Source of the DNA: Parcubacteria group bacterium RIFCSPHIGHO2_02_FULL_40_12
GTDB taxonomy: Bacteria; Patescibacteriota; Minisyncoccia; 2-02-FULL-40-12
Direction of reading: 5' to 3'
NCBI GenBank assembly: GCA_001824375.1
Contig: MHXE01000001.1
Location: forward strand, 1-41,770
DNA length: 41,770 bases
In this document: in pieces, positions 1 through 41,770 of the stretch
How the letters are laid out: each line of letters opens with the position of its first letter
Position numbering within the stretch: the first letter of the stretch is position 1
The notes under the pieces: generated by a model
Seen by the model: only the letters and a program-made list of their open reading frames with translations
Told to the model about the DNA's origin: nothing
Databases searched by the model: none
Translations under genes and position numbers: made by a program

Positions 1-909
1 TCAAGAGCGACTTTTATCCTCTCAAATCCTTTCTACACTGGATTATTTCGCTATGCAGGCGAAATCTACGAGGGCAAGCACGAGCCAATCATCGCAAAAA
101 AACTTTTTGATAAAGTCCAAGAGGTATTGAAGCAGAGAGGAAGGCCGCGACATAAATCTAAAATAGAGCCGCAAGTATTTTGCGGATTATTGCGTTGCGG
201 CACTTGCGGCATGATGATAACTGGCGAATACAGGGTGAAGACCCAGAAAAATGGCACGCAACATTTCTATACTTATTATCACTGCACCAAGAAACGCAAA
301 AACTTTAAGTGCCCCGAACCCTGTATTCGCCAAGAGGAACTGGACAAGCAAATTTCCTCTCTGCTTCAAAAAGTTTCTTTGCGACCAGATTGGGCGGAAA
401 AACTAAACGCAAGATTGGAAAAAGATAAATCAAAGTCCGCCCAATCCGTTTCTGCTTTTGTTCAAGCAAACCAAGAGAAAATCAAAGTCATTACCGCCAA
501 ACTTCAGCGACTTCTTGATGGCTATTTAGAACAAGACATAGACCGCGATATTTACCTAACTGAAAAAGCAAAACTCCTTTCCGAAAAGAAGTCGCTGGAA
601 GAGCAAATGACTAATCTTGAACAAAAGCAGAATGGTTGGCTCGAACCGATGCGAGAATGGATAAAAGTCGCTTCAACTCTTGATAAAACCGCAAGGGATA
701 GCAACCTTTTCAATAAAAAGGTTGCTGCTGAACAAGTGTTCGGCTCGAACCTCGTCTTGGCGGGCGGGCAAGCGGGCTTCAGGACTTCAGAAAGCGGCGC
801 AGTTGCGCCGCAAAACCAATGGGCGGCACTTTGTGCCGCCCACCAATTCGTTGGTCAAAAATCGGAAAGTCTAATTCTGGAGCGGGATACGAGGATCGAA
901 CTCGTGTAA
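1..909 (+). CDS. large serine recombinase, C-terminal portion (N-terminus lies outside the window)
   Basis: Frame 1 is open from nt 1. It reads SRATFILSNPFYTGLFRYAGEIYEGKHEPII (recombinase domain), then a CGLLRCGTCG...YYHCTKK zinc ribbon, then a long coiled coil. The TTG at 127 in the track is internal. The last ~170 nt (740-909) are GC-rich palindromes and read into tRNA-Gly, so the true C-terminus is uncertain. Confidence 0.8.
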   Translation, partial: SRATFILSNPFYTGLFRYAGEIYEGKHEPIIAKKLFDKVQEVLKQRGRPRHKSKIEPQVFCGLLRCGTCGMMITGEYRVKTQKNGTQHFYTYYHCTKKRKNFKCPEPCIRQEELDKQISSLLQKVSLRPDWAEKLNARLEKDKSKSAQSVSAFVQANQEKIKVITAKLQRLLDGYLEQDIDRDIYLTEKAKLLSEKKSLEEQMTNLEQKQNGWLEPMREWIKVASTLDKTARDSNLFNKKVAAEQVFGSNLVLAGGQAGFRTSESGAVAPQNQWAALCAAHQFVGQKSESLILERDTRIELV

Positions 910-951
910 CTTGCTTGGGAAGCAAGAGCATTACCACTATGCTAATCCCGC
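878..951 (-). tRNA. tRNA-Gly (anticodon CCC)
   Basis: Hand-folded cloverleaf, 74 nt. Acceptor GCGGGAT/ATCCCGC; D arm GCAT-AGTGGTA-ATGC; anticodon stem CTTGC/GCAAG with loop TTCCCAA; T arm ACGAG-TTCGATC-CTCGT; discriminator T; encoded CCA. Confidence 0.9.
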
Positions 952-1313
952 GACCAAATGATTCTAAACCATTCCCTCACCTTTGATAAGAACGGATTTT
1001 TATTTTGTTTTTCCTGATTCGTCTCATTTTGCTCATCTTCTTTTCTATATATGAATACTACCTCTTCCCCTTCTTTCTTAAGATTTAATCTCAAGCGAGC
1101 TTGTTTCTCCAAATAGCTTTCGGTATTCAAATATTCTAATAATCCTTTTTGTCGCTCTTCTTCCTTCTTTAAATTATCAATCTGGCTATTAATATCGCCA
1201 AGCTGTTTTTCAATTTCAACTTTTTGCAGGAATCCTTTAAGCACTAACCAAGACAAAAATCCGACGGCCATTATTAAAACCAAAGTAAAAATTAGTTGAC
1301 GATTAAACCTCAC
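942..1313 (-). CDS. FtsB/DivIC-like septum formation initiator (single TM plus coiled coil)
   Basis: N-terminal TM segment LIFTLVLIMAVGFLSWLVL, followed by a coiled coil and the ESYLEKQARLRLNLKKEGEEV motif typical of the family. The 3' end overlaps the tRNA by 10 nt. Confidence 0.6.
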   Translation of the reverse strand: MRFNRQLIFTLVLIMAVGFLSWLVLKGFLQKVEIEKQLGDINSQIDNLKKEEERQKGLLEYLNTESYLEKQARLRLNLKKEGEEVVFIYRKEDEQNETNQEKQNKNPFLSKVREWFRIIWSRD

Positions 1314-1325
1314 TTAATGTATTAT

Positions 1326-1439
1326 ATGGCAGAATCAATGTTTTTTGCTAATAAAAAACTATTAAGAATTCTGACTATCATTATTGCAATTATGGTGGCT
1401 TTCAGTATGATCGCCTTCTATAGTCTTCTTTTATTCTAA
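1326..1439 (+). CDS. candidate 37-aa hydrophobic micro-protein (MAESMFFANKKLLRILTIIIAIMVAFSMIAFYSLLLF)
   Basis: ATG-to-TAA ORF below the track cutoff with one predicted TM helix. No homology evidence. Confidence 0.2.
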   Translation: MAESMFFANKKLLRILTIIIAIMVAFSMIAFYSLLLF

Positions 1440-1455
1440 TCTAACACAAATCAGT

Positions 1456-2745
1456 ATGCCAAAAGGAAAACAGATCCAATCGGTAAAAGGTATGCATGAT
1501 ATTCTTCCGGACCAGTGGCCTTCCCGAGATTTTATTTTCAAGAAAGCCAAAACAATTTTAGAAGATTACGACTTCGAAAGAATTGAAACACCGGTCCTAG
1601 AAGAGACTGAACTTTTTGAAAGAGCTGTTGGCGAAGGCACAGATATCGTTGAAAAAGAAATGTATTCTTTTAAAACCAAGGGCGGCGACAATGTCACCAT
1701 GCGGCCTGAAGGAACCGCGCCGATTGTCCGGGCCTATATCGAGCACGGAATGAGATCTCTGCCTCAGCCGGTCAAATTATACTATCTTGAACCGATGTTC
1801 CGACACGAACAGCCCCAAGCCGGCCGAACTAGAGAACACTGGCAAATCGGCACAGAAGTTATTGGAGAAGCTGGTTTTTCGGCTGATGCCGAACTCATTT
1901 TTATTCTTTGGAAAATTTTTGAAGAACTGGATTTAAAAAATCACATAACCCTGCAAATAAACAGTGTCGGCGATTCAAACTGTCGGCCAGACTACAAAAA
2001 AGCCCTAAAAGATTATTACAAAAACAAATTTAAAAAAATATGTTCGGCATGTAAAACGAGATGTAAGAAAAATGTTTTGATGATGCTTGATTGTAAACAA
2101 CCAGAATGTCGCGAAATAGCCCTGAAAGCGCCCCAAATTTTCGATTTTCTGGATGATGAATGCAAAACTCACTTCAAGAATATTCTTGAATTTTTAGAAG
2201 AAGCAAAAGTTCCTTACATGGTAAATCCATTTTTAATGAGGAGTTTTGGCTATTCAACCAGAACAATTTTCGAGATCTGGCCAGATGAAGAAGAAAATCA
2301 ACAGGCTCTGGCCGGAGGTGAAAGATACGATAAATTAGTGGAAACACTCGGTGGCCAAAAAACGGAAGCCGCTGGTTGGGGCATCGGCATTGGAAGAGTT
2401 GTAGAATTTTTGAAAAAGAAAGAAATTAAAATCCCTAAAGCAAAAACGGAACCAAAAATATTTTTGGCCCAGCTCGGCGAGTTAGCCAAAAAAAGAAGCT
2501 TGATTATGTTTGAACATTTCCGCAAAGCCGGCATTCCTTTAAAAGCATCTTTTAGCCGAGACAGCATTAAATCCCAGTTAAGGATAGCCAATAAGCTTGG
2601 CGTCAGATTTACTTTGATTTTGGGTCAGCGGGAAGCGCTTGATGGAAGCATTATTCTGCGAGACATGGAATCATCGGTTCAGGAAACTATCCCGCTTGAA
2701 GGAATAGTTGACACAGTTAAAAAAAGGTTAAAAGAAAAATTATGA
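1456..2745 (+). CDS. hisS: histidine--tRNA ligase
   Basis: Class II aaRS motifs: GMHDILP, EMYSFKTKGGDNVTMRPEGTAP, FRHEQPQAGRTREHWQ, GGERYD. It also has an anticodon-binding C-terminus. Confidence 0.95.
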   Translation: MPKGKQIQSVKGMHDILPDQWPSRDFIFKKAKTILEDYDFERIETPVLEETELFERAVGEGTDIVEKEMYSFKTKGGDNVTMRPEGTAPIVRAYIEHGMRSLPQPVKLYYLEPMFRHEQPQAGRTREHWQIGTEVIGEAGFSADAELIFILWKIFEELDLKNHITLQINSVGDSNCRPDYKKALKDYYKNKFKKICSACKTRCKKNVLMMLDCKQPECREIALKAPQIFDFLDDECKTHFKNILEFLEEAKVPYMVNPFLMRSFGYSTRTIFEIWPDEEENQQALAGGERYDKLVETLGGQKTEAAGWGIGIGRVVEFLKKKEIKIPKAKTEPKIFLAQLGELAKKRSLIMFEHFRKAGIPLKASFSRDSIKSQLRIANKLGVRFTLILGQREALDGSIILRDMESSVQETIPLEGIVDTVKKRLKEKL

Positions 2746-3092
2746 TCTCAGATGTTTTCTGTAAAATTATCAAAGGAGAACTAAAATCTGACGCCGTTTA
2801 CAAAGACGATGATTTTCTGGTAATTAAAGATATAAATCCCCAGGCTCCGGTTCATCTTCTGATAATTCCGGTCAAACATCATTTTTCGCTTGAAGATTTT
2901 ATGGAGGAAGGGAATCTAGAACTGCTTGGCAAAGCGCTTATCATAGCCCACAAAGTCGCTCACCAAGTCGGTATTGCCGAAAAGGGATATCGTTTGATAA
3001 TGAATGAAGGCGAGTATGGAGGAAAGCTGGTTCCGCATCTCCATTTTCATTTATTGGGAGGAAAAAGACTGGGACCAAAAATTGTGAAATAA
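2742..3092 (+). CDS. HIT-family (HinT-like) nucleotide hydrolase
   Basis: Histidine triad HLHFHLLGG. ATGA overlap with hisS. Confidence 0.9.
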   Translation: MISDVFCKIIKGELKSDAVYKDDDFLVIKDINPQAPVHLLIIPVKHHFSLEDFMEEGNLELLGKALIIAHKVAHQVGIAEKGYRLIMNEGEYGGKLVPHLHFHLLGGKRLGPKIVK

Positions 3093-3097
3093 AAAAT

Positions 3098-3364
3098 ATG
3101 GCGGAAGTTTATCGAAAACCAAGGGAAACAATACCGTCTCTAATCAGGCGATTTTCTCGTTCGGTTCAAGCCGGCAAAATTTTAGAAAAAGCAAAAGGCA
3201 AATTACATCGGCAGAAAAAACCTTCCGAAAGGCAAATTAAGCAAAGAGCTATAATGAGAGAAGCTTTAAAGGAACTCCGAAGAAGACTTGAAAAACAAGG
3301 GAAATATACCGACGATCTCTTCCATCGGGAAAAGAAAAAAATCAAAGAAAAGTTCGGGTTTTAG
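3098..3364 (+). CDS. rpsU: 30S ribosomal protein bS21
   Basis: SLIRRFSRSVQAGKILEKAK...KPSERQIKQRA matches the S21 core. It keeps the conserved rpsU-yqeY synteny. Confidence 0.75.
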   Translation: MAEVYRKPRETIPSLIRRFSRSVQAGKILEKAKGKLHRQKKPSERQIKQRAIMREALKELRRRLEKQGKYTDDLFHREKKKIKEKFGF

Positions 3365-3395
3365 CAAATTGAATTTTGCTAAAACGGGTATTTTA

Positions 3396-3479
3396 GGCAA
3401 GCGTATCGGCTTGCCGTAAAAATGCCCAGGCGTTTGCCCATAAAGGCAAACATATACTCGCAAAGCGAGTATATTTAAT
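3396..3479 (+). repeat. hairpin-repeat family 1, copy A (three consecutive stem-loops)
   Basis: Stems GGCAAGC/GCTTGCC, GTTTGCC/GGCAAAC and ATATACTCGC/GCGAGTATAT. The reverse complement matches 16994-17121. Confidence 0.8.
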
Positions 3480-3539
3480 ACACCGCATAAAATTTGATAT
3501 TGCGAGCACAAGCTTTCTATTGTATCTTTTGAATAAGTG

Positions 3540-3881
3540 ATGCTTCTTAAAGAAAAACTTCAACAGGATTTAAATTCGGCCCTGAAAAATCGTGAGAATT
3601 TAAAACGCATTGTTTTAGGTTCCCTGCTCTCCGCCATCCATAACAAAGAAATAGAAAAAAGAACCGTTGAAACAAAGAAAATGCCAAGCGCCAACGTTGA
3701 AGAATTGGAAAAAGCCTCGAAAATGGCCGACGAAGAAATAATTAAAGTCATCAAGTCTGAAATAAAAAAAAGAAAACAGGCGATTGAGCTTTACGAAAAA
3801 GGCGAACGGAAAGAACTGGCTCAAAAAGAAAAAGATGAAATAGAAATTTTGCTTAACTACGCGCCGGAACTGAAACAATAA
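3540..3881 (+). CDS. yqeY: GatB/YqeY domain protein
   Basis: LKEKLQQDLNSALKNRE...EEIIKVIKSEIKKRKQAIELYEKGERKELAQKEKDEIEIL. An ATG at 3540 directly follows the GTG at 3537. Confidence 0.75.
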   Translation: MLLKEKLQQDLNSALKNRENLKRIVLGSLLSAIHNKEIEKRTVETKKMPSANVEELEKASKMADEEIIKVIKSEIKKRKQAIELYEKGERKELAQKEKDEIEILLNYAPELKQ

Positions 3882-3882
3882 A

Positions 3883-5118
3883 ATGAAAAAAAACATTGTT
3901 GCCGGAATAGACATCGGCAACTCGGCAGTCAAGACAATCATTGCTGAATTTAAGGAAGGCTCAGCAAGGCCCCAGATTTTAGGCACCGGCTTAAGCTCAT
4001 CTAACGGCTTAAGGCGCGGAGTAGTTATTGATATGACCGAAGCGGTTGAAGACTTAAAAAGATCAGTTGCTCAAGCAGAAAATTCTGCCGGAATCAGAAT
4101 CAAAAAAGCTTATGCCTCAATTTCCGGCCCTCATATCAGAAGCCAGGTATCCCGCGGGGTAATTGCTGTATCGCGGGCCGACAACGAAATATCGGAAAAC
4201 GACATCCAAAGAGTTTTAGAGGCGGCTTCGACCATAAGCTTGCCGCCGAACCGCGAAATAATCCACCGAATCCCAAAAAAATTCATTGTTGACGGCCAGG
4301 AGTTTTTCAAAAATCCGGTGGGAATGACCGGAATCCGTTTGGAGGCGGATGTAATAATAGTTGATGCTCTAACACCATATCTAAAAAGCTTGGCCAAAGT
4401 AATAAACGAAAATGAAATCGAGGTAACTGAATTTATCTATTCCCCTCTCGCTTCGGCTAAAGCCGTTTTAAATAAAAAAACTAGAGAACATGGCGCGGCT
4501 TCTTTGGATTTTGGCGGAGGCCTTTGCCATTTAGCTGTTTTTGACGAAGGCGAGCTCATCCATACCGCTTCTTTGCCGCTTGGCTCAAAAAACATAACTA
4601 ATGACTTGGCTATTGCCATAAAGACATCTTTGGATAATGCCGAAATGGTAAAACTTGAATATGGCTTTGTGGGGGATACTTCGGGCGGTAAAAAAGAGAA
4701 TATCGATTTATCTAAAATAACCGATGAAGAAATGATTATTCCGAAAAAAATTATAGGCGAAGTTATAAACGACCGGACTACAGAAATAGTTGATATGGTC
4801 TCCGGCGAACTTAAAAAAATAAATCGCCTTAATTTACTGCCGGGCGGCATCTTGCTTTGCGGCGGCGGAGCAAAGCTTACCGGTTTTACGGAATACATCA
4901 AAGAAAAACTAAAACTACCGGCCAAAAAATTTTCTTCTTACGATTTTGAAGGCGTAGTCAATAAAATCGACGACCCGACTTTCGCCTGCGCCGCTGGACT
5001 GGTGCTTTGGGGATTTGAAAAAGAATTCAGCCAAAAAGAAAAAGGAATTTTTGAAAATTTCGGTTCGCATAAGACTTTCAAAAAACTCAAAGACTGGTTT
5101 AGGATATTTTTGCCCTAA
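3883..5118 (+). CDS. ftsA: cell division protein FtsA
   Basis: Actin-like ATPase motifs GIDIGNSAVK, LDFGGG and CGGGAKLTG. It sits immediately upstream of ftsZ. Confidence 0.9.
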   Translation: MKKNIVAGIDIGNSAVKTIIAEFKEGSARPQILGTGLSSSNGLRRGVVIDMTEAVEDLKRSVAQAENSAGIRIKKAYASISGPHIRSQVSRGVIAVSRADNEISENDIQRVLEAASTISLPPNREIIHRIPKKFIVDGQEFFKNPVGMTGIRLEADVIIVDALTPYLKSLAKVINENEIEVTEFIYSPLASAKAVLNKKTREHGAASLDFGGGLCHLAVFDEGELIHTASLPLGSKNITNDLAIAIKTSLDNAEMVKLEYGFVGDTSGGKKENIDLSKITDEEMIIPKKIIGEVINDRTTEIVDMVSGELKKINRLNLLPGGILLCGGGAKLTGFTEYIKEKLKLPAKKFSSYDFEGVVNKIDDPTFACAAGLVLWGFEKEFSQKEKGIFENFGSHKTFKKLKDWFRIFLP

Positions 5119-5224
5119 ATCAAACTCATTTCCAAAGTATTGACTCCCATCTCCCCCTATGATAAGTAGTATCCAATTAAGTTTTCGGATTTAAACCGTT
5201 TAACTAATCAGCTAATCAACTAAA

Positions 5225-6346
5225 ATGGCTCAAATTAAACCTCCATTTGAAACTTTCGCCAGAATAAAAGTTGTCGGAGTCGGCGGAAGTGGCGGAAAAG
5301 CAATCCAGAGAATGATGACCGAAAAAATTCACGGGGTTGAATTCATCGGGATAAATACCGATGCCCAAGATCTCCATGCTTCCAATGCCCCGATAAAAAT
5401 CCACATCGGCAAAAATTTAACCAAAGGCCTGGGCGCCGGGATGAATCCTGAAGTCGGCCGCCAAGCCGCCGAAGAAACTCGGGACGAAATCCAAGATGCA
5501 ATTAAGGGCTCGGATATGGTTTTCATAACTTTCGGTTTGGGAGGCGGAACTGGTACCGGAGCCGGCCCGATTATCGCTGAAGTGGCAAAAAATGCCGGCA
5601 TTCTTACTGTCGGCGTTGTTACTAAGCCTTTTTCTTTTGAAGGAGCCCAAAGAGCAAGACTGGCTGAAGAAGGTTGGAATAAACTAAAAGACAGAGTTGA
5701 CGCCTTGATCAGTATCCCAAATGACAGACTGCTTTCAATAATTGAACGTAAGACCGGCTTAATTGACGCTTTTAAAATAGTTGACGATGTTTTGCGCCAA
5801 GGCGTTCAAGGAATCTCTGATTTGATTACTGTGCCGGGAGTGGTAAATGTTGATTTCGCCGATGTTCAAGCCATTATGCAAAATGCCGGTTCTGCTTTAA
5901 TGGGAATCGGCCGGGCCACCGGCGAAGATCGAGCCGTCGAAGCAGCCAAAGCCGCCATTAACTCTCCCCTGCTTGAAGTTTCGATTGATGGAGCCAAAGG
6001 AGTTTTATTTAATGTTACCGGCGGACCGGATCTCACAATGTCTGAAATCAATGACGCCGCAAAAATAATTACTGAATCGATTGATCCAGAAGCAAGAGTA
6101 ATTTTCGGCGCCACCCAAGACAACAACCTCAAAAAAGGCGAGATAAAAGTAACTGTCATTGCCACAGGGTTTTCAAGCGAGTCCCAATTTGGCAAAAAAG
6201 TTTCAAGTTTCGGGATATTCAACAAAGAAACCAATGGAGAACCAAGAGAACAAAGAGAACAAAACAAAAAAAAATTTATTGATGATCTGGAAAAAGAAGA
6301 AGACCAATACGATATCCCCGCGTTTATAAGGAAGAAGATGAAATGA
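5225..6346 (+). CDS. ftsZ: cell division GTPase FtsZ
   Basis: Tubulin signature GGGTGTGAGP, plus NTDAQDL and a C-terminal DIPAFIRKK peptide. Confidence 0.97.
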   Translation: MAQIKPPFETFARIKVVGVGGSGGKAIQRMMTEKIHGVEFIGINTDAQDLHASNAPIKIHIGKNLTKGLGAGMNPEVGRQAAEETRDEIQDAIKGSDMVFITFGLGGGTGTGAGPIIAEVAKNAGILTVGVVTKPFSFEGAQRARLAEEGWNKLKDRVDALISIPNDRLLSIIERKTGLIDAFKIVDDVLRQGVQGISDLITVPGVVNVDFADVQAIMQNAGSALMGIGRATGEDRAVEAAKAAINSPLLEVSIDGAKGVLFNVTGGPDLTMSEINDAAKIITESIDPEARVIFGATQDNNLKKGEIKVTVIATGFSSESQFGKKVSSFGIFNKETNGEPREQREQNKKKFIDDLEKEEDQYDIPAFIRKKMK

Positions 6347-6354
6347 AAGCCTGA

Positions 6355-6426
6355 ATCGGCAATACCCAATTTCTTCTAGTGAGCCTCTTCTTGGAAATGG
6401 CTCGCTACTTTGCTCGAGTTGCCGAT
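6355..6426 (+). ncRNA. candidate structured leader / 3'UTR element (nested helices)
   Basis: Outer helix ATCGGCAA (6355-6362) pairs with TTGCCGAT (6419-6426). Inner helix TAGTGAGCC (6377-6385) pairs with GGCTCGCTA (6399-6407). No known riboswitch motif recognised. Confidence 0.3.
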
Positions 6427-6442
6427 AAGTAGGGTGTGTCCA

Positions 6443-6483
6443 CCCATTCTCGCGGTCGCCAACCGTGGGCTTTTTTGTTTTTT
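6443..6483 (+). terminator. intrinsic terminator downstream of ftsZ and upstream of cobO
   Basis: CCCA..CGGT-cgcca-ACCG-TGGG stem followed by TTTTTTGTTTTTT. The upstream hairpin GGGTG-tgtc-CACCC (6432-6445) competes for the CCCA. Confidence 0.6.
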
Positions 6484-6523
6484 GTAAAACTGATTTAATT
6501 GAAGCGAGAGTTTGGTATAGAAT

Positions 6524-7030
6524 ATGATCATTATCTTTACCGGCAACGGAAAAGGGAAAACAACTGCTTCACTTGGACAAGCGGTGCGAAGTTTAGGTGA
6601 AGGGAAAAAAGCAATAATGATCCAATTTGTAAAAGGCCCTTGGAAATCTGGAGAAGATTTTTTCTTCAAACAAAATCCAAAATTCGAAATAATAAAAGGC
6701 GGAAAGGGCTTTGTCGGCATCATGAACGACCGGCTGCCCTTCTCAATTCACAAAAAAACAGCCCAAGCGACTCTAAAAACAGCCGAGAAAAAGATTTTAA
6801 GCAAAAAATATGACCTAATAATTCTTGATGAGATTAATGTTGCGGTCGGATTAAAATTAATCTCTGAGAAAAATGTTCTAAAAGTCCTTAAGAAACTCCC
6901 ACAAGGCATCGATATCATCTTAACCGGACGCAATGCTCCAAAAAAGTTCATTGATCTTGCTGATATAGCTACAGAAATGAAGGAAATCAAGTATAAATTC
7001 AGACAAGCTAAACAAGGGGTAGAATATTAA
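6524..7030 (+). CDS. cobO: cob(I)yrinic acid a,c-diamide / cob(I)alamin adenosyltransferase (CobA/CobO/BtuR family)
   Basis: P-loop GNGKGKTTASLG, IQFVKG, ILDEINVAV, LTGRNAP. Confidence 0.85.
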   Translation: MIIIFTGNGKGKTTASLGQAVRSLGEGKKAIMIQFVKGPWKSGEDFFFKQNPKFEIIKGGKGFVGIMNDRLPFSIHKKTAQATLKTAEKKILSKKYDLIILDEINVAVGLKLISEKNVLKVLKKLPQGIDIILTGRNAPKKFIDLADIATEMKEIKYKFRQAKQGVEY

Positions 7031-7076
7031 AAATATCCACATTGACCGATATCGCGCATTAATCATAAAATTAGGC

Positions 7077-9839
7077 ATGGCCTTTCGCTGGACTCCTAAA
7101 TTTACTCAAGGCGATCCCTTTGACCAAATCAACTGGGTCAAACGGGACGCGAAAATCAGTTCTTCCGACGGAAGGGTTGTTTTTGAACAAAAAAATGTTG
7201 AAGTTCCGGAATTTTGGTCCCAGACCGCGACTGATATTGTCGTCTCAAAATATTTTTCCGGAAAAAAGAATTCTTCTGAAAGAGAAAGTTCAGTGAAACA
7301 ATTGATGAACCGCGTTGCAAAAACTATTTCAGGCTGGGGCATAAAAAATAGTTATTTTGAAAACGAAGAAAGCGCGAAAAATTTTGAAAATGATCTAAAA
7401 TGGCTCTTGGTTAATCAATATGCTTCGTTCAACAGCCCGGTTTGGTTCAATGTCGGAATAATAGACCACCCTCAATGCTCGGCTTGCTTCATCCTTTCGG
7501 TTGAAGACGATATGGATTCAATCCTGTATGACTGGTATGCGGTTGAAGGAAAGATTTTCAAGCTCGGCTCAGGCACAGGAATAAATATTTCAAATCTCCG
7601 TTCTTCAAAAGAATCTTTATCCAAAGGCGGAGTCGCTTCGGGCCCGGTTTCTTTCATGCAGGGAGCGGACGGCGTGGCGAATTCAATCAAATCAGGCGGC
7701 CGGACACGGCGCGCCGCAAAAATGGTAGTGCTGAATGCCGACCATCCAGACATAAAAGATTTTATCTACTGCAAACGCCTTATGGAAGATATGTCCCAAG
7801 TCTTGGCTCAAACCGGAAAATACGATACTTCAATCGAGGGCAAATTATTCTCAATCTACACTACCCTGCCTTTCCAGAACGCAAACAATTCTGTCCGGGT
7901 GACTGACGAATTTATGGAAAAAGTTTTGAATGACGAAATGTGGGATTTGAAAGCAGTTGCAACTGACGAGAGCTTGGAAAGAGTAAAGGCCCGTGAAATT
8001 TTAGAGTGGTGCGCAGATGCCGCTTGGCACAGCGCAGACCCGGGAATGCAATATGACACTGTTATCAATAAATGGCACACCTGCCCGAATTCAGGCCGGA
8101 TAAACGCTTCTAACCCTTGTAGTGAATATATGCATCTTGATAATTCAGCCTGCAATCTGGCTTCTTTAAACCTTTTAAGATACCTGAAGGATGATGGCAA
8201 TTTTGATACAGAACTTTTCAAAAAAGCGGTTGATGTAATGATTTTAGCCCAGGATATTTTAGTAGATAATTCTTCTTACCCGACCGAGAAAATAACTAAA
8301 AACGCCAGAAACTTCAGGCAATTAGGCCTTGGCTTTGCTAATCTAGGCTCTCTCTTAATGGCTCAGGGATTTCCTTATGACTCGAATGAAGGCCGGGCGA
8401 TGGCTGGTGCTATCTCGGCTTTATATAACGGCGAGGCTTATAAATTTTCGGCTGAAATTGCAGCTCATATTGGACCTTTTAATGGTTACCAAATAAATAA
8501 AGAACCGATGCTCAATGTTATCAAAATGCATCGTGATGAGGCCTATAAAATTTCTGAAGATTTAATTCAACAAAAAGAGCTTCTTAATGAAGCAAAAAAT
8601 GTCTGGGATAAAGCTTTGCTTCAAGGTCAGGAATTCGGATACCGCAATTCTCAGGTAAGCGTCATTGCTCCGACTGGCACAATTGCTTTTATGATGGACT
8701 GCGATACTACCGGGATTGAACCTGCAATCGCCTTGATATCTTATAAAAAACTTGTTGGCGGCGGAGTTTTAAAATTAGTAAACAATCAAGTGCCCCGAGC
8801 TTTGAAAAAACTTAATTATACTGAAAATGAAATAAAAGAAATAATTGACTACATCGATAAAAATGAAACTATTGAAGGGGCGCCTCATGTAAAAAATGAA
8901 CATCTTGCAGTTTTTGACTGTTCTTTTAAAGCAGTAAGAGGAACAAGGACAATAAACTATATGGGCCACCTTAAAATGATGGGCGCGGTTCAACCATTTG
9001 TTTCAGGTGCAATTTCAAAAACTATTAACTTCCCCAAAGAAGCAACCAGAGAAGACTTTTTTAACGCTTTTGTTAAAGCCTGGAAACTGGGGATTAAGGC
9101 AGTAGCATTTTATAGAGATGGTTCAAAAACTATTCAGCCATTAAATACGGAAAAAGAAGAAAAGAAAGTTATAGCGACAAAATTAGTCCGCCGCTACTTG
9201 CCCAGCGAAAGGCCCGCGATTCACCACAAATTCTCGATTGCCGGCCACGAGGGCTATATAAATGTCGGCATGTATCCGGAAGATTACAAAGTAGGCGAAA
9301 CTTTTATTAATATGGCCAAAGAAGGCTCAACCATTTCCGGTTTAATGGACACAATTGCGGTTCTGACATCGATTTCCCTTCAATATGGCATTCCCCTTAA
9401 GATATTGGTCAAGAAGATGAAGGATATGCGTTTTGAGCCAATGGGAATGACTGGCAATAAAGACATACCTTTTACAAGCTCAATCGTTGACTATGTCTTT
9501 AAATATCTGGGTATGAAGTTTCTGACTGATGAAGAAAAAGTAGAAATTTTTGGAACCGTTACCACGGCAAATAGCGGAGCTTTCCAGAACGGTAACGGCG
9601 CTCCGAAAATTGAATTAAAACCGACCCCGCCAAGTTTAGGCGGACCAAACGGACTTGAAACCATAATGGCTAAATTTACGGAAGCTCAAGAAAAAGAAGA
9701 ACAAGAAAAAATCCAGCCTTCTTTGACTTTATCTGAAACCGAGAATTCTCTCTGCGCCCGCTGCGGCTACATAATGTACCGCGCCGGGACCTGTTTGCTC
9801 TGTAAGAACTGCGGCGAAGTCACCGGCGTCTGCTCGTAA
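7077..9839 (+). CDS. nrdJ: adenosylcobalamin-dependent (class II) ribonucleotide reductase
   Basis: Motifs CSACFIL and NPCSEY. 920 aa with a C-terminal Cys-rich zinc-ribbon tail, CARCGY...CLLCKNCG. Confidence 0.9.
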   Translation: MAFRWTPKFTQGDPFDQINWVKRDAKISSSDGRVVFEQKNVEVPEFWSQTATDIVVSKYFSGKKNSSERESSVKQLMNRVAKTISGWGIKNSYFENEESAKNFENDLKWLLVNQYASFNSPVWFNVGIIDHPQCSACFILSVEDDMDSILYDWYAVEGKIFKLGSGTGINISNLRSSKESLSKGGVASGPVSFMQGADGVANSIKSGGRTRRAAKMVVLNADHPDIKDFIYCKRLMEDMSQVLAQTGKYDTSIEGKLFSIYTTLPFQNANNSVRVTDEFMEKVLNDEMWDLKAVATDESLERVKAREILEWCADAAWHSADPGMQYDTVINKWHTCPNSGRINASNPCSEYMHLDNSACNLASLNLLRYLKDDGNFDTELFKKAVDVMILAQDILVDNSSYPTEKITKNARNFRQLGLGFANLGSLLMAQGFPYDSNEGRAMAGAISALYNGEAYKFSAEIAAHIGPFNGYQINKEPMLNVIKMHRDEAYKISEDLIQQKELLNEAKNVWDKALLQGQEFGYRNSQVSVIAPTGTIAFMMDCDTTGIEPAIALISYKKLVGGGVLKLVNNQVPRALKKLNYTENEIKEIIDYIDKNETIEGAPHVKNEHLAVFDCSFKAVRGTRTINYMGHLKMMGAVQPFVSGAISKTINFPKEATREDFFNAFVKAWKLGIKAVAFYRDGSKTIQPLNTEKEEKKVIATKLVRRYLPSERPAIHHKFSIAGHEGYINVGMYPEDYKVGETFINMAKEGSTISGLMDTIAVLTSISLQYGIPLKILVKKMKDMRFEPMGMTGNKDIPFTSSIVDYVFKYLGMKFLTDEEKVEIFGTVTTANSGAFQNGNGAPKIELKPTPPSLGGPNGLETIMAKFTEAQEKEEQEKIQPSLTLSETENSLCARCGYIMYRAGTCLLCKNCGEVTGVCS

Positions 9840-9842
9840 AGA

Positions 9843-11624
9843 TTATTTCTTGAGTATCTCTAAATAAACTTCCTGAGGAATCTCAACTCTGCCGCTGCCG
9901 GTTTCTTTGAGCCGCTCCTTGCCGCGTTTTTGCTTTTCCAAAAGCTTCTTCTTTCTCGTCACATCACCCCCGTACAAATAGCCGGTAACGTCTTTTCTCC
10001 GGGCCTTAATCGTTTCCCGGGCAATAATCTTTCCGCCAATCGCCGCTTGCAAAGCCAGACTAAAAAGTTGAGGCGGCATAATATCTTTTAATTTTTCAAC
10101 TACTCTCTTTCCTTCCTGATAAGAGCTCTCTCGGGGCACAATCCGCGAAAATGGTTCAACAGCTTCGCCGCCGATTAAAATATCCATCTTAACCAAATCA
10201 GATTTCTGAAAATCGGTGAATTTATAATTCATTGAGGCAAAGCCGGAGCTGACACTTTTCAGCTTGTCGTAAAAATCAATAATTATTTCAGCCAAAGGCA
10301 CGCGGTATTTCAAAATAATCGCAGTAGAAGTCAGATAATTTGTTTCAAGATATTGAGCCCGATAATCAGGCATCAATTTCATTATTTGCCCGAGATACTG
10401 GCTTGGAGCCAAAATTTCAATCTCTACCATTGGCTCTAAAATTATATCTATTTGACTCAAGTCAGGAAGTTTTGAAGCAGACCGGATTATAATTTCCCTA
10501 CCCTCTCTATTTCTAACCTTATACTCAACCGACGGAGAAGTAATGATTAAATCCAAGCCAAAGTCTCTTTTAAGACGCTCTGAAACGATCTCGGCATGAA
10601 GCATTCCCAAAAAACCGCAGCGAAAACCAGGACCTAACGCATCCGAATGCTCCGGCTCAAAACGCAACGAAGAATCCTGAAGCTTTAACTTTTCCAAAGA
10701 TTCTTTAAAATAACCGAAGTTATCGGCGTTTCTGGGATACAGCGAAGCGAAAACAAAAGGATTCGGCTCTTCATAACCCGCTAAAGCAGCAGCTTCAACC
10801 CCAGCCAAAACAACGGTATCCCCTACCCTCACTTGAGAAATATCTTTTAAGCCAGTAGCGATATAGCCGATCTCGCCGTCGTTCAAGCTTTCTGATTTTT
10901 CCAAATCGGGCTTAAAATAGCCGACCTCAATAACTTCGGCGGCAGCTTTCTGAACAGCAAATTTAATTTTATCTCCGGCTTTAACTTTACCGTTAAAAAT
11001 CCTGACATAAGCGATTATCCCTTTATAGATGTCAAACTTTGAATCAAAAATAAGAGCCTGCAGAGATTCGCCTTTCTGGCTTGGAGAAGGGACTTTTTCT
11101 ATTACAGCTTTTAAAATATCTTCAATCCCTGTTCCAATCTTAGCTGAAATTTTAAAAATTTCTTCTTTTTCCGCGCCGGTTAGATTAATTATTTCCTCTT
11201 CCACTTTCTCTATCTGGGCATTTGGCAAATCAATCTTGTTTATCACCGGAATTATTTTTAAATTCTGCTTCAAGGCAAAGTTATAGTTTGAAAGGGTCTG
11301 GGCCTGAATGCCTTTAGTCGCATCAACCAAAAGAATCGCCCCTTCAACTGCAGCCAAGGACCGCGAAACTTCGTAATAAAAATCAACATGCCCGGGCGTG
11401 TCAATCAAATTCAAAATATAGTCTTGACCTCCCAGTTTATACTTCATTCTTACCGGCTGGAGTTTTATCGTAATGCCTCGCTCCCTTTCAAGAGGATGCA
11501 TATCCAAAAACTGCTCCTGCATTTTTCTTTTTTCAATTGTTCCGGTCAATTCCAAAAACCGGTCCGCTAATGTGGACTTGCCAGAGTCTATATGCGCAAT
11601 AATACAGAAGTTTCGGACGTTCAC
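9843..11624 (-). CDS. lepA: translation elongation factor 4 (LepA)
   Basis: [28 protein letters not shown] and the LepA-specific C-terminal domain. Confidence 0.95.
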   Translation of the reverse strand: MNVRNFCIIAHIDSGKSTLADRFLELTGTIEKRKMQEQFLDMHPLERERGITIKLQPVRMKYKLGGQDYILNLIDTPGHVDFYYEVSRSLAAVEGAILLVDATKGIQAQTLSNYNFALKQNLKIIPVINKIDLPNAQIEKVEEEIINLTGAEKEEIFKISAKIGTGIEDILKAVIEKVPSPSQKGESLQALIFDSKFDIYKGIIAYVRIFNGKVKAGDKIKFAVQKAAAEVIEVGYFKPDLEKSESLNDGEIGYIATGLKDISQVRVGDTVVLAGVEAAALAGYEEPNPFVFASLYPRNADNFGYFKESLEKLKLQDSSLRFEPEHSDALGPGFRCGFLGMLHAEIVSERLKRDFGLDLIITSPSVEYKVRNREGREIIIRSASKLPDLSQIDIILEPMVEIEILAPSQYLGQIMKLMPDYRAQYLETNYLTSTAIILKYRVPLAEIIIDFYDKLKSVSSGFASMNYKFTDFQKSDLVKMDILIGGEAVEPFSRIVPRESSYQEGKRVVEKLKDIMPPQLFSLALQAAIGGKIIARETIKARRKDVTGYLYGGDVTRKKKLLEKQKRGKERLKETGSGRVEIPQEVYLEILKK

Positions 11625-14161
11625 TCCAAAACAATATTCTTATCCGAATAGAGGCTTTCGTCAAATAAACTTTTATTATTAAAAGTCAGTTTAAAATCGC
11701 TTTTCAGGCCCGGCTGTTTCTGGACATAAATTCTTTTTTGAGTTGAGGTCTTGTATTTTATTCTGACAGTCTTAGTCTGTCCGGATTCAACAATCATCCA
11801 AAAAGCAATGATTTTTTTACCGCCTTCACTGAAAATCTCTACGCCTCCGGTTTTCTGGATTTTCGATTCATATCTTTCCAAATCAGGATCAGAAATAAAA
11901 CCATTTTGTCTGTAATCCAACAAAGGGCTGAATTCAAATGAATCATTCCCGCTTATCTCAATCAATTCCGCATCGTCAGGCAAAAGAACTCTGACATAGT
12001 CATTGTTTTTCTTATTGTGAAAACCAAGCTCACCGCCTTTATGCGATCTCCTGATTTCCAAATTATGCAAACTATCTTCAGAATTACCTATATTCAAAGA
12101 AACAAAATTATCAATCACCGCATCTGTTTTTGAACCCATAATATTGGCGTGACTGACCATAAGATAATCTGCATTTGGCAAATCCTTTATTTCCCCGGCA
12201 AAACCGTTTAACAAGGCAAAATCCTGCAAACGGCTGTCAGTAAAGTAAGCTAAAATATCTTTGTTTTCGATTCCTGAAACAAAAACATTAAATACTTTCA
12301 TCCATTCTTCTTGATTTAATGCCGACAGCCTCTCAAGTAATTTAGGGGCAAATTCAACCAAAACCTGCTTAGGCCTATTCTCGCCCTTAGTTCTTTGGTA
12401 TTCCACTTCTTTCTGGACTTCGGCTATAAAGTTATCAGAATTCAGGGTTATCCCGAATTCAACCATTTCAATCGGCCCGGTTATTTTTAAAATTTCCGGA
12501 ACTAAGTCAACATTAACCGCCGCAACTCCGTCAACCAAGATTTTAGTGTCTTTGTAATAAAACTCGGCAATCTTTTTGGCTGAAGCTTGAAAATCAATAA
12601 ACCAATTGGCGTCTCGCATCCCCCAGTTAGCCGTAACTTTCTGAAGCGGCTGAGGTGGAATTATTTTATCCTTCATCTGGCCGTCAGGATTATAAATGTC
12701 ATCGACAAAAAATTCTTTCATTACTCCCTTGTCAAATTCAATCAAGGCATAAGAACCGGGAAAACCGCCAGTCGGCCTTAATTCAGAAGTATTCTGGAAT
12801 AAAAGAACATATTTTTGATTAGTTGACTGGCCAAGCATCGTCATCAACGCATCAGAGTAATTAATTGCCTTTTCTATAAAACCATTAAACTCCGGCAATC
12901 TTATTTTAAACTCATCAAATTTTTCTTTTTCAGATTCAGGGATAAGAACGCTGTCAGAACCTGCGATAAGGCTGGCGGCTTGATTTAAATTCCTGGATGC
13001 TTGGATTGTATTTAACCTAAATCCTCTTAAAACTTCTAAAATATTCGTTTGGCTTCCTGACTGAATAATTGATATAAGATTTACTTCTGAAATTTTCTTA
13101 AGCGCATCGGCCAAATCCAAACCGGCTCGTGAAATCAATTTCCCTGCCTCGACTAAATTTGAAGTATCGGAAATGCCGCCAAGAGTGACTCTATCCAAAA
13201 CTTTGAAAATGGCGCTGGCGTTTTTAAGATCTTCGTGCATCAATTCAAAATTTTTGGCGGCTAAGGTAAATGTGCTGGCCGCTTCAAAAAATTTGAATTC
13301 GGAAATATTATTTTGGACATCATTTAAATTTATATAAGCCTGATTGCTTCTTTGAAGGATATTATTTTTTAAAATTGAAGTTTTAACCGATAAAAAAGTC
13401 AAAACAAAAGTGACGGCAAGGCAAAATGTAAAAAGAAGAATAGATCTTGAAGTTTTTTCTTTTCCAACAGCTTCGCTGTCGAGGATTCTTGATGCCGAAG
13501 ACATCGGTCTAGCCGTATCAGCCAATGTCTTGAAATTACCCAAGGTCACTTCTAATTCTCTTGCCGCCGGAGAAAGGTCTAAAACTGGCGATCTTTTTTT
13601 ACTCTCCGACAAATTAACTTCAGAACCCCACCCCTCACTTGAGCGCAAGTAAGGGGCCCAAGACAAGTAAGGCGGCGGTGAAATTAATTTTGCTTCTTTA
13701 TTAGTTTTTTGAATTGGAGTTGGAGCGGAATAGCTGGAAAATATTTTAGAAAATTCGTTTCTGAATTTTTCCAAATTTTCTCCGTCTTCAGAACTAAAAT
13801 CAAATGCATCCTCTTTTAAACTTAAGATGGAAGAAAGCTTAGGGCGGATTACTCTTGAAGAACTGACTAATTTCCCGCCAAACGATTCAATTTCTTTATT
13901 GAAATCGATATTCTCCGAAAGAGTTGATTCTAACTCTAATAACGCTTCCTTCACATTGAGTAAAGAATTTCTCTTAGTTGAAATAGCGTCAAATATATCA
14001 GAATGAGATTTTTCTTGAGGAATGATTTTATTTTTTTCCTTTAAGCCATTTAAGTTAACTATTGATTTAAGACTATTTATCCAATCAAAATTAACCCTTT
14101 TAATTGCCGGGTCAACTGGCCTAACATCAAAAAGAGCAAAAGTGATGTTTTGCTTGGGCAC
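11621..14161 (-). CDS. DUF4012-family membrane-anchored protein with a long N-terminal low-complexity region
   Basis: Single TM (ILLFTFCLAVTFVLTFLSV) after ~235 aa. The NTSELRPTGGFPGSYALIEF motif matches the DUF4012 core as I recall it. Confidence 0.6.
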   Translation of the reverse strand: MPKQNITFALFDVRPVDPAIKRVNFDWINSLKSIVNLNGLKEKNKIIPQEKSHSDIFDAISTKRNSLLNVKEALLELESTLSENIDFNKEIESFGGKLVSSSRVIRPKLSSILSLKEDAFDFSSEDGENLEKFRNEFSKIFSSYSAPTPIQKTNKEAKLISPPPYLSWAPYLRSSEGWGSEVNLSESKKRSPVLDLSPAARELEVTLGNFKTLADTARPMSSASRILDSEAVGKEKTSRSILLFTFCLAVTFVLTFLSVKTSILKNNILQRSNQAYINLNDVQNNISEFKFFEAASTFTLAAKNFELMHEDLKNASAIFKVLDRVTLGGISDTSNLVEAGKLISRAGLDLADALKKISEVNLISIIQSGSQTNILEVLRGFRLNTIQASRNLNQAASLIAGSDSVLIPESEKEKFDEFKIRLPEFNGFIEKAINYSDALMTMLGQSTNQKYVLLFQNTSELRPTGGFPGSYALIEFDKGVMKEFFVDDIYNPDGQMKDKIIPPQPLQKVTANWGMRDANWFIDFQASAKKIAEFYYKDTKILVDGVAAVNVDLVPEILKITGPIEMVEFGITLNSDNFIAEVQKEVEYQRTKGENRPKQVLVEFAPKLLERLSALNQEEWMKVFNVFVSGIENKDILAYFTDSRLQDFALLNGFAGEIKDLPNADYLMVSHANIMGSKTDAVIDNFVSLNIGNSEDSLHNLEIRRSHKGGELGFHNKKNNDYVRVLLPDDAELIEISGNDSFEFSPLLDYRQNGFISDPDLERYESKIQKTGGVEIFSEGGKKIIAFWMIVESGQTKTVRIKYKTSTQKRIYVQKQPGLKSDFKLTFNNKSLFDESLYSDKNIVLE

Positions 14162-14187
14162 TAAACATAGTATATGGAATTGTTAAT

Positions 14188-14223
14188 AAAAACGAAATGG
14201 CTCCTATCTTTTTAATAGGAGCC
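14188..14223 (-). terminator. probable intrinsic terminator of the 98-aa membrane protein gene
   Basis: 9-bp stem GGCTCCTAT/ATAGGAGCC that includes the stop codon, followed by ATTTCGTTTTT. Confidence 0.45.
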
Positions 14224-14508
14224 TTTATGGTTGCCAGATGGATCACTGAATAACCGCTGAAGCGCTGAATCAACAATCTTCGGTAAGAAAAACCCAATTA
14301 GAGAAATCAGGGTTACTGCAGTTATGGCAACATTGACCGATAATCCGCCGGCCTTAAGCGACAAAAAGGCTGCTAGACTGCAACATAACCACAGCACTAC
14401 CCCGACCTTCCTTTGTCCAAAATATGCAACTGAATTTATGGATACCAGCCATGCCCAGCCGAATGTCATGACCAAAAGCAGAACTGAAAAGAACGAAAAA
14501 ATGAACAT
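14212..14508 (-). CDS. small integral membrane protein (3 predicted TM helices), function unknown
   Basis: Hydrophobic profile only. Confidence 0.45.
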   Translation of the reverse strand: MFIFSFFSVLLLVMTFGWAWLVSINSVAYFGQRKVGVVLWLCCSLAAFLSLKAGGLSVNVAITAVTLISLIGFFLPKIVDSALQRLFSDPSGNHKGSY

Positions 14509-14556
14509 CTGCCCACCTCCTTTATTGAAAATACAACTATTTATAAACTATATCAA

Positions 14557-15618
14557 TTATATTATAAATTTTTGGATTTTATCTTTAAAAATTTCTTTAT
14601 CAAACTTTTTTACGCTTTCTTTTATTTTTTTTGAATCGAATTCTTTGTGATTAAAACTATTTATTGCACCGAATAAAGAACCTGCTGTTTGTTCATCAAA
14701 AAATAATCCCGTTTCTCCTTCTTCAACTGTCTCCGGTGCTCCGCCGCCTCGATAAGCAATCACTGGACGGCCCGAAGCCATTGCTTCAAGGAGCGCAATG
14801 CCGAAATCCTCTTCCTGGGGGAATATCAACGCCTTGCAGCCGGCATAGTATTTTGGCAGTTCGCTTTCTGAAACCCGGCCAAGAAATTTTACATTATTCA
14901 CTTTTAACTTTTGGCTTTTAGCTTTTAGCTTTTTAAGTTCCGGCCCGTCGCCGATGATTAGTAATTTTTCATCCGGCAATTTGCTGAATGCCTCAATCGC
15001 AATATCAAAACGCTTATACGGCACCATCCGGCCAACCATCAAAAAATACTCTTTGGGCTTTTTTGAAACATAAAATTTCACCGTCTCAAGAGGCGGATAA
15101 ATCACTTTTGATTCGCGGCCATAATATTTTTTAATCCTTTGCCGGACATTTTCAGAATCGGCAATGAAGTAATTAGGCCTCTGGGCAGCCTGGTAATCCC
15201 AGATTCTCAAATAAGCCAGAAGAAGTTGGGAGAAGGGCTTTAAGGGCAGTCCGGCGTCATGCCAAAGATAACGGGTCGGAGTCAGGCAATAGCAGATATG
15301 CTTCGTGGCTGGTTTGGTAATTATCCCTTTGCCGAATGAATGCGAAACGGAAATAACCAAGTCAAAATCGGATAAATCGAACTGCTCAATCGCCAAAGGC
15401 ATCAGCCAAATTAAACTCCGAAAAAACTTTTTGGCGCCCGGGATTTTCTGTAAAAAAGAAGTGCGAATTTTTCTGCCTTTGAAAACTCCGCCAGTCGCTT
15501 TTTCGTCATAGACCAAAGTATAAACCGGCGCCGACGGAAACATCTCGCAAAGCGCCGCCAAAACCCTCTCCCCACCGCCTAATTGAGTCAGATAATCATG
15601 GACTAAGGCGATTTTCAT
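14557..15618 (-). CDS. glycosyltransferase family 4 (GT-B, retaining)
   Basis: MKIALVHDYLTQLGGGERV N-terminus. E-x7-E region EDFGIALLEAMASGRPVIAYRGGGAPETV. Confidence 0.85.
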   Translation of the reverse strand: MKIALVHDYLTQLGGGERVLAALCEMFPSAPVYTLVYDEKATGGVFKGRKIRTSFLQKIPGAKKFFRSLIWLMPLAIEQFDLSDFDLVISVSHSFGKGIITKPATKHICYCLTPTRYLWHDAGLPLKPFSQLLLAYLRIWDYQAAQRPNYFIADSENVRQRIKKYYGRESKVIYPPLETVKFYVSKKPKEYFLMVGRMVPYKRFDIAIEAFSKLPDEKLLIIGDGPELKKLKAKSQKLKVNNVKFLGRVSESELPKYYAGCKALIFPQEEDFGIALLEAMASGRPVIAYRGGGAPETVEEGETGLFFDEQTAGSLFGAINSFNHKEFDSKKIKESVKKFDKEIFKDKIQKFII

Positions 15619-16260
15619 ATAATTTTATCTTCTAAAACTCTATTCCTTAATTTATAAGTATTACCCCATTTCATCAATCCCAGATAAGAATTAAGAGTTT
15701 CCATAGTTTGTGATTTTCGTAACTGCCTCAACATTCTTCTCTTAGTAGTAGTCCTCAAAACTCTATAATAATGGAAATTAATCCAGCCCAGAAAATCAAC
15801 GCCCGAAGCCAGAGTTTTAATGAAAATCTTGTCTGGGTGGATTTTTAATTTTAATCTCTCGGATAAAAACTTCTTAATCGGCTCAATCTGATTTTCCAGC
15901 CAATTCTTATCATCCGATAAAATCACAAAATCATCAGCATATCTGATGTAACATCTGACTCTTAACTTATGGTTCCGGCTTACTTTGCAACCAAATGAAC
16001 AAAAACGATTTAACGCTTTATGAGTTCCTTTATCATTCCGACAGGAGAAAGAATCACTGATAAATGTTCTATCAAAGAAAGGATACAAGATTCTGTAAAT
16101 GGCGTGGTGTAATAACCTGTCTTTGACACTGGCTTTATGGATGTTTCTGGGTTTGGGGTCGTTTATCTTAAAAGCCTTGTAGCCGCCATGGTTATATTGG
16201 AATTCCTGAACATCTTTTTTCTTCCTTTTGCCTCTCAAATAATTTTTGAAAAAGAAAACG
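15615..16260 (-). pseudogene. DGR-type reverse transcriptase relic (N-terminus and motifs 3/4 deleted in frame; YADD and thumb retained)
   Basis: RGKRKKKDV, INDPKPRNIHKASVKDRLLHHAIY, SDSFSCRNDKGTHKAL, YIRYADDFVILS and GVDFLGW match DGR RTs. There is no motif with the first catalytic Asp and no (I/L)GxxxSQ motif. There is no ATG in frame. The track ORF continues to 16361 only by reading through the upstream terminator. Confidence 0.7.
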
Positions 16261-16286
16261 GGTCGGTTGAAAACTCCAACCGACCC
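16249..16286 (-). terminator. intrinsic terminator of the high-GC 156-aa gene
   Basis: 10-bp stem GGGTCGGTTG/CAACCGACCC with a 7-nt loop, followed by GTTTTCTTTTTC on the minus strand. Confidence 0.7.
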
Positions 16287-16324
16287 GCAGGATCCAAGGA
16301 CCAAAAGTCCAAGAATCCAGGTGC

Positions 16325-16795
16325 CTATACTTGCGAGACGACCCGGCGGCCCTGACCCCACCCATTCGGACCCGCCACCGAGCGAGCGAACACGAACCAG
16401 CCGCCGCTGCCGACGAACCAGAACGCGCGCACGGCCCAGACCCCATTTCTACCGTTAAGGTAGAAAATGAACCACTCCGAGCTCTCGCGGTTTTCCGAGA
16501 GAAACGCGCAGAGCTGGGATACGGAAATCTCGGCCTTGTCGCCGAGCTCAGCCAGGATGGAAGCATCAAGCGATACTTCCTCGAGCTTGCGGACGGCAAG
16601 CTCGATCTCCTTGGTCGCTGGCAAGTCCAGACCATAGAACTCGGCCTGAAAGATATCGTTAGCCCACACCACCCCGGCCTCCTCGAAGTATTCCTCGGAG
16701 GTGGTCACGGCTGGCTGGGCGGATACGCGCACCGTGCGAAGGAAAGTGAGAATTGACTTTACCACCTCCGATGCCTGCCGACTGGTCATGACCAT
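16325..16795 (-). CDS. hypothetical 156-aa protein on a high-GC island; the C-terminus resembles a C-type-lectin-fold DGR variable region
   Basis: AAGGAG lies 7 nt upstream of the ATG and a terminator lies downstream. Amino-acid composition is balanced, unlike the overlapping frames. The C-terminus reads NGVWAVRAFWFVGSGGWFVFARSVAGPNGWGQGRRVV. Confidence 0.65.
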   Translation of the reverse strand: MVMTSRQASEVVKSILTFLRTVRVSAQPAVTTSEEYFEEAGVVWANDIFQAEFYGLDLPATKEIELAVRKLEEVSLDASILAELGDKAEISVSQLCAFLSENRESSEWFIFYLNGRNGVWAVRAFWFVGSGGWFVFARSVAGPNGWGQGRRVVSQV

Positions 16796-16856
16796 AACTC
16801 GTCTCCTTTTCTGACTTGTCCCTTTCGGACATGTCCGCTAAATGACTACCTTCATG

Positions 16857-16909
16857 ATAGCCATAGCCAGAAAACACCTTCTTATTAAGTGCCTTTTGGC
16901 TATGGCTAT
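16857..16909. promoter_or_regulatory. perfect 13-bp inverted repeat ATAGCCATAGCCA-N27-TGGCTATGGCTAT upstream of the 156-aa gene
   Basis: Read directly from the sequence, 62-114 nt upstream of the ATG at 16795. Confidence 0.4.
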
Positions 16910-16993
16910 ATCTCGCAAATACATTATAAAAGTACCTATTTAAGCCGTTTCCAGCTTATAATCACATTAAATATCATTTTTTCGCTATTGTCA

Positions 16994-17121
16994 ATATACC
17001 GGCTATGCCGGTATATGTTTGCCTTTCTGGGCAAACGCCTACAGCGATTCCGCAACGAGCCGCAAGCGGCTCGGAGAAACCTTCGACGAGCGGGCATTTT
17101 TACGGTTAGCCGGTGCGCTAC
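16994..17121 (-). repeat. hairpin-repeat family 1, copy B (interrupted by a family-2 element)
   Basis: With 17041-17091 removed, about 61 nt align to the reverse complement of 3396-3479 with 6 mismatches. Four of the six are compensatory within one stem. Confidence 0.8.
17041..17091 (+). repeat. hairpin-repeat family 2, copy 1 (nested in family-1 copy B)
   Basis: ACAGCGATTCCGCA-[CGAGCCGC aa GCGGCTCG]-..AACCTTCGACGAGC. Both 14-nt ends are identical to the copy at 32861-32913. Confidence 0.8.
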
Positions 17122-17130
17122 AAGGTACTC

Positions 17131-17727
17131 TCACCCTTCTGGCCGGTCTTTGAATACCTTCAAAAGCGTCTTAGCTAAAATTTTGAAATCAAGCAATAGG
17201 GACTGACGCTCTAAATATTCTCGTTCGAAATTCATTTCTTCTTCAAAAGTCAGATGGGGATTGTATAACCGCGGCAGACAAGTGATTCCGGCTTTAGCCG
17301 CCACAACTTCAGGATACTGACTTATATATAAATTAACTTCTTCTGGTTCATGCGGCCGCGGCCCAACCAAACTTATATCTCCTTTTAAAACATTTATTAG
17401 AGACGGCAGTTCATCTAAAAAGTATCTTCTCAAAAATCGGCCGACTCGGGTGATCCGTGGGTCATTTTTCATTTTAAAAAATGGAGTGTCTTGTCGGTTA
17501 TTGAAGACTGCTAATTGGCCTTTTTGCAAATGAGCATCTTTAACCATTGAACGGAATTTAATGAAGTCGAATCCTTTGCCTCGGCTGACACGTTTCAATT
17601 TCACGAAAACAGAACCCTTGGAATCAAGTTTGATTAAAACGCCCATTATCAAAAAAAGGGGACTTAGAATAACTAAACCTAAAAAGGATAAAACTATGTC
17701 TAAAAACCGCTTGACTTTTAATTTCAT
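17131..17727 (-). CDS. undecaprenyl-phosphate sugar phosphotransferase (bacterial sugar transferase family)
   Basis: N-terminal TM segment. KMKNDPRITRVGRFLRRYFLDELPSLINVLKGDISLVGPRP is the family signature. Confidence 0.9.
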   Translation of the reverse strand: MKLKVKRFLDIVLSFLGLVILSPLFLIMGVLIKLDSKGSVFVKLKRVSRGKGFDFIKFRSMVKDAHLQKGQLAVFNNRQDTPFFKMKNDPRITRVGRFLRRYFLDELPSLINVLKGDISLVGPRPHEPEEVNLYISQYPEVVAAKAGITCLPRLYNPHLTFEEEMNFEREYLERQSLLLDFKILAKTLLKVFKDRPEG

Positions 17728-17744
17728 TTTGATACAATATATAT

Positions 17745-18126
17745 GTTCTTTGGTAAATCGGGCAGTCGCTCTTTGCTAACATTTTAGCAGAGGGAGGAAA
17801 GTCCGAACACCTACTTTGTTCACAAAGTTAAAAAGGTAGCGGGTAACGCCCGTCGCGAGTAATCGTAGAGGTGCGAACAGAGATGTCTTTGAACGAAAGT
17901 TCAAAGAAAGCAAACCCAAAGATTTGATTCTATCAAATTGAGCTTAGCTCGGTACAATGGGTTAAAAGTATCGGAGTGAAACAGCTAAATCCTTACCCAG
18001 GTGCAAGGCTGTGTCCTTCGGAGCTTTACGCGAAGGAGGAAATGCCGCTTGAGGCCAATGACAACATTGGTCCCAGATAAATGACTGCACAAATACAGAA
18101 TTCGGCTTACAGATTTACCAAGGAAC
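17745..18126 (+). ncRNA. rnpB: RNase P RNA (bacterial type)
   Basis: P4 strands GAGGAAAGTCCG and ACAGAATTCGGCTTA. P1 pairing GTTCTTTGGTAAATC / GATTTACCAAGGAAC. Confidence 0.92.
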
Positions 18127-18128
18127 AA

Positions 18129-18157
18129 CAAAAAAACCGATGTCTACCGGTTTTTTT
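18129..18157. terminator. possible bidirectional terminator between rnpB and rnhA
   Basis: AAAAAAACCG-atgtcta-CGGTTTTTTT. The stem is weak and mostly A-T. Confidence 0.4.
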
Positions 18158-18159
18158 GT

Positions 18160-18600
18160 TTATAAATCCAATTTTGACAACTCTTTATCTAAAGCCTGAT
18201 TAACCAACCTGTCCGCTCCCCGATTATCCTCTCGGGGAATATACTTAAAACCAACGCTTTTAAAATCCTGCTTCAAATTCCAAACTTCAAGGAAAAGTTC
18301 CTGTAGCCTCTTTTCTTTTATTTTATATTCCCCATTCAATTGATTAGCCAAAAGTTCACTGTCTAAATGAACCTCAATTTCAGCTTCTGATTTTGATTTT
18401 TCCTTGCCGATTAACTGCTTTAACTTTTTCAAAGCAAAAATTACGGCTTGATACTCGGCTTCGTTATTGGTCGCCTCGCCGATATATTCGCCGTATTTTT
18501 TAATTTCTGCTGGCCCCTTTATGACAACGCCGATCCCTGCCGGACCAGGATTCCCTCTTGAACCGCCGTCAATATAGATTGTATATTTCAAATTATTCAT
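18160..18600 (-). CDS. rnhA: ribonuclease HI
   Basis: YIDGGSRGNPGPAGIGVVI, NNEAEYQAVIFAL, DSELLANQ, REDNRGADRL. Confidence 0.85.
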   Translation of the reverse strand: MNNLKYTIYIDGGSRGNPGPAGIGVVIKGPAEIKKYGEYIGEATNNEAEYQAVIFALKKLKQLIGKEKSKSEAEIEVHLDSELLANQLNGEYKIKEKRLQELFLEVWNLKQDFKSVGFKYIPREDNRGADRLVNQALDKELSKLDL

Positions 18601-19444
18601 TTTTTATGAACTTCCATGGAAACGAATGACCGGCTGGAAAAGAAAAAGAAGCCGCACCCTTATGGCCACCGCCGCCATATTTTTTAGCAATTTCAGAAAC
18701 ATTAATTTTGCCATTTGACCTCAAAGAAACAAAAACTATGTCCTTCTTTTGCCTCCAAATAATAGCAAAAGGGAAAGATTGATAAAGTTTATAACCTAAT
18801 TCGCTTTTAATAAAATCTGGAGCATTGACCGCATAAACTTTATAACCTTCGAATTCGACTAAAATAGCAGTCTGAGCTAATTCATCTGTTATCTTCTTAT
18901 CGTATCTGGAAATTACCTCTCCTTTTAAAAGATACTCTTTTAATTTAGCAGGATCTTCAATTTCTAAAGCTACTTTATTAAATAATTCAAAACTAAAATC
19001 ATAAAGATTAAGTGCTGAAATAAAATTTCCTGTTTCTGGATATTTGAATTTCCAAATATCTATATCTTCTATAAAAAGTAAAAGTTTAGGAATGGGTTTT
19101 TCCGAATGAAAGTATTTCCAAGTCAAAACTGAACCAGAATGATTATTATCAAAAGAGTAATCTTGCGTCATTTTGGTAATTTCTTCTGCTGAAATATGGT
19201 GATCAATCGAAGTCAATCTTTTATTAATTTTTAAAAGTTTCTCGGTAATTTCTTTAGGCAAAGTTAAATCAAGGGTATAAATTTCCTTGTCTGAAAAATT
19301 ATCTGGATAAACACCACCATGACTAACTGGAATATAGATAGCCTTATCTCCAAACTTTTTCCAAGCCGCCCAAGCCGCACCAAAACCATCCCCACACTCT
19401 CCGTGATAAAGAATGACAATATCTTTGATAGTTTTATTCTCCAT
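18593..19444 (-). CDS. DHH/DHHA1 family phosphoesterase (NrnA-like)
   Basis: HGECGDGFGAAW, IDHHIS, GGGHKGAASF. Confidence 0.8.
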   Translation of the reverse strand: MENKTIKDIVILYHGECGDGFGAAWAAWKKFGDKAIYIPVSHGGVYPDNFSDKEIYTLDLTLPKEITEKLLKINKRLTSIDHHISAEEITKMTQDYSFDNNHSGSVLTWKYFHSEKPIPKLLLFIEDIDIWKFKYPETGNFISALNLYDFSFELFNKVALEIEDPAKLKEYLLKGEVISRYDKKITDELAQTAILVEFEGYKVYAVNAPDFIKSELGYKLYQSFPFAIIWRQKKDIVFVSLRSNGKINVSEIAKKYGGGGHKGAASFSFPAGHSFPWKFIKNE

Positions 19445-20564
19445 AATATCCTAATGCTTCTAAGCCGTGCAGTTTATTTTCTGCTAAAAACTCCAACATC
19501 GCCCCGCCGCCCGTAGAAACATAACTGAATTTGCCAAATAGGCCCAGTTTTTCAATCAAAGCCAAGGTATCGCCGCCGCCGACAACCGAAAACGCTTTTG
19601 ATCTGATTATTGAATCCAAAAGCATTTTCGTACCGACAGCAAAAACATCAATTTCAACTAAGCCCAGTGGCCCATTAAAAATTATGATTTTAGAATCCCT
19701 TATTATCTCTGAAAATTGCTTGATTGTTTCCGGACCGACGTCCAGAATATACTGATCATTTTTCAGGTTTTGAAGCTGTGTAATTTCCGGAGTTGATTCA
19801 CCGGTTTTGTCGTCCGAAACAGCTATATCTTCAGGAAGTAAAATTTTCGGGTCATCCCAATCAGTTTCCTTAAGTGCTTCTGTCACTTCCGAATCTTCAA
19901 TCAATGAACGACCGATATCCAGCCCTTTAAATTTAAAAATAGTATTAGCTAACGCCCCGCCGATTAAAATATGATCTGCCTTATTTAAAAAGTTTTTTAT
20001 TACAGGGATCTTAGTCGAAATCTTTGCTCCGCCTAAAATTATTGTTTTTCCGCTAGCCGGTTCGTTAAGAACTTTTTCAAGATTTTTAATCTCCTTATTC
20101 ATCAAAAAACCGACATACGGCGGTAAAAACTTTGTTATCGCCGAAACTGAAGTATGATTACGGTGCGAGACTGAAAAAGCGTCATCAACATATAAATCAA
20201 AATTTTTTGACAAATTCAAAGCAAAGTTATCGTCATTTTTTTCTTCGCCTTCATATTTCCTGATATTTTCAAAAAGAGTCAGTGGAGAATTAAGCGCTGG
20301 ATTCAATACATCATCTTCAAAACCAAGTTCATATCCTAGAATTTTTCCGATGTCCGAAACTATATTTTTAAAGCTATTTTCTATATGACTGATTAAAGCA
20401 ACTCTTGCTCCAGCCGAAATCAGATAATCTATTGTTTCTTTGTGAGCTTTAATCCTATAAATTTCTTTTAACCCCCCGCCTTCAACGGGCACATTAAAAT
20501 CGACTCTCAAAAAAACTTTTTTGCCATTCAAATTTTCTTTTCCGACTTCACTTAGAAACTTCAT
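19434..20564 (-). CDS. pgk: phosphoglycerate kinase
   Basis: RVDFNVP, SHRNHTS, GGAKISTKI, STGGGAMLEFL. Confidence 0.95.
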   Translation of the reverse strand: MKFLSEVGKENLNGKKVFLRVDFNVPVEGGGLKEIYRIKAHKETIDYLISAGARVALISHIENSFKNIVSDIGKILGYELGFEDDVLNPALNSPLTLFENIRKYEGEEKNDDNFALNLSKNFDLYVDDAFSVSHRNHTSVSAITKFLPPYVGFLMNKEIKNLEKVLNEPASGKTIILGGAKISTKIPVIKNFLNKADHILIGGALANTIFKFKGLDIGRSLIEDSEVTEALKETDWDDPKILLPEDIAVSDDKTGESTPEITQLQNLKNDQYILDVGPETIKQFSEIIRDSKIIIFNGPLGLVEIDVFAVGTKMLLDSIIRSKAFSVVGGGDTLALIEKLGLFGKFSYVSTGGGAMLEFLAENKLHGLEALGYYGE

Positions 20565-21243
20565 TTAATAAATTAATAAATTCTTCTTTACTCACGCTTG
20601 CTCCGCCAACCAAAACACCGCTGATTTCAGGCAAAGATATAAAATCCTTGACATTTTTAGAATCCACGCTGCCTCCGTAAAGAACTTTAATATTTACTAT
20701 GCTTTTTATAAAATTAACTGATTCGAGCGCTGTTTCAGGGGTGTCTGGTTCTGCCCCAGGATTAGTGCTTATCGCCCAGACCGGCTCATAAGCAATAAGG
20801 CATTTCTTTATTTGCTCGCCCGAAAGCCCGTCAAAAGTTGAATCTATCTGACCTTTTAAAAAACCTCTGAAACTTTCATCCCGCACTTTTTCGCCAATGC
20901 AGACAATCGGCGTAAAATTATGAACCAAGGCAAGTTTTAGTTTTTTATTTACTATTTCATCTGATTCTCCCAATCTCCAGCGTCGCTCCGAATGGCCAAT
21001 AATCACGTATTTAACGCCAAGCTGTCTAAGCATTTCTCCGGATACCTCGCCAGTTTGTCCGGGCTCGTCGCTAAAAGCGATGTCTTGAGCGCCAAGGATG
21101 GCGCCGGATTTAATTTTCGAGAGTTCTTCCAAATAAACGAACGGCGGACAGACTATAGCATTAGTACTTACCCGAAACAATTCTTCGGCTTCTTTTAAAG
21201 TTGATGGATTCATTTTCCAATTTGCAACAATGATTTTATTCAT
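20548..21243 (-). CDS. tpiA: triosephosphate isomerase
   Basis: [27 protein letters not shown]. Confidence 0.95.
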
Positions 21244-21247
21244 AATT

Positions 21248-21859
21248 TCAGCTTCTGCGCTTTAAATGGCTGTAAATATACCAGATAATCCCAATCGCGA
21301 CGCCTCCTATTATAACAAAGTCAAATTTGCGGAAGTAGGGCGATAAAATATCCCAATTTTCTCCGGCCTTAAAGCCGATTAAAGCAAGGATAAAATTCCA
21401 GGGAAGAGAACCAAGAACGGTATATGAAACAAACTTTGAAAAATTCATTCTGGTTACTCCGGCTGGGATTGAAATAAAAGTCCTGGCTATCGGCAAAATC
21501 CGGCCGATAAAAACAATCTTACTGCCGTATTTTGAAAATATATCATCGGCGAAATCCAATTCATGGCTTGAAATCAAAATATACTTTCCATACTTTTCTA
21601 AAATCCACCGCCCGCCTTTTAAAGAAATAAGGTAAAGGAAAATTGATCCGACTGTATTGGCGATGGTTGCCACCGCTACTACCAACCAAAAACTGAACCT
21701 GCCCTGCTCGGCTAAAAAACCTGAAAAAGGAATAATCACTTCAGACGGAATAGGAATAGCGGCGCTCTCGAGGGCCGATAAAATAAAAATGCCAAAGTAT
21801 CCGCTTTGGTTAATTATACTCAAAGCCCACCTGCTTACACTCTCTACTAATTCAAACAT
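21248..21859 (-). CDS. DedA-family membrane protein
   Basis: Multi-TM protein with the PIPSEVIIPFSGFLA and GRILPIARTFISIPAG motifs. Confidence 0.85.
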   Translation of the reverse strand: MFELVESVSRWALSIINQSGYFGIFILSALESAAIPIPSEVIIPFSGFLAEQGRFSFWLVVAVATIANTVGSIFLYLISLKGGRWILEKYGKYILISSHELDFADDIFSKYGSKIVFIGRILPIARTFISIPAGVTRMNFSKFVSYTVLGSLPWNFILALIGFKAGENWDILSPYFRKFDFVIIGGVAIGIIWYIYSHLKRRS

Positions 21860-22859
21860 TGGCTTTTCTTAATTCTTCGGCGGCCATATCCGGATCAACT
21901 ACATTTATGTCTATCCCGGTGCCAAGCTCAAAACCGGCCGAGATTGAAAGCTTTGGCAGAATTTCAATGTGCCAGCTGTAAAACTCGTGAATTTTTTCAG
22001 AAGAAGAAGTTTCAACCGGCGCCGTATGAATGAAAAAATTGTAAGGCGGATCATTTAAAGCTTTTTTGATTTTTTTCAGACTGACTAAAAGAACATCGGC
22101 TAAATCGCCATCTAATCCATCAGGCATTCTTTCAAAATGGGCATGACTTTCCTTGGAAAATATTCTTACTTCGTAAGGCTTTTTGGAAACAAAAGGACAA
22201 AAAGCTATAAAGTTGTCATTTTCATAAATAATCCTTTTTTTCTGTTCTCTTTCCCAGTCAATTATCAAATCATAAACCCTTTTTTTATTGTCCTGATAAA
22301 ATTTAAGAGAGCCGTAGAAGCTTTTTGAGACATCCGGCGGAAGAATGGGAGTGGAAATAATTTGTGAGTGAGGATGATAAATACTGGCTCCGGCTTCCCG
22401 CCCTGAATTATGGAAAATCATAACATAATCAATGCACCCGCCAGATGACGCTATCTCCTGATACCTTCGCTTGTAAACCCTGACTGCTTCAGTCCCCTGT
22501 TCTCCGGTAAAATCAGAAAAATTAATATCATGGTCTTTAAAAATTATGACGTCATGCACACCAACGGCGTCGAAAATATTAAAGGGGCCGGTTTTCCAGT
22601 CCGGACCGCAAACACCCTGCTTCACTGCCGGATATTTATTTTTAATGACCATGGCTTGCCACTCTTTTTCATTCGGATAACCCCAAACAATCTCCTGGCC
22701 CGATTTTACAGGATCTTCAAAAGGACAATTTTCTTTCGATTTATAAACTGAATTTTCTTCTTCTTTTTTCCCGTTAGGCCTTTTCGCCCTTGCGGTAGAA
22801 AATAAAACCCAATCACTGGAAATAAGATCTTGGCGAAATTCATTCAATAATTTATCCAT
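21852..22859 (-). CDS. galT: galactose-1-phosphate uridylyltransferase (GalT, HIT superfamily)
   Basis: Active-site HPHSQI, a KNKYPAV segment and an N-terminal CPF motif. Confidence 0.85.
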   Translation of the reverse strand: MDKLLNEFRQDLISSDWVLFSTARAKRPNGKKEEENSVYKSKENCPFEDPVKSGQEIVWGYPNEKEWQAMVIKNKYPAVKQGVCGPDWKTGPFNIFDAVGVHDVIIFKDHDINFSDFTGEQGTEAVRVYKRRYQEIASSGGCIDYVMIFHNSGREAGASIYHPHSQIISTPILPPDVSKSFYGSLKFYQDNKKRVYDLIIDWEREQKKRIIYENDNFIAFCPFVSKKPYEVRIFSKESHAHFERMPDGLDGDLADVLLVSLKKIKKALNDPPYNFFIHTAPVETSSSEKIHEFYSWHIEILPKLSISAGFELGTGIDINVVDPDMAAEELRKANV

Positions 22860-22880
22860 ATTTATTTATTAGCTTTCCTT

Positions 22881-23603
22881 TCACTTGTTATTATAAACTC
22901 CTCTCAAAAAATTTATTTTTATCCTTAGAACCTCCAATAAAGTTTGGGGGTAATCCCTTAATTTTACTTTTGATTCCGGGTCATTAATCCAGTGAATCGG
23001 AACTTCTTTTATCTTATATTTTAATTTTCTTGCAATAGCCAAAGCCTCGTCATCAAAAGTCCAACCAGATTCTATCACTTTTGAAAAAATATCTTCAGCC
23101 GCTTTTTTAGTAAACATTTTAAAACCTCTCCTGGAATCCCAAATTCCAGGCAAAAGCCATAACTGAATCCAAAGGTTGCCAAATTTTCCAAACCAGCGTT
23201 TATAGAATTTCTCCGAATTGGCTAAAGTTGCCCCTTTAACTGCAATTGAAGCAATCACAACGCCATAGCCTTGATTAAAGTACGGCCAGAATTTATCCAA
23301 ATGATTTATAGCTGTCGAATTATCGGCGTCAGTAAAAAGCCGATAGTCGCCTTTCGCGCTAAGCACCCCCTGCCTAACCACATAGCCTTTACCATTGTTC
23401 TTTTTATTGTCTGTCAATCTGAACTCTTTGTTTTCGGAAGTAAATTTATTAACTACTTCAACCGTATTGTCTTTTGAACCATCCGAAACAATCAAAACTT
23501 CCCAGTCGTAGGACTGTTTGGATAAATAATCTCTTATTGAAATAAGAGTGCTGGTTATTCTTTTAGCTTCGTTGTAAGCAGGAATTATGACTGAAAGTCG
23601 CAT
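22881..23603 (-). CDS. glycosyltransferase family 2 (polyprenyl-phosphate glycosyltransferase-like)
   Basis: LSVIIPAYNE, VSDGSKDNT, FTDADNS. Confidence 0.85.
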   Translation of the reverse strand: MRLSVIIPAYNEAKRITSTLISIRDYLSKQSYDWEVLIVSDGSKDNTVEVVNKFTSENKEFRLTDNKKNNGKGYVVRQGVLSAKGDYRLFTDADNSTAINHLDKFWPYFNQGYGVVIASIAVKGATLANSEKFYKRWFGKFGNLWIQLWLLPGIWDSRRGFKMFTKKAAEDIFSKVIESGWTFDDEALAIARKLKYKIKEVPIHWINDPESKVKLRDYPQTLLEVLRIKINFLRGVYNNK

Positions 23604-23630
23604 AAAAAATTTAATCGCATATTACCAGTT

Positions 23631-24389
23631 TTATTCGGTTAATACCAGAGAGCCATTTTTGGTTATCGCCACCGTATGTTCAAAATGGGCTGACAAAGAA
23701 TTATCTTTTGTTTTCCAAGCCAAAGTGTTTTTGTCTTCAATCACTTCGTAAGAACCGGCGGATAGCATCGGCTCAATGGCAATAACCATTCCTTCTTTCA
23801 GCACCGGTCCCTTGCCTGGTTTCCCGAAATTAGGCACTTCCGGCTCCTCGTGCAATTCTTTACCGATGCCATGCCCGACCAAATCGCGAATCACCGAAAA
23901 TCCGTTTTTTTCGGCATATTTTTGAATAGCTGAACCGATATCACCCACGGTATTCCCGACTTTTGCCATTTTGATTCCTTTATTCAAAGATTCTCTAGTG
24001 ACTTTTATTAATTTCTCTTTCACTTCTGGTTCTTGATTATTCTCTATTGGTTTCACTAAAACAGTCTCTGCTGAATCAACATTTAAGCCTTTATACCTTA
24101 TTCCAAAATCAAGACTTACCAAATCACCGCCTGCTATTTTTCTTTTTGAAGGAAGGCAATGGACAATTTCTTCGTTTATTGAAACGCACAAAGCAGACGG
24201 ATAATCATGATAACCCAAAAAAGCCGGCTCTGCTCCGGCTTCTTCTGTTATTTTGCGGGCCAGTTCTTCCAAACTCCAAATCGTGATTCCTACTTTGGCT
24301 GCTGACGATAATTTTTTTAGAATCTCCGCTAAAATCTTTCCGCCCTCTTTCATAATTTTGATTTCTTCTTTGGTTTTGATGATAATCAT
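23631..24389 (-). CDS. map: type I methionine aminopeptidase
   Basis: Metal ligands in the D..D/H/E/E pattern: SLDFGIRYKGLNVDSA, GHGIG, IEP, FEHTV. Confidence 0.95.
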   Translation of the reverse strand: MIIIKTKEEIKIMKEGGKILAEILKKLSSAAKVGITIWSLEELARKITEEAGAEPAFLGYHDYPSALCVSINEEIVHCLPSKRKIAGGDLVSLDFGIRYKGLNVDSAETVLVKPIENNQEPEVKEKLIKVTRESLNKGIKMAKVGNTVGDIGSAIQKYAEKNGFSVIRDLVGHGIGKELHEEPEVPNFGKPGKGPVLKEGMVIAIEPMLSAGSYEVIEDKNTLAWKTKDNSLSAHFEHTVAITKNGSLVLTE

Positions 24390-25048
24390 AAACTTGCTTT
24401 GATGTCTCGAAAAACATTTTCAATCGGCTGTTCCCCATTAACTTCCTTCATCTTATATCCGCTTTTCTTGAAATAATCAATCACTGGTTGAGTGTCGCGG
24501 AGGTAAACCCGATACCGCTCCTTTATAATCTCCGGTTTATCTAATTCCCTGGTGATTATCTCCGAACCGTCTTCCGGACAAACTTTTATATTGGCAAACT
24601 CGGGAAAATTAGGGATCGGATGGCGGTTTTTGACGCAAATTCTTCTGGCACTGTTTCTTTTAACCGATTCTTCTTCGCTCAATTTTATTTCCACGGCCCC
24701 AATATTTTCCTTGCTGTAAATTTCAGATAAGTAAGTAAGATTTTGTTTCGTTTCTTCAAGGGTTCTGGCTGAACCGGAAAAAACAAAACCACTCGCCCGA
24801 TTTTTTAAATTTTCAACTTCTTCCCTAAACCATTTAGCTACAAGTTCTGGATGGACTAATTCCCCGGCAATCCAATGTTCTTTTTGGTGAGCGATTTCTT
24901 TATCAGACAGGTCAGCTTCCTTGAATTTTTTCTCAATGACTTTTGAAATCTCAAAATGATAAAAACCGAGCTCCTTGGCTAAAAGTTCGGCTTGAGTTCC
25001 TTTCCCTGACCCCGGCGGCCCGATAAGAAAAATAGCTTTAGATTGCAT
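24386..25048 (-). CDS. adk: adenylate kinase
   Basis: P-loop GPPGSGKGTQAELLAKELG and the canonical secY-adk-map position. Confidence 0.9.
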   Translation of the reverse strand: MQSKAIFLIGPPGSGKGTQAELLAKELGFYHFEISKVIEKKFKEADLSDKEIAHQKEHWIAGELVHPELVAKWFREEVENLKNRASGFVFSGSARTLEETKQNLTYLSEIYSKENIGAVEIKLSEEESVKRNSARRICVKNRHPIPNFPEFANIKVCPEDGSEIITRELDKPEIIKERYRVYLRDTQPVIDYFKKSGYKMKEVNGEQPIENVFRDIKASL

Positions 25049-25051
25049 ATT

Positions 25052-25264
25052 TTATATATTTTTCCACTCCTCAATGTTAATACCCGCTTGCCTTAATATT
25101 TCAGAAATTAAATCTTTTGAAATATCGCTATGGTGAGGATTGGGGATACGAATCTTTAATCTTTCTTTAACCATGAATAAATGACGGCCTCCTGAATAGG
25201 GGCCGTCAAATCCTAATCTTTTGAATTTTTGGACAAATTTTCTCCAAGAAATATTTTTAGGCAT
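25052..25264 (-). CDS. hicA: HicA/YcfA-family mRNA interferase toxin
   Basis: WRKFVQKFKRLGFDGPYSGGRHLFMV...IPNPHHSDISKDLISEILRQAGI. I prefer the MPKNIS start at 25264, which overlaps the hicB stop by 8 nt. Confidence 0.8.
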   Translation of the reverse strand: MPKNISWRKFVQKFKRLGFDGPYSGGRHLFMVKERLKIRIPNPHHSDISKDLISEILRQAGINIEEWKNI

Positions 25265-25502
25265 GCCGGGCCATAGAACGCCTGTCAAATTTCATTTCAA
25301 AACCAGGCACCCTTTCGCCTTCCTTTATTTTTAGTAAAATCCATCCTTCTAAAACTTCTTGAAGCTCTTTTCGGCAGTCCTCTAAATTTTTGGCATTGGC
25401 CCAAACACCCTTTATTCCGGGAATTTCTGCAAAATAGGTTCCATCTCTAAGAAGTTTATATTTCGCTTTTTTCAAATTTTTATTTATAAAATCAGTCAAC
25501 AT
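25257..25502 (-). CDS. hicB: HicB-like (UPF0150-type) antitoxin
   Basis: YFAEIPGIKGVWANAKNLEDCRKELQEVLEGWILLKIKEGERVP. I prefer the start at M31 of the track ORF, because residues 1-15 are a duplicated adk N-terminus. Confidence 0.7.
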   Translation of the reverse strand: MLTDFINKNLKKAKYKLLRDGTYFAEIPGIKGVWANAKNLEDCRKELQEVLEGWILLKIKEGERVPGFEMKFDRRSMARHA

Positions 25503-25508
25503 AAAAAC

Positions 25509-25537
25509 ATTATAGAGTATCTCCAAACTTATTTCAA
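25509..25537 (-). promoter_or_regulatory. near-consensus sigma-70 promoter TTGAAA-N17-TATAAT directly upstream of hicB
   Basis: Read on the minus strand. The -10 ends 6 nt before the ATG at 25502. Confidence 0.5.
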
Positions 25538-25545
25538 TAGCGCGC

Positions 25546-25592
25546 TCCTTCCCCGACCCCGGCGGCCCGATGAGAAAAATTGCTTTAGGCAT
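25546..25592 (-). pseudogene. duplicated 5' fragment of adk (MPKAIFLIGPPGSGK)
   Basis: About 45 nt align to 24998-25048 with a few, mostly synonymous, differences. Homology ends after GGGAAGGA. Confidence 0.8.
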
Positions 25593-25624
25593 TAAATAAA
25601 CAATAACAGAACAATTTATATAAA

Positions 25625-25860
25625 AAAGTCGCCGGCATCTCGCGATGAGACGCCGACGGCAGGATCACTCCGACAGTTCTGGCGGCGGCCGATAGCCCAG
25701 AAACATCTGCCGCTCGGCAATTCTTCGCAAAGATACCGGCCATTTCCTAGGACGACTACCCGACTCATAAATTGATACGCCTCGCCGCTTTCCCTCGGGC
25801 TTCGCCGGACACAATTCTGATTGGGGACGGAATCTAGATAAAGAAAGGGCATATGCCCGA
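25625..25860 (-). ncRNA. candidate GC-rich structured RNA or foreign non-coding insert between secY and adk'
   Basis: About 55% GC in an AT-rich genome. It starts with the GGGCATATGCCC hairpin after the secY stop and contains multiple helices. It ends in a GUCGGCGUCUC/GAGAUGCCGGCGAC stem plus U6. The overlapping ORFs have non-protein-like composition. Confidence 0.4.
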
Positions 25861-25863
25861 GCT

Positions 25864-27123
25864 TTAATATTCATACATCGAGAGTTGGCTCTCCACTTGC
25901 TTCATCACATCCAACGCCACTGAAACAACGATAAGCAAAGAAGTGCCGCCCAAAGTGATGGCGGAAATCCCTGTGAATCCTTGGACGATGGACGGTAAAA
26001 TCGCAATCAAGCCGAGAAAGACCGCTCCGACAAGGGTTATCCGGTTTAACAAATGACTTAAGAATTGAGACGTGCTCGGACCTGGTCTAATGCCGGGAAT
26101 ATACCCGCCTTGTTTCTGGATATTTTCCGAAATTGATTTAGGATCAAAAGTAATCGCAGTATAAAAATAAGTGAAGCCGACGACTAAAACAAAGTATAAA
26201 AATCCGTAAATCAATTGATTGGTCAAAAAACGGTTGAACACTTCGGCTAAATTAGAAAGAAAAACGATCTTTGAACCGACAAAAAAGTTAGCGATCATCC
26301 CCGGAAAAAGCAAAATAGACAAAGCAAAGATTATGGGAATCACGCCTGCCTGATTGACCCGCAAAGGCAAATAAGTCGAAACGCCGCCATACATTTTGAA
26401 TCCGCGCACCCTCTTGGCATAGTTTATCGGAATCTGCCGCTGGGCTTCGGTAATATAAACTACCCCGCTGATTATGATTACCGCTAAAATAATATAACCG
26501 ACATAAGTAAAGAGTTGGCTTGGATCATAACCGAAATAAAGCTGTCTGATTGCCTGCGGGCCTGAAGCAACAATGCCGGCGAAAATCAAAAGAGAAATTC
26601 CATTACCTAAGTTCTTTTCCGAAATCAATTCCCCCAGCCACATCACAAATACTGTACCGGCGCTCACTACAATCAAGGAAACCAACCATTGATTCAGGGA
26701 TAAAGTGCCGATAATGCCCTGCCTAGAAAGTATAGTTAAAAAACCAAAACCCTGAAGCAAGGCCAAAGGAACAGTAAGGATGCGAGAATACTGGTTGAAT
26801 TTCTGCCTGCCGGCCTCGCCTTCATGTTTATACATTTCCTCAAGCTGGGGGAAAATCATCGTCAAAAGCTGCATGATGATCGAAGCGGTGATATACGGGC
26901 CGACCCCCAGCATTATGATGGAAAGGGTTTCAAGACCGCCGCCGGTAAATAAGCTTATCAATCCGAAAAGCTGGTTTTGGGCAAAAAACTGGGCTAACCG
27001 GCTTGAATCAATCCCTGGGACAGGAATCGCGGCCATCACCCGGAAAATAACCAAAAGCCCCAAGATAAAAAACACTCTCTTTCTTAAGTCCGGTATTTTG
27101 AAAATTTTCAAAATTTTATCCAT
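25864..27123 (-). CDS. secY: preprotein translocase subunit SecY
   Basis: 10-TM profile, conserved SecY segments and operon position. Confidence 0.95.
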   Translation of the reverse strand: MDKILKIFKIPDLRKRVFFILGLLVIFRVMAAIPVPGIDSSRLAQFFAQNQLFGLISLFTGGGLETLSIIMLGVGPYITASIIMQLLTMIFPQLEEMYKHEGEAGRQKFNQYSRILTVPLALLQGFGFLTILSRQGIIGTLSLNQWLVSLIVVSAGTVFVMWLGELISEKNLGNGISLLIFAGIVASGPQAIRQLYFGYDPSQLFTYVGYIILAVIIISGVVYITEAQRQIPINYAKRVRGFKMYGGVSTYLPLRVNQAGVIPIIFALSILLFPGMIANFFVGSKIVFLSNLAEVFNRFLTNQLIYGFLYFVLVVGFTYFYTAITFDPKSISENIQKQGGYIPGIRPGPSTSQFLSHLLNRITLVGAVFLGLIAILPSIVQGFTGISAITLGGTSLLIVVSVALDVMKQVESQLSMYEY

Positions 27124-27559
27124 TAATTTTTTGTTTCACCGCTTTTGACATTAAAACATCCTTAAATATCAGTTTTTTCTTTAATTCGCCTTTGCCTAAA
27201 ATCTTAACGCCATGCTTTGTTTTTTTAACTAATCTCTTTTCCATCAAACTTTTTGGGGAAACAATTTCTCCTTCAGAAAATCTTTTATTCAAATCCATTA
27301 AATTAACAATGTCGGGCTTTGGACGGCGAAACTGAAAACCACGGGTTTTTGCATCAACTTTTTTTGAAGCGCCTCTGGCTTTATGAAATTTTTTCCAAAG
27401 CGGCGTATCGCCCCCTCTGAATCCAGGTTTAATCCCGGCGCCGGCTCTTGATTTCTGGCCTTTCAACCCTTTGCCGGAATATGTTCCGCGTTTTCCTCCG
27501 CGGCCAACCCGCTTTATATTTTTTCTTTTAGTTGTCGGTTTAATTTCGTGAAGTTGCAT
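27116..27559 (-). CDS. rplO: 50S ribosomal protein uL15
   Basis: KRVGRGGKRGTYSGKGLKGQKSRAG. Confidence 0.95.
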   Translation of the reverse strand: MQLHEIKPTTKRKNIKRVGRGGKRGTYSGKGLKGQKSRAGAGIKPGFRGGDTPLWKKFHKARGASKKVDAKTRGFQFRRPKPDIVNLMDLNKRFSEGEIVSPKSLMEKRLVKKTKHGVKILGKGELKKKLIFKDVLMSKAVKQKING

Positions 27560-27560
27560 A

Positions 27561-28136
27561 TCATCTTACACTTTTAAGTTTTTTTAAAGCTTCCAATGTT
27601 GCTCTGGCGATATTTATTTTATTATTTGTTCTCGAAATGATTTTGCCGCTGATATCTTCAATGCCCACCAATTTGGCAATTACTCGCATTGCTCCTCCTG
27701 CCCGGACTCCGCTTCCTTTAGAGGCCGGTTTCATAAAAACGACGGCGCTGTTAACCTTTGCCTCAACCTGATGAGGGATAGTTCCTTCTTTGAAAAATAC
27801 GCTAATCAAATTTTTCTTGGCCTGCTTAAAAGCCTTGTCAACCGACTGAGCAACGTCTTTCCCCTTGCCGATTCCAAAACCAACTTTTCCAATCCTGTTT
27901 CCAATAACTATGGCCGCCCTAAAAGTGAATCTTTTACCGCCTTTGGTAACTCTGGTGACTCTGGCGATATCCAGAACTTTTTGTTCGTATTCCTGAAACT
28001 CTCTTCCATCCAACCGAGCAATGATTTCTTTCTCTAATTTGATTTCTTCCAAAACCGGTTCTTTGGGTATATTTAAAATCGGAGTCTCTGCAACACCCGG
28101 TTTAATATCGCTATTTTGATTAATAACTTTATCCAT
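27561..28136 (-). CDS. rpsE: 30S ribosomal protein uS5 (N-terminal extension)
   Basis: VTRVTKGGKRFTFRAAIVIGN...GKGKDV...GSGVRAGG. Confidence 0.95.
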   Translation of the reverse strand: MDKVINQNSDIKPGVAETPILNIPKEPVLEEIKLEKEIIARLDGREFQEYEQKVLDIARVTRVTKGGKRFTFRAAIVIGNRIGKVGFGIGKGKDVAQSVDKAFKQAKKNLISVFFKEGTIPHQVEAKVNSAVVFMKPASKGSGVRAGGAMRVIAKLVGIEDISGKIISRTNNKINIARATLEALKKLKSVR

Positions 28137-28150
28137 AAATTATGTTTTTA

Positions 28151-28510
28151 TTAAAATTTTAACCCTCCGTTTCTCGCACCATCAGCCAATGCTTTTATCC
28201 GACCGTGATATTTATAACCTCCTCTGTCAAAAACTACTTTATTTATCCCTTTTTCAACCGCCTTTTTTGCCAAAACTTCGCCCACCTTGAAAGCACTGGC
28301 TATTTTTGCTCGGGACAAAGATTCAGCCTTTGTTTCTTTAGCGTCGCTGGCGCTAAATAAGGTAATGCCTTTCATATCATCAATCAACTGGGCATAAATA
28401 TGGATACTTGAACGAAAAACCGAAAGCCGCGGCTTTTCAGCTGTTCCGCTTACGATTGCCCTCACTCTTTTATGCCTTATTTTTCTTTTTTCTTTTCTAT
28501 TTATTTTCAT
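28151..28510 (-). CDS. rplR: 50S ribosomal protein uL18
   Basis: RHKRVR...[19 protein letters not shown]...[20 protein letters not shown]. Confidence 0.95.
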
Positions 28511-28516
28511 AAAATT

Positions 28517-29080
28517 TTATCCTGTAGTAGCTGCTTTCTTGCCGGCTTTTCGCAAAATTATTTCATCTTTATATCTTATTCCTTTGCCTTTGTATGGCTC
28601 AGGCGGTTTCACTTTTCTTATATCAGCGGCTACTTGGCCGACCAATTCTTTATCAATACCGGAAACTGTAATCTGATTTTTTTCAACCTTGAAATCTATA
28701 CCTTTAGGAGCAGGGACTTTGACCGAATGAGTAAAGCCGACGTTCAGCTCTAATATCTTGCCAGACTCAATCAAAGAATCGCTCTTCACTTCTGATTTAA
28801 AGCCAATCCCCTCATAAATCAAAACTTTTTCAAACCCGTCTTTAACTCCCTTTACCATATTATTGATTAAAGAACGATAAGTGCCCCAAAGAGCCCGAGA
28901 TTCCTTAGAATCATTTTTTGGCTTTACTAAAATTTCCCCATCCTTTTCTTCAACAATCACATTCGGGTGAAGATTTTTTGAAATTTCTCCCTTAGGCCCT
29001 TTTACTAAAATAGAATTAACGCTGATTTTTATTTCAACGTTTTCGGGAATTTTAATTGGCTGTTTGCCTATTCTGCTCAT
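28517..29080 (-). CDS. rplF: 50S ribosomal protein uL6
   Basis: MSRIGKQPIKIP...PEPYKGKGIRY. Confidence 0.95.
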   Translation of the reverse strand: MSRIGKQPIKIPENVEIKISVNSILVKGPKGEISKNLHPNVIVEEKDGEILVKPKNDSKESRALWGTYRSLINNMVKGVKDGFEKVLIYEGIGFKSEVKSDSLIESGKILELNVGFTHSVKVPAPKGIDFKVEKNQITVSGIDKELVGQVAADIRKVKPPEPYKGKGIRYKDEIILRKAGKKAATTG

Positions 29081-29123
29081 ATCTAATTTTTATTTATTAT
29101 TGATTCATACAAGACGAGTCTTG

Positions 29124-29525
29124 CTACCAAATTTCTGCTATAGCCTGACCGCCTAAACCCATTTTTTTTGCTTCTTCGCCGGTCATAATACCTTTAGAGG
29201 TGGAAAGTATCAAAATACCATAACCTTCTCTGACCGGCTTGATTTCGTTTTTATTCAAATAAATTCTCCGGCCGGGCCTTGAAATCAATTTAACATTTTC
29301 AAATAAAGGAACAGTGTCATTATATTTTAATTTCAAATCTAAAAATAACTGCTCAAAACCGGCTTTTTTGACTTTCTTTTTTTTCCTGATCGCCGAAACA
29401 AAACCTTTCTGCTCCAAAATTTTAGCCATTTCATATTTCATTTTTGAAAAAGGAATAACTACCCGGTCTTTTTTTACCAGGTAAGCATTTTTTATTCTGA
29501 TGAAAAAATCACTTATTGTATCCAT
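29124..29525 (-). CDS. rpsH: 30S ribosomal protein uS8
   Basis: DTISDFFIRIKNA...RPGRRIY...GILILSTSKGIMT. Confidence 0.95.
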   Translation of the reverse strand: MDTISDFFIRIKNAYLVKKDRVVIPFSKMKYEMAKILEQKGFVSAIRKKKKVKKAGFEQLFLDLKLKYNDTVPLFENVKLISRPGRRIYLNKNEIKPVREGYGILILSTSKGIMTGEEAKKMGLGGQAIAEIW

Positions 29526-29577
29526 GCCAATTTTGTTTGTAAACGAAGCGAACAGCTATAAAATTTAAACAAAGCCT

Positions 29578-29763
29578 TTACCATGATGATTTTTTGATTC
29601 CCGGAATCTCGCCGCGGGAGGCTAACTCCCGCAAATGAATCCGACATAAACCAAATTTCCTAATATATCCTCTTGTTCGACCACAGATAAAACAATGGTT
29701 AACATTTCTAACTTTATATTTTTGCGGTTTATTCAATCTTGCAATTAACGATTTTTTAGCCAT
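29578..29763 (-). CDS. rpsN: 30S ribosomal protein uS14 (type Z, zinc-binding)
   Basis: 61 aa, C..C...C cluster and [17 protein letters not shown]. Confidence 0.95.
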
Positions 29764-29764
29764 A

Positions 29765-30304
29765 TCATTTCTTAATTGGAAATCCCATTAACTTCATCAA
29801 TTCTTTTCCTTCTTCTTTGGTTTTGGCCGTAGTCGTTATCGTAACCTGAAAAGGAAATATATCTTTTGACGATTCATACGCCACTTCCGGAAAAATTATC
29901 TGTTCTCTGATGCCTAAATTCAAACTGCCTTTTTGATCAAATGATTTTTCGTCAATCCCTCTGAAATCCCGCGATCTTGGCAAAGCTACTGAAATAAAGC
30001 GATCAACAAAATCATACATCCTTTTGCCGCGCAAAGTAGAAACAAAACCGACCGTCATCCCCTGTCTAACTTTAAAACCGGAAATTGACTTTTTAGCAAG
30101 TCTTGAAGCCGGCTTTTGGCCCGTGATTAAAGCAATATCCTTTTCTACCCTTTCTTTGAATTTCGGCTCGCTTATAATTTTTCCGGCTCCAATATTTATG
30201 ACCGCCTTTTCCATTTTAGGCACCATCATAATATTTTTGTAGCCGAACTTTTCCATCATCGATGGAATTATTTGCTTTCTATATTTTTCTAGTAATCGCG
30301 TCAT
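29765..30304 (-). CDS. rplE: 50S ribosomal protein uL5
   Basis: [14 protein letters not shown] is the canonical start. The first 10 codons of the track ORF overlap rplX and are probably not translated. Confidence 0.93.
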
Positions 30305-30315
30305 GTTAAAAAATT

Positions 30316-30621
30316 TCAATTTTCTCCCTGACATTTTTTACAAACTCTCACTGCCTTTTTATCTCCGTGTTTAATTCCCATCCTCGCTGGTTTTTTGCAG
30401 TGCCGACAAATCAGCATCACATTTGAACTATCCACTATCCTTGAAACTGAAATTGTCTCGCCCTTTTGGCCTTGTTTTTTGGGCCGGCGATGCTTCTTAA
30501 CCAAATTCAATCCTTCAACTACGACTTTGAGATCTTTTGGCAAAGACCTTAAAACTTTTCCTGTCTTCCCCCGGTCTTTGCCTGCCAACATCATTACATT
30601 GTCTCCACTCCTTAATTTCAT
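30316..30621 (-). CDS. rplX: 50S ribosomal protein uL24
   Basis: [22 protein letters not shown] (KOW motif). Confidence 0.93.
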
Positions 30622-30989
30622 ACTAATTCTTCGGCCATTGAAGCAATGGTATTAAAACCTTTCTCCTTGACTTCTCTCGCCACCGGACCGAAAATACGGG
30701 TTGCTTTTGGCTCTTTGCCGTCAAGAATAACAACAGCATTGTCATCAAACCTAACATAAGAGCCGTCTTTTCGACGGACCGGTTTTCGCTGCCTTATTAT
30801 CAAAGCACGAACAATATCTTTCTTTTTTATTCCACTTTTTGTCCTTGGCTCTGCTTCTTTGACCGAACCAACGACTATATCGCCGACCTCGCCGTATTTT
30901 CCTTTGTGCCCTTTCAAAACTCTAATAACACCGATGACTTTAGCACCTGAATTATCAGCTACAGAAATAATACTCCTTAACTGGATCAT
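30618..30989 (-). CDS. rplN: 50S ribosomal protein uL14
   Basis: [17 protein letters not shown]...RFDDNAVV. Confidence 0.96.
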
Positions 30990-31243
30990 GTTATTTTAGA
31001 AACCGCTCTCCATCTTTTATCTTTGGATAACGGTTTCGTTTCTTCGATTAAAACTCTGTCTCCGATATGATACTCATTATTTTCGTCATGGACTTTGAAT
31101 TTTTTGGTGACTTTAAAATATTTTTTGTACTTAGGATGTTTTTTTAAACGGACAATAGAAACAACAATGGTTTTTTGCATTTTATCCGACACTACTACGC
31201 CTTTTAATTTTCTGCGCTTAATTTCTGATTTATTTTCTTCCAT
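30986..31243 (-). CDS. rpsQ: 30S ribosomal protein uS17
   Basis: [18 protein letters not shown]...[13 protein letters not shown]. Confidence 0.95.
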
Positions 31244-31247
31244 AAAA

Positions 31248-31652
31248 TTATCGTTTTACAAACTTAGTTTTTATTGGCAGTTTATGGCCGGCTAAAATTA
31301 AAGCCTTTTTAGCTGTTTCTTCATCAACTCCGTCAATTTCAAATATAATTCTTCCGGCTTCCACTGGGGCGACAAAATGCGACAAAGCTCCGGCCCCGCC
31401 GCCCATTCCTAATTCCGGACTTCGAGCAGTTCTTGGCTTATCTGAAAAAACTCTAATCCAAATCTTGCCGCCTTTTTGAAAAATTCTGATAATAGAACGC
31501 CTTGCGGCTTCCAATTGATTCGTCTTAAGCCAGCTTGACTCCATTGCCTTTAAGCCATAAGAACCAAAAGCTAAATAAGTTCCGCGAGTGGCGGCTCTCT
31601 TCAACTTGCCCTTATGAACTTTTGGATGTTTAATCCTTCTTGGCTGTAACAT
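31248..31652 (-). CDS. rplP: 50S ribosomal protein uL16
   Basis: MLQPRRIKH...AARRSIIR...GKIWIRVF. Confidence 0.95.
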
Positions 31653-32274
31653 TTCCTTTATAAATCCAGACCTTTACCCCCACTGTTCCATAAGTGGTAT
31701 AGGCAGTATTTTTAGCAAAATCAATATCGGCCGTCAAAGTCTGCAAAGGCATCGGGCCCTCGCCCATATGTTCAGTTCTAGCAATTTCAGCCCCGTCCAA
31801 TCGGCCCTTAAGCTCTACTTTCACTCCTTTAACTTCCCTATGCGAGGCAATTTTTAAAATAGCTTGTTTCATAATTCTTCTAAAAGAAACTCTTTTTTCT
31901 ATTCGTTCAATAATCTGTTCAGCCATAATTGCCGCTGAAGTTTCAGGGCCTTTATACTCCTGAATCTCCAATCTTACTGGCACCGAACCACCAAGCAGTT
32001 TATCAATTTCTTTCTTTAAATCATCTATTCCGGCTCCTCCTCTGCCGATAATTAATCCAGGCCTTGAAGTGTGAATAATGGCTTTTAACTGGCCGGCAGT
32101 GCGCTCAATCTCAACTTTATTTACGCTCATAAACCTAAGCTTTTTCTCCAAAAATTTTCTTATCTTAACGTCATCTTTTAAATATTTAACTAAATCGCGG
32201 TTGGCAAAATAGCGGGACCGCCAGTCCTGAGTAAACCCTAATCTCATTGAAATTGGTGATATTTTCTGTCCCAT
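31630..32274 (-). CDS. rpsC: 30S ribosomal protein uS3
   Basis: MGQKISPISMRLG...KH domain...GRLDGAEIAR. Confidence 0.95.
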   Translation of the reverse strand: MGQKISPISMRLGFTQDWRSRYFANRDLVKYLKDDVKIRKFLEKKLRFMSVNKVEIERTAGQLKAIIHTSRPGLIIGRGGAGIDDLKKEIDKLLGGSVPVRLEIQEYKGPETSAAIMAEQIIERIEKRVSFRRIMKQAILKIASHREVKGVKVELKGRLDGAEIARTEHMGEGPMPLQTLTADIDFAKNTAYTTYGTVGVKVWIYKGNVTAKKD

Positions 32275-32293
32275 GAAATTAAATTTAAATATA

Positions 32294-32842
32294 TCAGATG
32301 CTCTTTCTTCTAAATAACCTCCGACCTAAAGTCTTAATCCCTCTAAAAGACCCTTTTCGAGAAACTTTTTCTATTTCTTTCTCAGCCTTTTGTTTCTTCT
32401 CAACTTTAACTTCTTTCTTCTCCTTGCCCTCCGAAACTTTAGTGAAGGATGACTCAATTTTTGGCAGCTTCGCCAAAAGTACCTCTTTTTTCTTTCTCTT
32501 TTCCCCAAAAATTTCATCCAAGACTACTTTTATATGAGAAGTTTTCCTTTGAATCGGCATTGGCAAACCAAAACCCTTAGGCTTATATCTTTTTAATTTC
32601 ATCCCTTCATTAACAACAATTTCTTTTATGTAAAGATAATTTTTATCCAAACCAAGATTATTTTTGGCATTTGAAACGGCAGAGTTTAAAAGTTTAAGAA
32701 GTGGCTTGGATGGTTTTCTGACAAGATATTTAAGCTGAGCCTCTGCTGAATCGACATCTAATCCTTTAAGCAACTCGGCCACCGCCCTGACTTTACGAGG
32801 GGATATGTGAAGATAATTAAGTTGCGCTGATATTTTTGCCAT
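32294..32842 (-). CDS. rplV: 50S ribosomal protein uL22 (Lys/Glu-rich C-terminal extension)
   Basis: ISPRKVRAVAELLKG...MPIQRKTSHIKVVL. Confidence 0.93.
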   Translation of the reverse strand: MAKISAQLNYLHISPRKVRAVAELLKGLDVDSAEAQLKYLVRKPSKPLLKLLNSAVSNAKNNLGLDKNYLYIKEIVVNEGMKLKRYKPKGFGLPMPIQRKTSHIKVVLDEIFGEKRKKKEVLLAKLPKIESSFTKVSEGKEKKEVKVEKKQKAEKEIEKVSRKGSFRGIKTLGRRLFRRKSI

Positions 32843-32860
32843 GTTATTTTTTTGCTTCTT

Positions 32861-32913
32861 GCTCGTCGAAGGTTCCGCCGAATCGCGTTAGCGATTCGCT
32901 GCGGAATCGCTGT
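32861..32913 (-). repeat. hairpin-repeat family 2, copy 2 (spans the rpsS stop and the rpsS-rplV spacer)
   Basis: The reverse complement is ACAGCGATTCCGCA-[CGAATCGC taac GCGATTCG]-GCGGAACCTTCGACGAGC. The ends are identical to 17041-17091 and the stem covaries. Confidence 0.8.
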
Positions 32914-33238
32914 CTGGAGTTTTCGCGGCTTTCGCTGCTTCTATTTCTTTCAATTTAGCCTGAGCTTCAAGCTCTCTTTGCATTTTTCCGCCATGCCTTG
33001 TAAATCTCCTGGTTAAACTGAACTCTCCCAACTTATGGCCAACCATTTCTTCCATAATTTGAACGGGGATATGGATTTTTCCGTTATGAACTCCGATAAT
33101 AAAACCAACCATCTCCGGGGTAATAGTAGAATTTCGCGACCAAGTTTTAGTAATTGTTTTGTCGCCCGCTTTAAGATTACCCAATTTCTTGAGTAATTTT
33201 TTATCTACATATGGACCTTTTTTCAGTGATCTGGACAT
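32888..33238 (-). CDS. rpsS: 30S ribosomal protein uS19 (C-terminal extension ending inside a repeat element)
   Basis: [12 protein letters not shown]...[13 protein letters not shown]. The tail ...[10 protein letters not shown] is partly encoded by the family-2 repeat. Confidence 0.93.
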
Positions 33239-33263
33239 ATTATAATTTCTAGCGTTTTTACGC

Positions 33264-34088
33264 TTATTTCCGTCTTCTAATAATCAAATTATTTGATTTA
33301 TTTTTTCTCTTTCTTGTTTTCACTCCCCGGGCTGGTTTGCCCCAAGGAGTTTTCGGCCCAGTTAAACCTATTGGCTGGGCTCCTTCGCCTCCGCCATGCG
33401 GATGATCAACCGGATTCATTGCCGAACCTCTAACTCTTGGCCTTCGGCCAAGCCAGCGCGATCTTCCAGCTTTGCCTAAATTAATATGAATGTGCTCTGG
33501 ATTGGAAACTTGTCCGATTGAAGCCAAATTTTCAGATAGAATCATCCTGACTTCACTAGAAGGCATTTTTAATTGGGTGTATTTTCCTTCAGTCGCTAAA
33601 ACTTGGGCTGAAGAACCAGCTGAACGGACAATTTTGCCGCCTTGACCCGGATTCAATTCAACATTATGAACTAAAGTACCCTGAGGAATATACCTTAACT
33701 TCATTCTATTTCCAATTTCTATATTCCCTTTACCTGAAAAAGTTTGAATCTCATCTCCAACTTTAAGGCCGTCTGGCGATAAAATATATCTTTTTTCGCC
33801 GTCACCATAAATAATCAAAGCAATCCTGGCGCTTCGATTGGGATCATATTCAATTGTTCTAATCCGGGCTGGGATATCAATTTTGCCCTGCTTAAAATCA
33901 ATTAAACGATATAGCTTCTTATGGCCGGCCCCGCGATGCCCTGAAGTAATGCGACCGTTATTTGCCCTGCCAAAACTCTTTTTTATCTTGAAAGTTAAAG
34001 ACTTTAAAGGTTTGGCTCTGTTTAAACCGCTAAAATCATAACCGGTCATCTGCCTTCTGCTTGAAGTTGTCGGCTTATATTGTTTCAT
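33264..34088 (-). CDS. rplB: 50S ribosomal protein uL2
   Basis: [23 protein letters not shown]. Confidence 0.96.
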
Positions 34089-34465
34089 GAGTGGGAAATT
34101 TCAATGCTAAAACCTTTTTCTAATGTAATAATTGCTTTTTTAAATCCCGATCTCCAGCCTTCAAAACGGCCAACTTGTCTTTTCTTGGCTATAACATTGA
34201 TAACTCTTATATCTTTGACCTTAACATCATATAATTTTTCAATCGCTTTCCTCACTTCAACTTTATTAGTTTTGGGAGAAACCCTGAAAACATATTTATT
34301 GCCACCCGATAAACTTACTGCCTTTTCAGTGACTATCGGCTTTTCAACTATTTTATAAAGCCCCGGATTTTTTCCTTGAGGCAACCCAAGCTTGGCCTCT
34401 TTTTTTTCGGCTTCTTTTGTTTCTTTTTTTAATTCTTCTTTTTTCTTTCCAAATAATGCGCTCAT
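34085..34465 (-). CDS. rplW: 50S ribosomal protein uL23 (N-terminal Lys/Glu-rich extension)
   Basis: [11 protein letters not shown]...YVFRV...KKAIITL. Confidence 0.9.
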
Positions 34466-34469
34466 AATT

Positions 34470-35129
34470 TTACTTCAAATATGTTTTTTCTATTACTGGG
34501 ATTGAATCCTTTAATAAAATCAAGTATTTATTCTCTAAAATACCAATAACATTCACGCTGTCTGCTCTAACCGTTTCAAGAAACGGCAAATTCCGCACTG
34601 CCCGAACTAAATCTTTATTGGAACCAGGCTGAACCAGCAAAATCGAATCTTGTTTTTTCTTGGCTTTTTTATATCCGGCAAGATTAGCTGAAATTTTATC
34701 AAAAATTTCTTTCATTTTTTTTGTTTTAACCTCGCTTAAAGAAATTAAATCCACCACTAAGAGCTGATTGTCCTTTGCCTTTGAACTTAAGGCCATGAAT
34801 AATGCTTTTTGTTTGGCTTTTTTATTTATCTTTTTTGAATATATTTTTTCTTTAAGCGGGCCATGGGTTACTCCCCCTCCTTTCCAAATAGGCGACCTGA
34901 TTGAGCCATGCCTGGCTCTACCAGTGCCTTTTTGCCGCCAAGGCTTTTTCCCGCCGCCCCTGACCTCTCCTCTGCCTTTGGCATGAGCCAGAATTTCCCG
35001 GCTATTAGCCATCTGGGTAACGATGGCCTGATGAACTAAATCATGATTTAAAGGAATATTAAAAATAGCGTCTAATAATTCTACGCTTCCCGTTTCTTCT
35101 CCTAATTGATTATATAATTTAACCTTCAT
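34470..35129 (-). CDS. rplD: 50S ribosomal protein uL4
   Basis: GGGKKPWRQKGTGRARHGSIRSPIWKGGGVTHGP. Confidence 0.95.
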   Translation of the reverse strand: MKVKLYNQLGEETGSVELLDAIFNIPLNHDLVHQAIVTQMANSREILAHAKGRGEVRGGGKKPWRQKGTGRARHGSIRSPIWKGGGVTHGPLKEKIYSKKINKKAKQKALFMALSSKAKDNQLLVVDLISLSEVKTKKMKEIFDKISANLAGYKKAKKKQDSILLVQPGSNKDLVRAVRNLPFLETVRADSVNVIGILENKYLILLKDSIPVIEKTYLK

Positions 35130-35550
35130 TAAATTTTATTATCTTTAAAAACGTCCCCTTGCGGCCCGGTACAGCGCCTTTAATCGCCATAACATTATTT
35201 TCCTTATCAATCTTTGCCACTTCCAAGTTCCTGATCGTGGTTTTCTTTGCACCCATGTGGCCGGCCATTCTCATCCCTTTTAAAGTATGCTGCGGAAATC
35301 TTTGGCCGATTGAACCCGGCGCTCTTTCCATGCCTTTATGGCCGTGGCTAGCGGGCATTCCGGAAAAACCGTGCCTTTTCACCACTCCCTGAAAACCTTT
35401 GCCCTTTGAAACCCCGCTAACTTTTATTTTTTCTCCTTCCTTAATTTCCAAATTGTTTGAATCCAATTCAACTAAAGTCACCGGCACCACTTTGCCGTCT
35501 TCCTTAAAAAATTGGGTCATTCCTAATTTTCTGCCGATAATTTCAGCCAT
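35119..35550 (-). CDS. rplC: 50S ribosomal protein uL3, unusually short (143 aa)
   Basis: The N-terminus IIGRKLGMTQFF, SKGKGFQGVVKRHGF, PGSIGQ and the C-terminus AIKGAVPG are all present. About 60-70 central residues found in typical bacterial uL3 are missing. Confidence 0.9.
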   Translation of the reverse strand: MAEIIGRKLGMTQFFKEDGKVVPVTLVELDSNNLEIKEGEKIKVSGVSKGKGFQGVVKRHGFSGMPASHGHKGMERAPGSIGQRFPQHTLKGMRMAGHMGAKKTTIRNLEVAKIDKENNVMAIKGAVPGRKGTFLKIIKFNEG

Positions 35551-35564
35551 ATTTAAACATCGTC

Positions 35565-35598
35565 TTACAAACGAAAATCGGGCTCCAGCGCCCGATTT
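35565..35598 (-). terminator. terminator/attenuator-like hairpin between rpsJ and rplC
   Basis: 9-bp stem AAATCGGGC/GCCCGATTT followed by TTTTCGTTTG on the minus strand. Confidence 0.4.
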
Positions 35599-35687
35599 AA
35601 AAACGCTAAAGCCAATTTTTATTTTTCAGATTCTGAATAAAAATCTGTTCAACATATAATTATCTGGAACAGACATTGAAACCCGAT

Positions 35688-36026
35688 TTACATCTTGATC
35701 TCAATGTCTACTCCGGCAGGCAAACTCAAATTCATAAGAGAATCTATGATTTTCGGCGTCGGATTCGGGATTTCAATCAATCTTTTGTGAATCCTCATTT
35801 CAAACTGCTCCCGGCTGTCTTTATGGACGAAAGTCGAACGGTTCACCGTAAATTTTGAAATCTCGGTCGGCAATGGCACCGGCCCGATTACTCTGACGTC
35901 AAGCCTCTCCAGGGTTTCAATGATTTGCCTGGCTGATTTATCTATAATTCGGCTGTCAAAAGCTTTCAGCCGGATTCGGATTCTTTGTTCAGTCTTTTCT
36001 TCTTTTACTTTTTTCGGACTGGCCAT
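35688..36026 (-). CDS. rpsJ: 30S ribosomal protein uS10
   Basis: [10 protein letters not shown]...GPVPLPT...VDIEIK. Confidence 0.95.
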
Positions 36027-36046
36027 ATCAATTAAAGAACTAAAGG

Positions 36047-36082
36047 TTCAAAAAAGATTATTGCTTTTTAGGCAATAATCTT
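36047..36082 (-). terminator. intrinsic terminator of tuf (the stem includes the stop codon)
   Basis: AAGATTATTGC-ctaaaaa-GCAATAATCTT followed by TTTTTG. Confidence 0.65.
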
Positions 36083-37273
36083 GGTTGCTACTCCGGCCCC
36101 AACCGTTTTTCCGCCCTCTCTGATTGCAAATCTCATCTTCTCTTCCAAGGCAATCGGAGCAATCAATTTAATCTTCAAATTAACCGTGTCGCCGGGCATA
36201 ACCATTTCACTGCCTTGAGGCAGAAAAACTTCGCCGGTTACATCAGTGGTCCGAACATAGAATTGAGGTTTATAGCCGGCAAAGAAAGGGGTGTGCCTCC
36301 CGCCTTCCTCTTTGGTCAAAATATAGATTTCAGCTTCAAACTCGGTATGAGGAGTAATGGAGCCGGGTTTGGCTATAACCTGTCCGCGGGAAACATCTTC
36401 TTTCTTGACTCCCCGCAAAAGCAGACCGACATTATCTCCGGCAATAGTTTCATCCATTTGTTTATTGAACATCTCTACGCCGGTAATAATGGTTTTTTGA
36501 GTTGGCCTGATGCCGACAATTTCTATTTCTTCGTTAAGTTTTATTTTCCCTCTTTCAACCTTTCCAGTAACAACCGTTCCTCTTCCTTCAATTGAAAAAA
36601 CATCTTCAATTGGCATCAAAAACGGCCTTTCAATGTCTCTGACTGGATCAGGAATATGCTCATCAACCGCCTTAAGAAGCTCACGGATCGGACCAACAGC
36701 CGGATCATCTTTAGATTTAGCTTCCAATGCTTTTAATCCTGACCCTCGGATGATCGGAATCGTATCGCCCGGATACTGGTATTTATTCAAAAGCTCCCGG
36801 ATTTCAGTTTCAACCAAATCAACCAGTTCCTTGTCTTCAACCATGTCAATTTTATTTAAAAATACAATAATTGAAGGAACGCCGACCTGGCGGGCTAATA
36901 ATATATGTTCTCTGGTCTGAGGCATGGCGCCATCCGGTGCGGAAACAACTAAAATCGCCCCATCCATCTGGGCAGCGCCGGTAATCATGTTTTTAATGTA
37001 GTCGGCATGGCCCGGGGCATCAACATGAGCATAGTGCCTTTTAGGAGTTTCGAATTCAGAATGATGCAAGGCAATGGTGATGCCTCTGGCTTTTTCCTCC
37101 GGAGCCTTGTCAATCTGATCAACTTTTTCAACTCTGGCTTTATAGCCTTCGTCGGCAAGTAAATTTCCGGCAACATTTAAAATTGCCGCCGTTAAAGTGG
37201 TCTTGCCGTGATCAACATGACCAATTGTCCCGACATTCACATGAATTTTGGACCTCTCAAATTTTTCAGCCAT
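36068..37273 (-). CDS. tuf: translation elongation factor Tu
   Basis: [23 protein letters not shown]. Full length, 401 aa. Confidence 0.98.
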
Positions 37274-37353
37274 TTCTATTGATTAAAGATAAACTGCCGC
37301 GATTCCTGATAAGACGGAAAAAAAACAACTTATCCAGAATCGTTGCGTTTTAT

Positions 37354-37638
37354 CTACAAATTACCTGATAATTCTCTTTCTCTTTCCGCCACTTGTTCTT
37401 TTAAAGCGGATATCTCCTTATTAAGCCTATCAATTATTTCTTCATTACTATCTTTATCTTTATCAAAATTGTCAAAATTGTCAATATTTTTGTGGATAAC
37501 CCCACTATTTAAAGTAGCGGGGATAATTAAGCCTTTATATTTATCATAAGTCAAAACTACAAATTCAGGACGGCCATTTTCAACTATAAGCAATCCTCCC
37601 AAAGTTGAAATTAATTCTTGTAAGTCTTTTGACAACAT
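37354..37638 (-). CDS. 94-aa protein; Phd/YefM-like N-terminal segment plus acidic linker and coiled coil
   Basis: GGLLIVENGRPEFVVLTYDKYKGL resembles the antitoxin beta2-beta3 segment. The start lies 2 nt after the fusA stop. The call is weak. Confidence 0.4.
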   Translation of the reverse strand: MLSKDLQELISTLGGLLIVENGRPEFVVLTYDKYKGLIIPATLNSGVIHKNIDNFDNFDKDKDSNEEIIDRLNKEISALKEQVAERERELSGNL

Positions 37639-37640
37639 GA

Positions 37641-39773
37641 TTATTTTTTTCCGGCGATTATTTCGGCGGTTACATTTTGAGGCACAATTTCATAATTAGA
37701 AAATTCCATAGTGAATGTCCCTCTGCCTTCGGTCAAAGATCTTAAAACTGTGGCATAACCGAACATCTCGCCAAGCGGCACTTTAGCATCGATTACTTTT
37801 AAATTCAAGGTCTCTCGGTCATTGATATTAGAAATCTGGCCGCGTCGGCTTGAAAGGTCGCCCGTGGCCTCGCCCATGAATTTTTCCGGAACAATAACTT
37901 CCAGTTTCATAATAGGTTCCAGCACTACTGGCTTTGAACGCTTGGCACCGTCCTGAAAAGCGGACGAAGCGGCAATTTTAAAAGCAATTTCAGAAGAGTC
38001 AACCTCATGGAAAGTTCCGTCGTATAAAGTCGCCTTAAAATCAGTCACCGGATAACCGGCTAAAACTCCTTTGTCTTTGGCTTCCATGACTCCTTTTTCA
38101 ACGGCTGGAATATATTCGTCCGGGATGGCTCCTCCTTTAATGGCATTCACGAATTCAAAACCCTTGCCGCGCTCTAACGGCTCAATACGCATCCAAACAT
38201 GGCCATATTGGCCGCGGCCTCCGGACTGCCTAATATATTTTCCTTCAACTTCGGTTGAGCCGGTAATGGTTTCTTTGTAGGCAACTTGGGGCCGACCGAT
38301 ATTGGCCCCTACCCCGAATTCCCTTTTCATCCGGTCAACAATAATTTCAAGATGAAGCTCGCCCATCCCCGAAATAACCGTATCGCCGGTCTCGCTGTCG
38401 CTCCTGATCCTGAAAGTCGGGTCTTCATCAGATAAACGCTTTAAGGCCAAAGACATTTTTTCCTGGTCAGCTTTGGTTTTCGGCTCGATCTTGAGGGAAA
38501 TGACCGGCTCCGGAAAAACTATCTGTTCCAAAATAATCGGACTTTCCGGACTTGCAAGAGTATCTCCGGTTTTAGTGAATTTCAAACCAACTGTCGCAGC
38601 AATATTGCCGGCATCAACCTTTTCCATCTCATGTCTTTCATTGGCATGCATCTGTAAAATCCGGCCGATTCTTTCCTTTTCGTTTTTCGCAACATTCAAA
38701 ACATAAGAGCCGGTTTTTAAAACTCCTGAATATACTCTGAAGAAAGTAAGCTGACCGACATAAGGATCGGTAGCGACTTTAAAAGCCAAAGCCGTAAAAG
38801 GTTCTTCGTCTTTAGGTTGCCTCTCTTCGGTCTCGCCGGTTTCTGGATTAATCCCTTTAACTGGCAACACTTCAACGGGAGAAGGCAGGAAATCAATTAC
38901 CGCATCCAAAACCAGTTGGACCCCTTTGTTTTTCAAGGCTGAACCGGTATAAACCGGGATAATTTTGTAATTCAAAACTGATTTCCTTAAAGATTTCTTT
39001 AAAATTTCTAAAGGAATATCTTTGCCTTCAAGAAACATCTCCATCACTTCATCGTCGTTTTCGGCAATTTTTTCAACTAACTCGTGGCGATATTTTTGGC
39101 TTAGTTCTTTTAAATACTTTGGAACTTCAGCTTCAACCGTAGACTCACCGAACTTTCCTTCAAAGCGGAGAAACTTCATTGTTAAAAGATCAGCTACGCC
39201 GGTAAACTTATCTTCTTCCCCGTCAGGAATCTGCATTCGAATGGCGTTAGGAGTAAGCCTTGTTAAAATCGACTGAAAAGACTTTTCAAAAGAAGCGCCG
39301 AGCCGGTCCAATTTATTTATAAAGCAGATTCTCGGCACTTTGTATTTATCGGCCTGGCGCCAGACTGTTTCTGATTGAGGCTCCACTCCAGCCACCCCGT
39401 CAAAAACAACAACCGCTCCGTCTAACACGCGCAACGAGCGTTCCACCTCAACCGTAAAATCAACATGGCCGGGCGTATCAATAATATTAATCTTGTGTTC
39501 AAAACTTTTCCGGTCTGCCTGATTAATCTGATAAGTCGGAATCCAAAAAACAGTCGTGGCGGCGGCAGTAATAGTGATACCTCTTTCTCTTTCCTGTTCC
39601 ATCCAATCCATTATCGCCGCCCCTTCGTGAACCTCACCGATTTTATGGGAAACTCCGGTATAAAATAAAATACGCTCACTTATTGTGGTCTTGCCCGCAT
39701 CAATGTGAGCGATAATACCGATATTCCTGATTTTTTCAATTGGATAATCCCGCATACCTAAAAGAGCTACCAT
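37641..39773 (-). CDS. fusA: translation elongation factor G
   Basis: [24 protein letters not shown]. 710 aa. The alternative start MRDYPIEK lies at 39755. Confidence 0.97.
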
Positions 39774-40234
39774 GCGAAATGGGCAAACGCCCTATTAGCA
39801 TCAGCCATTCTATGAGTATCCATTTTTTTCTTAACTGCTATTCCGGTGTTATTAAATGCATCTATCATTTCTTGTGATAATTTTTCAACCATTGGCTTGC
39901 CTTTTTTTGATTGAGCCGCTTCAATTATCCAGCGCAAAGCCAAAGTTGTCTTTCTTTCCGGCTTTACCGGATAAGGAATCTGATAATTAGCGCCTCCGAT
40001 CCGACGGCTGCGAAGCTCTAACTCCGGCCCGGCATTCCTGATCACTTGATCTAAAACTTCTAAAGCTTTTTTGCCAAGCTTCTTTTCACTTTCCTCTAAA
40101 GCGCCGTAAACTATTCCTCTCGCAATAGCCTTCCTTCCGCTTTTCATAATGTAATTAATAAACTTAGCGACTAAAGCGCTTTGATACTTAATGTCTGGTT
40201 CAATTATTTTTTTTAGTACTTGTCCTCGTCTCAT
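39767..40234 (-). CDS. rpsG: 30S ribosomal protein uS7
   Basis: [12 protein letters not shown]...[13 protein letters not shown]...[10 protein letters not shown]. Confidence 0.96.
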
Positions 40235-40641
40235 CTTGGTCTTTTGGCTCCATATTTAGAGCGTTGCTGTTTCCGGCCTTCCACTCCGGCTGAATCTAAC
40301 AGGCCTCGAACAATGTGATAGCGGACACCCGGCAAATCTTTTACCCGACCGCCTCTAATTATTACTACCGAATGCTCTTGCAAGTTATGGCCAATGCCGG
40401 GGATATAGGCCGTAACTTCCTGGCCGTTGGTCAAGCGGACTCTCGCAATTTTTCTTAAAGCCGAGTTTGGTTTCTTCGGGGTAGTGGTCGTTACCTTGAT
40501 ACAAACTCCTCTTTTAAATGGCGATGAATAATCAACCGGCCGATTCTTTAATGTATTAAAACCGAATGCCAAGGCCGGCGACTTGGTCTTCGCTTTGGAT
40601 ATCTTTCTCGGGTTTTTCAGAAGCTGACGAAATGTCGGCAT
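40231..40641 (-). CDS. rpsL: 30S ribosomal protein uS12
   Basis: [13 protein letters not shown] is the canonical start. The 14 extra N-terminal codons in the track (non-ATG start) are unlikely. [10 protein letters not shown] is present. Confidence 0.95.
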
Positions 40642-40654
40642 AAGCGTAGGAAAA

Positions 40655-40683
40655 ATAGTATCATGAAAATTTTTAACGCGCAA
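40655..40683 (-). promoter_or_regulatory. candidate str-operon promoter TTGCGC-N17-TACTAT
   Basis: Read on the minus strand. The -10 ends 13 nt upstream of the rpsL ATG. Confidence 0.4.
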
Positions 40684-40823
40684 TGTTAGCGAAAACCTTT
40701 CCTCGGCACACGTCTTCGGGAACCGCTCGCAAAACCCAGCGAGTTTTGCTCGCTGTACTTGCGACCTCGGAGGGCATCGCTGGAATGTCCGAGAATGAGC
40801 GAACCGGACGTTGCCGGACGGCG

Positions 40824-41435
40824 CTACCCCACTATTAATCTAAACAGACTAAACACGAGAGGGAAAATTAACGGCAGAACAAAAAACAAAACTAAAACAA
40901 ACAGGACTAACCCGTAGCGGAGGTAAAAATTTCTGAAAGAATAGAGCCTGTCAGGAATAATGCTTAGAAAAAGCCAATGGCCATCAAGAGGCGGAACTGG
41001 CAATAAATTAAAAATCGCTAAAACCAAGTTTATCAAAACAATAAATGAAAAAAGTTCTGGTAAAATACTGGCTTGTAAAAAAGTCGGCATAAATCTCAAC
41101 ATCAAGCCGAAAATCAAAGCAATCAAAATATTTGAAAGAGGGCCGGCAAAACCGACCTTGGCTGGTCCAAATTTTTGGTCCCTCAAATACAAAGGGTTAT
41201 AAGGCACCGGCTTGGCATACCCGAAAATAAAACCGCCCAAGCTATAAGTTAAAAACGGCAATAAGATCGAACCGAAAAGATCCAAATGAGGCAAAGGGTT
41301 TAAGGTAAGGCGTCCGGCGTGCTTGGCAGTATTATCACCCAGACTATAAGCCATTAAGCCATGACTGACTTCATGGATAACGATTGAAAACAAAACCACA
41401 AGAATTTTAAAAACGACTAGTGAAAATTCATCCAT
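40824..41435 (-). CDS. peptidase M50 (site-2 protease) family membrane metalloprotease
   Basis: [10 protein letters not shown] (HExxH) in TM1 and [10 protein letters not shown] in a later TM helix. Confidence 0.85.
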
Positions 41436-41439
41436 AGTC

Positions 41440-41468
41440 TTGAAACATTATCAATTCTAAGATATTCT
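41440..41468 (+). promoter_or_regulatory. candidate rpmB promoter TTGAAA-N17-TATTCT
   Basis: Read directly. The -10 ends 8 nt before the ATG at 41477. Confidence 0.35.
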
Positions 41469-41476
41469 GTAAAATT

Positions 41477-41659
41477 ATGCGTTGTCCGCGATGTGGGAAA
41501 AAATCAATGAAAGTAACTAAACGAAAACTGCTTCGCGGACATTATAATCCGACAAAAATCTACCGCCAAAAACCGAATTTGCAATGGGTGGCGGTTAATG
41601 GAAAGAGAATTAAAATCTGCACGGATTGCATCAAAACGCTCCATAAAGAAGCGAAATAA
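41477..41659 (+). CDS. rpmB: 50S ribosomal protein bL28 (zinc-ribbon form)
   Basis: CPRCGKK...PNLQWVAVNGKRIKICTDCIK matches the L28 pattern C..CGK...PNLQ...GK...C..C. Confidence 0.65.
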   Translation: MRCPRCGKKSMKVTKRKLLRGHYNPTKIYRQKPNLQWVAVNGKRIKICTDCIKTLHKEAK

Positions 41660-41667
41660 GTTTCATG

Positions 41668-41738
41668 CGGGTCATAGGATAGTGGCAGTCCATACCCTCG
41701 GGGTGGGTAAAGCGGGCGTTCGATTCGTCCTGGCCCGA
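41668..41738 (+). tRNA. tRNA-Pro (anticodon GGG in the best fold; unusual C33)
   Basis: C1-G72 and A73, typical of bacterial tRNA-Pro. Acceptor CGGGTCA/TGGCCCG; D arm GGAT-AGTGGCA-GTCC; anticodon stem TACCC/GGGTA with loop TCGGGGT; T arm GGGCG-TTCGATT-CGTCC. No CCA is encoded. Confidence 0.7.
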
Positions 41739-41770
41739 CAAAATATCAACTTCTCTTAAACCTTTTTTCT

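Follow-up and report, generated by a model that had tools for sequence, protein, structure and literature searches.

A probable recent pseudogene of a DGR reverse transcriptase between a retained target gene and a glycosyltransferase gene in Parcubacteria

The 41,770-nt stretch of Parcubacteria DNA analyzed here (the window; contig MHXE01000001.1) carries on its minus strand a GC-rich gene that belongs to a DGR target family, a hairpin, an ORF with remnants of a reverse transcriptase (RT), and a GT4 glycosyltransferase gene (Table 1). The ORF (15615..16361, minus strand) encodes 248 aa from a GTG start and contains about 210 codons of a DGR-type RT, so that about 63% of the RT ORF is left; RT homology by tblastn runs from 16250 to 15618. 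Further upstream, no stop codon happens to interrupt the frame, which crosses the T-run, the hairpins and 37 nt at the end of the target gene before it reaches the GTG. Three choices of start by annotators yield proteins of 207, 229 or 248 aa, and there is no SD sequence. ATG starts 40 of the 43 genes in the window, whereas the first ATG in the relic frame comes only at codon 210. A previous reading of the DNA (the sequence-only reading) had stated that an in-frame ATG is lacking; this holds up to codon 210, and three ATGs follow at codons 210, 220 and 230.

Table 1. Features of the relic locus, with positions in the window. L008 is an orthologous locus with an intact DGR; L072 carries the same target family within a complete DGR. 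A1, alignment of the relic with ten intact Patescibacteria RTs; A3, DNA alignment.
Feature	Position	Strand	Details
GT4 glycosyltransferase gene	14557..15618	-	Pfam Glycos_transf_1, 7.5e-39
RT relic block 3, motif C (YIRYADDF) to thumb, TGA stop	15615..15971	-	L008 RT residues 217-333
Conserved RT 3' end, about 55-60 nt	15619..15680	-	contains TTGATG-N15-TATAAA
Deletion junction 2	15971..15972	-	237 nt (79 codons) gone between KVSRN and HKL; A3, A1
RT relic block 2, fingers region	15972..16198	-	L008 RT residues 62-137; phmmer, alignments, tblastn
Deletion junction 1	16197..16199	-	54 nt (18 codons) gone after EFQ; A3 columns 175-228, A1
RT relic block 1 (K-NY-LRGKRKKKDVQEFQ)	16199..16250	-	L008 RT residues 27-43; alignments, tblastn
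Post-VR hairpin and T-run, intrinsic terminator of target gene	16249..16288	-	GC-rich, 14-bp stem at 16288-16258
Non-RT part of called ORF	16251..16361	-	unrelated to RT N-termini (A1)
DGR target gene, 156 aa	16325..16795	-	Patescibacteria family of about 180-200 aa
Variable region (VR) of target	16327..16439	-	aligns with L072 VR/TR pair (A4; blastn E = 2e-5)

The closest homologs of the relic are RTs inside complete DGR cassettes, in line with descent from the DGR clade and with the DGR-type identity proposed in the sequence-only reading. The RT of L008 (P0002) is 78% identical to the relic, and in the retained blocks the identity to RTs of Patescibacteria/CPR DGRs amounts to 65-79%; by tblastn, L008 RT residues 216-332 match positions 15971-15621 with 75% identity. 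The second block is marked by YNHGGYKAF...DPKPRNI...KDRLLHHAIY...DSFSCRNDKGTHKAL...KVSRN. Pfam RVT_1 (PF00078) aligns to ORF residues 136-193 with 38.8 bits, above the gathering cut-off of 29.6 bits but matched only at profile positions 147-203 of 205; positions 8-146 stay unmatched, whereas the intact homolog P0004 covers positions 8-203 at 96 bits. A 209-aa query comprising the ORF from residue 40 (NYLRGKR...) was matched by phmmer to the bRT of Bordetella phage BPP-1 (8ub7) in two collinear blocks (E = 6.5e-22), query residues 13-78 corresponding to bRT 54-119 and 91-199 to bRT 202-315, which leaves about 70 residues of bRT unmatched by the relic. The two proteins share homologous fingers, motif C (YxDD) and thumb, whereas the relic lacks an equivalent of bRT residues 120-201 or so (with the motif A Asp and I/LGxxxSQ) and of the N-terminal 40 or so residues, and has neither Avd nor TR alongside. 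The similarity to group II intron RT/maturases is confined to the general palm and thumb: TIGR04416, the best NCBIfam match, scores 69 bits, far short of the cut-off of 300, there is no maturase/X domain, endonuclease domain or intron RNA, and the nearest relatives lie in DGR cassettes, so that we rejected this assignment. Rfam searches at gathering thresholds and with permissive E-values over 15.5-17.8 kb revealed no RNA family at the locus. Elsewhere in the window, Rfam matched RNase P and a tRNA only.

Relative to intact relatives, the relic lacks the N-terminal 26 aa (A1, A3) and two internal segments. At junction 1, the stretch LNLMDNI..LKSFK after the GKR box (L008 RT residues 44-61) is missing, and the imperfect direct repeats AATTCCA and AATTTCA flank the gap. 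The loss at junction 2 (L008 RT residues 138-216; AACA microhomology) shows up in A3 as a gap at columns 456-692 in the window sequence only. It removed motif A with its catalytic Asp (CDIRKFF), while YADD of motif C is kept, and motif B, the DGR-diagnostic (I/L)GxxxSQ, which reads LPLGNLTSQ in all ten intact relatives. The sequence-only reading had estimated the three missing parts at about 25, 15 and 70 aa, within a few residues of the 26, 18 and 79 aa mapped here; profile and pairwise alignments, the check it had proposed for the loss of motifs A and B, show both to be absent, and both internal gaps, at 54 and 237 nt, are multiples of three and in frame, as claimed. All deletion junctions display microhomology of 4-8 nt. 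The left end of the large deletion that took the RT start lies directly after the post-VR hairpin; in comparison with L008, about 790 nt are gone, comprising the spacer, TR, avd and RT codons 1-26.

The GC-rich ORF upstream, which the sequence-only reading had passed over as a DGR target with a VR, has a GC content of 55-70% versus about 40% for the genome. In its family, the C-terminal 38 or so residues vary in a codon-wise pattern (alignment A2); the scaffold of the window VR reads GGGCCGTGAACGCGAACTGGAACGT... Close to the N-terminus of the window copy, at about 16765, an in-frame loss of 114 nt has removed about 38 aa. As in complete DGRs, the target with its C-terminal VR is followed by a GC-rich hairpin. 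Together with a smaller hairpin, it forms a 91-nt stretch (16330-16240) with a folding energy of -39.2 kcal/mol (z = -6.1), and homologous hairpins lie behind the targets of L008 and of the related locus L014. The terminator that had been noticed just upstream of the relic is this stem with its subsequent T-run. For the target protein, a confident fold model was obtained, with no PDB or BFVD match and no functional assignment.

Neither of the partners of an active DGR was found. No TR was detected within the window by an ungapped search on the same strand for 60-nt stretches with at most 15 mismatches, related TRs matched only the VR itself when compared to the window by blastn, and a repeat listing around the locus contained chance repeats only. 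Avd was likewise not detected in the window by tblastn with three Avd proteins of related cassettes (best E = 0.46). The same genome bins harbor a second, intact DGR (L011-L013, RT P0032), where 19 of 21 TR/VR mismatches in L012 fall on TR adenines; we considered diversification in trans by this element and rejected it, as the L012 TR (4202-4333) cannot be aligned with the window VR. Scanning the genome collection with a degenerate VR scaffold gave 119 matching stretches, nearly all of those listed being chance matches in high-GC genomes; L072 was recovered, and no TR for this genome was found.

The sequence-only reading had suggested inspecting related genomes for an intact RT, Avd and TR at the same site, and such loci exist. 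L008 has the gene order TIM-PGK-DHHA1-RNaseH-Bac_transf-target-TR-bAvd-RT-GT4-DUF4012-LepA, with the VR at 5023-5153, the TR at 5433-5563, bAvd on the minus strand and an intact RT of 333 aa; TR adenines account for 27 of the 34 mismatches in its 131-nt TR/VR pair. L009, with the order TR-hairpin-avd-intact RT-GT4, occupies the same chromosomal site as L008 and the window relic. The most decayed locus is L014, where the target (73% identical to that of the window) and the hairpin are followed by the last 24 RT codons and GT4. The window falls between these states, having kept target, hairpin and RT relic and lost TR, avd and the RT start. A metagenome scan for GT4 covered 80 loci, of which only the short contig L137 is close enough for an upstream RT; no RT accompanies the GT4 orthologs of 50-58% identity. 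The DGR insertion is thus clade-specific, and the scan added no further decay stages.

The two decayed loci raise the question of whether a single event, in an ancestor shared by the window and L014 cassettes, eliminated TR, avd and the RT 5' end, with conservation of the relic ever since implying constraint. The loci share the target family and the left boundary of the deletion after the hairpin T-run, Bac_transf and GT4 of the window are slightly closer to those of L014 than to those of L008, and a similar 7-mer is found at both junctions (AGTTATT in L014, AATTATT in the window). The 7-mer is weak evidence because it is AT-rich and matched with a mismatch, and by the flanking housekeeping genes PGK, DHHA1, DUF4012 and LepA the window is closer to L008, with its intact DGR, than to L014; given the closeness of Bac_transf and GT4 to L014, the cassette region may have a history of its own. 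Differences between the VRs of the window and L014 affect 17 of 26 TR-adenine columns versus 10 of 87 others (p = 1.6e-7). Mutagenic homing therefore continued beyond their split, which requires an active TR and RT at that time and makes a single, old loss highly improbable. This pattern and the flanking genes are evidence for independent and late DGR losses in the window and L014; judged by the junctions alone, a shared first deletion would retain some probability.

In our view, the ORF is very probably a quite recent pseudogene of the RT of a chromosomal DGR and not a repurposed protein. The ancestral site, in a small Parcubacteria clade, would have held the DGR between a Bac_transf sugar transferase gene and GT4, in the order target with C-terminal VR, hairpin, TR, bAvd on the opposite strand, and RT. 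A microhomology-mediated deletion of about 790 nt would then have removed the spacer, TR, avd, the RT promoter region and the start, reaching into codon 26, while further deletions took 54 nt in the fingers and 237 nt with catalytic motif A and DGR-specific motif B; slippage or illegitimate recombination could account for these events. That TR and avd went together with the RT 5' end was not part of the sequence-only reading. VR/TR recombination was rejected as the origin of the large deletion, as there is no avd behind the VR and the deletion starts after the hairpin. As a consequence, the element would yield no more cDNA and the VR of the retained target would be frozen.

The sequence-only reading had left two options, a very recent decay product or an RT-derived protein or leader co-opted within the glycan operon. 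In the latter scenario, a truncated RT product would still be made, from a non-ATG start or by read-through, and maintained under selection. Its role might be that of a leader whose translation brings ribosomes to the GT4 start, or of a catalytically dead fingers/thumb scaffold that binds TR RNA or Avd of the second DGR and modulates the latter; the intact DGR in the same bins could supply such partners. On this view, constraint and not youth would explain why the deletions are in frame and the conserved residues unchanged. Three observations had seemed to favor this idea, namely the 248 codons kept open in AT-rich DNA despite two internal deletions, the conserved columns without substitutions, and the ATGA at 15615-15618, where, as stated in that reading, the TGA of the relic overlaps the ATG of GT4. 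The same overlap with GT4 exists in L008 and L009, which have an intact RT, and in L014; it was thus inherited and is uninformative on co-option, and the persistence of GT4 behind only 24 RT codons in L014 means that coupling to a long ORF is not needed. The open frame, which had been regarded as unexpected for a relic, is in fact to be expected while point changes are few, since the length of each internal deletion is divisible by three and the relic has not existed long enough to collect point mutations. The in-frame nature of both RT deletions would arise by chance in about 1 of 9 cases and, with the third in-frame deletion in the target gene, the joint chance if unselected is about 1/27, which is mildly unusual and counts against a pseudogene.

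As to substitutions, the relic has mismatches at 0 of 65 columns conserved to at least 98% and at 1 of 78 conserved to at least 95%, compared with medians of 0 and 1 for 109 intact peers in the same test. Purifying selection would also leave conserved columns unchanged, and recency and constraint are inseparable on this count because every relic copy is identical: the relic population consists of 15 contigs of at least 99.9% identity with no SNP in relic or VR. A diverged copy of the relic architecture was not found among 8000 RT matches from 5.8 billion proteins, and hence there is no sign of persistence. Further arguments against a functional product come from the missing early ATG and SD sequence and the discordant annotated starts, from the deletion of the RT promoter and start region behind a terminator hairpin that precedes the relic, and from the palm core, which after loss of 79 aa would hardly adopt a stable RT-like fold. 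On balance, co-option appears improbable, its original hints having lost their weight, and the recent-decay option stands. Most likely, the relic has no transcription from its own promoter and no translation product.

One part of the RT gene may nevertheless be under selection. Within the 3' end, 28 of 30 columns are invariant, including 9 of 10 third positions versus 1-7 of 10 in other 30-nt blocks, and L014 has retained precisely this conserved end. The terminal 55 nt or so are probably retained because they carry expression signals for GT4, that is, they would be kept by selection as DNA. The element TTGATG-N15-TATAAA therein was picked out by eye and might serve as such a signal; a sigma-70 consensus scan flagged no promoter for GT4 or the relic. 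The extreme 3' end of the RT gene thus appears to survive through a second role in expressing the gene that follows.

An abrupt GC shift, from about 37% to 55-70% at 16250-16800, could raise the suspicion that the deletions or the junction between GC-rich and AT-rich DNA stem from misassembly or a chimeric contig. Yet the 15 contigs derive from several samples and assemblers (ENA, Logan, JGI, NCBI MAGs) and agree to 99.9-100% across the junctions, and GC-rich targets beside AT-rich RTs are the norm in intact relatives, leaving an artefact a negligible prospect.

The relic is best read as a very recent pseudogene of an already known kind. CPR DGRs have been discussed before (PMC5758913), and those of Patescibacteria/CPR considered here (L008, L012, L072) share the layout target(VR)-TR-bAvd(opposite strand)-RT, L072 also having the post-VR hairpin as in the window. 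In isolates of Treponema denticola, RT and TR were lost and target genes kept (PMC4891356). The window resembles these isolates in that the diversifying machinery is lost and the target retained; it differs in having a recognizable RT fragment in mid-decay, and in that intact, half-decayed and almost fully deleted states occur at one orthologous site. One site in a narrow Parcubacteria clade thereby displays an intact DGR, a half-deleted RT and a 24-codon stub. The target was kept at every stage of decay, suggesting that DGRs are gained and lost quickly in these tiny genomes while the diversified proteins become fixed. What might be misread as a new RT-derived protein, a start/stop-coupled RT-like ORF in a glycan cluster, would be a fresh pseudogene, and replacing the MAG annotation "hypothetical protein" by a pseudogene flag is warranted.

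The open reading frame that a sequence-only reading had described as a degenerate reverse transcriptase (RT) of a diversity-generating retroelement (DGR) is present as claimed, and its RT identity is clear from residue 39 to the end. Among solved structures it best matches bRT, the DGR enzyme of a Bordetella phage (8ub7; E = 6.5e-22); the alignment falls into two collinear blocks, between which bRT residues ~120-201 are unmatched. A database search returned Patescibacteria RTs of 300-360 aa by the thousands, with 65-79% identity to the relic in the common blocks. Pfam RVT_1 scored 38.8 bits, above the cut-off, at profile positions 147-203 of 205 only (motif C onward), versus positions 8-203 in the intact homolog P0004. 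The lesions (Table) were placed with a protein alignment including ten intact Patescibacteria RTs (A1) and an RT DNA alignment (A3), in the numbering of the RT from L008, a same-site locus of a relative. CDIRKFF, with the motif A aspartate, and the DGR-diagnostic LPLGNLTSQ both fall within the 237-nt gap. The sequence-only map of missing parts was correct within a few residues, and motifs A and B are absent by RVT_1, bRT, A1 and A3 alike. Short repeats at the junctions, AATT(C/T)CA at the 54-nt and AACA at the 237-nt gap, would fit an origin by replication slippage or illegitimate recombination. The first 111 nt (5') of the called ORF do not derive from the RT; there the frame runs through the hairpin and the target gene end (A1).

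Table. Coordinates and composition of the DGR-related features
Locus	Feature	Position	Details
Window	Relic ORF	15615..16361 (-)	248 aa, GTG start
Window	Relic lesion (A1, A3)	L008 RT residues 1-26	absent
Window	Relic lesion (A1, A3)	L008 RT residues 44-61	absent, 54 nt
Window	Relic lesion (A1, A3)	L008 RT residues 138-216	absent, 237 nt
Window	Target ORF	16325..16795 (-)	156 aa, just upstream of relic, same strand; 55-70% GC vs ~40% GC genome
Window	Hairpin + T-run	16288-16249 (-)	14-bp GC hairpin, 3' of target ORF
L008	Complete cassette	VR 5023-5153; TR 5433-5563	target with VR, hairpin, TR, bAvd (minus strand), intact 333-aa RT
L009	Order		TR, hairpin, avd, intact RT, then GT4
L014	Order		target (73% identical to window's), hairpin, last 24 RT codons only (YLGLMKWGNTYKLRSRALEDKVI*), GT4
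L072	Complete DGR	VR 1880-1992; TR 2288-2400	avd on opposite strand, 329-aa RT
L012	Second DGR	3366-5727; VR 3793-3924; TR 4202-4333	185-aa target, bAvd, 363-aa RT
L008, L009, window	TR/VR/target types compared	4606-5563; 150-300; 16325-16795	

The ORF upstream of the relic is, as judged from its sequence, a DGR target gene with its variable region (VR) at about 16327-16439, because its family also sits inside a complete DGR of a Yanofskybacteria genome (L072) and its 3' end aligns with the VR/template repeat (TR) pair there. The family is confined to Patescibacteria (66 hits), gave no Pfam or NCBIfam match, and varies codon by codon over its C-terminal ~38 residues on the fixed scaffold WAVxAxW....GGWxVxAxSV..P..W..G.RVVS (target-family alignment, A2). 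Neither a TR nor the accessory gene avd was found within the window. P0194, a read-derived variant, combines an identical VR with a target N-terminus lacking the deletion, so that the 114-nt in-frame target deletion, too, is recent and postdates the fixing of the VR. Known DGR variable proteins have a C-type-lectin fold. AlphaFold modeled the 156-aa target protein confidently (pLDDT 91.6, pTM 0.85), with the VR on the last three beta-strands; Foldseek found no match to this model in PDB or BFVD (best E 0.4-0.5, TM 0.27 or lower), and a C-type-lectin fold is not recognisably present in the prediction. The GC-rich target gene carries a strong AAAGGAG Shine-Dalgarno (SD) motif, an exception among window genes that fits a foreign origin of the cassette. 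On a Hainich groundwater contig, rpoC and ftsK flank the gene of a 196-aa homolog (P0130; L015 6001-6591). The surrounding 6 kb contain no RT, and the homolog counts as a further orphan or remote target of this family.

Copies of the relic protein on 15 contigs, which come from several samples and assemblers and include Rifle aquifer MAGs (Parcubacteria group bacterium RIFCSP...), are identical. The window shares the gene order TIM-PGK-DHHA1-RNaseH-(RNase P RNA)-Bac_transf-[...]-GT4-DUF4012-LepA-RNR with three related genomes (L008, L009, L014), and the bracketed site exists in three states: intact element, half-deleted (window) and near-completely deleted (L014). The check for an intact RT, Avd and TR at the orthologous locus was thus borne out in L008, where 27 of 34 TR/VR mismatches lie at TR adenines, and also in L009. 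A stretch of ~790 nt that separates the post-VR hairpin from RT codon 27 in L008 is gone from the window; with it went the spacer, TR, avd, the region between avd and RT, and the start of the RT. No RT lies upstream of GT4 orthologs further off (77 loci at 50-58% identity), so that only a narrow clade has the DGR at this site. The orthologous same-site RTs serve unrelated TR/VR/target types, one in L008 (...WLGGGFGRDYRLASPGK), a third in L009 and another in the window and L014; target and TR seem to be swapped as one module, irrespective of the RT. Intact RT genes of the clade open with TTG, followed by 9-12 consecutive G that encode GGG/GGGG (L008 5935-5950, L009 664-680). The N-terminal GGG is conserved in P0003, P0004, P0007, P0011 and P0017, which suggests that the G tract is general, and slippage at this start-codon homopolymer could render RT expression phase-variable.

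The relic might be old and constrained, rather than recent, if its first deletion were common to the window and L014, which have the same target type and a deletion boundary directly after the hairpin. However, their VR differences fall on 17 of 26 related-TR adenine columns versus 10 of 87 others (Fisher p = 1.6e-7); this bias is the signature of mutagenic homing, hence one or both lineages still had a functioning TR and RT at their disposal after the split. PGK, DHHA1, DUF4012 and LepA of the window are likewise nearer L008, with its intact DGR, than L014. Parallel and recent losses are therefore the best reading, with residual doubt since Bac_transf and GT4 of the window are slightly nearer L014. 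The database search found no diverged relic copy, and there are no SNPs in relic or VR, all relic contigs being at least 99.9% identical. On an alignment of 109 intact RTs, the relic mismatches 0 of 65 columns conserved to at least 98% and 1 of 78 to at least 95%, equal to the medians of intact peers. The 65 codons hold ~150 non-synonymous sites, and with none of these changed we estimate that neutral divergence after inactivation has stayed below roughly 2%. Stop codons are not expected in so short a time either, and the open frame, initially deemed surprising for a neutral relic, loses its weight; two deletions would both be in frame by chance in about 1 of 9 cases.

Nor does the ATGA overlap with GT4 point to co-option, since it also occurs in L008, L009 and L014 and was inherited from the intact state; in L014, GT4 does well behind a mere 24-codon RT stub. 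The ~55 nt that end the RT ORF show 93% invariance across window, L008 and L009, with 9/10 third codon positions invariant at the 3' end versus 1-7/10 in other 30-nt blocks. This piece is exactly what L014 retains and includes TTGATG-N15-TATAAA, an element that a consensus scan did not flag; the conserved DNA has probably survived as a GT4 promoter or leader. An in-frame ATG is lacking before codon 210 only, not throughout, and GTG/TTG candidates have no SD; annotators made three different start choices. For comparison, 40 of 43 window genes start with ATG, following an A/T-rich leader, and few have an SD (7/43 long ORFs, even by a loose definition). We thus favor recent decay over co-option, and consider it very improbable that selection maintains an expressed fragment.

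By descent the relic is, on homology, a DGR RT; as a DGR enzyme it lacks all the defining elements, motif A, motif B, TR and Avd. Treponema denticola isolates have similarly lost the DGR core while keeping target genes (PMC4891356), and in large surveys DGR activity is regarded as differing between lineages (PMC8144416). DGR decay as such is ordinary; we found no description in the literature of this relic or of a comparable same-site series of stages.

A second, intact DGR adjoins rpsP in the same MAG (locus-tag prefix A2913) and two sister bins (L011/L012/L013: GCA_001824315.1, GCA_001825525.1, GCA_001824405.1), so that the organism is not wholly without targeted hypermutation. Its RT is 65% identical to the relic and 19 of its 21 TR/VR mismatches are at adenines. 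Because its TR and the window VR do not align, this DGR cannot re-diversify the window target by the known mechanism, for which reason this VR would most likely be frozen. Downstream of rpsP, two LAGLIDADG_2 ORFs lie close together (L011 7803-9997, L012 7193-9387); these are possible homing endonucleases of rRNA introns, an arrangement common in CPR genomes.

Directly after the Bac_transf stop (17131), the window carries a ~110-nt, ~60% GC patch of three consecutive hairpins (16995-17130, minus strand), absent from L008 and without Rfam match. L014 has an inserted pair of small ORFs at the same spot, the second product RelE/ParE-like by eye; the spot looks like an insertion hotspot. A class A RNase P RNA (141 bits; 17750-18125, plus strand) lies between the RNase H and sugar transferase genes, opposite in strand to its neighbours.

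Follow-up and report, generated by a model that had tools for sequence, protein, structure and literature searches.

A probable remnant of a CPR-type DGR, with its target gene retained, in a Parcubacteria genome

The window analyzed here, a stretch of 41,770 nt (contig MHXE01000001.1) from Parcubacteria group bacterium RIFCSPHIGHO2_02_FULL_40_12, very probably carries the remnant of a CPR-type DGR in which the target gene was kept, the template repeat (TR) was lost, the reverse transcriptase (RT) is dead, and one variant of the variable region (VR) was frozen. The locus is a decayed member of a known system and an ordinary kind of element. During mutagenic retrohoming, the TR transcript is converted to cDNA by the RT and bAvd, with random bases placed opposite the template adenines. 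Among active relatives of the locus, this cDNA overwrites the terminal ~114 nt of the target and recodes about 15 AAC/AAT-type codons. One deletion took the TR and bAvd from the window copy, along with the 5′ end of the RT, and two further in-frame deletions, visible on alignment, took RT motifs A and B. The window VR is now passed on as ordinary DNA in a single variant, as its invariance across assemblies shows. The features of the locus are:

16857..16909, minus strand: long hairpin in the 5′ leader of the target gene, arms ATAGCCATAGCCA / TGGCTATGGCTAT
16803..16808, minus strand: Shine-Dalgarno AAGGAG, 7 nt before the target-gene ATG, read from the sequence
16764..16769, minus strand: junction left by the in-frame loss of 114 nt (38 codons) from the N-terminal module of the target, from DNA alignment with the relative L023
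16325..16795, minus strand: DGR target (variable-protein) gene, an ORF of 156 aa with ATG start, 60% GC, and GC3 of 0.72–0.76
16328..16441, minus strand: VR of 114 nt, now frozen, encoding VWAVRAFWFVGSGGWFVFARSVAGPNGWGQGRRVVSQV, which aligns in register to TRs from related cassettes
16290..16318, minus strand: first hairpin 3′ of the VR, GGAUUC..GGACU-UUU-GGUCC..GGAUCC, a predicted fold conserved in L023 and L024
16248..16288, minus strand: intrinsic-terminator-like hairpin and T run at the end of the target transcription unit, with a 14-pair stem (hairpin itself 16258–16288)
16242..16257, no strand assigned: deletion junction, with the target stop at 16325 and RT homology from about 16256–16241
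15615..16241, minus strand: relic of a DGR-type RT, with motifs 1–2 and the part carrying YADD (motif C) and the thumb kept

The target gene and its variable region

The initial annotation described a GC-rich island that holds a complete expression unit on the minus strand, and both descriptions stand. The GC content of 200-nt windows is 0.575–0.615 between 16300 and 16800, compared to 0.31–0.46 in most flanking windows; the island at the target gene, which peaks at 0.61, is the sole strong GC outlier of the window, for which the mean is 0.40 and the sd 0.05, and the ORF, the AAGGAG, and a downstream terminator-like hairpin were all seen. The codon-position GC of the gene (0.60/0.44/0.76) has the pattern of real coding sequence, and GC3 in the neighboring genes is 0.36–0.43. 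The 38-codon N-terminal deletion of the window target is defined relative to close relatives. The long leader hairpin displays covariation in L015, L004, and L039 (upstream comparison) and accompanies family members in unrelated genomic contexts, with no match in Rfam.

Adenine starvation of the last ~110 nt had been counted by hand, and the coding-strand composition at 16335–16444 (A = 4, C = 30, G = 51, T = 25) agrees with that count. Adenine makes up 3.6% of the VR segment vs 20.2% of the remaining 351 nt of the gene, with a binomial probability of 4.4e-7 for four or fewer adenines in 110 nt, and the depletion is confined to the VR and not gene-wide. The suggestion that this A-poor C-terminal segment is a DGR VR proved correct, as homologues have a cognate TR with mismatches at the TR adenines. 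When the window VR is aligned in register to these foreign TRs, 25–28 of the ~30 adenine positions of the related TRs are substituted. Its 3′ end reads TCGCAAG (VR-type and IMH-like), where the TRs have TCGAAA, and the columns of the family alignment within the VR form an invariant scaffold that alternates with positions of ~3-bit entropy, occupied by residues from the AAC-derived set. The register and the substitutions at adenine positions relative to related TRs show past diversification of the window VR by a DGR. The frozen variant is rich in Phe and Arg.

As a separate observation, TTC codons may be in excess in the window VR, with four Phe at presumed AAC codons.

Intact relatives and the decayed cassette

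The target protein has 66 close homologues and 1364 cluster representatives at 50% identity, a large and unannotated family without a Pfam model. All homologues with a source name come from Parcubacteria, Zambryskibacteria, or other CPR-type MAGs, and every traced family locus is also in a CPR-type genome. At least 17 distinct related loci have the VR/TR pattern, with the TR 150–290 nt downstream and 13–21 mismatches per 114 nt, all or nearly all at TR adenines. Within the core VR/TR, the mismatches at TR adenines are 16/16 in L010, 20/20 in L017, 15/15 in L022, and 15/15 in L039. Searches with tblastn located the C-terminal 37 aa again ~270 nt downstream, followed by an RT, in L010, L011, L017, L019, and L022. 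The cassette order in the intact relatives is target, TR, antisense bAvd, and RT; an antisense bAvd-like ORF occurs in L011 and L071 (PF22296, E = 9e-10 and 6e-8, respectively), and inspection by eye showed a corresponding antisense frame in L010.

The window cassette has no bAvd gene, and the initial report that no template repeat is present was borne out by an ungapped search of the 41.8-kb window, where the best match to the VR (50–51 of 114–120 nt; 51/120 at most) is background. Ungapped sliding searches for a TR in the orphan loci also gave background matches only. The distance from target stop to RT homology spans about 790–900 nt in intact cassettes (e.g., L010 and L011), and about 0.75–0.85 kb is missing at 16242..16257, comprising the spacer, the TR, the antisense bAvd gene, and the first ~25 RT codons. 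The hairpin at 16290..16318 occupies the usual place of DGR VR-flanking inverted repeats, and a CTTGGA/CTTGGAC motif similar to that of the window is also located after the VR of the intact DGR L071. The terminator-like hairpin (fold z-score of −5.1) is essentially the feature previously placed at 16249–16286 with a 10-bp stem; L023 and L024 have a different sequence at this site, yet also a hairpin followed by a T run.

A relic of a DGR-type RT had been placed directly downstream of the target, and both its identity and the target-then-RT order were confirmed. The relic matches the RT family phrog_1423 at 3.8e-45, is 65–75% identical to its closest intact RTs, and is matched by Pfam RVT_1 at profile positions 147–203 only. 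Alignment to the intact 323-aa RT of L010, from which the missing N-terminal ~25 aa were also read, reveals the absence of two blocks, one of 18 aa and one of 75 aa in which motif A (DIRKFF) and motif B (LPLGNLTSQ) lie. The ORF call of 15615..16361 for the RT over-extends at its 5′ end into the target gene. At the other end, the stop of the relic overlaps the ATG of a GT4 glycosyltransferase gene (ATGA at 15615–15618), and the RT tail has probably been kept for the translation start region of this downstream gene, which lies within it.

The syntenic relatives L023 and L024 retain only the last ~25 RT codons, L032 retains only the last ~40, and about 14 family members have no adjacent TR or RT. 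The dN/dS of the target scaffold against L023 and L024 is 0.12, a value that is not a strict measure of post-loss selection because the DGR loss may postdate the window/L023 split. With its scaffold still under purifying selection, the target gene probably persists as a predicted binding protein of fixed specificity.

The proximity of GC-rich DNA to an RT might also be read as a structured RNA, formed either by the domains of a group II intron or by the msr/msd of a retron, in which case the 156-aa ORF would be an artefact of stop-poor sequence. Other reading frames across the island also contain several long ORFs, and the relic scores best in NCBIfam against the model for group II intron RTs, at a value far short of the cutoff. 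We give this reading next to no credence, and the TR/VR pairs, together with the coding signal and the conservation of the protein, refute it. Codon-position periodicity is clear, the protein is conserved at the low dN/dS given above, the AlphaFold pLDDT is 92, the antisense frame is open in just 11 of 32 members, and the intact relatives possess the TR/VR pairs and bAvd that define a DGR. Rfam returned no match at the gathering threshold for the whole window or at E ≤ 5 for 16150–17200, apart from a chance snoRNA. Unlike a group II intron or retron, the locus has no Rfam-recognized RNA beside the RT, and its GC-rich DNA is protein-coding.

The frozen variant and the other DGR of the genome

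The decayed cassette is accompanied by an invariant VR, and of the states initially proposed it is a fossilized target, frozen in one variant, that the assemblies support. The exact target protein is encoded by 19 contigs, and another 4 encode a 1-aa variant; at least 10 samples are represented among them. More than 20 contigs, from many samples and with SNPs elsewhere, share one and the same VR. Ten other assemblies have up to 5 SNPs relative to the window over about 3.3 kb, none of them in the VR, and P0219, which is 94% identical and keeps the 38 N-terminal codons, has the same VR as the window. This invariance was read from consensus assemblies, in which low-frequency variants within populations are invisible. 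With the TR lost and the RT inactivated, a single VR variant is now frozen. The same genome, a MAG with locus-tag prefix A2913 and, like MAGs in general, incomplete, also contains an intact DGR, L071, whose RT of 363 aa is accompanied by bAvd; it is the one found by that prefix among the best 120 of about 8000 RT matches. The TR of L071 is unrelated to the window VR, with 51 non-A mismatches over 114 nt.

An intact DGR in the same genome invites the explanation that the target remains active, with its diversification supplied in trans by a DGR elsewhere in the genome. The window VR retains its VR-type 3′ end and downstream hairpins, and because these are kept it could still accept cDNA, given a cognate TR. 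The family members that have no adjacent TR or RT point the same way, one of which, the orphan target L014 in MAG nzgw498, has 24 A-mismatches and 3 non-A mismatches to the TR of L012, 79 kb away, compared to 11–16 non-A mismatches for foreign TRs; judged from these counts, L014 appears to be served in trans by the distant DGR of L012. For the window, however, diversification in trans is improbable. The TR of L071 is not homologous to the window VR, and the same VR is shared by contigs with SNPs elsewhere and by a lineage predating the N-terminal deletion. The window VR can be written as a degenerate pattern with N at the variable positions, TGGGCCGTGNNCGCGNNCTGGNNCGTCGNCNNCGGCGGCTGGNNCGTGNNCGCTNNCTCGGTG, and a scan of JGI metagenome contigs with a degenerate 39-nt pattern gave 0 cognate TR/VR matches, in a collection that may lack the other contigs of this organism.

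Composition, fold, and relation to known systems

Beyond the frozen VR, the base composition of the target had raised the possibility of acquisition from a high-GC organism such as a host. A recent transfer of this kind, for instance from the host of an episymbiont, with the A-poor tail as donor codon usage, would fit a gene of 60% GC in a 40% GC genome with a GC3 well above that of its neighbors, but it is very unlikely, and was rejected on the grounds that every member in every genome is GC-rich. The homologues are all 50–61% GC in genomes of 37–48% GC, the excess is found in every family member regardless of the GC of its host genome, and the sources that could be named or traced are CPR-type. 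High GC is thus a trait of the whole target family and not a sign of foreign origin. The gene also lies at a syntenic position in relatives with flanking proteins of 57–76% identity and flanking genes of about 75% identity, which indicates that it is old and vertically inherited here, and the A-depletion is limited to the VR.

An antisense overlapping gene was considered as a cause of the GC3 and low dS and was rejected, as the codon-aligned antisense frame is stop-free in the same 11 of 32 members.

The proposed resemblance to C-type-lectin (CLec)/FGE-like variable regions was not supported. Across 35 members, Pfam CLec-type models (FGE-sulfatase and DUF1566) had no match, at E ≤ 10 for the 25 that were aligned and at E ≤ 0.1 for the 10 remote ones, a sequence-profile search of the PDB with the target family returned nothing relevant, and searches of NCBIfam and PHROGs for a CLec link returned nothing. 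Two AlphaFold models of the family (pLDDT of 92 and 89) were compared by Foldseek to the PDB (twice) and to BFVD with no match (best E-values of 0.19–0.85 and TM-scores below 0.3); with two confident models lacking a PDB or viral match, the resemblance is unsupported. A second target family of the same genome gave a weak hhalign match over the C-terminal 59 columns (E = 7.5e-4, probability 25%) and has no Pfam-annotated relatives. The AlphaFold model is of a small alpha/beta protein in which the variable codons map to one loop and two beta-strands, and the variable residues would alternate along the two predicted strands instead of lying in CLec loops. The CLec variable proteins (Mtd, TvpA, AvpA, and TaqVP) do share with the target a C-terminal VR, a conserved scaffold around the variable codons, and a loose motif (GGW ... 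A.S ... P ... G..VVS vs GGSW ... A.R ... P ... GFRVV), and the order of the target after residue 75 (two helices and four strands) is readable as alpha1-alpha2-beta2-beta5. Unlike those proteins, the target family has no Pfam, PDB-profile, or Foldseek match to them.

The DGR mechanism has been summarized previously (PMC5758913), and the DGR of Bordetella phage BPP-1 (mtd VR, TR, avd, and brt) offers a close comparison. As in BPP-1, the 3′-terminal VR of the intact relatives has a nearby TR, the mismatches fall only at TR adenines and mainly in AAC codons, and a fixed base difference separates the 3′ ends of VR and TR, as with IMH and IMH*. The intact relatives further share GC-rich hairpins 3′ of the VR, an accessory gene that resembles Avd, and an RT bearing the LGxxxSQ motif. 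Unlike BPP-1, the window copy is without a TR and avd, motifs A and B are absent from its RT, the element is chromosomal in a CPR bacterium and not in a phage, the bAvd of the relatives is antisense and between TR and RT, and the target is a stand-alone protein of 150–200 aa and not a tail fibre, with no detectable CLec fold.

The DGRs of the CPR/Patescibacteria have been described as a ‘CPR set’ with unknown VR classes UVR1–6 by Wu et al. 2018 (PMC5758913) and as DGR clade 2 by Roux et al. 2021 (PMC8144416). These resemble the present cassettes in their occurrence in groundwater Parcubacteria MAGs, their cellular and not viral setting, targets without recognizable domains, and an RT that clusters with thousands of CPR RTs, and the target family may well be one of the published UVR1–6 classes. 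The published catalogues required an RT and a TR/VR pair (PMC5758913, PMC8144416), and the window element would be absent for this reason; remote and orphan targets were also invisible to them. Remote or degenerate DGRs, such as the cyanobacterial DGRs with distant targets (PMC7517822), are comparable to the family members without an adjacent TR or RT and to L014 with its match 79 kb away. Unlike these, the window displays loss: the RT relic is still attached, the TR was deleted in situ, the VR is invariant, and L071 is non-cognate.

A joint reading of these observations, which we offer tentatively and consider doubtful, is that the family represents a widespread, CPR-specific, non-CLec DGR scaffold, a compact alpha/beta domain of ~145 aa that occurs alone or in up to five tandem copies and would present ~15 diversified residues from a loop and from one face of a beta-hairpin. 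Its GC richness (GC3 about 0.7, with low dS) might be maintained by constraint at the nucleic-acid level or by biased gene conversion linked to retrohoming, and lineages like that of the window might repeatedly have ‘domesticated’ one selected variant by discarding the retroelement.

For the window itself, the annotation is settled, and a ‘hypothetical protein’ next to a weak RVT_1 match is a decayed DGR. The GC island here is no evidence for gene transfer from host to symbiont. Target ORFs of this family are consistently GC-rich with few synonymous changes in AT-rich CPR genomes, and GC richness could be a simple compositional flag for DGR targets, including orphans that RT-anchored searches miss. 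DGR variable regions have been claimed to be systematically C-type lectin folds (PMC8144416), and a large target family with a confident predicted fold and no solved or viral match bears on that claim. Intact cassettes, RT relics, RT tails, and clean orphans form a graded series of repeated loss of the machinery, with the target kept at one chromosomal site and under purifying selection, and this series is usable to study the fate of a hypervariable protein after diversification stops.

The GC-rich target gene and its surroundings

The GC-rich island holds a real open reading frame (ORF), which lies among the following features of the window:

15615-15618: ATGA, overlap of the stop of the reverse transcriptase (RT) relic with the ATG of the GT4 glycosyltransferase gene
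15615-16241, minus strand: RT relic
16258-16288, minus strand: hairpin with a 14-pair stem and a T run
16325-16795, minus strand: target ORF, 156 aa, ATG start
16328-16441, minus strand: variable region (VR) of the target, 114 nt
16813-16836, minus strand: second segment of the 5' leader
16857-16909, minus strand: long hairpin GCCATAGC..GCTATGGC of the leader, covarying in the loci L015, L004 and L039
17750-18125, plus strand: bacterial RNase P RNA, class A (141 bits)
25257-25592, minus strand: UPF0150/HicB-like ORF, between secY (25864-27123) and adk (24386-25048)

The hand counts of the initial annotation, which described a GC island and an adenine-poor tail, were all borne out by computed GC and base counts. 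At 60% GC against a window average of 40%, the ORF coincides with the sole strong outlier in 41.8 kb (peak of 0.61 in 300-nt windows, ~4 sd over the window mean), and its codon-position GC of 0.60/0.44/0.76 is the pattern of a translated gene. A Shine-Dalgarno-type AAGGAG lies 7 nt 5' of the ATG, and folding of the 111 nt 3' of the stop gives a z-score of -5.1. Base counts on the coding strand of 16335-16444 are A 4, C 30, G 51 and T 25, compared with 20.2% A in the remaining 351 nt of the gene (binomial P = 4.4e-7). The window VR has the lowest adenine count among all members listed, with four Phe and three Arg among the residues encoded at its variable positions, and the N-terminal module carries an in-frame 38-codon deletion relative to close relatives.

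A structured 5' leader, with no match in Rfam, is common to family members in unrelated genomic contexts (the window and L010-L024). The 'MAKY' N-terminal type has two small hairpins just 5' of the Shine-Dalgarno sequence, CCUC-GGGCA-GAGG and CGGCU-UUC-AGCCG, with compensatory changes, and in some members a strong TTGACA-N17-TATGAT promoter takes the place of the long hairpin. The first ~15 codons of the UPF0150/HicB-like ORF duplicate the adk start (M.KAIFLIGPPGSGK); a HicA toxin gene beside this ORF is called in assembly L002 and not in L001, and GC is slightly raised (0.52-0.53) in the sequence immediately upstream (25551-25950). The RNase P RNA is encoded on the opposite strand, with the Bac_transf and RNase H genes to either side, and several of its helices are shortened.

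A family of retroelement targets

The window target protein has no match in Pfam, NCBIfam or PHROGs. A homologue search returned 66 homologous proteins, of which all source-named ones derive from Parcubacteria, Zambryskibacteria or other candidate phyla radiation (CPR)-type MAGs, and an exhaustive profile search (E<=1e-3) returned 1364 cluster representatives, with clusters defined at 50% identity. Members are mostly 145-220 aa in length, and one protein of 926 aa (P0103) has five tandem copies of a ~145-aa domain, each closed by a VR-like segment. Over the last ~40 residues the family alignment reads WAVxAxWxxxxGGWxVxAxSVxxPxxWxxGxxVVS, an invariant scaffold alternating with columns of ~3-bit entropy that hold 10-14 residue types, with variable-column residues from the AAC-derived set D, Y, R, H, S, G, N, F, L and C. 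This pattern is the signature of the variable region of a diversity-generating retroelement (DGR).

Loci of relatives were fetched from GTDB species genomes (13) and metagenomes (46). At five of these (L010, L011, L017, L019 and L022) the last 37 aa of the target are repeated ~270 nt downstream of the gene (tblastn), with an RT ~450 nt beyond the second copy, and DNA alignment of the copies yields classic pairs of VR and template repeat (TR) of ~114 nt. Core mismatches number 16 in L010, 20 in L017 and 15 in L022, 100% of them at TR adenines. A census found at least 17 distinct loci with the VR/TR pattern, in which the 13-21 mismatches fall exclusively or almost exclusively at A. TRs have 27-32 adenines each (mostly in AAC codons) versus 7-21 per VR. 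The 3' boundary is marked by a fixed-base difference (..TCTCGCAAC.. in the VR, ..TCTCGAAAC.. in the TR), and small GC-rich hairpins lie 3' of the VR in relatives. An opposite-strand ORF between TR and RT resembles the DGR accessory gene bAvd (PF22296; E=9e-10 in L011 and 6e-8 in L071, a second DGR from the same genome as the window), and the intact RTs carry the DGR-type motif LPLGNLTSQ. By the VR/TR pairs, bAvd and DGR-type RT of the relatives, this is a genuine family of DGR targets, whose cassette runs in the order target, TR, antisense bAvd and RT.

Cassette decay and an invariant variable region

No TR was found anywhere in the 41.8-kb window. Target stop and RT start are ~790-900 nt apart in intact cassettes, whereas in the window RT homology restarts ~70-85 nt past the target stop, directly after the terminator. 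A single deletion has therefore taken out the spacer, the TR and bAvd, together with the first ~25 codons of the RT. Compared with the 323-aa RT of L010, the relic lacks an 18-aa block and also a 75-aa block with motif A (DIRKFF) and motif B (LPLGNLTSQ); YADD and the thumb are retained, and Pfam RVT_1 matches with the last quarter of the profile only. The window RT is, by its sequence, a dead enzyme.

Two related genomes share the neighbourhood of the window, in the order Bac_transf, target, GT4 glycosyltransferase and DUF4012 in L023 and target, GT4 and DUF4012 in L024, where the target is near the contig end, and the proteins flanking the target there share 57-76% identity with those of the window. 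In both, the RT is cut to its last ~25 codons, fused just past the post-VR hairpin, and another relative (L032) has the last ~40 RT codons only. Decay in the window is thus at an intermediate stage, and sister lineages are further along. The overlap of the relic stop with the GT4 ATG and the retention of the last ~25 RT codons alone in L023 and L024 suggest that the tail has persisted because the translation-initiation region of GT4 lies within it. For ~14 further family members no TR or RT was found within at least 1.4 kb of downstream sequence.

In a comparison of L023 4927-5760 with L024 140-940, the two related loci are 100% identical from mid-gene through the VR, hairpins and GT4 start, while the 5' half of the gene body differs by ~10% and the N-terminal modules and leaders are entirely different. 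Their target region is probably a recombination mosaic, and the contrast of identical 3' halves with differing 5' halves and leaders hints that target modules have recombined.

The exact window protein is present on 19 contigs; 4 others encode a variant whose one amino acid change is outside the VR, and at least 10 samples are represented among all these contigs. Compared with the window DNA, ten further assemblies have at most 5 SNPs over ~3.3 kb and 0 in the VR. A 94% identical protein (P0219) retains the 38 N-terminal codons and has a VR identical to that of the window, and the VR variant was therefore fixed before the 38-codon deletion.

The window target could in principle be diversified in trans by a DGR elsewhere, and this arrangement has a candidate precedent in the family. 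In MAG nzgw498, the VR of the orphan target L014 (10330-10444) differs from the TR of L012, 79 kb apart (10714; contig JAHFOF010000001.1), by 24 A and 3 non-A mismatches, versus 11-16 non-A mismatches to foreign TRs; one alone of the two targets adjoins a DGR, and the pair looks like trans diversification. The window VR, too, retains a VR-type 3' end, but it is invariant across contigs and assemblies that carry SNPs elsewhere, and the intact DGR of the same genome has a non-cognate TR. That genome encodes the window protein as A2913_01755 (RIFCSPLOWO2_01_FULL_40_65) and a full-length RT as A2913_00495, and its intact DGR is located as follows:

3976-6337 of L071 (GCA_001824315.1): intact DGR, assigned to the genome of the window by the shared locus-tag prefix A2913

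The L071 cassette consists of a 185-aa target, a TR at ~4826, an antisense bAvd and a 363-aa RT, and 19/20 of its VR/TR mismatches are at adenines. Its target has a weak likeness to the window family over the C-terminal ~59 residues (hhalign E=7.5e-4), and its TR, with 51 non-A mismatches to the window VR in 114 nt, is unrelated to that VR and unable to template it. Service of the window target in trans is regarded as unlikely. The central interpretation of the initial annotation, a fossilised DGR target, is upheld by the cognate TRs in relatives, the deleted TR, the dead RT and the invariant VR. The non-VR scaffold has a dN/dS of 0.12 between the window and L023/L024, which indicates purifying selection, though not strictly selection after loss of the DGR.

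Base composition and predicted fold

Acquisition of the island from a high-GC donor, also raised in the initial annotation, finds no support in the family, in which body (0.50-0.61) and VR (0.61-0.76) are GC-rich without exception, in genomes of 0.37-0.48 GC. The GC-rich parts of L010 are the target (0.56) and TR (0.58) only, with spacers at 0.36-0.42 and the RT at 0.39; in the window, GC3 is 0.72 in the target body, 0.43 in GT4, 0.36 in Bac_transf and 0.38 in the RT relic. The dS to L023 is 0.68 for the target versus ~2 in flanking genes. Because the excess occurs in all members and in the target of L071 (62% GC), which is unrelated to that of the window, high GC is a property of these DGR targets and does not mark them as foreign. 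The excess is not caused by an antisense gene overlapping the target.

AlphaFold2 modelled the window protein with a pLDDT of 92.3 and a pTM of 0.84 (25-sequence alignment) and a DGR-active 182-aa member with a pLDDT of 89.4 (61 sequences), with the same order of elements. The VR of the window model comprises strands 118-127 and 132-139, a loop at 140-150 and a last strand at 151-155. Variable residues (123, 125, 127; 134, 136, 138) alternate with invariant ones, an arrangement expected to place them along a single face of a beta-hairpin. The C-type lectin (CLec) resemblance initially suggested for the target is not supported: neither model had a Foldseek match in the PDB, which includes the solved CLec variable proteins (best E 0.85 and 0.19, TM-scores <=0.27), and Foldseek gave no hit in BFVD at E<=0.001 (best E 0.33, query-normalised TM-scores all <=0.27). 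According to Roux et al. (PMC8144416), VR regions with an annotation are systematically of CLec type, and those of unknown type probably represent new variants of CLec; six CPR VR classes, UVR1-6, were left unassigned by Wu et al. (PMC5758913); the target family may be one of these six.

The element is a decayed member of a known CPR DGR group. Its remaining interest lies in the predicted, apparently non-CLec scaffold of the family, in targets that are recurrently kept after loss of the retroelement and in the GC-rich coding sequence that the family shares.
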